Assembly: GCF_000143415.4 (NCBI RefSeq)
Contig: NW_003314271.1
Location: forward strand, 2,347,185 to 2,411,184
Origin: Selaginella moellendorffii
Taxonomy: Eukaryota; Plantae; Lycopodiophyta
Direction of reading: 5' to 3'
DNA length: 64,000 nucleotides
Part shown: in pieces, positions 1-64,000 of the stretch
Numbering within the stretch: the stretch's first letter is position 1
How the letters are laid out: every line of letters begins with the position of its first letter
The notes under the pieces: model-generated
What the model was told of the DNA's origin: nothing
Databases searched by the model: none
The model's input: only the letters and a program-made list of their open reading frames with translations
Position numbers and translations under genes: made by a program

Positions 1-697
1 GGGGGGGGGGGGGGGTTGTAGGGGGTTCCAAAAGTATAGTAGGGATAGTGAAGTTTAAAAACCAGTCTTTAAAGAACTCTCCAATGGTGCTTCCAAGGAG
101 TGAGCATGGACTTGGGTGGTGCCGAAGGGGCCACCCTAGGAAATGCTTAAGAGCAGCTCCCACTCCTAGAAGGGAAATCGACTGCAGTGCTCCTAACTCA
201 TATGGAGTGGTGCCTCACTTGAGTACTATGCGGCTCATTGGTCCTCGCCCTACCTAAGGGCTTGGGCCTTCCCTTCGGGATGGAAGTGGGGGAGTAGGGG
301 TACCCATACCGGGCTGTTAGGCCACAGTGTTTCCCCCTGCATCCCGAAGCAAGTGTTGCACCCAAGGCTTGGGATTTAGAGGTTCTATAATCAAGTCTTA
401 TGGTACCAAGGGATGTTAGGAATTTAAAGGCTTGGTGTGCTTGGTTGCTTGTGCCTGTGGGGAGTGTGGCCAAACCTTAAGTCCAATGTAACCCGGGGAA
501 GGGGATTGGGAGAGATTTGGGAATTTGTGGATGGATGGCTAACGCTCCATTGTTCGTGTAATGAGTAGCTGAAACCAAGTAGTAATTGGTACCATAGGCA
601 AGAACCTTGGCAAGGGAACTTAGCTAAGTCCAAGGAGGTGTCGGTCGGATAAATGAAGTAAGCAGGCAAATTAGAAAGGAAAAATTTATGGCTTTCA
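1..697 (+). mobile_element. 5' LTR (truncated by window start) of Gypsy element A, same family as element B
   Basis: Reverse complement matches the B LTRs (5450-6586, 11819-12978); ends ...GCTTTCA (B: ...GGTTTACA) and is followed by a PBS. Confidence 0.9.
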
Positions 698-700
698 ATT

Positions 701-712
701 TGGTATGAGAGC
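701..712 (+). promoter_or_regulatory. Primer-binding site, tRNA-iMet type (element A)
   Basis: TGGTATGAGAGC versus canonical TGGTATCAGAGC, 3 nt after the LTR end. Confidence 0.85.
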
Positions 713-756
713 TTTTTCCTCAGTTCTAGTGAAGGATAGAGGTGGATTGCTGGGAG

Positions 757-3700
757 ATGGCAAAGGTAGGGCGTAAACAAACTATGGTGGAGATGGAACC
801 TCTTCCAGAGCTGGAGCCTTTGGTTGAACAAGAGGCTATGGATGAGAAATCCTTGCAGGAGGAGGACTCTAGTAAGGAAACTTCCAAACAGGAGTCTGGT
901 GGTGAGGTTCAGTCGTCCAAGGCTCGATTGGACGTTCTAGAAGGACAATTGGCACAGACTAATGCCCTGTTGGAGATTCTCGTACGCAAGTTAAAGTGCG
1001 ATGAGAAGCGGAAGAAAAAGTGAAAGACTATGGATACTGGTAGTGTAGAAGGTGCAGACCTTTCGGTAGGGACTGAGGCAAAACCAAACAAGGTTGAACA
1101 GACCGAAGTGGAATTAATCCCTCAAGCAGTTCCCAAGTACAAACCAAAGCACCCACTGGTTTTCAAGGGAGTGAATGACTATAAGGTGGTGGAAGATTGG
1201 TTTTACGATATAGAGGACTACTTCCAAGCGTTGTAGTTATCAAGTTCAGAGAGGGTCCCATGTGCAAAACCATACTTGGCAAATAATGCCAAGTCTTGGT
1301 GGAGAATGACAGAGACCAATGAAGGACCGGTGGCCACTTGGGAAATGATGAAGGTGAGGATCTGTGCAACTTATGTTCCTTCGAATGCTACTCTGCACTT
1401 AAGGGATGAGCTAAGTAGGTTGAAGCAGACCACAACCATTCAAGAGTATATGAATGGGTTTATGGCAAAAAGGATATTTGTCACGGATATGGGTGATATG
1501 GATGCGTTCCATGCCTTCATATCAGGCTTGCAAACCTGGGCTCACGGCGAGGTGATGCGCTAGAACCCGACCAACTACAAGGAAGTGTTAGATGCGGCTA
1601 TCAAGGTGCATTTCAATGATAACTTGCGAAAGGGGAACACAACGAAGTCGAGATCCACGTTTAGCAGAGGGGCCAAACCAAGGGGAACATATGGCAAAGG
1701 GAAATTCAAGAAGAGTTTCTCTAAGAATGAGTCCTCGAGGTTCTGAAAAAGTAGATCCGGTGGCCAGTGAGCAAGTACATGGGGGAGTTAAATGAAAAGA
1801 GATAAACTCATGGATAAAAAGGTCAAGTAAACTAGTAGTGTGGGAAATAACGTATGCTTCAATTGCGTTGAAGCAGGACACTTTTTGAAGGAATGTCCCC
1901 ACCCGAAGAAGGCCAGAGTCAATATGGCCATTAAGTAAGGTGAAATCTAAATTGAGGTACGTGATCTAGTCCCTAGGTCAAAGTTACTCATTACACGAGC
2001 AGCTTTGGTAGAGAGTCGTTCATGACATTTACTAGCCCTCTGAGGGAAGCTCAAAGGTAACTTTGTTAAAATCTTTATTGACACGGGTGCTTCAGATAAT
2101 TTTGTGGCTGCAAACATAGTCTGAAAAGCCGAACTAATGGTGTAGCGGTTAGGTGAACCAAGGATTATAAAGTTTGTTCAAGGTAGCCAAAGCACCGATG
2201 AGGTACTTTGACAAATGAGAGTCGAAGTAGGGACATGGAAAGTAAACATGAATTTCACCATGTTGGACATGGCGGGATTTGAAGTAATCTTCGGGATGGA
2301 TTGGTTCAATTGGTTCGTAATAGCCCTACATAGACAATGTAGGAATCTTGTGGTACTGGCGAATGCCCGAGGAGAACAATCTAAGGTGGAAGCCTAGGAT
2401 CTAGCTTTTAATTATTGCACATTATACCCTTTCTAAAGAATATAAGGCCAAAGACTCTTGCTTAAACCTGGTGTCCATGAGAGGACAACTCAGTAAAAGA
2501 ACCAAGGCAACATTTTTGTGCTTACTCTCAGTAAAGAGTGACAAAAAGATGGGAATAGAAGAAGTACCTTCAGTGATCCAGCAAGTGTTAGACCACTTCC
2601 AAGATACCATGTTAGAGGAGTTACTGACGGGGTTGCCCCCCACACGACCGATAAAACATAAGATTGAGCTGGTCAAGGGTGCTAAGGCAGTGGTTCGTCC
2701 ACCCTATCATTTGAATGAAAGGGAACTTAAGAAGCTCAAGCACCAACTAGAAGAGTTAGTGGACAAAAGGTATGTTAGGTTGAGCAAGTCACTGTATGGG
2801 GTGCTAGTGTTATTTGTGAAAACAAAAGATAGATCTATACGCATATACATAGACTACTGGTTGTTCAAAAAGTATACAAAGAAGAACAAATACCCTTTGC
2901 CAAGGATTGAGGACGTATTAGATAGGTTGGGAAAGGCAAAATACTTCTTGAGGATTGACCTAAGGTTAGGATACTACCAGATCAGGGTAGCAGAGGAAGA
3001 TGTCGAGAAGACAACTTATCGGACAAGGTATAGGAGCTTTGAGTTTTTAGTGATGCCTTTTGAGTTGTGCAATGTGCCGACAACGTTTTCGGCATTAATG
3101 AACCACATCTTTGTACCTTATCTAGATCACTTTGTGGTCGTCTATATTGTCGACATCTTGATCTATAACGAAACACTAGAGGAGCATGCCGAACACTTGA
3201 CGATTGAGAAACTAAGGGAACACAAGCTATATACTAAAGAGAGCAAATGTGACTTTTCTCAATAAGAGGTAAAATTTCTTAGGCATGTGGTGGGCAAGGA
3301 CAGGCTCAAGGTGGACCTTGAGAAGGTCCAAATGATCTAGGAATGGGAGCAACCATTGAATGTACATGAGTTAAGGGCATTCTTGGGGCTATGCAACTTT
3401 TATTGAAAGTTTATCAAACACTATTTGAGAGTAACCTTACCCTTAACGGACCAAACGGGTAAAGGGAAGATGGTATGGACAGCGGAATGGAAGATGGCAT
3501 TTGTCCACCTCAAAGGAAAGTTGAGGAAGACTTTCGTATTAACATTACCAAACTTTGGTAAGGATTTTGAAGTAGAAATGGATGCTTCGGATTTTGTGTT
3601 GGGCACAATTTTGAAGCAAGACAACCATTCAATAGTGTTCTTCTCGAAGAAGTTGGACAAGGCTCAGTGAAAGTGGCCTGCCCATGAAAAGGAATTATTT

Positions 3701-4291
3701 GCGGTGGTCAAGGCGCTCAAGGAGTGGCGACACTACCTTGGGAGGCACTTCAATGTTTACACAGATAATGTGGCAACGAAACACTTTTTTGTCGCAGCCT
3801 GACCTAAGAGGTAAACAAGGTTGGTGGGCCAATGCTTTGGCTAAGTTTGATTGCAAGATTCAGTATAAACCTGGGAAGAGCAACATCGTGGCAGATTCTC
3901 TAAGTCGAAAGACAAGCTTGAAGTTGGCAATATCTAACATAATAGCATTTTGGGATGATGTGTGGATAGCATATGAGAATGATGGTCTAGCATAAGAAGT
4001 GTTGCTGAGGAACCAAGAGGCGCGAGAAGCTCACCAGAAAGGTGAGTTGCTAACGGAAGTGAAAACAGGTTATGCGGAACGCAATGGACTCATATATTAT
4101 AAACAAACGAGGATGTATGTTCTAGAAGGGGAACTAAGGACGGTAGCTTTAAAAGAGTGTCATGACAGACCTCTTGCGGGACACGGCAGAGTGCCCAAGA
4201 CGATGGGCTTACTCAAGAGGAAGTATCACTGGCCAGATATGGTTAAGGATGTCCAAGATTATTTAAAGATATGTCCAACATGTCAGCAGTC
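757..4291 (+). pseudogene. Decayed gag-pol of element A (gag, zinc knuckle, protease, RT, RNase H, integrase zinc finger)
   Basis: ORF fragments collinear with B: KSWW gag, LIDTGAS protease, YPLPRIED and VVVYIVDILIY RT, MDASDF RNase H, H..H..CPTCQQ; many stops and frameshifts. Confidence 0.92.
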
Positions 4292-5445
4292 TATCGCGAA
4301 TGTGACTTCGGGTATCGAAAGTTACCTGTCGGCCAATCCTTACGGACACTCTTACCTTACTGCCACGACGGCAGGAGGTCGGTATTGCTGGACCCGTTAT
4401 TAGTCTCTGCCTAAGCTAGTTGAGAAACTGGTCCTCACGTGTGCACTTGACCAGATGGGCATAAGGACAGAATTCCTAAGTGCTATTAGTCAAGCATACT
4501 TGACCTGGTTAGAGAAACTCATTCGTTGACTTGCACTTGCTAGTGTTGGGAACCCTCCCGATATTGAGCTTGGTCCCTCAATATTCGCTAGATGATAGCT
4601 TACCGTGTCTGCCAAACACCCTTGCTATCATGCCCTTTGTGTTAGTCTCATTTCGGTCCCAAATGCTATTTTTGGAAAGTGTCTAGATTTGCTCATTTGG
4701 CATATCTACGGAATGTAGAGATCGGCCCGAACACAATGGTGTTTGTCCCGTGTTCAAATTCACAATCTAAGGACATTCCATATTTAGTAAGTTTTGAGCT
4801 TGTCCCAGAGACTAACTCCTGGTACTAAGGGAGGCTTGGGCTGAAAGCCCAAAGCATGTGTTCCTCAAGGGGGGCGGGGGGCTATGGGGGGTTCCAAATA
4901 TATAGTAGGGAAGTAGGGATAGTGGGTAGGTCGGGCATGGCCGACCAACCTGAGGCATAGTCTAGTTCCCGCTTGCGTGCCTGTCCTTGTTCCACGTCCA
5001 GCTTGGGTCTAAGCCCAAGTTCCATTCCATGCTAGCTGGTGGAGTACCCATGTCCTCGCGTTAGGCCACCGGTATGCTGAAATAGCGCCAGACTTTGTTT
5101 GGCTCCGTTTTGCATGCTGGTCCTAGCATTGGGATGTTGGTTGCTCTAGGACTGTTCCAAGTTGCTCCGGGCTCTTGTCCCTTCGCTCCTTAGGCTGTAT
5201 GCATGGGAGTTGCTCCGTGGACCGGTTCCATCACTCCTTGGCTTCACGCTTGGGAGTTTGGCACCGTTCCTTCGTTCAGTGGCCCAAGGCCCTGAACCTC
5301 AAGTTCCACACCATGTTCCTTTGGACACGTGGCATGTGACATGTGGCATCTGTCACGTGGCACAAAGAGGGTTTAGGTTCTGTTTCGTGGTGTTATCCTA
5401 TAGTAAATCACCATAGAACAAAGGGTCAAAACCACATGCGCTACA
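4292..5445 (+). repeat. 5' LTR of element C
   Basis: TATCGCGAATG...GCGCTACA, near-identical to 17730-18865 (terminal TG mutated to TA). Confidence 0.92.
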
Positions 5446-5449
5446 TTTG

Positions 5450-6586
5450 TGTAAACCACAAATTTTTCCTTTCCAATTTGCTAGCTTACCTCGTCCATCC
5501 GACCAACTCTGCCTTGGCTTGTGCTAAGTTCCCTTGCCAAGGTTCCTGCCTATGGTACCAGCTCCTACTTGGTCCTACTTGGTTTCAGCTACTCACTGCA
5601 CGAGCAACGGAGTGTTAGCCATCCATCTACGGATTCCCAAATCTCTTCCAATCCCCCTCCCCGGGTTAGACTGGACTTAAGGTTCGGCTACACTCCCCGC
5701 AGGCACAAGCAGCCAAGCACACCAAGCCTCCAGATTCCTAACACCCTTTGGTACCACAAGGCTTGATCATGGGACCCTTTAAATCCCAAGCCTTGGGTGC
5801 AGCACTTGCTTCGGGACGTCGGGGCGAAACACCGTGGCCTAACGGCCCGGTATGGGTACCTCTACCCCCCCACTTCCATCTCGAAGGGAAGGCCCAAGCC
5901 CCTAGGAAGGGCGAGGACCAATGAGCCACAAGGTACTCAAGTGGGGCACCACTCCACATGAGCCGGGAGCACTGCAGTCGGTTTCCCTTTCGGGAGTGGG
6001 AGCTGCTCTTGAGCCCTTCCCGGGGGGGCCCCTCCGGCCCCACTCAAGCCCATGTTCATTCCCCCCCAAGGCCCCTGGGCCCCAGTTTCAACCCCAAGTC
6101 AGTTTGGAAGCCCCCCGGGAGAGTCCCTTCAAGACGGGTTCCGGGACCCCCCTATCCCTACTAAACTTTTGGAACCCCCTGCAGCCCCCCCCCCCCCCCC
6201 CCCCGGGAGATGCACGCTTTGGGCTTTCACCCCTTGACCCGTATTAATATTTGGACTTAGTCTCTGGCTCGATCTCGGACCCGATTTTGGATCCGACTTC
6301 GGATTCGGTCTCGGACTCGATCTCGGACTCGATCTCGGACCTGATCTCAGACCCGACCTCGAACTCGACCTCGGACTCGGTCTCGGACCCGATTTCGGAT
6401 CTCGGACTCCGTCTCAAACTCGGTCTCGAACTCGGACTCGATTCCGGACTCTATCTCGAACTTGGTCCTAGAGTCGGTCTTGGACTTGATCCTCGACTTG
6501 GTCCCATCCGATGAACTCTTTGTCATTTTGGTCATGCTTTTGGGGTTCCTTTAGCCTACGACACCTCGGTGAGTTGGTTCCTTACA
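5450..6586 (-). repeat. 3' LTR of element B
   Basis: TGTAAACC...CCTTACA on the plus strand; matches 11819-12978; preceded on the minus strand by PPT-like TATGGGTGGTGGAGT (6587-6601). Confidence 0.95.
6265..6500. repeat. CpG-rich 6/12-bp minisatellite (CTCGGA/CTCGAT units) in U3 of the B 3' LTR
   Basis: Tandem ctcggactcgat / ctcggacccgat units; counterpart at ~12635-12895. Confidence 0.9.
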
Positions 6587-7370
6587 ACTCCACCACCCAT
6601 AGAAGAAGTTCGATGCCCACATCGAACGTCTCGTTTTATCCTACGACTTGTTGACCATGTCTCCGGGGGCATCCCCCCACTTAGCGGTGTGCCTAAGTTA
6701 GCCTCCCCGGCCAAGAGCCCATGACAACGGAATATAAGTGTCCCTATACCCCTCACCTCACCACGCCCTAGTATGGGGCGGGACTTGAACCCAGCCTTGC
6801 TTTACTAGGGGGTTGGGACTCGAACCCAACCTCCGTACAATATGTCTACGGATTCGACATCCCTGCGGGGAGTCGGGCGTAGTGCCCTACTCCTGGTCGA
6901 CCTATCCAACCCATGCTAATTAGCTTACCTTCGGCACGCCTTCGGGTCCCAACATATGCCACTTGCTCAACTTTGCAAATTGATATTTTTAATTGAATTT
7001 TGCATAAGTACATAGAGTTCTGCCATGCAGAAATTCCTCCACTAGATCTCGCACGATCGCTAGGTTCCCCTCCGATTCCCATGTTGCTTCGTAGTGTGGA
7101 AATCCTTTCCACTTCACATAGAACTCTCTCACCTCGCGTCGTTGTCGCTTGCTCTTGCGCGCATTGAGGATGGCCTCGACTTCGTATTCCTCTTCCCCTT
7201 GGATAACCTCAGGTAAAGGTCTCACTTGGTCCTTGCGAAGCGGATCCTCAAAGTACAGCTTGAGTAAGTTCACGTGGAACACTAGGTGCATCTTCCCCAT
7301 CTCTCGAGGAAGTCGGAGTCGGTAAGCCACTTTACTGATTCGTGCCTCAATCTCGTAAGGCCCCGCGAAC

Positions 7371-7422
7371 CTGCTTAAGGAACTCAAGATCAATTCATTT
7401 ACAGGAATACATGCATCTTTAC
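7371..7422 (-). other. Candidate spliceosomal intron 2 (52 nt) in GPY/F region of B integrase
   Basis: CAA AG|gtaaag...ttaagcag|G TTC; removal restores KLTQRFAGPY and joins the chromodomain frame. Confidence 0.85.
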
Positions 7423-7840
7423 CTTTGGGTCAACTTTTGGCTGATCCCACTTGGTAGTCTGAGGTTCTTGGTGTTCAGCCACACCTTCTCCCCAGCTTGG
7501 AACTCTACATCCCGACGCTTCTGGTTCGCGTATTTGGTTTGCCTTTGTTGAGCCCGTTCCAAGGAATCCCTCACTAGATTCCAAATGCTGAGTCTTTCTG
7601 CCGTGAATGCCTCCACTGCGGGCAACTCTCCATGATACTCGACCACGCCGAGTTCCACAGGACCTTCAATAGCTCGCCCATTGATGACTTCCCATGGACT
7701 CACCCCGATACTCGAATGTGGTGAGTTGTTATAACACATTTCCACAAGTCCCAAATGACTTACCCAATCGGTCTGGTCTCCCGAGACATAGCATCGCAAA
7801 TAATCCTCCAGCTGCCTATTCACCCTTTCCGTTTGTCCGT

Positions 7841-7886
7841 CTGTCAAGAAGTGTTAGTGCCAACAATTTGACTTAATACCCCATAC
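7841..7886 (-). other. Candidate spliceosomal intron 1 (46 nt) in integrase core of B
   Basis: ACA G|gtatgg...cactaac...gacag|AC GGA; removal restores YHPQTDGQTER exactly; retention gives an in-frame TAA. Confidence 0.85.
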
Positions 7887-10800
7887 CTGTCTGTGGGTGA
7901 TAGGCTATGCTGAATTTCAACTTGGTGCGATACTATTCCAAAAGAGTCCTCCAGAACCTACTGGTGAAGATCTTATCTCGATCTGAGATAATCTCTTCCG
8001 GTCTTCCCCGCACTCGAACCACTTGTTCGAAGAATAGCTTCGCCACACCTTCCGCATCCACCTCCGTTGTGGTGGGTATGAAATGTGCCATTTTTGAAAA
8101 TCGGTCCACCACCACGAATATCGCATCAAACCCCTCGCTTGGGGGGAGTCCCGTGATGAAGTCCATCGTAAGACATTTCCACGGACGATCTGGAATTGGG
8201 ATGCTTTGCAACAAGCCCCCACTAGCCTTAGTCACGGCTTTTACCTGTTGACATGTTGGACATGTCTTTACATAGTTTTGGACGTCCTTAGCCATATCTG
8301 GCCAATGGTACTTCCTCTTGAGTAAGCCCATCGTCTTGGGCACTCCGCTGTGTCCTGCAAGAGGTCCGTCATGACACTCTTCTAAGGCCACCTTCCTTAG
8401 TTCCCCTTCTGGAACATACACCCTCGTTTGCTTGTAATAGATGAGTCCGTTGCGTTCCGCATAGCCCGTTTTCTCTTCCGTTGGCAGCTCACCTCTCTAG
8501 TGAGCTTCCCGTGCCTCTAGATTCCTTAGCAACACTTCTTGTGCTAGACCATCGTTCTCATATGCTGTCCGCACATCGTCCCAGAAGGTTGCTGTTGCGC
8601 TGGATATTGCCAACCTCAAGCTCGCTTTTCGACTTAGTGCATCCGCCACGATGTTGCTCTTCCCAGGCTTGTACAGAATCTCGCAATCAAACTCGGCCAA
8701 GGCATTGGCCCACCGACCTTGTTTCCCTCTCAGGTCGGGCTGTGACAAGAAGTGTTTCGTTGCCACATTGTCCGTGTAAACCTTGAAGTGTCTCCCAAGG
8801 TAGTGTCGCCACTCCTTGAGCGCCTTGACCACCGCAAACAATTCCTTCTCGTGGGCAGGCCACTTCCGTTGAGCCTTGTCCAACTTCTTCGAGAAGAACG
8901 CTACCGGATGGTTGTCTTGCTTCAAAACTGCGCCCAACGCAAAGTCCGAAGCATCGGTTTCTACCTCAAAGTCCTTACCAAAGTCTGGTAATGCCAATAC
9001 GGGAGCCTTCCTCAGCTTCCCTTTGAGGTGGACGAATGTCGCCTCGCATTCCGCTGTCCACACCATCTTCCCTTTTCTTGTTTGGTCCGTTAAGGGCAAG
9101 GCTACTCTCGAATAGTGTCTGATAAACTTTCGATAGTAGTTGCATAGCCCCAGGAATGCCCTCAACTCATGTATGTTCGATGGTCGCTCCCATTCCTGGA
9201 TCGCTTGGACCTTCTCCGGGTCCACCTTGAGCCCGTCCTGGCCCACCACATGCCCGAGAAACTTTACCTCTTGTTGAGCAAAGTCACATTTGCTCTCTTT
9301 AGCATACAGTTTGTGTTCCCTTAGTTTCTCAAACACCTTCGCCAAGTGTTCGACATGCTCCTCTAGCGTCTCGCTATAGATCAGGATGTCATCGATATAG
9401 ACGACCACGAAGTGATCCAGATAGGGTACAAAGATGTGGTTCATTAGCGCCAAAAACGTTGCCAGCGCATTACATAGCCCGAAGGGCATCACCAGAAACT
9501 CAAAGCTCCCATACCTCGTTCGATAGGTTGTCTTCTCGACATCTTCCTCGGCTACCCTGATCTGGTAGTATCTGACCTTAGGTCAATCCTCGAGAAGTAT
9601 TTTGCCTTTCCCAGCCTATCGAACAGGTCCTCAATCCTTAGCAAAGGGTACTTGTTCTTCTTTGTATACTTGTTGAGCAATCGGTAGTCTATGCACATGC
9701 GCATAGATCCATCTTTCTTTTTCACAAATAACACCGGCGCCCCATACGGCGACTTGCTCAACCTAACATAGCCTTTGTCCACCAACTCCTCTAGTTGGCA
9801 CTTGAGCTCCTTGAGTTCTTTTTCGTTCAAACGATAAGGGGGACGAACCACTACCTCAGCACCCTCGACCAGCTCAATCTTATGTTCTATCGGTCGTGCT
9901 GGGGGCAAACCCGCCGGTAGCTCCTCCGGCATGGTATCCTGGAATTGGTCCAACACCCGCTGGATCACTAAAGGTACTTCTTCCGTTCCTGTCTTTTTGT
10001 CACTCTTCACCGAGAGTAAGCACAAAAAGGCCACCTTAGTTCCTTTAGTGAGTTGTCCTCTCGTGGAAACCAGGTTTAAGCAGGAATCTTTGGCCTTGCT
10101 TTGCCCTACCTTTAGATCTTAGGCCTCCACCCTAGATCTTCTTCCTTGGGCATTTGCTAGTACCACAAGGTTTCTACCTTGTCCATGCAGGGCTACCATG
10201 AATCGATTGAACCAGTCCATTTCGAAGATCACGTTAAATCCCGCCATGTCTAACATGGTGAAATCCATGTCCACCTTCCAAGTCCCCACTTCGACTCTCA
10301 CTTGTCGAAGTACCTCATCGGTGCTTTGGCTACCTTGAACAAACTCTATAGTCCTTGGTTCGCCTAGCCGCTGCACCGTTAGTCCGGCTTGCTGGACTAT
10401 GTCTGCAGCCACAAAATTATCCGAAGCACCCGTGTCAATAAGGATTTTAACAAAGCTACCTCCGAGCTTCCCTCGGAGGGCTAGTAGATGTCGCGAACGA
10501 CTCTCTACCAAAGTTGTTCGTGTAATGAGTAACTTTGAGTTAGGGACTAGATCACATACCTTAGTTTGGACTTCACTCGACTTGATGGCCATATTGGCTC
10601 TGGCCTTCTTCGGGTAGGGACATTCCCTCGAGAAGTGTCCCGCTTCACCGCAGTTGTAGCATACGTTGTTTCCCACGCTGCTATACGACTTGACCTTCTT
10701 ATCCGTGGGTTTGTCTCTTTTCGCTTGACTCCCCCACGTACTCGCTTGCTGGCCACCGGATCTGCCTTTCCGGAACCCCGAGGACTCATTCTTAGAGAAA

Positions 10801-11803
10801 CTCTTCTTGAATTTTTGTCTGCTAAACGTTCCCCTTGGTTTAGCCCCTTTGCTAAATGTGGATCCCGACCCCGTCGTGTTCCCCTTTCGCAGGTTATCGT
10901 TGAAATGCACCTTGATGGCCGCATCCAATGCTTCCTTGTAGTTAGTCGGGTTCCACCGCATCACTTCACCGCGAGCCCAGGTTTGCAAACCTGATATGAA
11001 GGCATGGAACGCATCCATATCCCCCATGTCCGTGACAAGTATCCTCTTTGCCATAAACCCATTCACATACTCCTGAATGGTTCTGGTCTGCTTCAGCCTA
11101 CTCAGCTCGTCCCTTAGATGCAGAGTAGCATTCGGAGGAACGTAAGTTGCGCGGATCCTCGCCTTCATCATTTCCCAAGTGGCCACCGATCCTTCGTTGG
11201 CCTCTGTCGTTCTCCACCAAGACTTGGCATTATCTGCCAAGTATGGTTTTGCACATGGGACCTTCTCCGAGCTCGGTAATCGCAACGCTCGGAAGTAGTC
11301 CTCCATATGATAAAACCAATCCTCCACCACCTTATAGTCATTCACTCCCTTGAAGACCGGTGGGGGCTTTGGTTTGTACTTGGGAACTGCCTGAGGGACT
11401 GATTCCACTTCGGTCTATTCGACCTTGTCTGGTTTTGCCTCAGTCCCTGCCGAAGGGTCCGCACCTTCTGCGCTGCCAGCATCCGCAGTCTTTCGCTTTT
11501 TCTTCCGCTTCTCATCACGCTTTAGCTTACATACGAGAGTCTCCAGCAGGGCATTGGTCTGCGCCAATTGTCCTTCTAGAACGTCCAATCAAGCCTTGGA
11601 CAACCCAACCTCACCACCAGACTCCTGTTTGGAAGTTGCCTCACTGGAGTCCTCCTCATGCAAGGATTCCTCATCCATTGCCTCCTGTTCGACCGGAGGC
11701 TCCAGCTCTGGAAGAGGTTCCGTCTCCTCCTGGGTTCGCTTGCGTCCGGCCCTTGCCATCTCCCAGCAATCCGCCTCTATCCTTCGCTAGAACTGAGGAA
11801 GAG

Positions 11804-11815
11804 GCTCCGATACCA
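11804..11815 (-). promoter_or_regulatory. Primer-binding site, tRNA-iMet type (element B)
   Basis: TGGTATCGGAGC on the minus strand, 3 nt after the LTR end. Confidence 0.9.
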
Positions 11816-11818
11816 AAT

Positions 11819-12978
11819 TGTAAACCACAAATTTTTCCTTTCCAATTTGCCAACTTACCTCGTCCATCCGACCAACTCTGCCTTGGCTTGTGCTAAGTTC
11901 CCTCGCCAAGGTTCCCGCCTATGGTACCAGCTCCTACTTGGTCCTACTTGGTCCTACTTGGTTTCAGCTACTCACTGCACGAGCAACGGAGTGTTAGCCA
12001 TCCATCTACGGATTCCCAAATCTCTCCCAATCCCCCTCCCCGGGTTAGACTGGACTTAAGGTTTGGCTACACTCCCCGCAGGCACAAGCAGCCAAGCACA
12101 CCAAGCCTCCAGATTCCTAACACCCCTTGGTACCACAAGGCTTGATCATGGGACCCTCTAAATCCCAAGCCTTGGGTGCAGCACTTGCTTCGGGACGTCG
12201 GGGTGAAACACCGTGGCCTAACAGCCCGGTATAGGTACCTCTACCCCCCCACTTCCATCCCGAAGGGAAGGCCCAAGCCCCTAGGAAGGGCGAGGACCAA
12301 TGAGCCACAAGGTACTCAAGTGGGGCACCACTCCACATGAGCCGGGAGCACCGCAGTCGGTTTCCCTTTCGAGAGTGGGAGCTGCTCTTGAGCACTTCCC
12401 TGGGTGGCCCCTCCGGCACCACTCAAGCCCATGCTCACTCCCACCCAAGGCCCCTCGGCCCCAGTCTCAACCTCAAGTCAGTTTGGAAGCACCACTGGAG
12501 AGTCCCTTCAAGACTGGTTCCTGGACCTCACTATCCCTACTATACTTTTGGAACCCCCTGCAGCCCCCCCCCCCCCCTGGGAGATGCACGCTTTGGGCTT
12601 TCACCCCTTGACCCGTATTAGTATTTGGACTTAGTCTCTGGCTCGATCTCGAACCCGATTTCGGATCCGACTTCGGATTCGGTCTCGGACTCGATCTCGG
12701 ACCCGATCTCGGACCCGACCTCGGACTCGACCTCGGACTCGGTCTCGGACCCGATTTCGGATCTCGGACTCTGTCTCGAACTCGGTCTCGAACTCGGACT
12801 CGAACTCCGTCCCCGAGTCGGTCTCGGACTCGATTCCGGACTCTATCTCGAACTCGGTCCTCGAGTCGGTCTTGGACTCGATCCTCGACTTGGTCCCATC
12901 CGATGAACTCTTTGTCATTTTGGTCATGCTTTTGGGGTTCCTTCAGCCTACGACACCTCGGCGAGTTGGTTCCTTACA
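11819..12978 (-). repeat. 5' LTR of element B
   Basis: Matches 5450-6586; slightly longer minisatellite. Confidence 0.95.
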
Positions 12979-15900
12979 ATTTTGTATCAGAGGATGAGTC
13001 TCGGCAAGTACTATCCAATGAGATTGGGCAACTAGTCTCGTTGCATACGCAGAGATGAAAACGATGATTCGAGTGGGTACACGTTAGAGTGCAAAGACTT
13101 CGCATTGGTTCCTTGGGATGGGTTTTGGGTTACCTTGTTGTACCTTATGATGTGAGCTTGCGCTTGGGCTCATAGGATGGTTTGGAGATGTTCCGTTTGC
13201 ACGAGTTTGAGCTTGGGCTCGTGAGTGAGGCGCATTAGCAACTCGAGGTTACACTTTGAGTTGGCAGGATTAATGTAAGCCTATCGATGGTTCCAGTGGT
13301 TCCGTAAGTTGTTCCATGTACCATGGGTGAAAGCAAACCTCCTTGGGTTTGCTATGAGTGGCAAATAGGCTAGCCCGTAGCTGTTTAGCACAGCACTAGT
13401 AGATCCTTCCTAGGCATGGTTACAAGTGGATCAATCAAGACTATAGGAATTAGTCTATTAGTTCAAGTAGTCATGGCCGTGCTCTCTCATAAACTTTTCT
13501 TCGATTGAACCGAAGGCAGTGCGAAAGCAAGCTTGAGGTTTGGTCAAAGATGAGACCGAAAAGAGAGTTGTCAAGGACGAAGGATCAAACACGTAAATCA
13601 TTTTCTCTTCTTGGAGAGATGATTTGCAACGAGGTGTTAACTCATTGCTCATGTTGACATCATGCAAACAAGAGTCCCTATCTTAATGCATGTTAGAGAT
13701 GATGGTCTTACAATAGTGAGTTGTGGGATGGATAGCGGTGAAGTGCTATACCATTTTGTCTAGGCTTGCTATTGGAAGATTTGGGTTACAATGCTTAATT
13801 CTTTTCCGGGGAACATTGTTATTGCTCCTTGAGTAGCTTGGTGTTGGATTAGTGTTGAGTTTGGTTAGAAAGAGAGTGGCATGAGCTTGTCCATATTGTG
13901 AACAAAAAGTTAGTGGTGTTGGGTGTTGTAAATCTCTATCGGTGGGGTGTGGCATTTATGTTGCATTTTGTCGAATCAAGTTGACACTTGATATTCACAT
14001 AAACCTTTGCAGTAGTGACATGGGCATTGCTCATAGTGTTACTTGATTGATGATCAAGTCATTGTGATTTATATCATATCCATGTGATAATGAGCAATGT
14101 GTTTACGAAGTTGCTTGGGTAAATGATGATCAACCCCAAAGTGGTTGATAGTGGAGCTAGTCTACTTGCACGAAGTAGCATTGTAGTAACTTTGACTGGA
14201 TTCTCAATGGTGGTCCATTATGCTAAGCTTAAATTGGTACCTTGCTTACTTGAGTTTGCCCATAAGGTGTTGGAAAAGGGTTATAGCATTCACTTGTTAT
14301 GACTTGTCAATTGATTTGTTAGCACTTGGAGTAGATTGTTGGATGAAGAAGATGTGTAGTTGGGGCATTAACATCACTAGCACTTGTGTTAGTGAAAGTG
14401 GCATTGTTATTTCAAGTGATGAGGAATTTTCCTGGGACCTTGATTTTCCATGTCATTTTTCTTGTTAATGTTTTGACTTCACATTGAATCTTGAAGGTGA
14501 TTGAAGAAGAGTGTTAATGCAATATGGATATCCGAAGATGTGGTCTTTGTGATCAAGCCTTGGGTGTTTGCTTTGCATTTTGCGGATGTCAGTGTTGGAT
14601 ATCGGTTAGATGGGTAGAGATGTTTGAGGCTTAAGCATACTATGGGTCATGAGAATTTGTGTTGAGGTGAACCTATGTGAAGTTGTTGGTAGGAGGAAGT
14701 TGGTTAAGTCTTGAAAGTTTGCATTCCTGGACTGAGAATTATTCTTTCTCTAGGATGGAAAATTTTCCACAAATTTTCTCAGGCTTTTCCAATGGCTGAT
14801 CTGTTGATCATTTTGCCCGAAAACCATTCTGTTTTCGTAAGCCAGTACAAACTAGTGAAGGGGTTGGAGTTGACTTCGGTTAGCTTAAACCTTGGTAGGT
14901 AGTTTGTATGATGCAACCTGAAAGGGATGCTAACTTTTGAGGCTAAGGCAATTGAGTTGGAAAGAGTCTAGAGTTGGTATAGAAAAGTGGCCATTGCACT
15001 TTTTTAAGAAGGGTGACCCTTGTGCCTTTCTTTTGTAGCATTATGATCGGTGGCAGGTTGCACCTTGCATTTTGTTTAGACTCTATGAGAGTAGTGAGTT
15101 CTCACTGATCTTGACTTGGTCTTGGTGGCCCTGTGCCTTGGCTAAGGATGGTGATGTCCAACTTAGTTGTTTGAGGTTGAGATGTTGGTACCCATACTAT
15201 AGCTTTGTCAATGAGGAGGTTGTGTACCGACATGAGTCCATCTCATGGTCTTCACTTTAGTTTCGACTGAGTGTTAATCATGCATAGCTAGCCTCTTCAA
15301 GGCATGCTCAGAGCTATTGACTAGATGTGATGGTGAGCTTATTACGGTTGAGTTGGATTCGAGTGGTCATTTAATTTGTGCTTGTCCATGAACCTTTATC
15401 TCGTGCCTGGGGTATTATGTTCATATTGGACAAGTATATGATTCAATGGTATGAGTTTAGTGTTTGGGTCTTGTGAAAGCAAGTTGAAAAGTGATTGTTA
15501 GTTGCTTGGCAATTAGTGATTGCTTGTAGACTTTATCAAGGACTATTAACACTTGCTTCACTCGATAAAGATTTATCAGTAATGGGTTTGCTTTACCGGA
15601 TGGGGTTGCGGAGGATCGTGTCGTTAGACTTACATGGGTTTTCCATGTTGGCATGTTGACTCTATCTTTGTTGATATCATTTAGTTGCGTTTAGTTCGTG
15701 GTGTTGGATTTCATTGAGTCTTGGACGTGGTGATTCACTCCTTGAGGAAGTGTTATCTGTGACTGAGTATTGTTGAGAAATTGGTCTTGGATACTGAGTA
15801 AAGTATCTCCGACTTTGGTTAGCTTGGTTGCTAGAAAGTTTTGAGTGGTGATTCACTCTTGCTTTTTGCTAGCTTTGTTTTGTTATTGATGGCATTGAAG

Positions 15901-17729
15901 TGATGCTTTGTCGTTGACATTATTAAAGGTTGAGATTCAAAGTGAAATGAGATGTCTCTCCTTAGGATTGATATTGAGTTTCATTAATCTTAATGAAGAT
16001 AGTGTTGATGATTTGGCTATTGCTTTGTGTTATTGGCATTCGTACATGTGCTAGTTAGCAACTATGTTGACGTTCAAATGAACTGAGTGGCAAGTTTGAG
16101 TTAGTTGTATTCTAAACGAGATTATTTAGTAGGGGTTGAGCTTTGAGCTTTTCCTTAAAAAGTGATTTAGTCATGGACTATGCTAACTCTACAAGTGGGA
16201 GAGTTAGTGATCGATGTTGGAATATTTTGAATCCTTATGGGATTTTAGTTGAAATATATCAATCATTGATGATTCTTCTTGTGTTTGCTGTGAAGTGAGT
16301 TATGTCTTGCTATAGATGGATTCATGGAGGATCGTTTGGTGATCACTTGTTGAGCATAACTTTGCTATGCTTAGCTTTTGGATTGATGCAGAAATGCTCT
16401 TCATTAGCTTTACATTATAAAGTTTGGCTTATGGATATGTTGAGGAGGATATTGTGGGTTGCACCATGATTTCTTCTTTAACATTGAAGTTGGTTCATGC
16501 AAGACTTGTGATCATTGTTAAACAAGATTCGGCTATAAGCTTCTTTGAGCTTTGGTTCCTTGAGTTTTGTGCTCATTGTTCCATTTGTTAGAAGTTGTTG
16601 GGGAAGGCATTTTTGCTCATTAGCTTTGATGTTGAAGTTGGCTTTTGCATCTAGTAGTCATTGGGTTTGAGATATCGATAGGATGTTACTAACACTTGCT
16701 TAAGCAACTTGAGTACCTTTGTATTGTTGACAGAGATCTATTCAGATTGGCATATGTGGTAATTGGCATAAATGGGTGTTTGTTGGTTTTACCACATTCA
16801 TTCTATTCTGTTGATTGTTGCTCGAGTTAGTTCTCATAGATTCGGATGTTATGGTCTTCGGGTGAAACATTCGCGAGCATTGTGCTTGCCAGTCAATGAT
16901 ACTCTATGTTCTTTGAGTTATCTTTCGTAAGTTGTTTGGCATTCTATCTACCATCTTCGATAGTTAAGTTTCATCATTGAGTTTCCTTGATGATATACTT
17001 GCTATTGAATTTTGTTGGATGGTCATTCCTATGTTTACCAATTATGATGATCTTGGTGACTTTTATACTCTAATACTGGTTTATCAAATGATAACTTACT
17101 TGGAATACATTTGTGTTCTAATCTAAGCTTTATTCATTGATAATTAAATCTCTAATATATCATTGTTTATGACTTTGATATAGTTCATATATTGATCTTT
17201 GAGTTTGGGCCCGTATAGGCAGACTGGCTTCGGTACTTTGTGTGCATGGTGAAATCTCTAGTCATGGGGTAGCTACTGTCGACTAGTCACATAACCCGCC
17301 TCTCTGTCGATGTTCCTTATTTCGGTGAAAGGGCGTGACCGTGTAAACAACTCTCAATTGCCTGTTAACAGTAGTCTATCTAAACCTTACCGACGGGTTT
17401 GGTTTCTTTGCTCAGGAGGGTTGGGGCCTCTGGCTTCTCTCTCTATGTCCCTGCAGGCAGGGGCGTATCACACTTTTGTAGCTGGGTGACACCCAGAGCA
17501 GCAAGGGTGGTTGACTCCATTGGTCATTTCCTTGTCGGCGACGGCCGGAAGGTGTCTAAGTTGGTAGCGCATCCGTGTTAGACAAAGAGGTTGCCCCCTA
17601 ACTCATTTAAGTTGGTGCATTTCTCACATAGTGTGAGTACCGTGAACTTTTTATGGATTTGTTTCCTTGGCGGTATTCTAGACTGGAGTATGCATCGACG
17701 AGGACGTCAATCTTCCCAAGGGGGGAGAG
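12979..17729 (+). mobile_element. Non-coding internal domain of element C (~4.75 kb)
   Basis: No ORF over 82 aa and no recognisable gag/pol motif; first ~1.5 kb conserved in a second copy at 22157-23635. Confidence 0.8.
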
Positions 17730-18865
17730 TGTCGCGAATGTGACTTCGGGTATCGAAAGTTACCTGTCGGCCAATCCTTAAGGACACTCTTACCTTACTG
17801 CCACGACGGTAGGAGGTCGGTATTGCTGGACTCGTTATTAGTCTCTGCCTAAGCTAGTTGAGAAACTGGTCCTTGCATGTGCACTTGACTAGATGGGCAT
17901 AAGGACGGAATTCCTAAGTGCTATTAGTCAAGCATACTTGACCTGGTTAGAGAAACTCATTCATTGACTTGCACTTGCTAGTGTTGGGAACCCCCACGAT
18001 ATTGAGCTTGGTCCCTCAATATTCGCTAGATGATAGCTTACCGTGTCTGCCAAACACCCTCGCTATCATGCCCTTTGTGTTAGTCTCATTTCGATCCCAA
18101 ATGCTATTTCTGGAAAGTGTCTAGATTTCTCATTTGGCATATCTACGGAATGTAGAGATCGGCCCGAACACAATGGTGTTCGTCCCGTGTCCAAATTCAC
18201 AATCTAAGGACATTCCATATTTAGTAAGTTTTGAGCTTGTCCCAGAGACTAACTCCTGGTACTAAGGGAGGCTTGGGGTGAAAGCCCAAAGCGTGTGTTC
18301 CTCAGGGGGGGGGGGGGGGTTCCAAATATATAGTAGGGATAGTGGGTAGGTCGGGCATGGCCGACCAACCTGAGGCATAGTCTAGCTCTCGTTTGCGTGC
18401 CTGTCCTTGTTCTGTGTCCGGCTTGGGTCTAAGCCCAAGTTCCATTCCATGCTAGCTGGTGGAGTACCCATATCCTCGCGTTAGGCCACCGGTATGCTGA
18501 AATAGCGCCAGACTCTGTTTGGCTCCGTTTTGCATGCTGGTCCTAGCATTGGGATGTTGGTTGCTCTAGGACTGTTCCAAGTTGCTCCGGGCTCCTGTCC
18601 CTTCGCTCCTTGGGCTGTATGTTTGGGAGTTGCTTCGTGGACCGGTTCCATCACTCCTTGGCTTCACGCTTGGGAGTTTGGCACCGTTCCTTCGTTCAGT
18701 GGCCCAAGGCTCTGAACTTCAGGTTCCACACCACATTCCTTTGGACACGTGGCATGTGACACGTGGCATCTGTCACGTGGCATAAAGTGGGTTTAGGTTC
18801 CGTTTCGTGGTGTTATCCTATAGTAAATCACCATAGGACAAAGGGTCAAAACCACATGCGCTACA
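17730..18865 (+). repeat. 3' LTR of element C
   Basis: TGTCGCGAATG...GCGCTACA directly after the PPT. Confidence 0.93.
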
Positions 18866-19330
18866 AGGTCAAAGTTGTGACTAAGGTTGGTGAGGGCTTG
18901 TTACAAAACATCCCAATTCCAGATTGTCCATGGAAATGTCTTATGATGGACTTCATCACAGGACTCCCCCCAAGTGAGGGGTTTGATGTGATATTTGTAG
19001 TGGTGGACCAATTTTCAAAGATGGCACATTTCATACCCACCACAACAGAAGTGGATGCGGAAGGTGTGGTAAAGCTATTTTTTGAACAAGTGGTTCGAGT
19101 GCAAGGAAGGCTAGAAGAGATTATCTCATATCGAAATAAGATCTTCATCAGTAGGTTTTGGAGAACTCTTTTGAAACAATATCGCACTAAGTTGAAATTC
19201 AACACAGTCTATCACCCACAGACAGGTATTGGGTATTAAATCAAGTTTGATGGCACTAACACTTCTCAACAAATAGATAAATAGAAAGGGTGAATAGGTA
19301 GCTAGAAGATTATTTGTGATGCTATATCTT
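18866..19330 (+). pseudogene. Continuation of element A integrase core, truncated 3'; contains homologue of intron 1 (19226-19272)
   Basis: MDFITGLPPSEGFDVIFVVVDQFSKMAHFIP...YHPQT, then gtattg...cactaac...caacaa. Confidence 0.9.
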
Positions 19331-20019
19331 AGGGGGATGGTCCAAAGTTGAGTTGAGCTCAATTCAACTTAAGTCAATGCTAGTCAACATAGTCAACCAT
19401 AAGTTTTATAAGGAATATTAAGTTAGAATAATGTTATTCTTTGGTGAACTTGAAATTTATGAATTTAAGTATTAATGGTTCAGAGAAATTTCTATTTTTG
19501 AATCTTTCTAATGCAATTTATACAATAAAATACTGTTTCTAGAATTAGAAGTTCGTCTGAACCCATAGGCTTTATTGATCCCAAATAAAATGGGAATATT
19601 GAAGTTCGAATGAACCTAAAATTTCTATTGTATATTTCAACATTTTAACATTTCAAAAATTGACCAGAAATATATAAATAATTCAAAACACTGATTCACT
19701 CGTTCATTCTTTAGGGTTTATAGAAATGGGAAGTAAAGAAGACAAAAAATTTGTAAGTAGCTCTAGTATATAGAAATGTGAGAATGTTAATTTTGTTTCA
19801 CTACCATAATGTCTATATTACATGCTTGGTCCTTATTACCCATCTGGGAATGTGGAGACCATTGTCACTAGCCACTTGTCTCTTATAGTAGGTTGTAATT
19901 ACTGAGACTGGCAATTATAATTCAATATATTGTCATGTCATAATAAAACATCATTCTCGAGATTGAAATATAGTATATTAATCAGAGAATTCTTATTGCT
20001 GGGAAGTTTAATTCTTCTT

Positions 20020-21022
20020 GTGTGTTGCAATGGTTAAAAAAATGTTTACTTTTGGTCTTAGAGGCCTTTCATATGAGTCTCCACTTCCATCTCTAATTTC
20101 AACCAATAATCCACCTTCACTTCTATGCAATAATCCTCTTTTTCATTTTGAGGGTTGTTGTGAGGCTTTTCTATTTGCGACCTCGAGTGCAACTGAATAA
20201 GAATTCCTTCCTTACGATGTTGTTAAAAGAGTTGGATTGCCTCCAATGCTCCAAGAGCGATGTCAATATTTTCTTCAAGATCTTACTCTAGATAGGGCAT
20301 GAGAACTTAATGTAGATACATATTATCTTCAGTGTCCTATATGCAACTTTTATTTAAACAAGACAGATGGTTGTATGGGTTTGGTAAATTTTATTGAGCA
20401 TTGTTGCAAATGCCCAAGAGCGGGTTTGGAAGGTGTGCACGCGTGGATGTATAAGAAATTCAAAAAAGAATTAAAAACACATAACTATTATGATTTCATG
20501 GTGGAGAACAATATTCCATTGGTGAACACTACATTAGTAAGTGCTGAATATGGGATATTTAGGCCACCCCTTAATGTAATGTGAAAGTCATACATAGTTT
20601 TTTCAAAAGTTTAATTCTTTATGAGTAAAATGGAGAATCTTATATTTTCGAGAATGAAAGTATTCTAGCATGTATAAAGATATTATTATATATACAAGTG
20701 GTTCTAACACTGTTCTAATTCTGAAGTCCCATTTTTAAGACTGACAATTTAAACTTCCAAAAACCCCTAGATCTTTTCTTAGTATAAATACCGACAAAGG
20801 ATGCCTTCAACATTGAAATTTCAATTTATTTAGAGTGTAGGAATGGCTAGGGAAAATGTTATTGCTACTTGCACTTGGCCCCTATGCATTTCATATGAGT
20901 CTCCATCTTCATCTCCAACTTTTACCAACATTCCACCTTTCCTTCCACACAACAATTGTTGTGAGGCTTTTCTTTTTGTAGCCCCAAGTGTGATTGAATA
21001 AGAGATCCCTCTTCAAGATATT
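20020..21022 (+). repeat. Two diverged copies of an AT-rich gene-like segment (~20040-20220 and ~20860-21020)
   Basis: Shared TCATATGAGTCTCCA...TGTTGTGAGGCTTTTCT...GAATAAGA; the second copy is cut by the LTR at 21023. Confidence 0.55.
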
Positions 21023-23635
21023 TGTCACGAATGTGATTTCGGGTATCAAAAGTTATCTATCGGCTAGTCCTTTTGGATATTCTTTCTTTACTGCCACGAC
21101 GGTAGGAAGTCGGTATTGCTAGACCTGTTATCAATTCCCACTTGAGCTAGTTGAGAAACTAGTCATTGACCGTGTACTTAAATCGGATAAACATAAGGTA
21201 GGAACTCCTATGTGTTTCTTGCTGAGCATATTTGGCTCGGTTTGAGAAACTTCTGTCATTGGCTTGCACTTGCTAGTATCAAGAACCCCCGCGATATTGA
21301 GCTTAGTCCCTCAATATCGCTAAATGATAGCTTACTATGTCTGCCAAACACTCTCGCTATCATGCCCTTTGTGTTAGTCTCATTCTGGTCCCAAATACTA
21401 TTTATGGAAAGTGTCTAGATTTGCTCATTTGGCATATCTATGGAATGTAAAGATTGGCTTGAACACAATGGTATTTGTCCTGTGTCCAAATTCGCATTCT
21501 AGTGCCATTCCATATTTAGTAAGTTTCAAGCTTGTCCCAGAGACTAACTCCTAATACTAAGGGAGGCTTGGGGTGAAAGCCCAAAGTGTGTGTTCCTCAA
21601 GGGGGCTGTGGGGTTCCAAATGTATAGTAGGGATAGTGGGTAGGTCGGGCATGGCCGACCAACCTAAGGCATAGTCTAGCTCCTGCTTGCATGCTTGTCC
21701 TTGTTTTGCATTTGGCTTGGGTCTAAGCCCAAGTTCCATTCCATGCCAACTGATGGAGTACCCATATCCTCACGTTAGGCTACCGATATGCCGAAATAGC
21801 GTTATACTTCATTTGGCTCCATTTTGCATGCTAATCCTGGCATTGGGATGCTGGTTGCTCTAAGACTATTCCAAGTCGCTCTGGGCTCCTGTCCCTTTGC
21901 TCCTTGGGCTATATGCTTGGGAATTGCTCCGTGGTTCGGTTCCATCACTCGGCTTCATGCTTGGGGGTTTGGCACCATTCTTTCGTTCAGTGGCCCAAGG
22001 TCTTGAACCTTGGGTTCCACACCATGTTCCTTTGGACATGTGGCATGTGACACATGGCATCTATCATATGGCACATGAAGGGTTTAGGTTCTACTTCGTG
22101 GTGTTATCCTATGGTAAATCACCATAGGATAAAGTGTCAAAACCACGTGTGCTACATTTGGTATCAGAGAATGAGTCTCAGCGAGTACTATTCAATGAGA
22201 TTGGGCAACTAGTCTCGTTGCATACGCAGAGATGAAAATGATGATCCGAGTGGGTACATGTTTGGGTGCAAAGGCTTCGCAATTGTTCTTTGGGTATGGA
22301 TTTGGTTACCTTTTGTTCTAGATTATATGAGCTTTCGTTTGGGCTCATAAGTTGGATATAAGATGTTCCGTTTCACACGAGTTTGTGCTTGGGCTCGTGA
22401 GTGAAGCACATTAGTAACTCGAGATTACACTTTGAGTTGGTAGGATTAATGTTAGCCTATTAGTGGTTCCATAAGTTATTCTTTGTACCATGGGAGAAAG
22501 TAAACCTTCCCTGGGTTTGCTATAAGTGGCAAATAGGCTGGTCCGTAGCTGTTTAGCATGGTACTAGTAGATCCTTCCTAGGCATGATTATAAATGGATC
22601 AATCAAGATTATAGGGATTAGTCTATTGGTTCAAGTAGTCATTGTTATGCTCTCTCATAAACTTTTCTTGGATTGGATTGAAGGCAGTGCGAAAGCAAGT
22701 TTAAGGTTTAGTCAAAGATGAGACCGAAAAGAGAGTTGTCAAGGACGAAGGATCAAACACGTAAATCATTTTCTCTTCTTGAAAGATGATTTGCAACGAG
22801 GTGTGACTCATTACTCGTGTTCATGGTATGCAATCAAGAGTCCCTATCTTGATACATATTGGAAGTGATGGTCTTATAAGTGGTGAGTTATAGGATGGAT
22901 AAGCGGTGAAGCGCTAAACCATTTTGTCTAGGCTTGTCATTGAAAGACTTGGGTTACAATGCTCAATTCTTTTCCGGGGAACATTGTTATTGCTCCTTGA
23001 GTAGCTTGGTGTTGGATTAGTTTTGAGTTTGGTCGGAAAGAGAGTGGCATGAGCTTGTCCGTGTTGTGAACAAAAGCTAGTGGTGTTGGGTGTTGTAAAT
23101 CTCTATTAGTGGGGTGTGGCATTTATGTTGCATTTTATCGAATCGAGTTGACACTTGATACTTACATAAACTTTTGAAGTAATGATATGGGCATTGCTCG
23201 TGGTGTTGCTCAATTGATGATTAAATCATTGTGATACTTATATCATATCCATGTGATAATGAGTAATGAGTTTACGAAGTTGCTTGGTTAAACAATGATC
23301 AACCCCAAAGTAGTTGATGGTGAAGTTAGTCTACTTGTATATAGTAGCATTGTAGTAGCTTTGATTGGATTCCCGATGGTGGTCCATTATGCTAAGCTTA
23401 AGTTGGTTCCTTGTTCCTTGAAGATTTGCCCATTAAGGTGTTGGAAAGGGTTATAGCATTCACTTGTTATAGCTTATCAGTTGATTCATTAACACTTGGA
23501 GTAGATTGTTAGATGGAGAAGGTGTGTAGTTAAGGCATTGACATCACTAGCACTTGTGTTAGTGGAAGTGGCATTGTTATTTTAAGTGATGAGGATTTTC
23601 TTTAGAGGTTAATTTTCCATGTCATTTTCCATGTC
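21023..23635 (+). mobile_element. Second, 3'-truncated copy of family C (LTR 21023-22156, intact PBS 22159-22169, internal fragment)
   Basis: TGTCACGAATG...GCTACA TT TGGTATCAGAG; internal sequence collinear with ~12984-14460. Confidence 0.9.
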
Positions 23636-23639
23636 ATTA

Positions 23640-26600
23640 CGGGTCTGTGGATTAACCAAGTCCAAAACTGCTGGATGACAGGAATGGTCCGAAAGGACTG
23701 ATGGAAGCATTTGGACTGAAGTGTGTGGTACCCCACGAAGGATGGGGGGGATCATAGGATCCAAGGATGAGAACAGAGGGTATCTCATCGATGGTAAAAT
23801 GTGTCATGCTAAAGTCGTGGGAAAGGTGTTCCCAAAAGAAAATAACTTTGACACAAAGTCGTGTGTGACCTCTATGGTGCAGTGCTAACGGATGCATAAG
23901 AAAGAGCGGTATTGGTCTTGGCAAAGACTTAAACACAAAAAAGAAGTGTCATAGAGGTAGGCTCGTGGAGCCGATGGTGTGGAGACACCAAAGGTGCCAA
24001 GGTGTGATACCTTGAGGCTATGTTGGTGGGTTCATGAGAACCCCTTGCCAAGGGAATCCCAATGGAAATGGGAATGGCATAGCCTAAGCTGCAGAGCATG
24101 CAATTGGAGTGTGGTGACCCAGATAATGGTGGAGGTGTGGAAGCACCAGCAATGAGTTGTAAGACTTGACAACTATGAGGCAACTAAGCGAGAGGTGCAA
24201 AATAATTGGTTAAACGGGTAGAAGGTAGCTACCCAAGCCTTTTTAATGGCATAAGGAAGTTGGATATACCCTTACAGGGGATAAGTTGCTTATGTTGTGA
24301 TATAGTAAGTCAATGTCATAAAAGGAAATATTCATTGTCAAAGAAGCCGTCATTGGGACACCCGAACACTCTAGAACACCAGGAGGTGGTGTTTGATGTC
24401 GCGAGGGCAATAGATAAGGCCCAAGGGACTAAGTCTCTAACGAATGATGGATAGAAGGTGCTATCCAAATGTCCAAGGTGGCGGAGACAGGAAAAGACTA
24501 TCTACTCGAATTGGATAAAGCCAAAAATAAAATTTTGGCAAGGCTAGTGATGGGCATGTAAGGGCCCATAAGCAACAACGTAATCCCAGTGTGTGGGATT
24601 ATAGGGTGAGCATACTTGGATTGAGGAACCACTCCCTAGGCTATTGGGTAGGTTCATCCCTAAGAATACTTGCTAAGGCATGATAGAAAGTGCAAAGCTA
24701 TCGTCCTAGTCGGGAGGAGAATGACCGAAAGAAAAGTGTGAAGCCAAAAGCAAGTAGTAAAGGGATAGAACCAAACCATAGGAATCGAAGGGCATAACCA
24801 AGGGTAGTTATGCCAGGTGGGAGTGGAGAATCAAGTGGGGGCTCGAGGGTGTTGTTGCTAGCAACTGTGATGCCATGGAGAGTATAAAATATGGAATAGT
24901 CCATATTAGACTATATGGCAACTAGAAAGCTTGCGGAAAGGGAAGCCTTAGCAAGCTAAGGGACAGAGTTCCTTCAAGGTTCCCAAAGACGATTCTAGGT
25001 AGCTTAGTACCTAGAAAGGCCAAGCGTAAATGGTTCAAGGAAAGCGTGAAATCAGAGTGGCGCAGCAGAAGCGTGGTCTTGAAGCTTGCCATGAGGCAAG
25101 GCTATCAAGGTTAGGGAAATAGTTCCCGAGTGTTCAAAGAGAGGGCTTTGAACGAAAGTCGATGATCAAGGGCTTTCACGCTTGTGCAAGAACCATGTTA
25201 CAGTGGTCGGAAGACTTGCCAAGTGAGATTGGCAAGTCAGGGGAACAAATACCCTAGTTGAAAGTGATAACTTCAAAAGGGGTGGGCCATGGGGCCAAGC
25301 ATGGAGGAGTCCATGCATGATCACAGACTTGTCAAGTGAGAGGACTTGGCAGTGTGGAAGAACTAGGTTCCTAAGCTGTGATCTATAGTGCGCTTTGAGT
25401 AAAAGTTGGTGCACCAGCGTGGAGAGTCACGCCAGGCATCCTAGGGGATGCCGTCCGTAGATGCATATACGGAGGTTGGGTTCGAGTCCCGACCCTCTAG
25501 TGCTTGGGTTCGAGTCCCAAATCACTAGGGCGTGGTGATGGTTTGGAATATGAGGACACTCATATTTTGGTGGTCATGGACTCTCAATGAGGAGATTGGC
25601 TTGGGCACACCGCCAAGTGGGGGATGCCCCGGAGTCGTGATGCACGGTTAGATTGTTTAGAGTGAAAGCTCAACATATCTAACTTGAACACTTTGGTGCA
25701 AAAGGCACCAAGGACGTGGTGAATGAGATGGGGACACCCAGTCTCAGTTGCTATGGATCCTTGGCCAGAAGGGCTAGCTTGGGCACACCGCCAAGTGTGG
25801 GGGATGCCCCCGGGGTCATAGTCAACAACTTAGTAAGGTCTGGAAGACCTAATTCCTATTGGTAGACCTATTAAGGGGTCAAGATGAGATCATTAGGTGA
25901 CCTTATGGCTAAACAAGGACAAAGTCTTTGTTTGGATTAAGGAATATGATTCCTAGTTCAAAGTGTTGATTTGAACTATTGATAAAGGTGTGGCTTGGTC
26001 AAGGTGACTAAGTGGGAAGGACACCTAAGGGAAATGAACTACTACAATACAATGGTATTATGAGTTCAAGAAAATAGTCTCCAGAGACAGGCCCATGGAT
26101 GGGTCACAAGGTTGGGCTAGGAACAGGGAGGTAATGATCCTATGTTGCTTGGTGCAACAATCCAAGGATAGGAGCAAAAGACGAGTGCCCAAGATAAGGC
26201 CGTGGAATCCATTGGAAAGAATCCAAGTGGCAAAGTTAGCCAAGGAACACTAATGTGTTTGATGCTAACAGATTGCGGAAAAAGAAGTGGACTTCCAAGG
26301 ATGGATTCCCAAGTGCTCCAATTTGGCAAAGGAAAGGCTCCAAGTGAGGGAGCAACTAAGTAGCCAAAAGATAGGGCCGTGGACAGCCTTAGCACAAATA
26401 ATGATAAATGGAACGTAATGCCAATGGTGGCACAAAAATAGAAAAGAGGATGAGGGTGCCCTCGAGTAGAGAACTTCTTAGGAGGGGAAGTGGAGTTGCA
26501 CAAAATGTGCAAGGCAAGGTGTCGGAGACACCTAGGAAATCGACTCCAAAACGTCAAGAGTAAACGTTCCAAAGTGCAAAGTTAGAGAGGGTGTCTCGAA

Positions 26601-28515
26601 CTCTTTTAGCGAGAACTGAACCAATAAAAAGGAGCAAACCACCCCAGGTGGTCAAGTGAGTCTCTAAGTTGGAGAGACTATCCTCCTTAGAGGATGGGCA
26701 AGGCATGGTGAGCCTTTGGTGTCGAACCATTGACGAATATGAAGAAGGTATGGTGAGCCTTCAATGTCAAACCATTGACAAATATTGGCTAGGGGCCAAG
26801 GATGGAAATGGTAACACATGCGGGTGTTACTTTATAAAATGGTTTACCGTTCGATGAGGACATCGAACTTCGTCTATGGGTGGTGGAGTTGTGAGACACA
26901 AAATCCCTAGGCCCCAAAGTGGAGCTGGAAAGGGTGCCACGTGGTAGTGGCCGAAGCGAAAGCCAAACAAGCGTAACACATTTGGACTAAAAGCTCCGAC
27001 TTGGAAGGTCAAGAGCGGGAGTGGAACTCCCAACAAAGTGCTCGAGGAACAAGCACGAAGCGAGCAATAAGCAAGGCTCCAAAAAGGGACCCAAAAAGGA
27101 CCAACACATGACACGTGGAAGTGTCCAAGGTGGAGTCCGAGGTGGAGTCCGAGATGGAGTCCAAGATGGAGTCCAAAGTGGAGTCCGAGATGGACCGAGA
27201 CGGAGTCCGAGATGGACCGAGACGAAGTCCGAGATGGACCGAGACGGAGTCCGAGATGGAGTCCGAGATGGACCCGAGATGGAGTCCGAGATGGAGTCCG
27301 AAGTGGAGTCCGAGATGGAGTCCGAGATGGACCGAGATGGAGTCCGAGATGGACCCGAGACGGAATCCAAGATGGAGTCCGAGAAAGACCCGAGATGAAG
27401 TCCGAGGTCGAGACCGAGACCGGGACCAAGACCGAGACCGAGGCAGAGGCGGAGGCCGAGGCCGAGTCCGAGTCCAAGTCCGAGTCCGAGTCCAAGTCCG
27501 AGTCCGAGTTCGAGTCTGAGAGGGTGAAAGCCCAAAGCGTTCGTCTCCCAGACCCTGGGGGGTTTGGTGAGCTCCAAAAGTATAGTAAGGGGGAGGACTG
27601 CAGTGGAGCCAGTTTGGCCAGGAAAGGCCAATTTGGCCCAAGAAGGCCAGACCCAGTGTTGGGTGATGAACTGACCACTAGGAAGTCCAAGACTAGAGTG
27701 AATACAAATTGACAAGCGGGGTAGCTTGGTGAAGTGTTCAAGAGCCGGCTCTAGTCCCCCCGAGAGATCGACTGGCCGATGCTCCCAGTCCAAGTGTGGG
27801 TGGCACTACCTACTTGGATACCAGGCGTGGCTCAACGGAACCTCACTCTAAGCCCATGGCTAGAGCACCTAAAGGCGGAAGGTGGGGAGAGTACCCACGG
27901 GGCTCGCATAGGCCCACGGTGTTTCGAAATGTTGTCCTGGAGTCCCAAATGGAGAAAGGAGGAAGAGCAGTCCTCTAGTGTGGTGACTAAGGATACAGTC
28001 ACATGGTGAGGAAGCCACGGAGGACCATGGGACTTAGTGGTCGGGCCTGTGGGCCTTGATCGAGTGGCAGTGTTGGCGAACATGGCCATGGACAGAAAAG
28101 GGACTTGGTAGGAACTGACAAAGGGATATTGGGGAATGCTATTCTCCATGTCTGTGGGCATCCTAAGGATGCTAAAGAGTGGATCTGGGTCGACCACTCG
28201 TGGACGGATGGCCCAATCTTGGAGAGACGGGATTGTGATGCAAGTGGTATTGGACCACTAGTGCGGCAAAGGTGAATGGGCATGGCCTTAGCGTAACGGG
28301 CCGATATGTTAGTGGTGCCTTTGGGTGTCGGTCTTGGGACCAGACACGTGGAGCACTTGGACTAAGTGCAAGCGATGAGTGGCATGGATGCCATTCTTGG
28401 GCTAGCAAGCCCCAAGTCCTGAATTGGACTTAAGGAGGTTGTGAATGAGACTCCTCCAAGCGGTTGAAGGTGTGGTTAAGTGACTAAAGTAGAATGGAAA
28501 AATTAGTCACTTACA
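23640..28515 (+). mobile_element. Family E copy 1: non-coding internal region plus 3' LTR (26890-28515), related to B
   Basis: Same pre-LTR GTTCGATG..CATCGAACTT..TATGGGTGGTGGAGT as B; LTR TGTGAG...CTTACA; shares the 3' structured module (25430-25830) with B. Confidence 0.8.
27125..27520. repeat. Expanded GAGTCC/GAGATG minisatellite in the E LTR
   Basis: Tandem gagtccgagatg units, reverse complement of the B LTR unit type; source of the low-complexity 200-300 aa ORFs. Confidence 0.9.
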
Positions 28516-28539
28516 TGAACATTCTCTAGATTTGGCAAA

Positions 28540-30315
28540 ATAGAGCTATTGCTATGGAATCAAAATAATACCTCAAGGATGGAGGTAATGATTCTATGTT
28601 GCTTGGGGCAACAATCAAAGGATAGAAGCAGAAGACTAGAGGCTAAGAATGGGCCATGGAAATCATTAGAAGGAATCCAAAAGAAAAAGTTAGGTGAGAA
28701 ACACTCATATGTTTGGTACTAACAGATTATGGAAAGGGAAATATATTTCTCATGATGGATTTCTAAATATTCTAATTTTGCGGAGCAAAAGCTCCAAGGG
28801 AGGGAGCAGCAAGGTAACCAAATGATAAGGCCGTAAACAACCCTAGCATAAACTATAGAAAGATAAAACTTAGTGTCTAGAATGGCACGAAATAGAATAG
28901 AAGATGATGGTGCCCTTTAGTAAAGAACTTCCTAAGATGGGGAAGTTGAGTTTCCACAACATGTGCAATGCAAGGTGTCAAAGACACCTAGGAAATTAAC
29001 TGTAAAAAATCAAAATTAAAAGTTCCAAAGTGCGATAGTTATGCTGGTAGAGGCCGAGGCTATTCTTGAATAAGTAGTCAAATTGAAATAAAGACGATGT
29101 CTCTAATGCATTTAGCATGAACTAAACAAACAAAAGGGGAAGGACCACCATAAGTGGTCTAATAAGTTTCTAAATTGGAAACACTATACTCCTTAGAGGA
29201 TGGACAAGGCATGGTGAGCTTTCAATGTCAAACCATTGACGAATATTAGTTAGGTGCCAAGGATAGAAAAGGTAATACATGTTAGTGTTGTTTTATAAAA
29301 TGGTTTATCGTTTGATAAGGATGTTGAACTTCGTCTATGGGTAGTGGAGTTGTGAGACACAAATCCTAGAGCCCCAAAAGTAGAGCCGAAAGAATGCCAT
29401 ATGGTAGTGGCCGAAGTGGAAGCCAAACGAGAGTAATATGTTTGGACTAAAAGCTCCAACTTGGATAGTCAAGAGTGGGAGTGGAACTCCCAATGAAGTG
29501 CTCGAGGAATGAGCACAAAGCAAGCAGTAAATGAGTCTCTAGAAAAAGGACACAAGAGGACTAACACATGACATGTGAAGAAGTTTGAAATAGACCCAAA
29601 GTGGAGTCCAAGATGGAGTTCAAGATAGACCTGAGATGGAATTTGAGATAGAGTTCGAGAGCACCCAAATAGAGCACCCAAATGCAAAAGGTGAAGAGAG
29701 TACCCATAAGGTTCATATAGGGCCATAGTGTTCCGAAATGTTATTTTAAAGTCCTAGACCATGGAAAGGAAGAAGGCAACCTTCTAGTGTAATGACCAAG
29801 GATATGGTCACATGGTGATGAAGTCCTAAAGGACAGTGGGACTTAGTGGTCAGGCCAGTGGGCCTTAACTCAATGGTAGTATTGGCGAACACGGCCATAG
29901 ACAAAAAGAGACTTGGTGAAGACTAAAAAAGGGGTATTGGGGAAAATTGTTTCCCATGTTTGTGGGCATTCTAAGGATGCTAAAGAGTGGATCTGGGATG
30001 ACAATTCATAGACGGATGGCCCAATCTTTGAGAGATGGGACTGTGATGCAAATGGTATGTGACCACCAGTGTGGCAAAGGTAAATAGGCATGGCTTTAGT
30101 GTAATGGGCTGATATGTCGGTGGTACCTTTAAATGTCGATCATGGGATGGAGCACTTGGACCAAGTGTAAAGGTTGAGTGGCATGGATGTTATTCTCAAG
30201 GCCAGCAAGCTCCAAGTCTGAAACAAAACTTATGGAGGTTGTGAGTGAGACTCCTCCAAATGGTTGAAGGTGTGGTTAAGAGACTAAAGTAAAATGAAAA
30301 ATTTAGTCACTTACA
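28540..30315 (+). mobile_element. Family E copy 2: older 3' internal fragment plus internally deleted LTR (29351-30315)
   Basis: Collinear with ~26060-28515, more AT-shifted; TGTGAGAC...CACTTACA. Confidence 0.82.
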
Positions 30316-31184
30316 CAATAATAGAAGAAATTTACTATCCTAAATGGTACAAGGGGTGCAAGAAGATGGCATTGCTCCTATAAACCAAAGTCTAAGAGCA
30401 CTCCATATATCATATTCAGTGATTATGAGCCTCTAGATCTAGTCAAATTGGACAATCCACTAGCTTCACTTGTTCACTAGGAGGGACTGGAAAAGTATTG
30501 TGAGTGCAAGTGAAAAATTGGTTCAACTAGTTGGCCAAGTTAAGTGGGCTTAGAACATGGGATACATAAGAGCAAATTGCTAAGTTAAACTTAGAGTTGA
30601 AGCACTTAAATTTACTTCAACAAGTGTGCCAAAAGTGGCTATGGTGTCATGGAAAAGAGGAACACTATCATATATCATTGGGCAAAATTCTTCATGATTG
30701 AGAAGAAATAATTAGACCTAAAGTTGGCACTACAGATGCTTGTGAATTATACTGCTACTAGAATAGATATGATACTTAAGCTTACTCAAACCCGATTGTG
30801 ATAGGGATGTGCTTCTTCTTCCAACCTCATATGATGGCTATAATAGTGGTTACTATGTTAACCCTTGTGATCGCCTTGCCATAATCTTGGGACATCGAGG
30901 GAGCCTCAAGGGCTTTTTGCTGAAGTGCAATATAATAACCATTGGCCATGAGGCTCAAGTTGTCCACAAAGGGTTGCATCATAGTTTATTGTTGCTTCAT
31001 AGGGCATTGCTCTGGGTGTAGCTTTTAGCAATGATCATCATTATGAGTTTGAAGGTATATCTTGAAAGAGTAGAGTTCCTCTAAAAGCCACTCTTACTAT
31101 TTTTCTTAGAGTATAAAGTTTTGCTACTGCTACAATAACAAAACCTTATATTGTTAAAGCTTTAATGATTGTTAAATGAAGATG

Positions 31185-32231
31185 TGTTTATGCCACTTTA
31201 CATTTCCACTTGGTTCAAGTACTCCACGTGTTCAATTTCACTACAAACACTCAAAGTACCACTGACATAAAGGCTATATCCATTCACCATTGTCTCATTG
31301 GTAGTCCAAAACCACTCATACCATAGACTTATTTCCCAAGGATTGCGCCACTCGTCTATGAGTGGTCATCCCATAATTACAGTTAACATCCTTAGGATAC
31401 CTAGAGACATGGGGAACACCCTTCCCTAATATCCCTTCTTCAGTCCCCACTAAGTTCCATATCATTCATGGTAGTGCTCATTAATACGGCTACTGAGTTA
31501 GAGCCCAAAGGCCCAACCATTATGTCCCATTGACATTTAAGACTTCCTCACCACGTGACCATACCCTTAGTCACTACACAAAAGAACTACTCCTCTTCCT
31601 TTCTATAAACTAAGACTTTGGGATGATATTTTAAAACACTATGACCCTATGTGAACCATATAGGTACTCTCCCCACTTTTCAACTTTGGGTTCTTTAGCT
31701 ATGTGGCTAGAACAAAGTTTTAATGAGCCATATTAGGTAGTGCCACTCACACTTAGATTGGGAGCATTGACCTTTCAATCTCTTAGGGCAATTAGAGTTG
31801 GCTCTTGAACATTTCACTAATTTACCCTATTTGTCCATTTATGTTTACTCTAGCATTGGACTCCTCAATAGTTATATCATCACCCACCATGTAGATATAA
31901 CCTTCCTATGTTATAATGGGGTTTGGACTCCAAAAGAACTAATTTAGCTAGGAAAGGCCACACTCTCCCTATTATACTTTTGAAACCCCCCCAACCCCCT
32001 TGCCTCAGGATGATCACTTTGGGCTTTCACCCCATGATTTGTATTAGTGTTCAAACTCACTCCCAGACTCAAATTCGGACTCAAACTCAGACTCAATCTC
32101 GGTCTTGATCTCAGTCTCAGACTCCTTCTTGATCCATCTTGGACTCTATCTCGAACTCCTACTCGATCCATCTCAAACTTTATCTTGGCCTCCTTTTTAG
32201 ACTCCATTTCAAACCCATCTCAAACTCCATC
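31185..32231 (-). mobile_element. Decayed family E LTR fragment, cut in its minisatellite by element D
   Basis: Reverse-complement similarity to ~27300-28390; degenerate satellite at 32050-32230. Confidence 0.7.
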
Positions 32232-34070
32232 TGTCGCAAATATGACTTTAGGTATTGAAATATATTTATCGGCCAGTCCTTACCTCCTTACTGCCATAAC
32301 TGCAGAAGGTCGATATTGCTGGTTCATTTTAATAGCCCCTCTTGTTCAAGTGTTAGTAAACTAGACTTAGCATCTGTACTTGGTCGGATGAGCATAAGGA
32401 AGGAATTCTTAAGTGTCTATTTACCCAAGCATACTTAATCCGACTTGTTAATTCTCTTTTACTCTATCTTGCACTAGCTTAGCAAAAACCTTCGCATATT
32501 GAGTCTAATCCCTCAATATCACTACATGATAACTTACTGTGTTTGCCAAACACCCTTGTTCTCATGCCTTTTGTGTTAATCTCATTTCAATCCCAAAAAA
32601 TATTTATGGAAATAGTCTAGACTCACTCATTTGGCACATCTATGAAATGTAGAAATTGTCCTGAACACAATGGTGTTCATCCTATATTCAAATTCGCAAT
32701 CTAAGGACATTCCATGTTTAGTAAATTTAGAGCTTGTCTCAAAGACTAACTCTTGGTACTAAGGGAGGCTTAGGGTGACAGCCCAAAACATGTGTTCCTC
32801 AAGGGGGGGGGGGGTTCCAAATGTATAATAGAGATAGTGGTTGGAATGCATATCTAACCACTTAAGACATTAGTTTAGCTCCCATTGGGCTATGCCACTC
32901 CTTGTTCTGTATCTGACTTGGGTCTAAGCCTAAGCTTCATGCTCCTCTAGTTGCTAAGGCACCCTCCTCCTTGTGTTAGGCTACTGGTATGCCAAAATTG
33001 TGCCAAACACTATCTGATACCATTTTGCGTGTAGGTGTTGGATACAGGGAGTTTTTGTTCGTGGGATTGTACTAGACTCTCGTTTCATAGTGCAACAGGC
33101 TTGGAGTTCGGGTCCAAATTTAGGTGCGTTACATTTGGTATCAGAAGAATAGTCTCAACGATCCCTATCCAACTTTTATTGGATTTTCTGACTCAAGTTA
33201 CATATGTAGAGATTTTTCTAGTAGATCCAAAGTGACATGTATAAGATTAGTTAGATTGCACCATTCGATAAGAATGTTGTATACATGTTCAATTACTGAT
33301 AGAGGCATACATGTAGCTAGCGAGATGGTGAAAAGGAACCATGCTGATGACACTAAAACCTCTAGACAGGGGAATCAAGAGGAGGAAAATTCTGCTAGAG
33401 ATGCTACGAAAGAGGTTGAGGCTAAGTCAGAAGAGGAAGAAATAAACACTGCAACACTATAGTATATGGCTCAGAAAGTCAAAATCGAGAATTTGCGAAG
33501 GGAAATTTGTAAGTTGAAGAAAGAGAACAAAAAGAGGAAGAAAGAAGCTGAGGCAGCTAAACCAGCTAAACCTAAGAAATCAGACTCTTTTTCAAGTTTT
33601 GAGGACGATGAAGTTTTGCAACCCCCTTCAGTTGCACTAGTTTCAAAGTTCAAGCCTCCAAAACCACCCAATTTCAAGGGCATGTAGGACTATTAGGTTT
33701 TGGAAGACTATATAGAAAATTATTTCATAGAAACAAACATAGATAATCGTACAAAAGTTACATGTGTGCAAGCCTTTCTCACCGATCATGCCAAAACTTG
33801 GTGGTGCCAAGTATGTGCTGAAAAAGGGCAGACTAAAAGTTGGACTAAGTTGCAGTCTCGTATCCACAAGGAATATTTGTCGGATGATCTTGGTCTAAAA
33901 CTTCACATAGAGTTGTGGCGGTTAAAAGTAAAAAGGGGATCTTATGTATTACATTAATGCGTTTGCTCAAAAACGCACTATAATTGCCAATATAAGTGAT
34001 GAAGATGCTTGGAGTTATTTCCTAGAGGGTTTAAGTTCACTTTCTCACAATGAGATTTTGAAGTTTAATA
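32232..34070 (+). mobile_element. Element D: C-like LTR (32232-33133), iMet PBS (33136-33145) and truncated gag pseudogene (~33324-34070)
   Basis: LTR 5' two-thirds homologous to C LTRs; gag SKFKPPKPPNFKG...AFLTDHAKTWW aligns to B gag PKYKPKPPPVFKG...PYLADNAKSWW. Confidence 0.85.
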
Positions 34071-34215
34071 GAATACCTAGATTATTTTCATCTCTCTAGT
34101 AGTAAGTATGAAGAGAAAAATGAGAGGCGTGTTGGTTAAAGACATCCACCATCTCAAAGACTACCCAGTCTTTGATTCACAGGCATCACAGTAGGCTTTT
34201 GTTACATTTGGGAGC

Positions 34216-34877
34216 ATGGAGGAACTCATGGCCTTCTTGCGACAGTAGCATCTGCTCTGCCCACGCGGCTGCAATCCTTCGGCACTCACCAAGTTTGACT
34301 ATTTTGAAAACCACTGATCCAAGCACGCTACAAGTGCACGGTGTGCAAACAGCACTTCACCCTAGGTGGAACAACACGAGCGAAACGAGCCAAGAAGGAA
34401 GATGGTGGTTGTCCAAGAAAGAGACCCAAGAAGGAGCAGCAGCAAAAGAAGTCAAGGGGGCAGTGTCTTCCTTGCGCGATAGAGGTGGGTCAATGCCCTA
34501 GTCAGCGCCGGGATCAATCGTTGCCAGTCAACGCTTGTGACCTCGAGGGATACATGCAAGGCAAGGAGATTTTCCAGGAGGTTCAGAAATTGAAAATGGA
34601 TTTGGAGGACAAGGGCCCTTCCGTGGAGGACGAGGAGAACTTTCTCAGGGATTTCAAAGTTGATGATGGTGATGATCTAGATTTACTACTGGGTCTTGAG
34701 GAGTTCAGCGACCCACAGGGCCAAGGCACTCGATTCGATTTGGGTGAGGAGTAAAACGATTCTGTCATGGAGCTGGAGCAGCAAATGGAGGAAGAATTTC
34801 CAATAGATGAGGAGAGTAATTTCACCATGGAGTTGGAGTGGGAAATTGAGGAAGCATTTGCCGTGGTAAATGAGTAA
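34216..34877 (+). pseudogene. Divergent Dof zinc-finger transcription factor pseudogene with acidic C-terminus
   Basis: CPRGCNPSALTKFDYFENH/LIQARYKCTVCKQHFTLGGTTR versus Dof consensus CPRCxSxxTKFCYxNNY..QPRYFCKxCRRYWTxGGxLR; TAG near 34246, frameshift near 34313, TAA at 34752. Confidence 0.75.
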
Positions 34878-35196
34878 GCAATGGTCGTTTGGAGGGATGA
34901 AGTGTGCAACATCTGGAGTCAAAACAATCTCATATTCACCACAAATCACACTGGTTTTAAAAGTGCCCAAACTCACGTATGCTGATCAATCAGCAAAAAT
35001 GGACGATAAAAGAACATCCTTGTAAGAAGCAGCTCCTAAAGAGAAAAAAGAAAAAAACATTGTTCTCACAGCATTGTTTTTACAATATGCTTTATTACTT
35101 TTGCATCACTTCCAAAAAATGAATAAACCATAGATTAATTTCAGTTTAAGCCAGACAAAAAGGTCGATCACTTGTCAAACGGCTTGGGAGCGCTGA

Positions 35197-35763
35197 TTAT
35201 GTAGACTCGAATCCAATCCCTTTGCACACAATGGTCCGGTTGTTCTTGTTCAGGAGAGCACAGTTCGTGTACTTGATCGTGCAGCAATTATCGCAGCAAT
35301 CGACAATCACCACGCCGCCACACTTGACAAGAGTGTCCGTTAAGGAAAACAGGGGGCACCAGCTGCCTCGACCCTTGCAAGCCACGCTTACGTTCCTGTA
35401 GTGCAGCGAGCAGTCGCTGTGCAGCAGTTCTGGCACTGATCGTAGCTGACGAACGTCGGGCAATCGAGATAAATCCGGCGAAACACTCCTTTGGTGCAAG
35501 CAACACCTTGCGCAACTGCAAATCCACAAGTCTAAGCGCGAGAGAGAAAGAGAGAACCAAGCAAACTTCCAAATGCCTGTCCTGTGATAAAAAAGGAAGT
35601 TTTAAATTAGCAGATGCTGTAAATACAAAAGATAATTTGTACCTGAGATTAGAAGCAAGAGGCCGGGGTCTTCATACTGTGTCAATGCGAGCAGCACTTT
35701 CTTCCGCTGGAAGGGCCTTTCCAGCTTGGATTCCTTGAGCAAATTTGCCTTCCCATCTGTCAT
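35197..35763 (-). pseudogene. Two-domain potato type II (Pin-II/I20) proteinase-inhibitor-like gene, frameshifted
   Basis: Hydrophobic LLLLISG exon with phase-1 intron (35582-35642), 15-nt exon 35567-35581, intron 35516-35566; domains ACTK..YLDCP..CQNCCT/DCSL..VACKG and WCPL..VKC..CDNCCT..NCAL..IVCKG. Confidence 0.6.
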
Positions 35764-35888
35764 CGCAAATTTCAGATAATTTAAGAGGTTGGTGTTACCA
35801 AATTCGTAGACAGTTCCTGCTCAACTGAAACACCAAGGCAGCAACGCATAATGCGGTTTAGTTTAAAAGAGAAATAAAATGCGAAATG

Positions 35889-38028
35889 TTAGCTAAAGTC
35901 CTCTTCGTCGTCACTCCCCTGAAGCGCCTGCACAACAATAATCATCAAACAACGATCAAGGAAAATGCAGCATACCTGGCGAATTGCACTAGCTTTCTCC
36001 AGGATCGTAGCGACGTTGACGCTGGACGTTGCTGGGCAAGGAGTCTCAGTTTTCTCCTTCTCCTGCTGGGCAGCGTGCTTTAGATTGAAAGACTGGAACA
36101 AAACATGCTCTTTGTCACAATTCTTTCACCCATGATATGAATTCTTACCCTCGAGCGTATTTGCTCCAGTAAGACCTCACGACTGCCAAACGATTTCGCC
36201 CGAGGATCACTGGTCACCTTTCTCAGCTGAAAAATAAGTTTGCAATTTTCAGAAGTTCAAAAGTAAAAACACTTACCGTATCCTTGTCATGAGAAACAAT
36301 GGAATCCATTAGTATGTCATGGTGCTGGTGGCCAACGGGAGCTCCTTGGTCCTTCAAATTTTCTGGCGCTGGTGATGACGAAACATCCCCGGGAACAAGC
36401 GTCTTCGCAACCCTCCATTTGCTCGGAGGCAGCGGAGGAGGAGGTGGTGCCTCATCGGGAAAACTTGCTGCTTCCGAAGGTGAGCTCGGCCTGAAGGGCA
36501 CGGTCCAAACCTCCCGTTCCTTCGTTGCGTTTCTTCCAATCCCCACTACAGGAGAGTCCAGCACACTGAATATTTGCTGCGACGAGTACGACTCTTCAGA
36601 TAGATCCGACAGGGATGGCGACGCGGATGGCGATGAAATCTCGGAAGGTGACGTGCTGGAGTAGAAAGAAAGCTCGGTCGCTCCTTGAACATTGAAGGGA
36701 CTACGCTGCGGCAGATCCTCTTGGATAAAGTCTTTTGGTGGCGTCGCTCTGGCCTCCTGTTTAACTGGAAAAGCAGCTTCCTGATTTGACCCACTGGATG
36801 TTCGGCTGGACGTACTGCACCTGGCCTTTTCATTTTCTATTTCTGCATCCGGCTCTATGCTCGTGAGAGCATCAACGAAGTGCTCTGCACCGTCGACAAA
36901 ATCACTGTCGGTCGCTGACGTCGTATGCCTCGTCCTCTTCTGGAGCAGAGAGTTTTCTTCTATTTCCTTGGCGCTGATGCGAAGCGTTTCCACTTTCAAC
37001 GCACGTAGTTCCGTGTCGGTATCATCAGCAAGATACGGGTCCAAGAATGCATCCACACTGTGGATGAACTTTGAGGCTTCTATGAAACTAATGCAAGCCA
37101 AAACAGTTGATACTTTTTCGATAAACAAAACGTACCTGAGCTTAGCTTCCGGGGTGATACTTTGTCGGGTATCATGAACACCACTAGTTTCACGTTTCTG
37201 CAAAATTCTGTCAATTACGCTACAGCAACCCATTAGACGCGACTTACTTTCCCTCTTTCTCTGACGCGCCGCCCAGTCTGGAGCCTCTCCGCCTTTAAAA
37301 GCTCCGAATTCGCCCATTTAATTCGGAAGAAGGAAGGGTCCGTATATCTCCTCAGCGTAGCTCCCGCTCCGGCAACGTCAAAACTACAGACAAAAATCAA
37401 CTAATACAAACTGCAAAAGAATCCAGATTGCCTACTTGTCCAAGAGAAAGAAGCGCGGGGGTTCTCTACAGTCATCATACGACTGCTGGAGGAAGCGGGG
37501 AAGCTCCGGCTGAGAGAAGTGATTCTGCTTCACGAAAATGGTCGGATGCCACTGAAAACCTGCTTGAGAACCCAAAAAAACAAAAAAAAAGAATTTATCA
37601 CAAAGCAAAAGCAAAGGAAAGCAAAAGGAATACCTTCTGTAAAGGCATAGCTCAGCTGATCAGACTCGCAATAGACGGTCTCTTCCAATGTAGGTAGCTC
37701 GGCTTCGAGCCTTTCCACTCGCCGAGCGATTTGTTTCCCTCTCGAGGATAACGCCACGACCTCTTGATGCAAGTCGTTGAAAATCTCCGCGGCGAGCCTG
37801 ACACACACGCATAGACAAGAGTAAAGACAAGAGAATGAGACCAAAAGAGAAGAAAAAAACATACAACACTCACTCTGCCACTTCTCCAAGCTGTCGCACG
37901 ATCCCAGCCAGTGCCGCCATTGTGATGCTCTCGAACAGCGCCTCAGCATCGTTCTTGGGGACGGCCTTGTACAGCTCGGGATTCGCAAAACGGTACTCGC
38001 TCTGGAGCTCGTACCTTGCCAAAGGCAT
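35889..38028 (-). CDS. SCAR: SCAR/WAVE family Arp2/3 activator (multi-exon)
   Basis: MPLARYELQSEYRFANPELY...MAALAGIVRQLGEVAE/AAEIFNDLHQEV SHD, PPPPPLPPSKWR, WH2 LLEQIRS.SFNLK, VATILEKASAIRQA and acidic GSDDEED end. Confidence 0.93.
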
Positions 38029-39749
38029 CCCAGGAGCGATATTTCGGCGACGATCGACCAAATCACCCGCAGCGCTCACGAGCCGATCGCCAGAAATCCA
38101 ATGCAGGCCGAGATCAGGCGGGCGGCGCACAAGTAGGAGGAAGAAGAAAGAAAATTTCTCGAGGATCGAGGAGTGAGAACCTGCATTAATCCCGCGCGCT
38201 CACACCGCGGCGCCTACATGCATTCCAGCCGCGGCATGACAAAGAGGAACCCTAGCCGCGCGCGAGGAACGCTCCCTTCCCTCTATCGAAAAGATAGCCG
38301 GCTGCTCACAATACACTCGCCATAGCTGAGAGTCCCGGGATGCACGGCCCATCGTCCGCCACGTCACACGCCGATGGACGTGGCGCCATCGCGGGCGTCC
38401 AAGATCCTCGCTGACCGGTTTCTCACACCAATGGCGGGGCGCTCTAAAATCCACATTACATGGCAATAGTACGGCGGGAAGTGACAGACGCAATGATCCA
38501 CGCCAGAGAAGCTTTTCTCTCTCCTACAAAATACACTTGTACGGCGGGTCAACCTTTTCACTTCCCGCCACAGCCATGGCCCAAATGTTTTCTGTACGGT
38601 ATGTCAAAACTAATTTGTCCTGATGTTATGGTCATACGCATTGTCTTTAGACCTTGACCTGAATGGAAAGAATCAATTTCGAAGTAAGCTTACTACTGAG
38701 AGCCTAACTTGTGTAGGAAACTTAGAGCATCACCTTGAACAATCTAACTTGTTCTTTCTCACAGCTTGTTTTAGAACTTAAGATCGAATGGACATTATCT
38801 CTAACTTCGCTACAGCCCCCTAGAGTTCGTCTCGAGCTATAATCAGATCATTAGAACCTTCAAAACCAAGAGTAAACCATGAAGCAAGTGCAACTTGCTC
38901 ATAACAGATTAGAGCTTTAGCACTAAGAATTTAGAGATTACCTCTAACCATCTCGCTATAATCCAATCCCTCTCCCCCAAGATGTTGATTTCTTCTAGAG
39001 TTCTCTCCAGCTATAATCATAGCATTGGAACCTTCAAAACCAAGAGTAGAACATACTGGGATCAAGTTCCCAAAAACACATGTCAACTCACAACAATCAA
39101 CCATGCAAGTAATAAGAATGTCTGTAACTTCAGTCAGGCTACCTGAATACACTCGATTAAGAAACAACTGTGAACAAAGATTCGACAGCTTGTAACACAG
39201 ATTAGAGCCGTAGAAGCTCATAGTTTTTCCCATAAGCAGCAGCAGGCAAAACCGATTTAGAACAGTTTGGAATCCAGAGACATCTTACCTTCTTGAGCCC
39301 ATGATCAATCACGTCGCCAGCCAAATCACTATGTACACCTGAAAAGCTTCATCTGCATTCATGAACAAAGCATATAACAAAGTTCCAAGAGAAGAAAGGT
39401 TGCATCATATTGCATTAGCAGCCCAGGTTGGAGCAGCTCTTACAAAACTCAATCATTCCAAAACAGAAACAGGAGACAAGGAGATCACAAAACAAGAGAG
39501 TGGTAATGCCATGGAAGGTGAGAGAGATGGAGTCAGCCATCGCTAGCAGTGAGTGAGTGACTGAGTGAGTGGGTAAATGCAAGTAAGAAGTGAACTTAGT
39601 AAGCAAGCAAGCATGAGTGGCATGATCAGCAGGAGTTGTAATAGTAGCAGTAGCAATGGAGTTGGGTAAGGATGACTCAGCCAGCACGAGGATATGGACG
39701 GATGGAGCTTCCAGCGATTGAAAGGATATGGTGGATGGATCAAACTCGA

Positions 39750-40532
39750 TCAGTCGTAATGCCCGGCGGGGTGGAGCTGCTTGAGCAGGCCAACATAGGT
39801 GAGGTAGAGCACCCGATCCTTTGCTCCGGTGCGGTGGCGGCGCGTGTGCTTGCAGAAGTACTTGAGCTGGTCCAGCGTGCACAGGCCGAGCGTCTGCGTG
39901 AGGAGCAAGAACAGCCAGTTGATGTGCCGCTTCTTGGCGTGGATGACGGGCTTGACGCAGTCGGTCTGGAGGCAAAGCGAGCAGTCGAGGAGGCGCGGCG
40001 ACGTCCAGCACTTGGGAGCGCGATCGTGCATGGTGTCGCGGTGGGTCACGAAGTAGTTGCTCACCGCCGCGAAGCCCGCCGCCACCCCGACCTCGACGCT
40101 GCCCGGGCCGTCGCACCGCTTGCACATCACGTCCCCGGCCACCTTGTCGATCCCCGCCGCCTGCAGGGTGTCAAGGGAGAGCACCACCGCGCGCCGCTCG
40201 CTCGCCCACGCGTACGCCGGCACGATGATATCTCCCTTCCCGCTACTGCCACCGCCGTGGTGGTGACTGGATCGCTGCGGCGGGGGGAGCTCCTTGCTCG
40301 CCGCCACCGCCGCCGAGGCGGCTTGATCGCTGGAGGAGGACGACGCCGATCCCGAGCGGAGCTGGCGGCGGGCCTTCTTCGATTCCTCGCTGGGCGCCTC
40401 CGGGCGCTCGTGGTGGAGATGAGCGGCGGGCGCGCGCGACGCCGCCGGTGCCGCCGCCACGCCGCCGCCTCCACCCGGTGGCGACAGCGTCAGTCGCAGC
40501 TGGGCCTCTTCCTCGTCGATACCTGGCAGCAT
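39750..40532 (-). CDS. Plant-specific Cys-containing DUF7086-type protein (intronless)
   Basis: MHDRAP..W..P.L.DC..C...VKPVI..KK..INWLFLLL.Q.LG.CTL.QLKYFCKHT..HRTGAKDRVLYLTY conserved block. Confidence 0.85.
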   Translation of the reverse strand: MLPGIDEEEAQLRLTLSPPGGGGGVAAAPAASRAPAAHLHHERPEAPSEESKKARRQLRSGSASSSSSDQAASAAVAASKELPPPQRSSHHHGGGSSGKGDIIVPAYAWASERRAVVLSLDTLQAAGIDKVAGDVMCKRCDGPGSVEVGVAAGFAAVSNYFVTHRDTMHDRAPKCWTSPRLLDCSLCLQTDCVKPVIHAKKRHINWLFLLLTQTLGLCTLDQLKYFCKHTRRHRTGAKDRVLYLTYVGLLKQLHPAGHYD

Positions 40533-41019
40533 TGCACTTGTAAGGATTCTTTTTTTCTTTTACTTGCAAAGCCTCGCTATAAACTCAAGCACTACAGAAT
40601 CTTCTTCTTCCTCCTGGCCTTCCTCGCACAGCTCTGGCTATGGAGCCATGGAGGAGCCACAGGCAAAAAAAAAAAAAATCGCAGCCAGGGAAAGACAACA
40701 CAGAAAAAAGGAGGGAGGCGGTCGGTAGGTGAAAGAGCTTCCCCGATTTATGCCTTAATTTCCTCAAGTAACTGGGACAGTATATTCTACCGCCCTGTGG
40801 TGGTATATTCGGTGAAGACAACCCCTTTTTTTTCTTCTAACCATTTTTCTCTGTGCTGTGGACCTTGTATTTTTTAAGGATTTTTTTTCGTTTTCTTGTA
40901 ACAAATCGGCAACAACAACCCAACAACAAGCAAACGGGCCCTCCTCCCCATATTAAATACTTTTCTCTGTGGTTTTATATGTGTTTTTATGTTTTTTTTT
41001 GGGATGATTTGGTGTCGTC

Positions 41020-43453
41020 TTATGCGAATGGATTGCCTGACGAGGACGATGATGGTGCTGTTGTTGTTGGATGGTGCTGCTGGAACACTGGAGGAATTTG
41101 CCTGTTAGAGGTTTACACGAACACCACATCACTTTTGAGTGCCAGCTCCTGTAAAGAGAGAGCATCCTAAAAAAAATATGAAGAGTAACGCTTACATGGT
41201 AACTTGAGTGGGCTCCCAATGATAATCTGTGATGTCAACCGGTTTAATCAAGGTTAACTTCTGTTTTTTTTTGTCTCTGCAGGTTCTTACTTGGATGGTA
41301 AAAATTTGGAGGCACTTGTACATGTGTAGTTCCTAGAGGGGCATACTGAAAAAACATTTCAAGTGTAGAGTTTTTCCAAATAATTGTTCCCCTTTTACCT
41401 GACTTTGGGAGTGGTCAAAAGGATTGACACTGGTTGACACTCCAAAGTAGCCCAGACTTTGATTCTGGAGAGAAGAAACAAAAGGGAGGTCATGCAAGAA
41501 AGTCTGCGTATAAAAAAACTACCGATGGAGGTCCGAAAGTGTTCACGTGATGACCAGCTCCCTGTAACAATAAAAGAGATCGTATGTGAGAGAAATGCGT
41601 AGTCTCTTAGATCACTCACTTGTACTCCAACGTTCATGGCTGCTGGATCAAACTGCTGGAAAGTCATCAAAGCAGAATTCGATAGAAAGCCACCCGAAGA
41701 AGAAATCGATGGCGACGGCGCCGCTGGTAGAAAGCCAACTGAAGGCGGCATGGTAAAATTCGGTGAAATTCCTGGAAAGCTCGACGGGAACTGCGGGGGA
41801 GCACCCGGTAAAACTCCCTGTGAAACTTCTGATGGAATGGACTGTGGAAGATTGGCTGGTCCAGGAGCGCTAAAACTCGTGAAATTCGTGCCTGTTTGAG
41901 CTTGAACTGGTCCACTACGTGCAAAAGGATCAGCAGCCAGATCAAGACCCGCGAAACTCGTTGTCACGAAAGGATCCACCTGCATCGGCTGCGAGGAATC
42001 TCCCTCCGGAGAAGAGATGAGATCGATCAGGTCGCGGCTGCCATCGGTGTCGTGTCGAAACTTTGCACTGGCGACACTCTCGTGGTTGCTTGCGTCGCCG
42101 GAGATGAGATCGACCAGACACGGTGTGGAGCTTGACTTGGTTGTCACTGGCGAGCTTCTAGAGTGTGGTACCTTTTGCTGCTGGTCGGTATTAAGATCGA
42201 TCAGACTTCTCGACTTTGTCGCAGATCGTGGTGGCGTCTTTGGATTGTCTGGCTGGTGGGAAGTTTTCTCGTCAGTCATGAGATCTTTGAGAGAGAGCGA
42301 GTTTGAGCGCTGGACTTGTGGAGGTCGAGCTACGGGACTGGTTTGGTCCGGCGCTATGCTCCCGCTAGAGTAGTTTCTTTGCAGCTGCTGGTTCTTTCGT
42401 TTCTCCACCTGGAACGAAAAAGAACAGAGGATCAAACGGCAAAACCAAGAAGAAACTAGCGAATGTTTCTTACTGGAGGTTGTAGAAACTGGCGAATGAC
42501 CGTTTCCCTCTTACTACCACTGGCTGTTTTCTGGTTTGGAGGCGACTGGGGCGAAGATTTCACGTCGTCTTCACCGTTGTCTTCCACAGTCGTACCCCCG
42601 TTTTCTCTTCTTCCGGGGATTGTTCTCACAAAGTCTCGGTTACCGTACGCGAGTCCGCCGTAGCTCGTACGAGGAGAGGGGCGAGCCTCGCGATATTCAG
42701 GAGTTTCACGCATTGGACTACGACTACGCTGCTGGAAAAGAAAAAAAAAAAAAAAACAGAGAAAGAGAATGGAAGGGAAGAAGAACTTTCGGTCATGTTT
42801 AACACTGGTTGTATAGTTATACCTTTTCTCCAGTGAAACGCCTCTGGACGTACACAAGCTTTATAAACTCGCGGATTTTATCGGGATTGCTGATGAGAAA
42901 CGAAAAAAAATCATTTTGCTCTCCTAAAAACACGTCAAGGATCTAAGTACCTGCTGTCTGGGAATATGTTCCTGTCCGAGTTCCATGCCTTGAGGAAAAC
43001 CTGTCGAGCTTGCTACACGAACAAGTGAAAAACGCTGTGAATCTAATTTGCTGCTACTGTAAATTTAGATACATACATCGTTTCCACCGGACTGGAGCTC
43101 GCTGATTTCCCCGGCAGTAAACTTGGCCATGGAAATAGACTTGATGCGATGCAAGAATTCTCGACTGTAAGTACGAGTGAGAAACTGGAAACGAGAAAAG
43201 ATCGAAGAGAGGGAACGAATAAACATACTGAATCCCGCTGCAAAGTGTGCAAATGAAAGTGGAGAAGCTAGTGCACACATATTGCGGTCCCTGCTTAAGA
43301 GAAAAAAAGATAAATTCTCAAGAAAGAGGGGATAAGACCCAAGAATCGTTGTCATACCAGGCTACCACAGTTGACGCATCTTCGATTTCCAGGCAATTTA
43401 AGCAGCCCACGGATGATCTTCTCGTGTCTCTCGTCCTCTTTGCTGGGAGCCAT
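41020..43453 (-). CDS. ArfGAP, AGD14/ZIGA4-like (multi-exon)
   Basis: EDERHEKIIRGLLKLPGNRRCVNCGSL|GPQYVCT..TFICTLCSGI|REFLHRIKSISMAKFT zinc finger; LIDL repeats; ends GNPFA*. Confidence 0.9.
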
Positions 43454-45161
43454 CACACATCCTGCTGGATCTCTAGCTAGAGAATCTAGGCTGGAATTGG
43501 ATTGCCAATCCTGGACAGCATAATCTCTACCCACCTGGACGCAATGCGGGCTAAGGCTTGCTGGGAGCGCCCGACTCAGATCTGGACTGTAACAAAGAGA
43601 AAATGAGTATCCAACAGAATATACACGTGTTTAATAAAATTTTAGATTTAGATTTTTTCTAAACCAAACCCTTAAACACAGGAGTAGAGGAACAAAGGGG
43701 TAAAGCCAAACTCTGATGTATGTAACCCTTTCTTCCTCCTCTCACCTAAGGACTTTCTGCTTGTTATTGCTTGTTATTGGCCGCTCCCAGCTCTCCTCTT
43801 GCAGCAATTGTTGCCCATCAAGCCACCTTGCGTCGCTGATGCTCTGTGCAGCAACCCCGTTGATTTTTGGGAGACACAGCCCCATTGATTCGTTGGTCTC
43901 CCAGCTCTCCAACTGCTCTAGAACTGGTCACCGGCTCCTCCTTGTGCTAGGGCCTTTAGTGACAACTGCTGTACATGATCTGCCTAACTCGCCTACAAAG
44001 GTGGCAAGATTCTCCATGTGCCAAATGTATCTTTGCCACTCCGACTTGCAACTCCTCCACACAGGAGCATTGTGTCTTTACAGCCAATTGTGAGACTCCC
44101 AAAGATTCCCTCCCTACAACTCCACAAAGAATGGCTGAGTTTTGAGCTCCTCACTGAGCACTCTAGGCAACAAGGGAACACCATTGGATTGCAGCCATTT
44201 TAAAGAGATTCTATGAAAAAGCTCTCTAAAGAAGAATAAATTAAGACTAAAAGGTGAAGCCCAATCTAAGTCTAATGATAAATGATAAATGATAAAATGA
44301 TGATTTATTATAATGATAAATGTGAGTTGGGGATTTCAGAGTTGTTTTCAATAGTAGGTTCTTTTCAAGATTAGTGCCAACAGGAGATTTGATGAAAAAC
44401 AGTGGCAATCAAATGAGGATATTCACATGGAGGTGAAGAATATATGTTCAATATATGTTTATGGCTAGGTGCTACTTCTTACTGCCCACAAATTAGAAGC
44501 TAAAATGGTCTAACTTCTTACATAGCCATTAATCACATAGACACATCTTGAACCGTTTGCTCGAATATTATAGGGATATGGTGCTCCATCTTTTGGAATA
44601 GGGACTTCTTTAGATTCGCAATAAAGTAATCCTTCAACTATCAATCCTAGAGCATAGATGGTCCTAATTGAACTCTTATCTGACTTATAACCTACATAAA
44701 CTTGAACAGACTTTTGCTAAACTTTTGCTCCAGCCAATCCAAACTAAGCTCATAGCCTCTAGGATGATACAATAACTAATCCTTATTCATGTTCCATCAA
44801 TATGAGTAGACATAACAAATCCTACCTAGAGAATTGTACCATAAATGAACCACCTATTCACCTCCTTGGCTGTGAACAAGGGATACAAGAGGAAATGCAT
44901 GCCATGATTCTTAGTATATCTTAATTCTCATCTATAAAACCATTTCCTTTGAACACCAGTAGCTTAAACTTTCCTCAGATAGTAGTATCTTGAGGAATTT
45001 GAGCACCTTGGCAATTACAAAAGTCTTAGAGGAGCAATTGACAAGCTTGTATGGTTAGCATGAATATAGAGTTATAAGCAAATGGAACAAATATATCCTC
45101 CTTGTGGTGTATACTTGAATATTTTCTTATCTTTATGTTGATCCGACTATAAAAAAAGTTT

Positions 45162-45908
45162 TGTAAGTGATTAAATTTTCCATTTTATTTAGTAATTTAA
45201 TCACACTTTTAACCATTTTGAGGAGTCTCACATACAACCTTCATAAATTTTATTTTTGACTTCAAACATGTTAACCCTGTGAATAACATTTATTCCCAAC
45301 TTAGGGACATATTAGCCTTGTGGATAACATCTATGCCATTTAGCCTTTGCACTGGGGTGAAGATTTTATATTGTCTTCATTATTGTCTTCCATAGTCAAA
45401 CTTCTGTTTTCTCTTCTTCCAGGGATTGTTCTCACAAAGTCTTAGTTACCAGACACAAGTCTACCATAGCTCATATAAGGAGATTCTATAATAGACACCT
45501 AAAAAATACTACTGATATATTAGCTTGTTACACTAAAATTATATTTATTTACCTTTGTCTTATTGGTAATCCAATAAATGCCCTAGTTCTGTCTCTCAAA
45601 AACTAGGCCATTCATTTATAAGTGGTCATCCCAAGACTACACTTTAACATTCTTAAGATGCTCAAAAACATATAAAACACTTTTCCCCAATATCCAACAT
45701 TTTTCCCCAACATTGTTATTAAGTTAAAGTTTGAATGTTTGACCACTAAGTTCCATTGACATTTAAGACTTCTTTTATCACATGACCATGCCTTTCATTA
45801 TTATGTAAGAGGATTGTTTCTTTTTCTTTCCATAATCTAGGATTTTATGATGACATTTTGAAACACAATGGCCTTATGTAAACCTTATAAATACTCTCCC
45901 CACCTTCT
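45162..45908 (-). mobile_element. Heavily decayed family E LTR remnant carrying an inserted ArfGAP exon fragment (45351-45483)
   Basis: Starts TGTAAGTG (reverse complement of the E LTR end) and is collinear with ~27880-28515 on both sides of the insert. Confidence 0.78.
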
Positions 45909-46675
45909 GTCAAAATAACTGATTTATACAATTGCTTCTTTTCCAATTAGCAAATGAAGTTATTCTATATAATTGCAGTTGACAAATAAAACAAAAGTGT
46001 AAATGAGCATATTTGATTAGCCCAATATATATGGTTCAGATTGAAATCAATTCAATGGTTATTAAAATCCCACTATGTTAATATTAATATTGCATCGTAG
46101 CTGTACACTTAGACTTCACAGTCTCATAACTTAATAATAATTTGAAATAGATTTTTTAGTGATAAAGATAATATAAGCTATTAGCCTCATTTAAATATAA
46201 AACACAAATAAAAAAGGTCAAAATTACATGAAATACATGAATTTAAGTTTTTTCATATAAATCATTTAACTATATTAAAGTGCCATATAAAATAACTATC
46301 ATCAATAGACCATATGCAAGCTCACTATTATATGTTTAATAGTTAATATAAATATATATTTTTAAATTATTATTTTCACATCACTACATATTACTTTTGA
46401 ATGTGGGAAATATTATTGCCATTTTTGTAAATTATATTTAATAAAATCACAATCAACACTCAATATTAAATCTTACAATCTTTTAGAGGTGCAGACCCAT
46501 GAAAATTTTCAGCAACAATTGAAAATGAAAAACTTAGAAATATTAATAACCTAGACCTTTGAGCAAACAAGATTCTTGGGATTATACTCAAGGATCTAGG
46601 GTTTCCTGTGGTTCTTCCGAGGTATGCTCTCTTTCATCTGTCTGTGCACCAGACTAATCAGACCTTCCAGGGGAC

Positions 46676-48100
46676 ATGACATCTCCGGAGCCATTCCACG
46701 CGACCCTGAGACACGCGAGGAGCAAATGGGTGGAAATGGGTCGGCCCCAAAAATCGAGCCGGGGCAAGGCTCACTCCCGAGAATGGCAGGCAAGTGTTCT
46801 CAGAAAGAGAGAACAAACAGAAAAATGGAGAGAAAAAGAAAACCAAAGGCTGAAAACTTTGTAGGAATTCGAGAGCTTCGTCAACTCGGCGTTTGATGCC
46901 CGTGATACATTCACGGTGCACAGGCTGCTCGCCTCGGACGATCACGTCTTCGACAAATGGATGGAGGCTCTGGAGCTCAACGCGCAAGGAAAGCTCCCGC
47001 TGGGCGATGGCAGGCTCCCCACCGGAGGAGGCCTGCCGAGCAACTCCATCTCCATGGCCAGCCTCGTGAGCATCCGCGCGCTGGAGAACGAAGAGCTCCT
47101 CTACGTCGCCGAGCAGCTCGCGAGCAAGGCCTGCCTCTTCCGGAAGTTCCCGAGCTGCGAGATGGACGTGCCTTCTCTGGATCAGCTCGGGAAGAAGCTC
47201 AAGAACAGGAGGTTGATCGCCGAGAGGCTGCTCCAGGAGTGCATCGCCAGCAACATCTTGCCAAGCTACGTTACCAGCGTTTCCGGGCTCAAGAAGAGGC
47301 TCCGGATCAGCGACGAGGAGCTGGACGAGTGGGCGACAGTGGAACCCGAGGCTTGCTCCAAGCTCGCCAAGAAGAAGAAGACGCTCAAGCTTGTGCCGCT
47401 TCCACTTGGTTGGTACTCTCGTCTCCAGGAGAAGCTCGGCGGCGATGAGATCTCGCCATACCTGGTGCGCGAGTGCAGCAAGACGAGCGTCGAATGGATC
47501 GTCAGGCTCTTGGCCGAGAAGCGGAGCGTCAAGCTTATAATCGCGGATCTTCGCCGGTGCCAGGACGGTGATCTTCAGAGCTTGTGTGACAAGTTGCTGC
47601 TAGCGCTCGAGTCGGGGGGCTGCTCCTGCCGCGTGATCTTACTCGTCGCCATCGCCCAGCTCCCCGGGATCATGCATGGAGTGGAGAAGATCGCTCGGAT
47701 CATCAGAGGTGGCGTCAAGGTTGGCAGCGTGATTGATTTCCCGGAGCAAACGCACCACCACACCATGATCGTGAGCTTCGGCACGGGATCACTGGAGAGG
47801 GGTGGAGGAATGAGCCTGTTCTTGCGAGAGGGAGATCACCGCCTTCCAAAAGAGTGGGAAGATCACAAGTTTGCCATGGAGAGGGAGGAGGGATCCATCA
47901 GCCTTGGGCTGGCGAGCCATGTTGTGAGACAGTTCGAGGAGGATGGCGGCGCTTACATCGTCGAGTATGGCTGCGGCGGGCAGATCTTCAAGGCTTGCAT
48001 GATCCACGACCAGAGGGGGATTGTCCTGGTCGAAACTTCGCAAGAGCTGGACAAGATGAAGAGATTGGTCCAAGAGCTGCGAGCTACGAAGAAAAGCTAG
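46676..48100 (+). CDS. Beta-class N6A/N4C DNA methyltransferase-like protein with degenerate catalytic motif; join(46676..46789,46865..48100), ~449 aa
   Basis: Intact GC-rich frame; CAG|GCAAGT..TAG intron keeps frame; motif order SVKLIIADL (IV), ALESGG..VILLV (VI), HHTMIVSF (VIII), LASHVVRQF..GG.YIVEYGCGG (X-I), RGIVLVET (II). The gene is well supported; the fold call is by eye. Confidence 0.6.
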
Positions 48101-48859
48101 CCTTCGAAAGAGGAATTTTTTTTCTACTGAGATGGTGGAAAGCTAGTGATAAAAACATGTAAGATTCTGGATAGTCAAAATGGAAATCAATCATTGTTCT
48201 AATGTTTTTTTTCAGGTAAAGAAATTAAAATTGAATATTAACAATTTTGTCCAGTATTAGTAACAATATTAACAATTTTGTAAGATGCTCCTTGTTGATT
48301 AGCCCTGTGATCTCAACTGCTATACGTTTCAACTAGGAATTGTGATCTACATCAGAAATGAAGTTTAACCGTTACAGCCTCTAAAGCCTTTAACACAAGA
48401 AAAGGCCAAAAAACACTTATATGTGATCCCAACTCAATGCAAAGTTGTAGTGCAAGTTTAGTAAAAAAAGCTGATTTTTTCTTGAAAGAGTGTTCTATTG
48501 ACAAATCTATCTATCCATATGCTCGCTATGTCCACTGTAAACCACCGCCTAGTTGGTGTTTAATAATCATAAATAGGAATAAGAAAAGCAATGGTTGTGT
48601 ACGATTTTTAAACACCCATTAAAAAGAATAATAATAAAATCTGGAACCAGAGCTTTTTTACATGTGCTGGAAAAAAGGTATAGAATATTCTCCTAGAGAA
48701 AATGGCGTCGTTGTCGGGGATTAATGGCGCAGATGTACGTGCATACGTGGCAAGAGCGAGGAAGGTGTTGAGGAAGCTACCTCCGCGGATCCTCGCAACA
48801 TCCTATTTTTTTAAACACAAGAAACAAGTTTTCTAATGGTTTGCCCTAATAGCGATTCC

Positions 48860-49290
48860 GGCACGAGATTTGACCTTCCCCCTTTGGCATCCCAAAAGTC
48901 AACAATTCACTTAACTTTTCTTTTCCCAGGACCACCAAGATGGAACTTTGATAAAACTGTGCGTTGTTACCATAGCCATAGCTTGCCTAGTCTAAGAAAA
49001 GAGAGATTTCTTGCTCTCCATATACATTCTTCTGGATGGATCATGGACGCCACATTTCCGCAAAATCCGGATTATAAGGATTTTAACGCGTACGCGGTGT
49101 TCGTATGCCAGACCCGTACAACCGCTGCCTCACCTGGACTGACTGACCTTGACCCTATAACCTTGGAATGAGATATACTGTTCGTTATATTCCACGCGGC
49201 AGTGCCCAGACCCCGTCTGCCCGTTGACGCCGTCAAGCACGATTCCTCGCACGGACGGAATATACCCCTTCTCTTTCGCGGTATATAAAT
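48860..49290 (+). promoter_or_regulatory. VQ gene promoter with W-box cluster and TATA box
   Basis: TTGACC 48870 and 49149, AGTCAA 48897, ACGCGT near 49087, TATATAAAT 49282-49290. Confidence 0.55.
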
Positions 49291-49503
49291 GAGAGAGGCT
49301 TTTCCCCAAATCATTTCCATTCAATCGCTTCGGAGGAAAGTGTGACCCCGCGGGGTGTGGTGTACCGCTCCAATTCCATCCGAAAATCCGGCCGGATCTT
49401 CCAGCGCCGCCAGGAAAGTTCTCGCAGGTTTGGGTGGATCTCTGGCGAGTTTTTTCCTCGATTCGATCGCTACAACACCGCGCCGCAGCAGCACAGCGCA
49501 GTG

Positions 49504-50451
49504 ATGGATCAAGGAGGCAGCGGCGGTGGCGCCACTGGCGCCAGCGCGAGGAGGAGCAGGCCCTCGGCGCTCAAGATGAGCAAGGATTCCAGGGCGATCC
49601 GCAAGCCGCCGGTGCCGCTGCCCGTGGTGCAGTACCGGCAGCCCGTGATCATCCACACGTACTCCCCCAAAGTGATCGAGACCGACGCCACCAATTTCAT
49701 GTGGCTCGTCCAGCGCCTCACCGGATCATCCGACACCCGGAGGCGATGCAAGACCTCCAAGCCGGCAGTGCTGCCCACCTTCATGCCCAGCAGCCCATCC
49801 CACTCGCCCAGATCCTTGCCCACCACTGCCAGGAATTCCTCTCCTTGGAAGCGGGAGATCGTGGAGGAGGAGCCAGTGATCAATCAGCGCCACCGGCACC
49901 ACCAATTATCCGGCTCGCCCAGCAGCGAAGAAGCCGAAGATCCAGAGCTCCTCCGCTCCTCCTCCGCCGGGGACGACGATTCCTCCTCCATTTCCGACCT
50001 GCAGCAGCAATTCAAGGTGGAGCACCTCCTCCTCTCGCCGGCATCCAGCTCCGACTCGGGCAATCCCTTCCACCGCCTGGCGAATCCACTGCTCGCGTCG
50101 CCGAAAAGCCCCCTGGTCAGCTTCGATGCCGCGGGGCTCGCGTTTGGAGATCAGCACCGCCACTTCCTCCCCAATCCCTTCTCCACCTCCTCCTCGCTCG
50201 CTTCCAATGGCGAGCCATCGGTCTACGTTCCACAGATGACGATCCAGCAGCAGCAGCCATGGTCCCCCATTTTCACTCCCAGTGGAATCTCCCACGCGGA
50301 CTTCCTCCCCGAGTTCGATCTCTGGACGACGATGAGCTCCTCTTCTTCCGAGTTTCACGGCCTCTCTCCTCGCAGCAAGCTGTTTGGGCCGATGCAGTCG
50401 CCCGCTACCATGGCTTTCCGGGACATGGCCTTCGCCTTCGTCAAGGACTAG
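49504..50451 (+). CDS. VQ-motif protein, MKS1-like (intronless)
   Basis: RPSALKMSKDSRAIRKP...RQPVIIHTYSPKVIET...NFMWLVQRLTG (FxxxVQxLTG). Confidence 0.92.
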   Translation: MDQGGSGGGATGASARRSRPSALKMSKDSRAIRKPPVPLPVVQYRQPVIIHTYSPKVIETDATNFMWLVQRLTGSSDTRRRCKTSKPAVLPTFMPSSPSHSPRSLPTTARNSSPWKREIVEEEPVINQRHRHHQLSGSPSSEEAEDPELLRSSSAGDDDSSSISDLQQQFKVEHLLLSPASSSDSGNPFHRLANPLLASPKSPLVSFDAAGLAFGDQHRHFLPNPFSTSSSLASNGEPSVYVPQMTIQQQQPWSPIFTPSGISHADFLPEFDLWTTMSSSSSEFHGLSPRSKLFGPMQSPATMAFRDMAFAFVKD

Positions 50452-52178
50452 AAAGGAAGACGAAAGGTTCGCTGTTGGTTTTTGGATAGCTCAATCGCTG
50501 TTCCTTCTCCGAGAGGACGATGAGGCTGGCGTACTTGTACATAAGAAATCTTCCACTTTCGCCAGGTTGGAATCGATAATTTCTCAGTCTCGTCCTGCTG
50601 ATAGAGTTCATCCTCGACCGGGGTTTTTGTGTCGATCAAGCTTTGTTTCGCTCTTTCAGTCCTCGATAAAGATAGTTTTTTGTGTTCTTGGGCATTTTTT
50701 CTCTGATATGGCAACAGCGAGGCTGGATGGTTCGCCGGTTCCTTTCAGAGTTTTATCGGGCAAGGAAGATTTTGCGCTTCCGTGCGCCTCTCGTCTCGTC
50801 CCTCTCTCTCTCTCTCTCGCACAATCGTATAGCAAGAACAGACCCGGAACAGATCACCATAAAGATTGTTGGTTGCACTGCACGCTTCATCCAAATGCGT
50901 TAAAAAACATCGCATTTAAGACGCTGACGAGATGATGTTTGCTGCGCTGCTGTCGAGAGACGTAACCAAGATCGCTTGCAGAACCTCTGGGGCCGAGAAT
51001 CTCCGATGGAGAAAGAAGTGGAGATCAGAACCACTTTCGCCCCGCCAGGAGCTCGAGTTTTCACGCACGACATGCAGGCGTTTCAATCATCCAGAGGAGA
51101 TCTAAGCGGCGAATCTGGCGTTTGCTCCTCCCGGCGACTGACTTGGATCGTCGGCGGCCGCCAAGAAACGAAGCGACGAAGACGGCAGTAGCCCTTCTCC
51201 CCCTTGTGTATGTTCATGCGCTAGCGATGACTTTATAAACTTGTTGTGTGTCCGGCTCATTCTTTCAAAGCTCTGCGGCACGCGACGTCCATATCAGAGC
51301 CAAAACGTTTCCCGTCGCTGGATCACAAGCTCCTGTGCAAGCACGAGTCAACCAACGTGCATGCCCGACCTCTGGGAATTGTTTTTGCATTCTTCCGCTG
51401 GGTTGTGCGCTTTGCGTTCCAGATCCCTGTGTGCCAACTGAGCAGAAAGTCGTCGGTGTTTGGCGGAGAGATTCGCACCCCCATTCCTTGCAATCTCGCC
51501 CAAAAGCCAATTTTTCAAAGCTTTCCCGTTCTATCCACTTGCCACCTACTTTGGAAGGCTTTCGAAAGCTTTATATGAGAAGGAAGAGCTGAAGCACCTT
51601 TGCTTGCATGTAAGTACCACCTCATACTTTCTTTGGCCGAGAAATTCCAACTTGTCGGCTCTAAAGATAAGCGTAGATCACTGTTCCTGTTCCTTTTGCT
51701 ACTGCGCTTTGTGATACTTGAATCGCAAATGGACAACGGAGATGGCCTGTTACCTGGAAGGCACACACACAGAATTAGCGATGCAACTGGAAGAAAACAA
51801 ACACTTCAGGACAGCGCAAGACTTGAGGAGAGAAAAAAAAAAGACTATACCGGGTAGCATTCTGATGAGTCGATCGATGGGACCCCTTTGGCGATGCAAG
51901 TTGTTGGAGAATACGTAAGCAGTTCCTGTGTAGTGTAACAATAAACAAACGCTTTTGACAAGGAAGGCCCAACAGCAGAAAGAAGAAACAAAGCACTTAG
52001 ATGGCTATATCTTAGTGTTCCTGTGAAGCCAAGGTATGTAAGCAATGACGCAAACGGGCCTGAATACCTTGTTCCTCAGGAGAAAGACTCACACATAACA
52101 TTCGCTTCGCCTCTCTCTCTCGAGCGTCTTCAGACCTGGTCCTCGTTTCCTTTTCTACTTCTCTGTTTCCATCGTCCT

Positions 52179-53403
52179 TCAGAGATCTTTTGCCGCCTTT
52201 TCCCGAGCCTCTCTTCTCCTTCTGGCAACTTCCATGAAGAATTCTGGCGGCGGTAGAGGCTTGGAATTCTGTGGAGGGTAGACGACGTAGCTTCGCTGCA
52301 AAAATCGAGAGCCAAATCGAATCTCGTTAGTAGACCGAGCTGGAAGATAGGTGGAGAAAAAGAAGGAAAAAACAAAGAAAAGAAACAGCTTAAGAGCGAG
52401 CTAGCGAGAAAAAGAAAGAACAATCGCGCAAAGACACATTCTCATAGGAAACGCTGGCAAAGAAAACTTTGATTGCTGGACGCAGAAAGAGAAGGAAAAT
52501 CGCAAAGACAGTCGTCATTTCTTTTAGTTTAAACACACAAACAATCAAGACAAAGTTCTATTTTCTTCTTCTTTCCTTGTGAAAAGAGACTATCTATTTA
52601 GAAATTAGAAACACGGCCAGAAAGAAAAAAGAATGGAAGAACAATCGGGCAAGCCGAAAGACAAAGAAAGCATTAAGAAGGACGATGGAAGAATCGCAAA
52701 AGTGTGAGGATGTACCACACAAAGTTCCAGAAGGAATCATACCAAGTGTGTATCTAGCAAGAAAGCTGCGAGAAAGTATCACGCTTCTTCACGAGAATAA
52801 AAAAAAAGAAAAAACGATTGGGAGGAAGTACCACACAAAGTTCCAGAAGGAAACATGCCAAGTGTCTATCTAACAACAAGGCAAAACGAGTCAGAGAGAA
52901 AAGAGAAACATTGAAAGCTGCGAGAAAGTATCGCGCCGCTTAACGAGAAGATGGGAAGGAACAAAGAAGAGAGAAGCTGGACAGAAGCTGGACGGAGAAA
53001 CCATTAAGAAGGTGGAAGAATCGCAAAAGCAGCAGACAAAGTTCCAGAAGGAAACATATCTAGCATGAGAAAGCTGCGAGAAAGTATCGCACTGCTCAAT
53101 GGAAACGAAAAAGAAACGAGAAGCTGGACAAAACCACAAAACCCTGAGAAGCAATGAAGATGGAATGCAATGCATCGATTCACTCACATTGCGGATGGCC
53201 CAGTTGAGCGCGTCGGAGCCAGCCGAGAAGCCGAAGATGAGAACCACCGGGATCGTCACGTAGACGCTGAATTTGAACATCTCGAGCCAGAACTTTGGCC
53301 GGCTGCGCGAGCCGCGCACATCGGGCAGAGAAATCGGGAACTTACGCTTGTGCTGCTGCTCCGCCGCCGCGGCCGGGACCTTCTCCTGCTGCGTCGACGC
53401 CAT
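52179..53403 (-). CDS. PET100-like cytochrome c oxidase assembly factor; join(53403..53188,52295..52179)
   Basis: LEMFKFSVYVTIPV transmembrane segment, then N|RSYVVYPP; canonical GT-AG phase-0 intron. Confidence 0.8.
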
Positions 53404-53627
53404 TCCTCGCCAGATTAGGGCAAAACAAGCAAGAGCTTTGAGAGTATTCGAACCGGTACACAGCAACACTTTAGGGTTTTTTCGCGCGTAAGCAAGAACT
53501 TTGAGAGGATTCGAACCGTTACCCGACAGCACTTAGGGCTTTTCCAGGGCGCGCGCGACGCGAGCTTCGTTTTCGTCCCTTCCGCCCTGGCGCGCGGCGG
53601 GGATCGATCGCTCGGTCCATCAGGTAG

Positions 53628-55092
<1,465 letters not shown>

Positions 55093-57326
55093 TGAGCCCC
55101 AAGTTCTCGCTTTGTCTCTCTTTCTCTCACACACGGAGATCGATCGAAAGCCTGGTCGGAAGGCGATTTCTAGATGAAGATCGACGAGTTGCTTAAGTGG
55201 GTTTGTGATTAAAGTTAAAATCTTACCATCTAAGTGACCTAAACTTTGCGCGCCATAATTTCAAATAAAATCCACGCCAACCTCGATATAGAAAATGAAT
55301 TTACCCCGACACGGATTCCAATGTCGCGGGAAAAGATGAGAAATCAAAAGATTTTACACCACGCTTTGCTTTCGCTACGCGCGCCAAAACGTTTTCACCC
55401 CACTCCTCGTTGTTCGTACACGATGGCGATGGCCACAACAAGATTTGGGCCACAAGTTCTAACTGTATTCAATTCTCGCACGCATGGGCCATGATTTGAT
55501 CACGTCGATGCCCTAGTAGCTACTTGCGGGGAGGTATTTGAAAGTTGGCGGGGCGGGAAAACGGAATGGGATGTGAATGGATTGAAGTTGAGGGGGGCGA
55601 AAGCGCTGCTTCGATCGAGCGATCGATCCATTCTTGCGAGTGGTCGCGCTCGTTCTTTTTGTTTGTTATGCAGCTAGTGTGGCCGTAATAGCGATTGATA
55701 AGATAGTGGTGGAATTACAAACACAATCACCAGCATCAATTGTTTCCCTCTTTTAACATCAATCGCTATACCTAGCGGCCTGGCCCTGCTGCCCATTTCT
55801 TGAATTGCACTTATCCATCACAGTTTTTTATTCAACTGCCAAATTACATGGTGTTAATGTCTGGAGGAGTGAGCATTTAAAAGTTAAAAAGATAGAGCCA
55901 GGCATCTAGAGACAACAACAACAATAACAACAACAGTTGCAGAAAAGCAACCCCAAACAAGATTCAAATTAAAGATGGAGCCCTTTGTCCTTGCATGCAC
56001 CCCCACATTGATTCTCACATGTGGATAGTTTGCAAAGTGATGCCATGACCTATGGTCCCTTGAAATATTTCTATTAGTATGTTCTTTTTTTCACAGCCCT
56101 ATCTGACAAGTGTTTTGTGATGACGTGGCGATAGCAGGTGCTAACACGTCGGCTTGTCTAGGGCTGAGGTGGCTAGCCGGACAAAGGGGGGAGGTTTAAA
56201 GTCCTCGCATATGAGCGAGAGCTCGCTCTGTGCGAGTGGAATGGTAGCCATGCGTTCACTGCTGCTCCCCGACAATAGGTCTAAGTAGAGGCGCGCGCTG
56301 TGGCTTGTGGGGCGTCTTTCTCTTTCTCTCTGGTGTTTCGTAATGACTGATCCCTCCCTTTTCGATGAGCTGTGCTGAGCGCAAGCCAAAGCCAACAACA
56401 GGATATCAGAGGAATAAAATGCGAGCTGGAAACAAACAGCGCTAGCTAGCAAGCCAAGCACAGTGGCAGCTCTCGCCTCTCTCACACAGAAAAAGAGAGG
56501 AAAAGAAAAGGAAAAAGGGAGCGAATCCACTCTAGTCGGAGGATGAGATGAGGAGCTGTAAATGCGTAACGACAGGAGAGGAGTTTGTAGCGAGCGACTT
56601 ACTTCTCATCAGACTGTTCCAGAGTGTTGTGGGCACAAGCGAGCGCAGGAACACTGTAGCAGCAGGAGCAGCAGCGTAGCACACGAAGGTCGCTCTCCTC
56701 TTCTTTTTTTTTTTTTTTGCCTCCATCCCTTCTTCCTTCTTGGCACTCTGGCATTCCTCCTCTCCTGCGCTTGCCACTCTGCTTACGAATGAATGCATGA
56801 TCATCATCGGCGGCGCCAAGTACAGGTGGTTGCTTTGTCGCTTGGCCCATCCACTGTAGCTGCTGAGCAAACAAAACAGAAGCCGATCAGAGGTTTCCAA
56901 ACTTGGTGAAAGCCGTATTGAAATGCTGCTGTCTACTTACCTCACTCTCTCTGTAAGGGTGCACTGTTTGTGCTCCTCCTATTTCTTCTCTGCTCGCTGA
57001 GCAGCGTTGATAACTTCACTGGGTTGTGCCTCCTCCTCCTCGATTGAGAGATTTCTTTTCCTCTATGCAATTGCCTCCTCTTTTCACTTCGTTGTCCTGC
57101 TCAGTGCTACTGCTTTGTAGTACGCTGCGAGCGGTCTCTCCTTTTGTTCTTTCTTTCTCTGATGTGGGCCGTCTCGTGACTCGCCAGCTCTCCTCCAGCA
57201 CCGTGTACGTCCTTGAAGAGAATTGAAGTCCATGAAGAACCCGATGGTTGGTTGAAGGAAGTCCTGCCTTCCCCCTGTTCATCGCTTCGGCACGAGTGGC
57301 TGTTCCTCTTCTCCAACGAATCCGGA

Positions 57327-60300
57327 ATGAAGCCCGATACTCCGCTGGATTCTGTGGTGTTTCAGCTCGACGAATCTCGCTCCAGGTTTCTCTTTTCTTT
57401 CTCTTTTCGTTTCGTAGGCCTTGAATCGTTCTTGCCTTAGATGCGAGCTATGGGTTGCCGCTGGAGAGTCCACCGAGAGATTGGCCTCTGGATCCTTGAT
57501 GCCATTTCTAGCGCATCTCGACACGGCGCAAGAGCAGCTCGCGAATGATTGTAGCTCCATCGAGCTGCATTGTCCACATCAAGGCGCTTCCTGGTTCACC
57601 AAAAGAACCATCGAAAGGTCAGTTTTGTTGTACCAACAATTGATAGCGATTTAAATTTCACTCACCCACTTGCGCGCGACAGGTTCGTGAGATTTGTGAG
57701 CACGCCCGATGTGTTGGAGCGTGTGAGCTTCTTGGAGACGGAGCGCATGAAACTCGCTGAAGCGAGCAGCATCTTGATAAGCGAATCACCTCACGTAAGC
57801 GCTGGGAATTACTCGTTGCGATGACATCCCTCATCGTGCTTGCAAATTTGCTTTTTTCCACAGGTTGGAGCCTGCCTCCCACTCCCAGTTCTCGAATCTG
57901 GAAACGCAGGTTAGTTAAATCACTTGAAAATTAGAACCGAGAACGTAAAGACCGCTGACACGGGAGATGTTTCAGGCAAGGAAAAAGTTGAGCAAGCCAA
58001 AGCGCAGGTACGAAATGAAATGCAACTAGATATGAGTTTCGGCATGTTCTGAATCCGTCCTTCACAGGCTCATGCAGAGGCAGAGGAGCATTCAATGGAC
58101 ACCCTGGAGGTTGAAACTGAGTCTTCAAGGTAAAGGCCGACGAGCTCTCTCTTAGAATTCCACGCTCGGTTTCAATGCGCTCTCCCTTCCGAGTGGCAGG
58201 AGGCACTTGGTAAAGGCGATGGATGCACGGCGACTTATTCTGGAAAAGGAGCAAAGGAGTGCATTTGCTCGTGCAGCGGCAGCGGGCTTCACCATTGGTT
58301 CTCTGCCTGACTTGATCGCTTTCGCAGGCTGCTTTGGTGCCACCCGGCTGAGGTAACCCAGCACTTCATGGTCAAGTTTTGCTGACGAAACTATATGCAG
58401 TGAGGCCTGCTCGAAGTTTGCGGAATTGCATAGGAAACTACTTGATCCGGACGTTCCAGCGGAAAAACTGGAGGAAAAATCAGACACTCGGGCTTCTACA
58501 AAACTGGAGGAAAAATCAGAGACTCGTGCTTCTACAAAACTGGAGGAAAAATTAGAGGTGGAAGTACAGGCTGAGGTTGGGGTGAAAAACGTTGGAAGGA
58601 GAAGGGTATGGGGACCACCTGTCGCTGAGATCCCACTACAGATGCCGTTGGAAAGAGTGAATGGTAGTGTACCTGAGTCCGAAGGGCCGGATTGGAAAGA
58701 TGGCGCATTTACTCCCGATGACTCCGACTCGCCACAAAAGTCCACTGCTTCCGGAGGCCGTGAATCTGATTGGGAAGACAAGGAAGGCAGCAGTGAGAAC
58801 CCCGTTTACGCAAATGTGCTCGGTCAACTAAGCGGGAAAGACGCCGACAGTGGTGAGGCTGGGGAGGCCAAGTCCGCATCCAACCAGGTGGATGCGTCTG
58901 CAGTTCGAAGAAAAGGGATCGTTGTCATCAAGAACCTCAAGTTTCCGCAGACCGGAGCAAGCAGCATCATTGCAAAGCAGTCAGACACAGAGAGCGACAG
59001 AGACAGTGAGAATGAAACAAAAGGTGGCAGTGGCGGACGGCTCAGCGTTCAGGCAGCCATTAGTCTGTTTGAAACCAAGCAGAAAACATCCAGGGAGGTT
59101 TCGAGACAACAGGTGGACACAAAGAATGTAGATAGGAAGACGTCGGATCCTCCAACACGTACAGGAAAGCAAGACCCAGCGGCAAGTGACGGACACAAGT
59201 ACGCACTCAAGCACAAGCACACACCGCGGGAACTTCTAAGTGACGATGTCAAGCGCAAAAGCATGCTTACCGAAAGTTTACAGTTGGGTTTGCCGAAGAG
59301 AGACCGCGATTTCATTCTGCAAAAGTCAAGTTTAGATAGCAAGGGACAAAGAGGACATACTAAAATGGACGCTGTGAATGATCTGGCTAGGACTCGGAAG
59401 GAACAGGTTGATAGAACACAAAAAGAGGGCGGGAGCCGTCAGAACACTACAGCAAAAACTGCAGACGAGATTAGAAAAGAGTTGCTTAGTAGGACTCAGC
59501 AAAGAACAGGTGCAAGCAACCAGAGCACAGTAAAATCTGCGGACGAAATCAGCAAGGAACTGCTTGATAGGAGCTATACGTGCTTGCTGAAAATAAACTC
59601 TGTTGTGCAAGACGCCTTGTTCTCTGCTTCGGCCTTGCGACAGACTAAAAAACCGGAACAGCCCAAGGCAAATGTCGAAACAGATAGCGACAGCAGGGAA
59701 TGGAGATCACTCTCGAATGTTTCCAAGTTCGGTTTAGACGACATCTTCCTCGAGAATAACGTTTCAACCAAGGAAGCCTCTCGGAGACAGTCATTGTGCA
59801 CTCCAGCAGAGTATGACGGTAAAGCCAATAGCGACGACGTAATGGCAACAAGAGCTCCTCACGAGCATGAGAAGGGAAGGTTTTACGACCAGTATCAAGA
59901 AATACGAGCCGCAAAATACAAGAAGGAATCGACACACTTGAAAGCAGAGCGAGAATCGAAGCTGAGAGCAATGCAGGATGTTTTGGAAAGGCGCAAGACA
60001 GAACTTATGGGAAAAAGCACGCGGCTCCCAGAAAAGAACAATACGATGACAGTTGAGCAGATACGGGCCATAAAGCTTCAAGCCACGAAAAACGTCGTGA
60101 AAAAGGTACATACCTCGAGTTTTTGTTTAACGGTTCGATGATCTTTCTTATACAGGATGTGCGCTTAGACTCCATCAAAGCTCTGCAAAATGAAAAGTCA
60201 GGGACCCGGACTAGAACTTCCAACGTTCTGCGCTGCAAGCAAGAGTCATCTCCAAGCTCTACAACCTCATCCACAAGAAAAATCTCACCTGGTCCTCCGA

Positions 60301-61789
60301 AGCCACTAGCAACTCCAAGGAACTTCGGACGCTTAAGTTCCTCTCCACGTTCGAAGCACTTATCGAGTGGACCTCCTGTAAGTCAAAGAAGAATGCCGAA
60401 TTTTATGAGTCAGTCGGTTATCGCTGAAAGCTTGCATACTCAAGCAGACCTGAGAAAGGAAAATGCCAAGCCTTTTACGGGGAGAAACAGCTTGAACACG
60501 ATTCATGAGGCTGGCCAACCGTCGAGATATTCTCAGTCCCGGGCAGACAAGGTGAACCGAAACTTGGCACTTGAAACTTCTCCTTCCAACGGGGAGATTA
60601 AGAGACTGGGTGGGAAGGGAAGAACGGACGCCAGGGACAGCCAGATTCTAGCTCCACTCAAAGTTCCTCGAGACCTGGCACCAGAAAAAGGCAGGGTGAA
60701 ACAGGATTTGCCAAAGGCTCAAGGCGTACCAAGGATTGTGATTCCTAGACCGTCCAACTCTCCAGTCTCTTCTGGTTCGAAGCCCGGAAGTGTTCCTGAG
60801 CCGAAGTGTGAAGCCGGAAAAACTGGTACTGTGGAAAGGTCCACACCAGTCTCCTCGACGAAGTCCAGCGACGAGTGCATCAAGCAGATCGTAAGCTGTA
60901 CTAGCAAGGATAGAAACGAGCAGGCACCTGAGGACAACCCTTCCAAGACTTTGGCTTCCCCTGGCCTCCCGGCTGAAGCTCCACAGGTCTCTCTGGTCAT
61001 TACGAACGTCAAAAGTGAGAGCTTCAAAGAGCAACCAAAGTCGGAGGAGCCTTACACTTCGAGCGAGATCAAGTTCGAGGCGTTTGTCTCCAAGGATTTC
61101 GAGGACGACGTGCAGATCGACGAGGCTCTGGAGAAATGCATGTCCGGGAGATCTTTCCTGGACGGCATCTCCGCTTCTCCACTCACGACGTACGAGACCA
61201 CCACCACCTTGGGAATCAAAGGCATTTGCTGCAGCAAACAGGATCTCATCAGTTCTTCGCTACGCACAGGGCCATCGTCGCAAAGTCTACCTCATTTGCA
61301 GCGATCGCTCTCCCCGTCATCGCTAGCATCCTTTCGAAACGACTTCGCTGCCAAGGAGATCAAGGCCCTTTGCAAAGAGCATCACCAGCCCGTGGCACAC
61401 AAGGACCAGCCCAAGGGATTGAAGCGCCTCCTCAAATTCGGACGTAGGAGCCGAGCGTCGGACAGCAATGCGGGGGAATGGAGCACGTTCAACGAGGATT
61501 TCATCGTAAACAGTACCCGATCGAGCAAGAAGAACGCGGCGGTGGAGGAACCCTTGCCCAGGACGGCCGGATCCAGCGCCGGGAGCAGCGTGAGGCGGAG
61601 CTTGGAGGCGCTGCCAAAGATTGCCGACGCTGCGAGCGAAATATGTAAGATTCGTACAAATCCCTCTCCCTCGCTCTCTCAGATCTAGCTTACAGACTCA
61701 CCGATCGCGCCTTGTTTGCAGCAGCCAGGAATTTCTTCTCCACTTTCCGGAGCAAGAGCAACGCCAGTGAATCCCGATCTAGGGCTTGA
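57327..61789 (+). CDS. COP1-interacting protein 7 (CIP7)-like protein (multi-exon)
   Basis: MKPDTPLDSVVFQL..RCEL..LASGSLMPFLAHL..WFTKRTIER|FVRFVSTPDVLER; KGRFYDQY; KGLKRLLKFGRR; C-terminal RNFFSTFRSK. Confidence 0.88.
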
Positions 61790-61979
61790 GAGCTCCGCGC
61801 GAATGTGAACTGGGAATAGGTATAGAGATGGAAAGAAAAGAGAAAGCTCGGATACTTTGTGGTGTGAACTCAAATGAAAGGATATTCGATTCCAAACGGC
61901 CCTTACCGCGCGGCATACAGCCACATGGCGTACAGCGCTGCACGGTCTGGCAGTAACATCAAACATTGAACTCTTCTTT

Positions 61980-63572
61980 TCAAGCTTCTGCCATAGCCGC
62001 TGCTTGTATCTCCTTGACGAGATCATCATACGCTGCGAGAACAAAAAATCTAAGACTTTCAAGCTTTCCTAGAAAAAAAAGAGAGAAAAGATTACCATCG
62101 GGTAGAAGTTTCATTCTCAAGAGTTCTTCCGCTTTAGAAACTTTGATCGACGCAGCTTGAGATGCCTGCTGCGACCGAGTTCCACGCCGCCCGCTTGCTT
62201 TTCGGCCTGGATGAGCGAGAGACCACACCAAAACCGTGCACCGCGTCGGGTACTCGGACGCGAGATTGTCAAAGGCGAGCTCGACGTCGGCTTTACTGGC
62301 AGAACGAACCGCGCATAGAAATCACAAAAAGAAAACACTTGCAAGCATAAGGACGTCTTACCAGGTTGGTTCGTCGAGTGAAAACTTGATCAGGTTGTAA
62401 GGCAAGCTGTGGTAAAGATCTCCAATACTGTCTCCGTGGAGCTGCTTTAGCCCCAGAATCTGGAAACTACTCTTGTGTCACAACAAACGATCTAAACTCG
62501 AAGAGTTTTACCTGTCCTCGTCTACAAACAAAAGCCTGTAGATGGCTGTCAACATGGTCGAGGAAATTCTAGAGAAAAAGATGAGTAAAGCTCAAATAGA
62601 GAAGAAGCAAGCGGATTACCGTGGCACTAAGCTGCAAGTGAGTTTTCTCTATCTCGCGGAGGTTCAAGTAAAATGGAATGTTGTCTTTGCTCACGAAAAT
62701 TTTGTTGGACGGTGGCTTCGTTGTTAAAACACAGTAGTAGCGTTCTTGTTCTTGTTCTGCAACATACCACCATCACTAACTTGTTGGGCGAATGTTTATC
62801 CCATACCTGAGAAAGCTGGAGTGAATTCGATTCCGATGCGTCTGTTGCTCAAGATAAAAATTGCCTGGGAGCTCGAAAGAGAATTAAGCACAAAAGAGAA
62901 ATTCTGGATTCTTGTACCTTTCGACCGATATGATACAGCAATCTTCCGGTGTCGTTCCTTTCACTCTCGGAACTATTTTCGCTGTAAGCCTGCAAAAGAC
63001 GAATGCTCCTAGAACTACACAAAACTAAGAGAAACTACCTGCTCAAAGATGGTTTCTAGCAGTGCATCGTTCCAACTAGAGCTTTCCAAATACGCCCCCT
63101 CTACGACAAAACAAATCTAGCAAATCAAAGAAAAAGGAAAGAGAAAAACAAGTCCAACCTGAAGAGCTAGCTCTAGCTTCATCGAACTCTTGAGCCAATT
63201 TTGCGCCTTGAGCTTTCTCTGGCTTACTAGACAAAAATTTAGCTCGAGAAACATACAAAGAAGGGAAAAGAAGAACAAAGAATACCTGAGCGTTTCACGA
63301 AGTTGTAGATGCCTCTCTTGCAATCCCGAAACTACGATAGAGAAAAAAAAAGAGAGAGATCATAAATATGGAAGCGTGAGCCTTGGAACACTTACTTCGA
63401 GCTCGGATCGCTTCCAGGGACACTTCGTGCTCGTCTTCCTGCCAGATTGGGGGTAAAATCCAGACTAAAATTCGAAGAATGCTACCCGTGGAGTCGTGTC
63501 GGCGTGAATGCGCTTGGGGCGCTGGGCGTGAGGGCGTCGCTCACTGATCTTCCGCTTGTCCCGCTCCTCCAT
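61980..63572 (-). CDS. CENP-O: Centromere protein O (CENP-O/Mcm21) homologue (many small exons)
   Basis: Exons encode RRIGIEF, FLDHVDSHLQAFVCRRGQ, LKQLHGDSIGDLYHSLPYNLIKF, YPTRCTVLVW, AEELLRMKLLPD|AYDDL, resembling plant CENP-O. Confidence 0.8.
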
Positions 63573-63633
63573 TGTTAGGGCTCACTATGTGACGTGGCCA
63601 TATTTTAGGGTTTATGCGAGGTTTTTGTGGGCA

Positions 63634-64000
63634 ATGGCGGATCAAGGCCCCCAGGCGATGCATTTCACGCTTCATCTGGATAAGCCGATCGCTTGCCAGG
63701 TAATGTTTCTAGGCGGCTGATTTCTCTCGGCAAAGCGCGCATTCTTTCTCTCAGGTGGAGATCGCGTCTTGGAATCCGGAGAAGGATTTGCTCGCAATGG
63801 TGAGCACGGATCATCAGCTCACGGTCCATCGATTCAACTGGCAGAAGCTGTGGACGATTTCTCCGGGTAAAAGACGTTCGATGCATTTGATGTGAGATTT
63901 TACTAGTGATTGGAACAGAGAAGAAGATCACTGCTATATGCTGGCGTCCCGATGGAAAGGCTCTAGCAGTCGGGCACGAAAATGGCGAAATATCTCTTCA
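63634..64000 (+). CDS. APC4: Anaphase-promoting complex subunit 4, 5' part (runs off window)
   Basis: [12 protein letters not shown]|[16 protein letters not shown]...[14 protein letters not shown]|..[16 protein letters not shown]. Confidence 0.93.

What the first reader, a model, noticed from the sequence alone, without database searches (positions are those of the whole stretch)
46676..48100. Host gene resembling a prokaryote-type beta-class amino-DNA methyltransferase with a dead catalytic motif
Seen: an intact ~449-aa gene with a telo-box-containing 5' region and short introns, located among housekeeping genes. Its C-terminal half follows the beta-class order: SVKLIIADLRR (47525-47557; canonical SVDLIxxDPPY), LALESGG.CRVILLV (canonical LKPGG.hhh), HHTMIVSF, then LGLASHVVRQFEEDGGAYIVEYGCGGQIFKACMIHDQRGIVLVET (canonical L..LI...S..GD.VLDPFxGSGTT..AA...GR..IGIE). 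Known: Marchantia has horizontally acquired N4-cytosine methyltransferases of this class. Inference: a domesticated, probably inactive (DPPY to DLRR) methyltransferase-fold DNA or chromatin factor of transposon or bacterial origin.
Basis: partly seen in the sequence, partly recalled or inferred. Interest (0 to 1): 0.8.

Follow-up and report, generated by a model that had tools for sequence, protein, structure and literature searches.

The report
Orphan Selaginella gene, dead methyltransferase-like fold
A single-copy gene of the clubmoss Selaginella moellendorffii, with no detectable sequence relatives anywhere, encodes a protein whose second half is predicted to fold like a bacterial or phage DNA amino-methyltransferase but lacks the catalytic motif, so it is probably a non-catalytic remnant; the evidence is structural prediction only.

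Summary
The gene at 46676-48100 (+) is SELMODRAFT_409495 / LOC9650508 of Selaginella moellendorffii. It is intact, has one short intron and encodes 449-451 aa. It lies between an ArfGAP gene and a VQ-motif gene, and a telo-box sits 72 nt upstream.

- **Sequence:** the protein is an orphan. Pfam, NCBIfam, PHROGs and PDB sequences give nothing, and neither do two word searches or an exhaustive phmmer run over 1.84 billion representatives. A 72-sequence PF01555 profile scores at noise level (hhalign P about 0.04, and the reversed sequence scores the same).
- **Structure:** the ESM Atlas model of residues 225-451 has almost only PF01555 clusters as nearest structural neighbours (TM by query 0.61-0.70 over about 200 residues). 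My own AlphaFold models are poor, and their PDB matches are all weak (none at E <= 0.001), though the C-terminal one is led by permuted amino-methyltransferases (MTA1, CcrM, METTL3).
- **Motifs:** a motif I/II-like unit (IVEYGCGG...VLVE) sits at the very C-terminus. There is no (D/N/S)PP(Y/F/W) anywhere.

The two haplotypes differ at only 6 of 1425 bases, against 6-14% in the flanks.

Earlier scan notes describe transposon-borne ParB plus methyltransferase genes in this genome. I could not test descent from them.

The parts
46597..46604 (-). Telo-box (AAACCCTA), 72 nt upstream of the start codon
   Evidence: There are 4 such sites in the window against 2.25 expected, so only the position is suggestive. 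A second one (53472-53479) lies upstream of the WDR5-like gene.
46676..46795 (+). Exon 1, residues 1-40 in the GenBank model. The RefSeq model ends it at 46789.
   Evidence: Joining the exons in a local script reproduces P0001.
46796..46864 (+). The only intron. It is 69 nt with a GT donor, or 75 nt from 46790 with a GC donor (CAG|GCAAGT) in the RefSeq model. It contains an in-frame TAG at 46862-46864.
   Evidence: The P0001 and P0002 models differ by the two residues AS. The other-haplotype allele has no difference within the intron. Splicing was not verified with reads.
46865..48100 (+). Exon 2, residues 41-451 plus the stop codon
46676..47416 (+). N-terminal half (residues 1-224). It is predicted mostly helical and matches no family. 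A KKKK run at 47369-47380 (residues 209-212) looks like a nuclear localisation signal.
   Evidence: Secondary structure (low confidence). One search gives only a sub-threshold HTH_17 hit at residues 162-197 (E 0.078). for the KKKK run.
47417..48097 (+). C-terminal domain (residues 225-451), predicted to have a permuted, beta-class-like SAM-methyltransferase fold
   Evidence: TM by query 0.61-0.70 over 194-204 aligned residues to eight PF01555-bearing clusters; the leading Foldseek PDB matches are MTA1, CcrM, METTL3-14, HpyAVI and TTHA0409 at E 1e-3 to 4e-2, none at E <= 0.001; the strand and helix order fits beta3'-alphaC-beta4-alphaD-beta5-alphaE-beta6-beta7-gap-alphaZ-beta1-alphaA-beta2-alphaB.
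47525..47557 (+). SVKLIIADLRR (residues 261-271). This is the beta4 strand plus the loop where motif IV (DPPY) should be. Only D268 is kept.
   Evidence: hmmsearch, hhalign and MAFFT --add all place SVKLIIAD on the family's SVDLIFAD. Each score is at noise level. There is no PP dipeptide in the whole protein.
47957..47980 (+). IVEYGCGG (residues 405-412). A motif I-like strand and glycine loop, the candidate SAM-binding site.
   Evidence: The pattern is found in 0.19% of shuffles.
48023..48034 (+). VLVE (residues 427-430). A motif II-like strand ending in an acidic residue, aligned to the family's IGIE. Only one helix follows before the stop codon.
   Evidence: Motifs I and II together occur in 0.07% of shuffles.

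Best explanation
This is a lineage-restricted, single-copy and probably expressed nuclear gene of Selaginella moellendorffii. Its product has a helical N-terminal half and a C-terminal domain of about 225 residues.

That domain adopts the circularly permuted SAM-methyltransferase fold of beta-class amino-methyltransferases (the PF01555 kind). The catalytic-loop strand comes first, and the SAM-binding strand-loop-helix-strand comes last.

The SAM-pocket elements are recognisable: IVEYGCGG, followed by an acidic residue at the end of the next strand. The catalytic and base-flipping loop (D/N/S)PP(Y/F/W) is replaced by DLRR. The family's HPTQKP motif and most of the target-recognition insert are gone.

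I therefore read the protein as a pseudo-methyltransferase. It cannot methylate an exocyclic amino group of a base. It probably acts non-catalytically, as a nucleic-acid, chromatin or SAM-binding factor or as a partner of another enzyme, in the way METTL14 or DNMT3L work beside active enzymes.

Shown: the gene structure, the orphan status, the absence of the motif, and conservation between haplotypes. Predicted: the fold. Inferred: SAM binding, nuclear location, the non-catalytic role, and any descent from a bacterial, viral or transposon methyltransferase.
For: **Fold**
- For residues 225-451, the ESM Atlas's own model has as nearest structural neighbours eight PF01555-bearing clusters and one unnamed cluster, at TM by query 0.61-0.70 with 194-204 residues aligned. 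Feature similarity is 0.93-0.94 to unnamed clusters and 0.89 to a PF01555 cluster (the whole protein).
- An independent but poor AlphaFold2 model of the same residues gives Foldseek PDB matches led by MTA1, CcrM, METTL3-METTL14, M1.HpyAVI and TTHA0409. About 30 of the top 50 are permuted amino-methyltransferases, at E 1e-3 to 4e-2.
- The order of secondary-structure elements fits PF01555.

**Register**
- Three alignment methods agree that SVKLIIAD equals SVDLIFAD, IVEYGCGG equals VLDPFxGSG, and VLVE equals IGIE.
- The motif I plus II pattern at the extreme C-terminus occurs in 0.07% of shuffles. Only one helix follows it, so a complete Rossmann sheet needs the upstream strands, which means a permuted order.

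**Dead site:** no [DNS]PP[YFWH] and no PP dipeptide anywhere.

**A real and constrained gene**
- It is intact in both haplotypes, with 6 substitutions in 1425 nt (4 synonymous, 2 not) and no indels.
- Identity is 99.58%, against 98.2% for the VQ ORF, 98.6% for the ArfGAP region and 86-94% for intergenic DNA.
- GC3 is 0.78, like its neighbours.
- Seventeen run assemblies of only 18-57 Mb, guessed to be RNA, hold 56-87% of the words of a stretch whose mature-mRNA share would be about 0.8-0.87.
Against: - No sequence method sees a relationship. Pfam at E <= 10, NCBIfam, PHROGs and PDB sequences give nothing.
- phmmer over 1.84 billion representatives finds only the protein itself, as do the word searches.
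- hhalign against a narrow YhdJ profile gives a probability of 0.2%.
- Against a diverse 72-sequence PF01555 profile, hhalign scores 19.6. That is P about 0.04 from 300 shuffles, and the reversed sequence scores 19.0.
- Among 834 six-frame ORFs of the window, this gene's ORF does not reach E < 10 with that profile.
- The Atlas model has mean pLDDT of only 0.60 and pTM 0.44. My AlphaFold2 models have pLDDT 40 and 43.
- VIA-align against 48,161 PDB chains gives Z <= 6.5 to generic class I methyltransferases and other Rossmann-like folds. A shape search of the Atlas with my own model gives mixed families.
- A structure predictor built on a language model may turn a weak motif resemblance into a family-like fold.
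- No ortholog is available, so there is no alignment depth and no real dN/dS.
Confidence: 0.5

Rival explanations
1. It is a lineage-specific orphan protein with a generic alpha/beta (Rossmann-like) C-terminal domain that is unrelated to amino-methyltransferases. On this reading the motif resemblances are chance, and the predicted-structure matches are artefacts of low-confidence models.
For: All sequence and profile tests are at noise level, and the reversed sequence scores as well as the real one. The AlphaFold2 models have pLDDT 40-43. VIA-align gives Z <= 6.5 to many unrelated Rossmann-like chains. An Atlas shape search with my own model returns AAA, SGNH, TIR and assorted methyltransferases.
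Against: The Atlas's own model gives a nearly uniform list of PF01555 clusters at TM 0.61-0.70 over about 200 residues, and not a mixture of families. Foldseek matches of an independent model are dominated by permuted amino-methyltransferases. The hh[DE]xGxG...hhh[DE] unit at the very C-terminus is rare by chance (0.07%), and three aligners pick the same collinear register.
Confidence: 0.27
2. It is a domesticated descendant of the ParB plus beta-class methyltransferase-fold cargo gene that earlier notes of this scan report on MULE and Sola1-like DNA transposons of this genome. On this reading it lost the ParB part and now serves the host, for example in recognising or repressing those elements.
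For: Earlier scan notes, which I did not check, describe many such cargo genes in this genome with a non-canonical motif IV, FDMPDG or FDLPNG. The present protein has ADLRR...DG at the same place. The Atlas neighbours include ParB_N plus PF01555 fusion clusters. This is a special case of the best explanation.
Against: Neither phmmer nor the word searches link P0001 to any other Selaginella protein. The N-terminal half is helical and not ParB-like. There are no terminal repeats and no transposase next to the gene. I could not fetch the cargo proteins, so no direct comparison was made.
Confidence: 0.13
3. It is an active methyltransferase with an unconventional active site, acting on a substrate other than a base amino group, or using the DLRR loop in a new way.
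For: The motif I/II-like SAM-binding elements look preserved, and the gene is conserved between haplotypes.
Against: No beta-class or MT-A70 enzyme is known to me to work without the (D/N/S/E)PP(Y/F/W/L)-type loop (my own knowledge). The family's other invariant positions (HPTQKP, and W and F residues of the core) are also missing, and the insert between beta7 and alphaZ is only about 38 residues.
Confidence: 0.06
4. It is an annotated ORF without function, evolving neutrally.
For: It has no relatives anywhere. The two RefSeq alleles are modelled differently, at 449 aa and 379 aa.
Against: It is the best-conserved stretch between the two haplotypes in the 14 kb compared. It has no indels and no stop codon, in a genome where the flanks differ by 6-14%. 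Its GC3 of 0.78 matches host genes. Small assemblies that look like RNA, from 10 studies, contain it.
Confidence: 0.04

Closest known systems
Beta-class N6-adenine / N4-cytosine DNA methyltransferases (Pfam PF01555 N6_N4_Mtase; for example CcrM, M1.HpyAVI, TTHA0409, E. coli YhdJ and phage ParB-methyltransferase fusions)
   Same: The predicted fold and order of elements are the same: the catalytic-loop strand first and the SAM-binding glycine loop and acidic strand last. The domain size is about 220 residues, and the C-terminus ends one helix after the motif II strand.
   Different: There is no HMM match at all. DPPY is replaced by DLRR. HPTQKP and the conserved W and F core residues are absent. 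The target-recognition insert is very short. An unrelated helical half of 224 residues is added at the N-terminus. It is a spliced eukaryotic host gene.
Marchantia MpDN4MT1a/b and the bdelloid rotifer N4CMT (eukaryotic N4-cytosine methyltransferases acquired from bacteria)
   Same: These are eukaryotic genes with a beta-class amino-methyltransferase domain, one of them in an early-diverging land plant (PMC8885841 and PMC12344493 as listed).
   Different: Those enzymes keep the catalytic motif (TSPPY in Marchantia), cluster with prokaryotic enzymes by sequence, and are active. The Selaginella protein has no detectable sequence similarity and no catalytic motif.
Pseudo-methyltransferase partners such as METTL14 and MTA9 (MT-A70 family) or DNMT3L
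   Same: They have a methyltransferase fold with a degenerate catalytic motif and work non-catalytically beside an active enzyme (my own knowledge). Chains of the MTA1 and METTL3-14 complexes are among the leading, though weak, Foldseek matches.
   Different: There is no Pfam MT-A70 match. The glycine-rich motif I at the C-terminus is of the PF01555 or class I type. No partner enzyme is known here.
ParB plus beta-class methyltransferase-fold cargo genes of Selaginella MULE and Sola1-like transposons
   Same: They are in the same genome, have the same predicted fold class, and also have a non-canonical motif IV (FDMPDG / FDLPNG).
   Different: The present gene is single-copy, lies between host genes, has no ParB-like part and has no transposon features. 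No sequence link was found or could be tested.

Membership tests
PF01555 N6_N4_Mtase (beta-class amino-methyltransferases) | Match to the family HMM at or above the gathering score | tested here: not met
   There is no Pfam hit even at E <= 10 for the whole protein, residues 225-451, or the 394-aa ORF. My own 72-sequence profile gives -2.9 bits.
PF01555 N6_N4_Mtase (beta-class amino-methyltransferases) | Catalytic motif IV (D/N/S)PP(Y/F/W) after strand beta4 | tested here: not met
   The aligned position reads ADLRR (residues 267-271). No such motif and no PP dipeptide exists anywhere in the protein.
PF01555 N6_N4_Mtase (beta-class amino-methyltransferases) | Permuted order: motif IV region N-terminal, motif I (FxGxG) and the motif II acidic strand C-terminal | tested here: met
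   SVKLIIAD is at 261-268, IVEYGCGG at 405-412 and VLVE at 427-430, 21 residues before the end. The first glycine of FxGxG is C or shifted by one, so the loop is closer to the class I hhExGxGxG type.
PF01555 N6_N4_Mtase (beta-class amino-methyltransferases) | Three-dimensional fold of the family | tested here: inconclusive
   The Atlas model's neighbours are PF01555 clusters at TM 0.61-0.70, and the Foldseek matches are led by the family and by MT-A70. But both sides are predictions, pLDDT is 0.60 (Atlas) and 43 (mine), and VIA-align gives Z <= 6.5.
PF01555 N6_N4_Mtase (beta-class amino-methyltransferases) | Conserved HPTQKP-type motif before helix alphaZ, and the core W and F residues | tested here: not met
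   Family columns conserved at 82-100% align to E, E, G, S, I, S or to gaps in the query.
PF01555 N6_N4_Mtase (beta-class amino-methyltransferases) | SAM-dependent methyl transfer to N6 of adenine or N4 of cytosine | not testable with these tools
   This needs a biochemical assay.
MT-A70 (PF05063; METTL3, METTL14, MTA1) | HMM match and a DPPW or EPPL-type loop | tested here: not met
   There is no Pfam hit and no such loop. Only weak Foldseek matches at E 1e-3 to 3e-2 and TM 0.22-0.29.
Transposon-borne ParB plus methyltransferase cargo family of Selaginella (earlier scan notes) | Sequence or profile similarity to the cargo proteins, an N-terminal ParB-like domain, and location in a MULE or Sola element | not tested
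   The cargo sequences could not be fetched. What I did test: no ParB_N Pfam hit, no flanking repeats or transposase, and no Selaginella paralogue by phmmer.

The most novel reading that the evidence does not exclude
A host-domesticated, catalytically dead descendant of the methyltransferase cargo gene of Selaginella DNA transposons (or of an older bacterial or viral acquisition). It would have diverged beyond sequence recognition and would now work as a SAM-sensing or DNA-binding regulator, for instance in recognising or silencing the very elements it came from.
Probability: 0.13. Interest if true: 0.65.

Novelty: new variant of a known kind. Interest (0 to 1): 0.4.

Why it matters
Beta-class amino-methyltransferases in eukaryotes are rare. 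Where they have been studied, in Marchantia sperm and in bdelloid rotifers, they created new epigenetic marks.

A plant host gene that keeps this fold but has lost the catalytic loop would be the first pseudo-enzyme of this class that I know of in plants. If it is linked to the transposon-borne methyltransferase-like genes reported in the same genome, it would be a case of domestication of a transposon's DNA-modification module.

It also shows how an 'orphan' gene can be placed by structure when sequence fails. As it stands the case rests on predicted structures of modest confidence, so it is a lead and not a result.

Tried and rejected
**Searches that found nothing**
1. Pfam, NCBIfam and PHROGs scans of the whole protein and of both halves gave nothing.
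   - The YaeQ hit on the first ORF (E 1.4e-4, below the cut-off) is rejected, because it runs through residues translated from the intron.
   - The HTH_17 hit at residues 162-197 (E 0.078) is below any threshold.
2. PDB sequence search gave nothing at E <= 10.
3. Word searches and the exhaustive phmmer search found only the protein's own cluster, which holds the two haplotype alleles in two gene models each.

**Profile tests**
4. I built a PF01555 profile. E. coli YhdJ homologues gave too narrow a set, so I added 69 distinct viral relatives from IMG/VR. Neither hmmsearch --max nor hhalign was significant.
5. A six-frame scan of the window with that profile found no methyltransferase-like ORF.

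**Structure**
6. AlphaFold2 without an alignment, on the whole protein and on residues 225-451, gave pLDDT 40 and 43.
   - Foldseek PDB matches of the whole-protein model are meaningless.
   - BFVD, the Atlas shape search and VIA-align wide on the domain model gave mixed, weak matches.
   - I did not build an alignment seeded with methyltransferases for AlphaFold2, because that would be circular.

**Reads and expression**
   - Splicing and expression therefore could not be read directly.

**Context, literature and the cargo family**
8. A search for flanking repeats found none around the gene.
9. A literature search for the locus names gave no paper.
10. The transposon cargo proteins mentioned in earlier notes could not be fetched with the tools and caps left.

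**How the spliced product was handled:** database searches used the stored id P0001 or window references. The exons were joined only in a local script, to check the gene model.
Full report
**What is there**

The window comes from Selaginella moellendorffii. The long ORF at 46916-48100 (+) matches NCBI protein EFJ30523.1 (SELMODRAFT_409495, 451 aa, stored as P0001) at 100% identity. Its 90%-identity cluster has four members:
- the 451-aa GenBank model;
- the 449-aa RefSeq model XP_024528744.1 (LOC9650508);
- two models of the allele on the second assembled haplotype, of 451 and 379 aa.

The 62-codon ORF at 46676 and the long ORF are in the same frame, separated by one TAG. The annotated models remove it as an intron:
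- 46796-46864 in the GenBank model (69 nt, GT donor);
- 46790-46864 in the RefSeq model (75 nt, GC donor in the strong context CAG|GCAAGT).

So there is one short intron, not several. A telo-box lies at 46597-46604 on the minus strand, 72 nt before the ATG. Four such sites in the window against 2.25 expected is not an enrichment.

**Context**

The other haplotype (L001, scaffold GL377594.1) is collinear over the 14 kb compared. An ArfGAP gene lies upstream on the opposite strand and a VQ-motif gene downstream. A WDR5-like gene follows at 53691-54404.

GC3 of the gene is 0.78, like its neighbours at 0.80 and 0.87. No direct or inverted repeats flank the gene, and no other copy exists in the window. 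It is a resident, single-copy host gene and does not lie within a transposon.

**Is it a real, constrained gene?**

The two haplotype alleles differ at 6 of 1425 positions, 4 synonymous and 2 replacement (T198R, I330V). There are no changes in the intron and no indels.

| Stretch | Identity between haplotypes |
|---|---|
| This gene | 99.58% |
| VQ ORF | 98.2% |
| ArfGAP region | 98.6% |
| Adjacent intergenic DNA | 86-94% |

The counts are too small for a dN/dS estimate, but the gene is the best-conserved stretch locally.

For expression, twenty public runs hold part of 46560-48260. Seventeen of them are guessed to be RNA. Their assemblies are only 18-57 Mb and their word shares reach a plateau at 0.82-0.87. 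A spliced mRNA without promoter and intron would give about that share. I sent those letters to no search tool afterwards and masked them in my scripts.

**Sequence relatives: none**

- Pfam (E <= 10), NCBIfam and PHROGs give nothing for the whole protein or for either half.
- The PDB sequence search gives nothing.
- Two word searches find only the protein itself.
- The exhaustive phmmer run over 1.84 billion cluster representatives also finds only the protein itself.

The weak YaeQ hit covers intron-encoded residues and is an artefact.

**Direct test of the methyltransferase claim by sequence**

I took E. coli YhdJ, a PF01555 enzyme, from the K-12 record. Its close homologues gave a narrow profile. 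I then added 69 distinct viral relatives of 29-98% identity to make a 72-sequence profile.
- hhalign of residues 225-451 against the narrow profile gives probability 0.2%.
- hmmsearch with all filters off against the broad profile gives -2.9 bits. Its only local match is EKRSVKLIIAD on edesvdLIFAD.
However, 13 of 300 shuffles reach that score and the reversed sequence scores 19.0.
- In a six-frame scan of the window with the profile, the gene does not reach E < 10.

Sequence alone therefore does not establish homology. What it does show is consistency. Three different aligners put SVKLIIAD on the beta4 strand (SVDLIFAD), IVEYGCGG on motif I, and VLVE on the IGIE strand.

The unit hh[DE]xGxG, then 14-24 residues, then hhh[DE] sits 21 residues from the C-terminus. 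It occurs in 0.07% of composition-preserving shuffles, though the pattern was chosen after seeing the sequence. Only one helix follows it. A complete Rossmann sheet can therefore form only with the strands upstream, which is the permuted, beta-class order.

**Structure**

The ESM Atlas holds a model of this protein (pLDDT 0.60, pTM 0.44). For residues 225-451, its nearest structural neighbours are eight clusters annotated PF01555 (several with ParB_N) plus one unnamed cluster. TM by query is 0.61-0.70 with 194-204 residues aligned. By language-model features the domain scores 0.93-0.94 to unnamed clusters and 0.89 to a PF01555 cluster (the whole protein). A generic Rossmann domain would be expected to give a mixture of families, not this uniform list.

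My own AlphaFold2 runs had no alignment to work from and are poor, at pLDDT 40 for the whole protein and 43 for the domain. Even so:
- Their strand and helix order fits beta3'-alphaC-beta4-alphaD-beta5-alphaE-beta6-beta7, a gap of about 38 residues, then alphaZ-beta1-alphaA-beta2-alphaB.
- Foldseek of the domain model against the PDB is led by Tetrahymena MTA1, CcrM, METTL3-METTL14, M1.HpyAVI and TTHA0409. About 30 of the top 50 are permuted amino-methyltransferases, with E from 1e-3 to 4e-2 and TM of only 0.22-0.31.

The other searches with that model are uninformative. BFVD gives mixed matches. The Atlas shape search gives mixed matches. VIA-align against 48,161 chains gives Z <= 6.5 to generic class I methyltransferases and other Rossmann-like chains. 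The whole-protein model gives noise.

I rate the permuted methyltransferase fold as likely, at about two in three, but not established.

**Catalytic site**

If the fold assignment holds, motif IV is ADLRR. The protein contains no [DNS]PP[YFWH] and not a single PP dipeptide. The family's nearly invariant HPTQKP and several core W and F positions are also unmatched. The insert that carries target recognition is short.

The glycine loop (YGCGG), the acidic residue before it (E407) and the acidic end of the next strand (E430) are kept. So the SAM pocket may survive while the base-binding and catalytic loop does not.

**Reading**

My best explanation, at confidence about 0.5, is a lineage-restricted pseudo-methyltransferase.
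- It has a beta-class-like SAM-methyltransferase fold joined to a helical N-terminal half. That half carries a KKKK run at residues 209-212, which suggests a nuclear location.
- It is unable to methylate base amino groups.
- It probably acts by binding nucleic acid, chromatin, SAM or a partner enzyme, as METTL14, MTA9 or DNMT3L do.

It is not a member of PF01555 by the family's own criteria. It resembles the family in predicted fold and motif order only. It is also not like the Marchantia MpDN4MT1 enzymes, which keep TSPPY and cluster with bacterial enzymes by sequence.

**A lead from earlier notes**

Earlier notes of this scan, which are unchecked, report many MULE and Sola1-like transposons in this genome. 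These carry a spliced ParB plus beta-class methyltransferase-fold gene with a non-canonical motif IV, FDMPDG or FDLPNG. One such element lies 676 kb upstream on the same scaffold.

Descent of the present gene from that cargo would explain both a methyltransferase fold in a plant host gene and its odd motif IV. I could not fetch those proteins, and phmmer links P0001 to no other Selaginella protein. I give this special case about 0.13.

**Rivals**

| Rival reading | Confidence |
|---|---|
| Unrelated orphan with a generic alpha/beta domain | 0.27 |
| Active enzyme with an unconventional site | 0.06 |
| Functionless ORF | 0.04 |

**Novelty**

UniProt and NCBI call the protein uncharacterised, and no paper in the library names it. 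If the fold holds, it is a new, very divergent, motif-less variant of a known kind. My interest is moderate, because the claim rests on predictions of modest confidence and no ortholog is at hand.

Noticed in passing
window 44167-46049 (against L001 4529-5339): The AT-rich upstream intergenic stretch is about 1.1 kb longer here than in the other haplotype. It contains a dispersed repeat (about 45160-45910) with 65-80% identical copies at 28124-28515, 29685-30318, 31275-31679 and 42545-42677. This is probably a small non-autonomous transposon whose insertion is polymorphic between the haplotypes.
   Followed up: partly
window 46790-46864: The GenBank and RefSeq models differ in the intron donor: GT at 46796 against GC at 46790, in the context CAG|GCAAGT, which looks like a GC-AG intron. 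RefSeq starts the other haplotype's allele at M73 (46961), so the first 72 residues are uncertain.
   Followed up: partly
window 53472-53479: A second telo-box lies about 210 nt upstream of the WDR5-like ORF (53691-54404).
   Followed up: no
window 49342-50448: A VQ-motif gene (PF05678, E 1e-12) lies directly downstream. It differs more between haplotypes (98.2% identity, with two indels) than the gene under study.
   Followed up: partly
The letters were masked in all later scripts and sent to no search tool.
   Followed up: no
same scaffold, about 676 kb before the window, and other pieces of the genome: Earlier scan notes report 44 findings of MULE or Sola1-like transposons carrying ParB plus beta-class methyltransferase-fold genes with motif IV FDMPDG / FDLPNG. 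They may be the source family of the present gene.
   Followed up: no
L001 141-623: A DUF7086 (PF23324) gene lies beyond the ArfGAP gene on the other haplotype.
   Followed up: no
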